In this document: positions 1 to 12,720 of the stretch, one piece after another
Position numbering within the stretch: the stretch's first letter is position 1
Layout: each line of letters starts with the position of its first letter
Origin: Candidatus Methylomirabilales bacterium
GTDB lineage: Bacteria > Methylomirabilota > Methylomirabilia > Methylomirabilales > CSP1-5
DNA length: 12,720 nucleotides
Assembly: GCA_046758505.1 (NCBI GenBank)
Contig: JBHIAH010000079.1
Coordinates: 1-12,720, forward strand
Direction: 5' to 3'
Translations under genes and position numbers: made by a program
The notes under the pieces: generated by a model
Told to the model about the DNA's origin: nothing
The model's database searches: none
The model's input: the letters and a program-made list of their open reading frames with translations, nothing else

Positions 1-24
1 CTCGTGTGGGGTCGGAAGAAGTAA
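1..24 (+). CDS. possible 3' end of an upstream gene (…LVWGRKK*)
   Basis: Frame 1 reads CTC GTG TGG GGT CGG AAG AAG TAA, ending just before the RBS of the 46..264 ORF. Too short to assign. Confidence 0.3.
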   Translation, partial: LVWGRKK

Positions 25-45
25 TTCCGGAAGGAGGGGCCAGGA

Positions 46-264
46 ATGGGCAGTCCGTCCGATATCTACGGCAGGCGGTTCATGTACTGGGAGTTTTGGG
101 CAGCCCTTGCCGCCGTGGCATTCGATGTGGTCTCGTTTGTCGTCCCCGTATTCGCCTTAGGATTCTTGGTGGTGCTGTTTCATCCGCACGGGTGGCGATG
201 GATGGGGTGGCTCACCGATGTGCTCCGCCGGATTCAAGAGGGGGACCGCCTCGAGGGCGAGTGA
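46..264 (+). CDS. small hypothetical membrane protein (72 aa)
   Basis: Purine-rich RBS (GGAAGGAGGGG) before ATG; long hydrophobic stretch FWAALAAVAFDVVSFVVPVFALGFLVVLF followed by an amphipathic tail. Confidence 0.7.
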   Translation: MGSPSDIYGRRFMYWEFWAALAAVAFDVVSFVVPVFALGFLVVLFHPHGWRWMGWLTDVLRRIQEGDRLEGE

Positions 265-406
265 TTGCCGCAAACGCACCTTCCCCCGGCCCCCATCGAT
301 GGGATGGCCCGGAGGGTGGCCGGTGAAGTTCCACCCTCGTCGCCCGGGGCGACGGCCGGTCCCGTGCAGATATCAGCCGGGGTGAAAGCGGACGGGGGAC
401 GACGCC

Positions 407-1300
407 TCAGCGTGTGGGAATCTCGATCGGCAAATCCATCCGGTCTCCCCATTCTTTCCAGGAGCCCACGTAGTTGCGCGCGCGCGGATACCCCAGCAGG
501 CGGTAGACCAGATAGGCGTGCGCCGAGCGATAGCCGCCGTGACAGAGGGAGACGACCTCCGTGTCCGGCGTCAAGCCGCGCGTCTCGAGCAATGCCCGAA
601 GCTCGGCGGCCGGCCTGAGCGACCCGTCGGGGCCGACACAGTGGACCCATTCGAGGTGGACGGAGCCGGGCACGGTCCCACCGCGGACGGCCCGCACGTG
701 CTCGGCGTAGTACTCGGCGTCGCTCCGCGTGTCGTGGATCTTCACATCCGGGTCTTTCAGATGGTCGAGAACATACTGGGCGGTGGCGAGGCGGCTCTCG
801 ACGGGGGTTTTGAGATGTTTGGAGAAGCCGGTGCGGGGAATACGGCCCCCGCCCTTGGGCCCGGTGTCCGGTGCGCTCCCGAACATGGGCCAGGCGTCAC
901 GCGTGAGCGGGAATCCCGCCTGCGCCCAGGCGGTGATTCCCCCGTCGAGAATGTGAACATCCTCGTGGCCGAGGTACTCGAGAAACCAGAAGCCACGCGC
1001 GGCGCGAAAGCCGGAAGTATGCTCGTAAAAGACGACGGTCTTATCGTACTCGACGCCGCGGATCTCCATGAGATATGCCAGCGTCCAGGTAAAGGCGGCG
1101 AGGGGACCGGGCCGCGTGTCGTTCAGCGAGACGCCGTAGAGGTCAAAGTGGGCGGCTCCCTCGATGTGGCCGGCGCAGAAGTCCGGGGCGGGACGCGTAT
1201 CGATGATGACCAGGTCGTCGCCCTTGCGTTCTCCGATTCGCTCGCGGAGCCGCTCGGGCGTCCAGGCCAAGTCGGGGTTTACATACTCCTTATCCACCAT
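407..1300 (-). CDS. tandem-domain rhodanese / thiosulfate or mercaptopyruvate sulfurtransferase (297 aa)
   Basis: Motifs IIDTR…GHIEGA, RGFWFLEYLGHEDVHILDGG, IHDTRS..EY, GGTVPGSVHLEW, active-site loop CHGGYRSA and terminal NYVGSWKEWG. Start placed at ATG 1300 (MVDKEY) behind GAGAGGA rather than at the track start 1435. Confidence 0.92.
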   Translation of the reverse strand: MVDKEYVNPDLAWTPERLRERIGERKGDDLVIIDTRPAPDFCAGHIEGAAHFDLYGVSLNDTRPGPLAAFTWTLAYLMEIRGVEYDKTVVFYEHTSGFRAARGFWFLEYLGHEDVHILDGGITAWAQAGFPLTRDAWPMFGSAPDTGPKGGGRIPRTGFSKHLKTPVESRLATAQYVLDHLKDPDVKIHDTRSDAEYYAEHVRAVRGGTVPGSVHLEWVHCVGPDGSLRPAAELRALLETRGLTPDTEVVSLCHGGYRSAHAYLVYRLLGYPRARNYVGSWKEWGDRMDLPIEIPTR

Positions 1301-1471
1301 GGGCGTTTTCCTCTCTCGTCCCCCTGTCTCGCGCAGATGTGATGACGTGCGAAGGGGACCGCGGCTGACAGAGTCACGATACGTGATTTCCGGTGGACGA
1401 CCAAGCCGGAGGGGCATCCGTCCTCGATCAGGCATCCTCCCTGATCTCGCGAGCGCTGAGGCGTTTCCACA

Positions 1472-3430
1472 TCAGCGTTGTGCAATTGCTTCCATGAGGC
1501 CGGGGACGGCCTCGGCGCCGATCGGAACGGTGATGCTCGAGCCTGCGAAATCCCCGTCGATCGGTTCGCACCACCCGCCGAGATGCTTCGACAGGAACGC
1601 CTCCGCTACGGCATTGAATGACAGCCGGTTCTCCGGTCTGGCAAAACCGTGACCCTCGTCCGGGTAGAGCACGTACGTCACTGCGATGCCCTTGTCCCGC
1701 AGCGCCTGGACGATCTGGTCGGACTCGGACTGCTTGACCCGCGGGTCATTGGCACCTTGGGCGATGAGCAGCGGCCGCTGAATCCGACCCGCGTAACCGA
1801 GCGGGGAGCGTTCGATGAGGAAGGCCCGGCCCTCTTCCGTTCGGTGATCGCCCACCCGCGTCGCGAACAACTCCACCTGCGGTTGCCAGTACGGGGGAAT
1901 CGACTCGAGGAGTGTTACCAGGTTTGACGGCCCCACAATGTCTATCCCGCAGGCAAACATCTCCGGGGTGAGCGTCAAGCCAATCAGGGTGGCGTAGCCG
2001 CCGTAGCTTCCCCCCATGATCGCCACCCGCCCCGGGTCGGCGATTTCTTCCTGGACGGCCCAGGCGACGGCGTCGAGGAGATCGTCGTGCATCCTGGCGC
2101 CCCACTCTCGAGTGCTCGTGTTGATGAACCCCTTTCCGAATCCGGTGGACCCGCGGTAGTTGACGCTCAGCACGGCGTAGCCTCGGTTGGCCAACCACTG
2201 GTGCGAGGCGTTGTAGCCCCAGGTGTCGCGCGCCCACGGTCCGCCATGGACCAGCAGGATCATCGGCAGGGGGGCCTCGGGTCGCCCGTTGCCATCCCGC
2301 TCACTTCCTACGGGCACCGTGTAGTAGCTGACCAGGTTCAGCCCGTCGCGGGATGCGATGATCACCGGGTGTATCTTTGCGAGGGGGAGCCCCTCCAGCT
2401 GCTGGCGATTCGTGAACAGGAACTCTGCTTCTTCCCGCTCACGGTCGTAGCGATAGTAGCGGAGCGGGCCGTTGTCCATGATGTAGGCGACGATCCAGGA
2501 CCGGTCGTCGAGCGACCGACTCACCACCTCGACGTCCCCGTCGGCCACCGTCCGGAGATAGGCCAGGTCTGCTGCAATGGACGCGTCGCGGATCTGCCAC
2601 TGCTTGCGCGCGTACGTAAAGGCGACGGCCTGGACGATCTTCTCGGTCGGATGAATGAGAACGTCGCTGACGTCGGCCTCAGGATCCTCGGCAAGAAGGG
2701 TATGCTGTCCGGATTCCAGGTCCAGCGCCATCAGCGCGGCGCTGTTGCGGCCCCGGCTGTCGATCATGTACAGGATTTTCGATGTCTTGTCGAACCCAAC
2801 GGGGGACGTGGTGAGCGTGTCCTCCATGTCGATCTTTGCGAACAGCCCCCACCCGCCTTCGTCGGTCGGCCTGAGTATCTCACTTCCGCCGTCGGGGGTG
2901 ACCCGGATCGCAAAACGAACGTGGTAGTCGTCGTCGGTGACGAAGCCCGCGAATCCCGCGTTTTCCTGGAGGGGACGCCGGCCGCCGGTATCGATGTTGA
3001 CGCGGTATAGGTCGTGAAGTTGGGGGTCACGATCGTTGAGGGCCACGATGATCTCGCCGGGGAACTTCGGGCTGAGTTCCTGGAAACGGGCCTGCACGCC
3101 TTCCCCGGGCGTGAGGTTCTTGGCCTCGCGGGTCTTCAGGTCCACGCTGTAGAGCCGCCAGTTCTCATCGCCGTCCTTGTCCTGGATGTAGAGAATGTGG
3201 GTGTTCGTGTAGGCCCACTCATAAAATCGGATGCCGCGGTCGGTATCGTTGGTGACCGGCTGGGCCGCTCCAGGGTCATCGGCAGGCCCCACCCAGACGT
3301 TCAGGACACCCTCGACGGGGGCCAGGTAGCCAATCTTGGTTCCGTCCGGGCTGAGCTGGGCGGAGGCCTTGTCCGGATTACCGAACAGGAGTTTGCGTGG
3401 AATGAGCGGGAGGGTGTCTGGCCGACTCAT
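1472..3430 (-). CDS. S9 family (prolyl oligopeptidase / acylaminoacyl peptidase-like) serine peptidase, 652 aa
   Basis: N-terminal beta-propeller-like region; [15 protein letters not shown], nucleophile GGSYGG, Asp in QGANDPRV, His in DEGHGF; RBS GGAAGGA. Confidence 0.95.
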
Positions 3431-3484
3431 GTCTGCTTTCCTTCCCTATCCGGGGTGGATTCTTGTGTTGCGGGTGCCACAATG

Positions 3485-3507
3485 TGCGGTGACATTATAC
3501 CACCGCA
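3485..3507 (-). promoter_or_regulatory. extended -10 promoter (TGgTATAAT) for the S9 peptidase, lying inside a 7-bp inverted repeat
   Basis: Minus strand reads TGGTATAAT at 3502..3494; flanked by TGCGGTG (3485-3491) and CACCGCA (3501-3507) with a 9-nt spacer; about 65 nt upstream of the ATG. Confidence 0.55.
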
Positions 3508-3561
3508 TCAACCGAAGTTGCGCACCGGGGAGCTCGCAGGCCTCCGTGGGTCGCCCGGCCC

Positions 3562-3933
3562 TCAGGCCTTTGGCCTTGCAGGATGTCGCAATACCCAGCC
3601 GTAGATCGCGAGGTTGACACCGAGGACAAAGAGACCCAGGGCGATCTGCGCGTGGTAGGTGAGCAGGGGGGGGTAAAGCACCGGAAGAATGTAGTGCTCG
3701 ACAAAGCCGGATCGGTACCCCATCATTCCGGCCCGCTCGCGGAGCCAGTTCTCAAGCGGCGTGAGCGGGCACACCCAGCCGGAGAATTCAATCAGCGCGG
3801 CCCACAGAACAGCTGGGAGATGGATCCACATGCAGCGCTTCCATCGGAGCACCAAGAACCCCCCGAGGACGGCGAACAGCACGAAGGCAAGGTGCGCCAC
3901 CACAACGACGTCGGCCAAAACGCCATAGAGCAC
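3562..3933 (-). CDS. DUF2784-type membrane protein (123 aa)
   Basis: Characteristic LAD..V..HLAFVLF.VLGG, W.HLPA..W, CPLTPLENWLR..AG..GY..GFVEHY..PVLYP pattern; GTG start behind GGAGGAG. Confidence 0.88.
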   Translation of the reverse strand: MLYGVLADVVVVAHLAFVLFAVLGGFLVLRWKRCMWIHLPAVLWAALIEFSGWVCPLTPLENWLRERAGMMGYRSGFVEHYILPVLYPPLLTYHAQIALGLFVLGVNLAIYGWVLRHPARPKA

Positions 3934-4128
3934 GGCCGCTTTCTCCTCCCGGGTCCTGCCCGTCCCCTGTTGGCTCCTTTTTCATCACACGTGAGCCGCC
4001 CGTGTGAGCGCGTCGACGCGAGCACCTCCACGCAGTTGGGGTTGGACGCTGGTGCCCCGGTAACGGTCGGGCGGGTGCAACAGGGACGCGTGCCGTCATT
4101 CGCGAGCGGGGACGAGACGGTCTCAGTT

Positions 4129-4156
4129 ATTATGGCAGGCGCGCCGCTACGCGCAA
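4129..4156 (-). promoter_or_regulatory. sigma-70-type promoter candidate upstream of the DUF2784 gene
   Basis: Minus strand TTGCGC-N16-CATAAT with an extended TG; about 190 nt upstream of the start codon. Confidence 0.35.
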
Positions 4157-4260
4157 CCGAAATCGGAAGGTCGGCGGGAGTCCGCCCGCCGATCTCCCTG
4201 GACGAGGATGCATCGATCATCGGGAGCGCCGCCTCTCCCCGTTTCCTTTCCCACGTGTCA

Positions 4261-4276
4261 TGGCACACATTCTGCA
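4261..4276 (+). promoter_or_regulatory. sigma-54 (RpoN) -24/-12 promoter upstream of the GAF gene
   Basis: TGGCACACATTCTGCA matches TGGCAC-N5-TTGCW with exact GG-N10-GC spacing; about 140 nt before ATG 4414. Confidence 0.6.
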
Positions 4277-4413
4277 TACGGCCGTTTCCCGATGTGCTGT
4301 AACGACGCCCACCACGGATGTTTATGACAGTCTCCAACCGTTTTCGTGGGTGAGATTTCCGACATGCGGCATCACGACTGCCCCTCAGGGGTGGACGGGA
4401 GGTCAACGCGCAC

Positions 4414-5040
4414 ATGGATCTGATCCCGGAGGAAAACGTCTCTCCTCTGCCGATGACGGCCGAGCCGGGGACCTTCATCAGAAGGGTGGTGGACCGGATC
4501 CCCGTCCAAGTGTGGCGAGAGGTTGAGCGTGCGCAGGCGGGGGTCTCGCCGTCGCCAGAGCTGTTCAAGCGCCTCATGAATACCCTCGGGCCGTCAATCG
4601 CCCAGGCGTTCTCAGTCCGGGAGCACGAGGTAGCCATCCTCCTTGTCAAGGATCAGGGTCTTTTGCTCGGGTTTGCCTATCCCTTCACCTTTTACGCCGA
4701 CAGAAAAAATCTCTTCCCGGTGGGCGGGCCGAGCATTGCCGGGGACGTCTTTCGGACCAGGACGGGGAGGATCGACAACAACCTCGCCCAGATTGGGCAT
4801 TTGGAGATCTATGAGCGGATCAATGTGAAGGCGCAGGGACCTTTGAAGATCCAGAAGATGATCTCTGCCCCGCTGCTCCTCCCCGACGGGCAGCCCCTCG
4901 GGGTAATCCAGGTGAGCAGAAAGGCGACATTCCTCGGGGAGGCCGGTCCTCACTTCACCCCCGCCGACCTTGGACGCCTGACCGATCTCTGTGCGTGGCT
5001 CGCCCCGGTCATTCGGAGCATGATCCCACCCGATTACTGA
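4414..5040 (+). CDS. stand-alone GAF-domain protein (208 aa)
   Basis: GAF hallmarks EVAILL…L.FAYP, SIAGDVFRT, MISAPLLLPDGQPLGVIQVSRK, FTPADLGRL; RBS GGGAGG. Confidence 0.8.
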   Translation: MDLIPEENVSPLPMTAEPGTFIRRVVDRIPVQVWREVERAQAGVSPSPELFKRLMNTLGPSIAQAFSVREHEVAILLVKDQGLLLGFAYPFTFYADRKNLFPVGGPSIAGDVFRTRTGRIDNNLAQIGHLEIYERINVKAQGPLKIQKMISAPLLLPDGQPLGVIQVSRKATFLGEAGPHFTPADLGRLTDLCAWLAPVIRSMIPPDY

Positions 5041-5165
5041 GGGACCCGCGAAAACGAAGGCGCGGTAGCCACCCCGGCTCCTTCATTGTTCTCCATGCCT
5101 CGCCGAACAGCAAGGTCACTCGCCAAGGTCGACGACGGGCCCGGACGGCGGCGGCGGGTGAGGGC

Positions 5166-5780
5166 TTAGCGAAAGTCCCCCTCCCCGAACTGCAAGCTCC
5201 AGCCGCTGGACCGAGGGTCCACGGCAATCGTCTTGTCGGATCGGCCCACGAGCCGTTCGCCGAACTGGGTGTCCACGTAGGCCTGCGCGACGATCCGGTG
5301 CTGCCCGATGTCCAGATTGGCTGGCTGGGTTTCGTTCGGCCCGAGCCAGAGGGACGGCGTGGATTTCCGCTGCGCCGAATCGGCGTCGATGTACACGGCG
5401 ACCCGCCACCGGGTGGCGTTTGCCAACTCCCCTCGGGTGGGGTCACCGTGGTACTGCCCCGGCACCGAAACCGCCGTAGGCTGCTGCGGATACGCCGGCA
5501 CCCCCGACTGCCCGGGGGGCGGGGCTGCCCGTACAACACGCTGCTGCTCCTGCTCTTGGATCGCCCCCCCCAGGATGGCACCGCTCAGGCCCCCAATGGC
5601 TCCCCCGATGAGCGCCCCGGTGCCGGCCTTGCCGGTCTGGCTGCCGATGATGGCCCCGGTCCCGGCGCCGAGGGCCGCGCCGGTCAGGGCCCCCTTCTCG
5701 CGGGTCGTCGCCGGTCCCCCCGCACATGCGCTTGTCAAGAGCAGTCCTGCCATCAACGGCACGAATTTCCGCATCCGCAT
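5166..5780 (-). CDS. glycine-zipper lipoprotein (204 aa)
   Basis: Start MRMRKF behind AAGGAG; lipobox LTSAC; glycine zipper GALTGAALGAGTGAIIG…GALIGGAIGGLSGAILG; Pro/Gln linker and a beta-rich C-terminal domain. Confidence 0.85.
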   Translation of the reverse strand: MRMRKFVPLMAGLLLTSACAGGPATTREKGALTGAALGAGTGAIIGSQTGKAGTGALIGGAIGGLSGAILGGAIQEQEQQRVVRAAPPPGQSGVPAYPQQPTAVSVPGQYHGDPTRGELANATRWRVAVYIDADSAQRKSTPSLWLGPNETQPANLDIGQHRIVAQAYVDTQFGERLVGRSDKTIAVDPRSSGWSLQFGEGDFR

Positions 5781-5845
5781 CTGAATGTCTCCTTGGAAAA
5801 AGGTCCCCTCCGGTGAGGGGTGCCGTCCCGGATGTCCGGGGGCTG

Positions 5846-6205
5846 TCAGTAGCACTGCTGTCGCCAGTGGCCGTCTACCCGGACGTGATAATAGGTGGTG
5901 AAGCCGCCCTGGTTGCGGGATTGGAGTTCCCAGCGCCCCGGCACCCAGACGTTCTGGCAGACCGGCGCCCGATAATAGACTGGCTCATAGACCACCGGGG
6001 GCGCATAAACGACCCGCGGCCTGTAGAGGGCATCGATGGCCAGGACCGTGGCCGCCCCGGCCAGGAACCCGCCGGCGAAGTGGCCGTGACGGCCCCCGTG
6101 GTGATGCCCGTGATGCCCGTGATGCCAGCCTCTCGCCTCGGCCGGCAACGCCAACCCTCCCAGTACCAGGACCCCGATGAGCAAACCGATTGCGAGGTAT
6201 CGCAT
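5846..6205 (-). CDS. secreted His/Gly-rich hypothetical protein (119 aa)
   Basis: RBS GGAGGAG; signal peptide ending AEA; HHGHHGHHHGGRHGH tract; two WVPGRW / RVDGHW (YXWGXW-like) motifs with a Cys pair. Confidence 0.8.
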   Translation of the reverse strand: MRYLAIGLLIGVLVLGGLALPAEARGWHHGHHGHHHGGRHGHFAGGFLAGAATVLAIDALYRPRVVYAPPVVYEPVYYRAPVCQNVWVPGRWELQSRNQGGFTTYYHVRVDGHWRQQCY

Positions 6206-6310
6206 GGCCCCTCTCCTCCTGTGTTTTTCAGCGGTTGCACGGGGGTCCGCGGCCGCGGGACATCCCCCGGCGCTCTCGTCCGCCGGCGTGCACCTGCCCT
6301 CTCTGCTCAG

Positions 6311-6339
6311 TTAGACGACGGGCCCTCCCCGTTTGTTAA
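6311..6339 (-). promoter_or_regulatory. possible ECF-sigma promoter for the 6205/5780 envelope genes
   Basis: Minus strand TTAAC-N17-CGTCTAA fits the generic ECF AAC…CGT pattern; about 105 nt upstream of ATG 6205. Confidence 0.3.
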
Positions 6340-6564
6340 ATGAAAATTCAGCGGGATAAAGAGGCAAATGCCCGGCATCCTCGCGAGGATCAGTGGTCGC
6401 CCGTGTGCCCGTCGGGCCCTGGGATCCTGACGCATAGGCGCACGCGGGACAAGGCATGGATATGATGTGGGAGAAAGGTGATCGGCGGAAAGGGGAGGGG
6501 GATCAGACGGTGCTGCTGCTTCCCCCGAGAGGGGGAGGGGCGGGCGCGGCACGGTTTCGAAATG

Positions 6565-7239
6565 TTACGGCCCGAGCGGTTGAGGCAGTAGGGATGTGAA
6601 GGGCGATTCCGTCGAGGACTGCGATGTTCCTCCACGCTGTGGTTGCCCTCCATTCCTTCGTGCCGCCTTCACCTGAGCGCCGGTGGCAAAGTGGACGCGG
6701 CGGTTCCGCTGCCACGCCGACTCATCGTGCCCCCGGGTCACGGGTTGGGTCTCGCCGCGGCTGATGGTGACCAGTCGGCTGGCGTCAATCCCGCGGGCCA
6801 CCAAGTAATCCCGCACCACCTTCGCCCGTCGTTCCCCTAGGGCCAAGTTGTACGCTGCGCTTCCCCGCTCGTCGGTGTGCCCCTCGATCACCACGCGGAT
6901 CTGGGGATTGGCCTTGAGCCACCGGATGTTGGCCTCCAGGGTCCTCTTGGCATCCTTTCTCAGGACCGCTTTGTCGAAGTCAAAGAAGACCCCCTTCAGT
7001 AGAGAGCGCTTGCCTCGTGGGCCCGCCTGTTCGGGAGGAGATACCGGCGTTTCCCTGCCGGCCTCTGGCCGTGCGAGCTTCTCCCCTCCTGGCATGGCGC
7101 CAGGTGCCGGTGCCCGCTCAAGAGAGGTCGCCCCTCCGCCTCCCACCTGACCGTCCGGGTGCTTGGGACACCCGGTCAAGAGCAGCACTGCCATCGTGAG
7201 GGAGGCCGAGCCCACCACAAATACGCTCGAGATTTTCAC
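6565..7239 (-). CDS. Pal-like OmpA-family peptidoglycan-associated lipoprotein (224 aa)
   Basis: Lipobox [52 protein letters not shown]. No tol genes adjacent, so probably a paralog. Confidence 0.9.
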
Positions 7240-7429
7240 GAGAGAGTCCTTGGCTCCTCTGTGATGGGCCTTCCGGTCTTCGGCCAGGTCCCGCGCTTTT
7301 CCGATGTGGCGCCGACCCTACCAGGGGGAGGCCGCGCCCGTCAAGGTAAAACGGAGCTGGAGGAGACGTTCCACCACGCGGCAATCGAGGCGGGTGGGCA
7401 CGTCAACCCTTCCGTTTGATATTCTCGGG

Positions 7430-7445
7430 TGGCCTAAACATTGCA
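7430..7445 (+). promoter_or_regulatory. sigma-54 -24/-12 promoter candidate
   Basis: TGGCCTAAACATTGCA has GG-N10-GC spacing and a perfect TTGCA -12; intergenic and divergent from the Pal-like gene. Confidence 0.5.
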
Positions 7446-7755
7446 ATATCCCTTCCGGCCTGTTGGAAAATTGTACACTGTCCACCGAAGGAAAGACCCA
7501 TGCGATTCTTTGTGCTTTGGGCGTATTTCGCCTCGCCATGGTTTTCGGCGACCTATCATAAGGCGATACGAACCATTCAGACCTTGCGCGAGCTGGGGGG
7601 AGGCGGGATGCCGCAACAGGCGTCCTGTCGCCGTCCCTATTATTGGACCCCAAGAATACGGGCAGCGCGGTGGCATCGCGGCCGTGCGAGGCCCGTTGTG
7701 CTCGCTCGGCCCCATCCGATGCCTATCGGCTCTTGTCGTGGAACAGAGGAAGGAG

Positions 7756-7887
7756 GTGAGGGAGCTGGCCGTTCTCGCTAAGTGCTCGCAGTGCCGCCGG
7801 ACGTACACGATCCTCGGCTCGAATATCCGGACAATGTTGATCTGGGTCTGTCCTCGGTGCAAGCGGCGGAGGAACCTGCCCGGGTAG
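7756..7887 (+). CDS. small basic Zn-ribbon-like protein (about 40-43 aa)
   Basis: Two CxxC motifs (CSQC, CPRC); very strong SD AAGGAGGTGA; start either GTG 7756 or CTG 7765. Confidence 0.55.
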   Translation: MRELAVLAKCSQCRRTYTILGSNIRTMLIWVCPRCKRRRNLPG

Positions 7888-8045
7888 AAATCGACCGTCC
7901 CCGTTTCACGTCGAGCATGCGCCACACGGCCGCTTCCGTGAGGGGGACGGACCACAGCGGTTCTTCCAGGGCCGTTGATTCCCTCGAGGTAAATTGCTCG
8001 ACCATCCCCACCCCTGGCTGGGTCCATACCTGCCCAGATGCCGGG

Positions 8046-8417
8046 TCATTCCCCTCGGGGCTCGAACCGGCGCCGGGCCTGCTGCTCCCGCTGCCGTGCC
8101 AATTGCCTCGCGTAGTACCGCCAGATTTCATCTTGCTGTTGAAGATTGAGGTGGACAAACTCCACGCCGGCGGTCCCTGGGGTCGCCCACCGGACGCAGC
8201 CGGTAACTTCCACTGGACGGTTGCTGATTGGGAGCTGAAAACAGAGGAGCAGTTCGGCGCCGACGGGCGGCGTCGGCCCTTGGGTTGTGAGGACCGCCCC
8301 GCCGGTCCCGATGTTTGTCATCCGCCCTTCCCGCCTGCGGGCACCCTTGATCTCATACTCCACCGAGAGATCGCAGGAAATTCGGGGTGCGCGACGCCGA
8401 TCGACCGGGTCACTCAC
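8046..8417 (-). CDS. single-domain PilZ protein (123 aa)
   Basis: RRAPR (RxxxR) and NIGTGG (variant of D/NxSxxG), G.VRW….AGVEF; GTG start 8417 behind GAGGAG. Confidence 0.88.
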   Translation of the reverse strand: MSDPVDRRRAPRISCDLSVEYEIKGARRREGRMTNIGTGGAVLTTQGPTPPVGAELLLCFQLPISNRPVEVTGCVRWATPGTAGVEFVHLNLQQQDEIWRYYARQLARQREQQARRRFEPRGE

Positions 8418-8446
8418 GACGGTCTCCTCAATAGCCAATGCTTCAC

Positions 8447-8489
8447 GAAAGCAAAAGGCCCTCCCGGGCCGTACCTTGCCCGGGAGGGC
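8447..8489 (-). terminator. intrinsic terminator immediately upstream of the PilZ gene
   Basis: Perfect 12-bp stem GCCCTCCCGGGC / GCCCGGGAGGGC (8458-8469 / 8478-8489), 8-nt loop, followed on the minus strand by CTTTTGCTTTC. Confidence 0.75.
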
Positions 8490-8588
8490 GTGCGGTGTGC
8501 TGCTGCGCCAACGATTGTTGTGCAGGAGGTGGCCGATGCGCAAATCTGCCTACCCCGGTTCCATCCCTGCCTCCCCTCAGGAGCTTTG

Positions 8589-8618
8589 AGTATCCCTTGC
8601 GTGGGCGGGGGGTGTCAA
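8589..8618 (-). promoter_or_regulatory. sigma-70-type promoter candidate
   Basis: Minus strand TTGACA-N18-GATACT. Confidence 0.5.
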
Positions 8619-8676
8619 GGGGCAGGGCATACACCCCCACGGCCTGTCCGTCGGCGCTTCCCAGTTCCGTGAAACA

Positions 8677-9633
8677 CTACCGCCGTACGATGAGGGGTGT
8701 GAAGCCTTGCCGTTTGAGCGCGCCAAGCACCGCGAGGGCCTCGGACCGGTTTTCATAGTCCCCAACCCGGACGGCGTGCACCGGGGTGGGGGCGGTCGTG
8801 GAGTCGATCTTGGGGGTGTAGTTTTTCTGCTGCAGGTTGTGAGCCAAATCGATGGCCTGGTCGAGATGAAAGAATGACCCGACCTCTAACCGAAACGTCC
8901 CACCCGCGATCTTGACTAGCTTCGACGGAAATCCGTCACCCTTCAGCCGCCGCGCGGTCCGCTCTGCCTCTTCCCGGCTGTCAAATTCCCCGCCGAAAAC
9001 GCGATGGCGGGTGATGGGCGCAGTAACCGTGCGAATGACCGGCGTATATCCAAGCTCTTCCAAGCGCTTCTTGAGGGCGAGGGCGTTGCGCTCGACAACC
9101 AGAGACGCCACTTGGAGGGTGTATCGCTTTTCCCGCTTGACCTCGGGTTTGGGTCGCGTCGCCGTCGGCGTCGGGGGCGGCTCCTCTGGTACTGGTAAGG
9201 GGGGGGCCGCAGGCGGTTCGGGGACCAGGGGAGGAGCGGTTCCCTCGGGACGCGCTGTTATCTTGGGCGGGCCTTCCGCTGGTGGCTCCTCTCGTTTCAG
9301 GTCCCTGCATTGCACGTACCCTGATCTCCCCCACACCGCGGTTTCTCTGACCTTGCACCATTCGCCCTCCGCCGTTTTCTCGGCAGGCTCGACTTTCACA
9401 ACGTCGCCCCGCATGAGCTGCATAACCACGAGGCTCGCTGTGGTCGTCCGAGCGTACACCGGCACTCGGTCTCGCTTCACGGTCACCCGTTTCGCCGGGC
9501 CTTCCGCTTCTGCTGCATTGGCAACATGAGCGGCATTGGTCAAGGGGGCTGGTCCGCGCAAGAGAACCCCGATCAACGCCACAAGACACCCGAGTCGCAT
9601 GACCCGGCTCCGCTGCGTTGCGCGTTTTTCCAT
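8677..9633 (-). CDS. exported SH3-like + Pro-rich linker + tandem SPOR-domain protein (318 aa)
   Basis: Hydrophobic N-terminus; SH3b-like V..L.RGDVVKV…EWCKV…SGYV; Pro-rich linker; four SPOR half-repeats (YTLQVAS, HRVFGGEF, FRLEVGSF, HAVRVGDY). Alternative start ATG near 9600. Confidence 0.87.
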   Translation of the reverse strand: MEKRATQRSRVMRLGCLVALIGVLLRGPAPLTNAAHVANAAEAEGPAKRVTVKRDRVPVYARTTTASLVVMQLMRGDVVKVEPAEKTAEGEWCKVRETAVWGRSGYVQCRDLKREEPPAEGPPKITARPEGTAPPLVPEPPAAPPLPVPEEPPPTPTATRPKPEVKREKRYTLQVASLVVERNALALKKRLEELGYTPVIRTVTAPITRHRVFGGEFDSREEAERTARRLKGDGFPSKLVKIAGGTFRLEVGSFFHLDQAIDLAHNLQQKNYTPKIDSTTAPTPVHAVRVGDYENRSEALAVLGALKRQGFTPLIVRR

Positions 9634-9707
9634 CCCGGTCTCCCTCGCTTCCGAGGCTCCCTGTGCCGGTGCCCGTGGGCCGGGGCCAGCCTCCGATCGC
9701 CCTCGTC

Positions 9708-9737
9708 AGTATAGGTGAAGTCAACGCCCCTCAGCAA
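9708..9737 (-). promoter_or_regulatory. sigma-70-type promoter candidate for the SPOR gene
   Basis: Minus strand TTGCTG-N18-TATACT, about 75 nt upstream of ATG 9633. Confidence 0.45.
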
Positions 9738-9919
9738 GTCATTCACGGTGGCGCCGGCTCCGACCGTTAAAGGGTAAAGGTGAGAACAAGTCCGGATGCG
9801 TGGGCGAGGTGAGTCGGTGTCGCGCTTGGAGACCGAGCGGCCCGATGGGATCTGATTGCGCGATCCACCCGACATTACCCTCAGGTCCGCCGAGGACTCT
9901 CCGGGGAGACATTTGATTC

Positions 9920-9949
9920 TTGACACCGGAGGGGACCCGCTTGTAAGCT
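9920..9949 (+). promoter_or_regulatory. sigma-70-type promoter candidate
   Basis: TTGACA (9920-9925)-N18-TAAGCT (9944-9949). Confidence 0.55.
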
Positions 9950-9954
9950 CACAC

Positions 9955-10048
9955 CAGACGGGTACCGGTCCTGTCTGAAGGTTTCTCGGAACTTTTGATT
10001 GCTTTCAAAGCCCTCAAAGGCTTCGCGAGCCCTTGAGGGCTCTTTTTT
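9955..10048 (+). ncRNA. candidate ~95-nt small RNA or attenuating leader
   Basis: Bounded by the promoter above and a strong terminator; two short hairpins (CAGACGGG/CCTGTCTG and AAGGTTT/GAACTTT); no ORF inside. Confidence 0.45.
10009..10048 (+). terminator. intrinsic terminator
   Basis: Stem AGCCCTCAAAGGCT / AGCCCTTGAGGGCT (13 of 14 bp paired), loop TCGCG, then CTTTTTT. Confidence 0.85.
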
Positions 10049-10204
10049 CACGGATCACGCCGCGAAGGAGTCAACACTTCTGAGGGAGGAAGGATCAGTC
10101 CGTGAAATCGTAGGGGATCGAACCCTGGGTCGCTCATGACGCTATCCGTTGGCTGTTGTTTCCCCGATTCCGTCCATGCTGAGTCACGGAAGGGAGGAAA
10201 AGAG

Positions 10205-10642
10205 ATGACGGTTGCCTCGGGCACGAAAGTTTCCATCGAGTACACGCTCAGACTGGAAGACCAGGCGGTGATCGATACCAGTGTCGATGCCGAGCCGCTA
10301 ACCTACGTTCACGGATCGGATCAGATTATCCCGGGGCTGCAAAAGGCGTTAGAGGGGATGAAGATTGGTGAGAGCAAGCAGGTTGCGGTCCAGCCGGAGG
10401 AAGGCTACGGCGTTGTCGACGCAGACGCCTTCATTGAGGTGAAGAAGGAGCAGATTCCGCCGGATGCGCTGCGCGTCGATGCGCGGCTCCAGGGCCGGGA
10501 TCCCGGCGGCGAGCCTGTTCACGCCCGGGTAGCAGAGATCAAGGAGGAAACGGTTGTCCTCGACTTCAACCATCCCCTGGCTGGCCAGACCCTGTACTTC
10601 GACGTCAAGGTCCTGGATATCGTAACGGAACCAGCCACGTAA
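10205..10642 (+). CDS. FKBP-type peptidyl-prolyl isomerase, SlyD/FkpB-like, without a His-rich tail (145 aa)
   Basis: VSIEYTL, PLTYVHG..QIIPGL.KALEG, V.PEEGYG, insert-in-flap region, DFNHPLAG.TL.FDVKV; ATG 10205 behind GGGAGG (in-frame ATG 10136 also possible). Confidence 0.93.
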   Translation: MTVASGTKVSIEYTLRLEDQAVIDTSVDAEPLTYVHGSDQIIPGLQKALEGMKIGESKQVAVQPEEGYGVVDADAFIEVKKEQIPPDALRVDARLQGRDPGGEPVHARVAEIKEETVVLDFNHPLAGQTLYFDVKVLDIVTEPAT

Positions 10643-11181
10643 TCGCGTGGACCGACCCTGACCGAAGCGGTCCCCTGCGTGTCCGTCGGACTCGACGCGG
10701 ATTTTCCTGGTCTCATCCAACGTGCGCTGGACCGCAGCCGTCTCCGTGTGGCGGGACCCAGCGTGCCCGCATCCACAAGCCGCGGAGGCTCCACAACGTC
10801 CTCGAGTTCCCCACGTCTCCCCTCCGATGTCCACCACCCCCTCGTGACCTCCTCCAGCATTTCCTTCTGGGAGACGATCCCCCCGTACAGCACCCGCCGT
10901 GGCGCCTCCGGCTCTTAAAGCATGGGCCGGGGGAATGCCTCTTCGTATATAAGGTTCCGCCTGGGGCGGCCATGCCCTCGTGCGACTTTGGGAGACCAGG
11001 CAAGCGGGGACTCTGTCGCGGATCGGTGTGTCCCTATCCGGGCGGGTGTCCAGCAGATCGGGGAGGGCAGGGTGTGTGTCCCCCCGCGCCCGGTCGAAGA
11101 TCGTCACCACTGGGTACCTAGGATAAGAGAGGTCCACTCTCAGAGCCCCTTTGATTTCAGCGGGTTCCGGGCAACAGGCCT

Positions 11182-11197
11182 TGGCACGAAGATCGCA
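11182..11197 (+). promoter_or_regulatory. sigma-54 -24/-12 promoter upstream of the PilZ fusion gene
   Basis: TGGCACGAAGATCGCA: perfect TGGCACG and GG-N10-GC spacing; about 155 nt before ATG 11354. Confidence 0.65.
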
Positions 11198-11353
11198 GGG
11201 CTTTCCGGAGGGTGTCCCCTGTCCGGCGCGGTCGCAGTCTTCATGCAGATAGGGAGAAGAGACGTCCGAGGATGGGGGCACATCATGGGACCGCGGTGCA
11301 ACCGGCCAGACGTACCGTATGCCCGGTCAAGCGGGGGCTGTGAGGAACTGGTG

Positions 11354-11980
11354 ATGTCGAAAGATCGCAAGCCGTCACATCGGGCTGATGTCCGAGTCCG
11401 CGTCAAGACATCGGCGGGGACCTATATTGGCCTGGTGACGCTGCCAGAGTTCAAGAAACGATTATCGGATGTACTGAATGATAAGCGGCCCTTCGTGTTG
11501 CTCCACGATGTCGAGGTGCTGGAGACCGGTCAATGCGTCCCGTTCCTCGCCGTGCAGAAGTCCACGATTGAGGTCGTCGAAGAGGACGACCTTCCCGTCC
11601 CCACGAGATCAGCGGCGCCCCCAATCACGGAGACCCATGAGTTCTGCCTAGGGGAGGAAGAGCGCCGCAAATCCATCCGGCGCAAGCCGCTCCACTGCAT
11701 CACCGTGAACGTGGCGCCCGGCGGCTGCGCATCCATCGTTGACTTCAGCGAGACGGGTTTTTTGCTTGAGCACCGATTCCAGCTCCGCAGTGGGCAGGTC
11801 GTTTTGATGTGCATTGGCGACCGGACGTGTCGTGCATTGGTCCGGGCGGCTGTGCGTCATACGCGGGTGCACGTGTCGGCAGATGCTGGGGTCGTCTATC
11901 AGACCGGCGTGGAGTTCTTAGAGGCTGTGGATGGATTGTTCGAGGGGCTTGGGCTCGACTTGAAGAGTCCCGCGCAGTAA
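11354..11980 (+). CDS. two-domain protein: N-terminal DUF6812-like domain plus C-terminal PilZ domain (208 aa)
   Basis: N-terminal VRVKT..GTYIG…RLSDVLND.RPFVLL.DV…FLAVQKSTI; C-terminal RKSIR (RxxxR), DFSETG (DxSxxG), YQTGVEF. Start ATG 11354 (or GTG 11351) behind GAGGA; the track's extension to 10922 does not look protein-like. Confidence 0.8.
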   Translation: MSKDRKPSHRADVRVRVKTSAGTYIGLVTLPEFKKRLSDVLNDKRPFVLLHDVEVLETGQCVPFLAVQKSTIEVVEEDDLPVPTRSAAPPITETHEFCLGEEERRKSIRRKPLHCITVNVAPGGCASIVDFSETGFLLEHRFQLRSGQVVLMCIGDRTCRALVRAAVRHTRVHVSADAGVVYQTGVEFLEAVDGLFEGLGLDLKSPAQ

Positions 11981-12081
11981 CCGCGTTTCCCCGCCAGAGT
12001 CGGAGTGTCACGTTGCCAGGCGTGACCGAGACGCCCGACTCCGCTTTCCCATGCTCCGCACATGCCAGAAAATCGTGATCC

Positions 12082-12603
12082 TTATTCACCGTAGACCCAA
12101 TCGGGGCGTCTGCGCAGCAAGACACGAAAATCCATCCGAATTTCCTCTACGGTGGGTCGCCCGACGTACCACCACCCATTGTAAATCTTGTAGATGGTCC
12201 GATTCCGATCGAGGATGAAGGTGTACGGGATGTAGACCTCGCCGTGGTGGGGGTCAGTCGTGTCGACCATCTCCAACGTATGGAGTAATGTGCGGTCTCG
12301 GTCCATCAGGAACGGCCAGTCGGCGGCAAGCGCGTCGCGCATTTCCCGGGTGTTCATCTTGTCATCGACCGACACCGTGATGAGCTTGCAGTAGTTGACC
12401 TTCAATTCGGGTTGCAGATGGGTCACGTAGTTCGTCAACTGACGACGATCTTTGGGTCAATAGTACCCGCGGATGAAGATGAGGGCGCCGGGGAAGCCGC
12501 GCAGTAATTGGGACAGGTTCCGCATGGTGCCGTCCTGGTCCGGCAATTCAAAATCGGGAAACGGGTTGTCGACGCGTAAATCCGACCGCATGGGATATTC
12601 CAT
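12082..12603 (-). CDS. AhpC/TSA (redoxin, peroxiredoxin-like) protein with in-frame TGA, probable selenoprotein (173 aa, Sec49)
   Basis: ATG 12603 behind GGAGGAGGT reads MEYPMRSDLRVDNPFPDFELPDQDGTMRNLSQLLRGFPGALIFIRGYY-TGA(12459..12457)-PKDRRQL and continues in frame into the track's 12082..12438 ORF (LITVSVD, WPFLMD, PYTFILD, IYNGWWYVGRP). Confidence 0.88.
12426..12456 (-). promoter_or_regulatory. candidate bacterial SECIS element
   Basis: After UGA: CCCAAAGAUCG-UCGUC-AGUU-GACGA-ACUACG. 5-bp stem; the apical loop starts 16 nt after UGA, with G at loop position 2 followed by U. Confidence 0.55.
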
Positions 12604-12678
12604 GGGCCACCTCCTCCCGCACGGGTGTGGTCAGACATTGGTGAGTTTCTGTTGACGGCGATGGCCATCTGCGGGGCA

Positions 12679-12708
12679 AATATACGCGAGCCTGCAACCC
12701 GAAGGCAA
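12679..12708 (-). promoter_or_regulatory. sigma-70-type promoter candidate for the redoxin gene
   Basis: Minus strand TTGCCT-N18-TATATT, about 75 nt upstream of ATG 12603. Confidence 0.45.
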
Positions 12709-12720
12709 GCAATTGGTAGT

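Follow-up and report, generated by a model that had tools for sequence, protein, structure and literature searches.

Prx-like selenoproteins have long been described, with the motifs UxxC, UxxU, UxxS and UGC; PMC2398784 carries the Prx-like thiol:disulfide oxidoreductases (UxxC/UxxU) as 'Prx-like 1', and its supplement contains one GOS read with the generic motif FIRGAWUPKC. For peroxiredoxins, the text of PMC13188914 gives the motif PxxxT/SxxC/U. Here we compare with these systems a gene from the window, i.e. the whole stretch of 12,720 nucleotides that was analysed, which is the entire contig C79 of a 2.99-Mb assembly with a completeness of 96.8%. With a probability of roughly 0.93 we read the gene as encoding a 173-residue selenoprotein with selenocysteine (Sec) at UGA-49, a putative single-selenol oxidoreductase whose likeliest activity is that of a thiol-dependent peroxidase.

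The frame on the minus strand begins with ATG at 12603, comprises 173 sense positions and ends with TAA at 12084-12082. It contains one TGA in the protein context FIRGYY*PKDRRQL, and 124 codons follow in the same frame.

12082..12603, minus strand: full coding sequence of the inferred AhpC/TSA (Prx-like) thioredoxin-fold selenoprotein, motif RGYY-U-PKD, 173 aa, assigned by translation, Pfam PF00578 and structure model.
12609..12617, minus strand: Shine-Dalgarno-like GGAGGAGGT in the sequence upstream of ATG 12603.
12457..12459, minus strand: in-frame TGA, codon 49, inferred selenocysteine; the only TGA of the frame, paired with Cys in homologues.

A strong ribosome-binding site, GGAGGAGG, is located 6 nt 5' of ATG 12603. 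The start codon could be M5 instead of M1, and many TGA homologues have an ATG only at position 5; M1 is favoured because of the spacing of the ribosome site. The Pfam family AhpC-TSA (PF00578) matched residues 11-139, i.e. across the TGA, with 60.1 bits (cut-off 26) and an E-value of 2.7e-16. A preliminary description of this DNA had reported a ribosome-binding site with ATG at 12603, a single TGA at codon 49 followed by 124 in-frame codons, an AhpC/TSA thioredoxin-fold frame and a UxxD motif. The upstream sequence, the translation, the Pfam match together with the model, and Asp at position 52 agree with it on these points. The GC content of the gene (56%) is the lowest among the 11 window genes, while its GC3 is ordinary.

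The same description had named as checks of a Sec reading the presence of Cys at this column in homologues, of TGA in reads and relatives, and of selA, selB, selC and selD in the genome; all were borne out. Column 49 is Cys in 116/120 proteins (the best 120 of 497 protein matches), and two database proteins have W there. At the DNA level, the best 80 of 88 loci comprised 45 with TGA and 33 with Cys, one that was misaligned and one that did not cover the column; neither TAA nor TAG was found at the column among the 80. The view that the family is 'normally Cys-containing' was thus a truncation artefact. Adding the window gene and one relative gave a working set of 46 TGA and 34 Cys genes. Three loci do not enter these later counts: L088, which leaves the column uncovered, and L090 with its duplicate L105, which is misaligned there and apparently frameshifted.

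Could the TGA be a recent nonsense mutation, the mark of a pseudogene or a sequencing error? Cys forms are 81% identical to the window gene, a single step leads from TGC or TGT to TGA, and a search of 13 other genomes of the genus turned up no orthologue. Yet 45 other loci, spread over many phyla, have the same TGA and never TAA or TAG, the TGA genes being distributed under 11 phylum labels. Both halves of the gene are under purifying selection, with pS/pN of 0.73/0.23 before and 0.73/0.14 after the TGA in 17 pairs of TGA genes, and a hairpin tracks the TGA (see below). Long contigs from 4/4 metagenome runs cover the codon and agree on TGA without any other letter, although these are vent metagenomes of one study, possibly the source of the present DNA, and therefore not independent. 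Taken together, we regard a mutation or an error as next to impossible. In the same four runs, short contigs of high depth stack precisely over the hairpin (window 12377-12462), a hint that further organisms or strains in these samples carry the segment with hardly a letter changed.

Of the 10 other window genes with Pfam support, 5 end in TGA, and so do 628 of 1,203 long frames in the genome, where it is their commonest stop. It is therefore a normal stop in this organism, in line with the earlier opinion that a global reassignment of UGA is unlikely. The genome contains selA, selB, selC and selD, all scoring above cut-offs, and its selD itself holds one TGA. The sole tRNA with a TCA anticodon is tRNA-Sec. 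In databases the gene is represented by a shorter call:

12082..12438, minus strand: truncated call of 118 aa that starts at a TTG within the hairpin, an ORF under table 11 and stored as a fragment; annotation artefact.

This is the 118-aa piece to which, according to the preliminary description, gene callers shorten the gene, and the identical sequence is indeed present in the protein collection (NCBI source) in a cluster of 42 members. Each of the 15 listed members of this cluster begins 3' of the TGA; NC10 or Methylomirabilales appears in the labels of some. A genome-wide reading of UGA as Trp or Cys, or a true split into products of 48 and 118 aa, would be compatible with the stored call and with W at the column in two database proteins. 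On the other hand, both the stop usage and the restriction of the TCA anticodon to tRNA-Sec speak against reassignment; no Shine-Dalgarno-like sequence was found before TTG 12438, and a break would cut the AhpC-TSA domain at its active site. Reassignment or a split is thus highly improbable.

A stored full-length protein at >=97% identity was found for 13 Cys loci and for 0 TGA loci. The protein databases appear to hide the Sec forms of the family as fragments without the active site, and the Cys members bear the label 'peroxiredoxin'. The analysis hence corrects a systematic annotation error, where Sec forms are fragmentary and Cys forms carry the name 'peroxiredoxin' without the catalytic residues of peroxiredoxins.

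In eight of the 18 AhpC-TSA matches in the genome a single TGA interrupts the frame, always where the motif has a Cys (TxxU, UxxC, UxxF and others), which identifies the genome as rich in selenoproteins. Besides the window gene these AhpC/TSA-type genes of the same genome are:

C14:23065-23439, minus strand: in-frame TGA at TPT*.
C1:121765-122115, minus strand: in-frame TGA at ASW*PHC.
C1:70450-70833, minus strand: in-frame TGA at GPT*.
C88:6812-7183, plus strand: in-frame TGA at AHW*HYC.
C7:23700-24068, minus strand: in-frame TGA at TYG*INC.
C7:47327-47737, plus strand: in-frame TGA at SFT*PPF, a motif that we take to be reminiscent of deiodinases.
C114:1454-1780, plus strand: in-frame TGA at TSC*INC.

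A SECIS-like hairpin was seen in 6/7 of these additional genes, and in two of the genome's other AhpC-TSA genes with TGA the hairpin loop begins 16 nt 3' of the TGA, as it does in the window gene:

12432..12445, minus strand: bacterial SECIS-like hairpin UCGUC-AGUU-GACGA with a 5-bp stem; the loop AGUU begins 16 nt after the UGA, and its G is loop position 2.

The geometry agrees with the bSECIS model as given in the text of PMC13188914. By itself the hairpin of the window gene is not beyond chance. Its region has a borderline MFE of -7.5, the z-score against shuffles is about 0, an equally stable hairpin occurs in about 20% of 3,000 random TGA triplets, and synonymous resampling yielded p = 0.11; the lowest-energy fold has its register slid by 3 nt. 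The support is comparative. By a rule that was fixed after inspection of the data, a hairpin is located 16-20 nt downstream of the column in 46/46 TGA genes vs 6/34 Cys genes, where the peptide alone lets one expect 7.2 and 2.8, respectively. Paired cells make up 86.8% of the stem in TGA genes and 49.5% in Cys genes. Four stem pairs change on both sides in the TGA genes, with the stem variants CGUC/GACG, CGCC/GGCG and CUCC/GGAG. The TGA alignment has 45 cells with pair changes on both sides vs 17 in shuffles, and 0/500 shuffles were as high; because the Cys alignment likewise exceeds its own shuffles (0/500), this control is lenient. None of the five independent Sec/Cys pairs on the tree contradicted the link of hairpin and TGA, the median p of 0.125 being not significant.

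The Cys genes that retain the hairpin (L023, L024, L025, L038, L052 and L081) possibly represent recent Sec-to-Cys changes; residual hairpins in Cys genes have a precedent as remnants of such changes in the legend to Fig. 4 of PMC1794560. A looser SECIS rule was dropped as evidence, as 38% of all 82,701 TGA triplets satisfied it. The Rfam search of the window gave no match, and the promoter scan found 1 site vs 0.4 expected, which is not evidence.

Because of the frame, the pairing of TGA with Cys, the covarying hairpin and the genomic Sec machinery, we consider it very likely that TGA-49 encodes selenocysteine, as the preliminary description had proposed. Following established bacterial Sec decoding, SelB on the hairpin would bring Sec-tRNA(Sec) to UGA-49, and in selenium-free cells the product would end at residue 48. 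As a mechanism, this recoding is the standard one.

The selA gene scored above cut-off in 38/44 TGA hosts vs 23/33 Cys hosts, L059 being omitted from this count as it comes from the same assembly as L044. Because 23 of the 33 Cys hosts also have selA, its presence separates the two groups poorly. In one of the six TGA hosts without selA, a contig end carries a fragment of the gene; selB and tRNA-Sec occur together in three of them, and tRNA-Sec by itself in another. The sixth, G082, for which completeness was not given, shows none of selA, selB and tRNA-Sec above cut-off. A search of the class produced matches in 28/151 genomes, mostly from a UPKC sister clade. The further loci from this search, several of which overlap the first set, belonged to the UPKC clade in 24/27 and had TGA in 25/27 cases. 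The patchy spread may reflect transfer or loss. One assembly contains two TGA copies of the family, L044 and L059, with differing hairpin variants.

The tree requires 10 changes between Sec and Cys, of which at least 5 are forced by supported branches. Rooting by distant outgroups was unreliable, two of the rows used for it (L112 and L126) being faulty extractions, and no direction was therefore assigned to changes between U and C or between D and C. Among the 46 TGA genes, 37 encode D and 9 encode C at position 52; the 34 Cys genes have D there in 31 cases and E in the other 3. A second Cys at column 52 was found solely alongside TGA (loci L023-L129), while no CxxC form occurred in the 34 Cys loci or the 120 proteins. 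On the tree, the UxxC genes fall into two groups and are thus not independent cases. The UxxD, UxxC, CxxD and CxxE forms are in part about 80% identical, with about ten Sec/Cys switches among them. Such close Sec and Cys forms, together with a SECIS that decays in the Cys forms, provide a convenient model of Sec/Cys switching.

A structure model was built with Cys at position 49 and reached a mean pLDDT of 92.7. The closest solved folds among the matches listed were BCP/PrxQ, AhpE and Prx6 with Z of 19-20 and rmsd of 2.2-2.6; the Prx/BCP scaffold 3hjp gave Z 20.2 and rmsd 2.4 over 157 aligned residues. The nearest solved structures, again among the matches listed, are 13-23% identical. In Foldseek ResA scores equal to BCP. 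The following features refer to the putative active site and its surroundings:

12448..12450, minus strand: Asp52 codon; aligns with the second Cys of CxxC and with the peroxidatic Cys of peroxiredoxins in the alignments to BCP and ResA.
12388..12390, minus strand: Cys72 (VNYC), the sole Cys codon of the gene; candidate resolving or structural residue, from conservation and model.
12154..12183, minus strand: YNGWWxxGRP signature, residues 141-150; family marker, invariant or nearly so.

In the alignments, residue 49 falls on the Thr/Ser in the peroxiredoxin motif PxxxTxxC and on the first Cys of ResA. The preliminary description had placed the TGA at the catalytic Cys. This holds for the Cys column of the homologues; it does not hold for the catalytic position of peroxiredoxins, where Asp52 takes the place of the peroxidatic Cys and Sec that of Thr/Ser. 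Cys72 is Cys in 46/46 TGA and 31/34 Cys genes. In the model it follows helix 50-67, past the far end of these 18 residues, so that a direct bond between 49 and 72 would need unfolding or a partner subunit. Pro126 (IPYTF) is present in 80/80 rows at or beside the catalytic Arg of peroxiredoxins; we take its position to be that of the substrate-binding cis-Pro of thioredoxin-type proteins. No signal peptide was evident by eye, and from its sequence the protein is likely cytoplasmic.

Thioredoxin and glutathione peroxidase use the start of the active-site helix, and Sec49 is predicted to sit at this very position on a peroxiredoxin-type scaffold. Its selenolate would attack the oxidant. Because Asp52 replaces the second Cys a local selenenylsulfide is not possible; recycling by an outside thiol may follow, or less likely recycling via Cys72. 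Arg45, Asp52, Gln55 and His120 probably shape the active site. The enzyme would act as a stand-alone oxidoreductase with a peroxidase as the most likely type, an assignment of activity based on fold and motif position only. A peroxidase-like activity as such is tentative, and we would give it slightly less than even odds.

Alternatively, the selenoprotein may work in the monothiol manner and reduce mixed disulfides or persulfides of one specific partner. This would fit Sec at the thioredoxin position, the invariant Pro126 at what we presume to be the cis-Pro place, the tie of ResA with BCP in Foldseek and the occurrence of UxxC in sister clades. The whole-length scaffold, however, is closest to BCP/Prx and no conserved partner gene was found: in the clustering of neighbours across homologous loci no group was common to more than 5 loci, and the largest occurred mostly among close kin. 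We consider such a reductase rather unlikely. The present protein is reminiscent of deiodinases in that its one Sec lacks a partner Cys and is placed on a Prx-like fold. Reductive dehalogenation of an aromatic substrate, or similar chemistry, would agree with His120 and the aromatic set Y127, Y141, W144 and W145, none of which varies among the Sec forms that extend over these positions. Yet the deiodinase models of Pfam and NCBIfam were unmatched at E 0.01 and the genomic context shows no halogen metabolism, so that a dehalogenase is decidedly improbable. An activity other than peroxidase, reductase or dehalogenase is unlikely as well. Thus we favor the view of a single-selenol oxidoreductase of peroxidase type.

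Further genes of the window are ordinary, with no evident link to the selenoprotein:

407-1435: two-domain rhodanese.
1472-3430: S9 peptidase.
6565-7239: Pal lipoprotein.
8046-8543: PilZ.
8677-9633: SPOR-domain protein.
10136-10642: FKBP isomerase.

The convergent neighbour at 10922-11980 on the plus strand contains DUF6812 and then, by eye, a PilZ-like stretch; the listed ORF probably begins well ahead of the true start.

How does the window protein compare with the described families? With the Prx-like UxxC/UxxU selenoproteins (PF00578; representative WP_010940744.1, which reads FYRGAWUPYC) it shares the Pfam domain, Sec as the first residue of the redox motif in FxRGxxUP, an in-frame UGA with a downstream SECIS, and Cys homologues. 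It differs by Asp52 in the place of their second Cys or Sec, and the test for membership failed. The family signatures VNYC, DPxHG and YNGWWxxGRP are absent by eye from WP_010940744.1. The UxxC Prx-like protein of the genome itself is only 22% identical to the window protein over 59 residues; UxxC also occurs within the window family (9/46 TGA genes). A resemblance of the window protein to cd02970 PRX_like2 is our assumption. With the UxxS entry of cd02970 in Table 1 of PMC13188914 (representative MDX2448127.1) it has in common a Prx-like scaffold and the absence of a second Cys, and the motif UxxD sets it apart from that entry as the catalogue describes it. The best NCBIfam match, the SelL-related redox protein NF040769, scored 30 bits against a cut-off of 120 and 19-35 bits with 8 relatives, so the window protein is not a member; no NCBIfam model reached its cut-off for the window protein or the 8 relatives. 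In the deep-Sep table, AhpC/TSA is represented by an AhpC-TSA_2 protein with another motif type.

Peroxiredoxins of the BCP/PrxQ, AhpE and Prx6 types (PDB 3hjp, 3drn, 5epf, 2cx3) share the Prx-type thioredoxin fold at 15-21% identity. Unlike these and the Sec-peroxiredoxins (TxxU), the window protein lacks the PxxxT/SxxC/U motif. Peroxiredoxins have a catalytic Arg before the xxFxID strand; the window protein has IPYTF with Pro126 there, and in the alignment to 2ywn the Arg stands next to this Pro, opposite a gap. ResA/TlpA (PDB 1st9, 3kcm) have in common the reactive residue at the first position of CxxC and an IPxTF loop with the invariant Pro, whereas the window protein has neither a second Cys nor an evident membrane anchor and scored 20.9 bits vs a cut-off of 170. 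The Pfam and NCBIfam models for glutathione peroxidase, like those for deiodinase, gave no match at E 0.01. Both families were absent among the fold matches listed, which does not exclude them.

Table 1 of PMC13188914, a catalogue of 119 families, does not list UxxD, and we found no literature that pairs UxxD with selenocysteine or a CxxD motif with thioredoxin. UPKD and YNGWW had 0 matches in the supplements of PMC2398784, PMC12013277 and PMC1794560 and were absent from passages of PMC1976440, PMC13326102 and PMC13745706; BSepDB and other databases built on homology may already contain members as 'Prx-like'.

It is doubtful that the family is a Sec-Asp selenoenzyme subfamily with Asp in the seat of the peroxidatic Cys, a chemistry distinct from that of peroxiredoxins and thioredoxin, and a specific substrate in a pocket of YNGWW and His120. 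If true, the natural UxxD, UxxC, CxxD and CxxE forms would be a ready series for testing the catalytic contribution of selenium. Judged from its residues, the window protein is not a peroxiredoxin. The UxxD form apparently is an uncatalogued subfamily of the Prx-like selenoproteins, and because PMC13188914 counts the same domain with a different Sec motif as a distinct subfamily, it would be a new entry of that catalogue.
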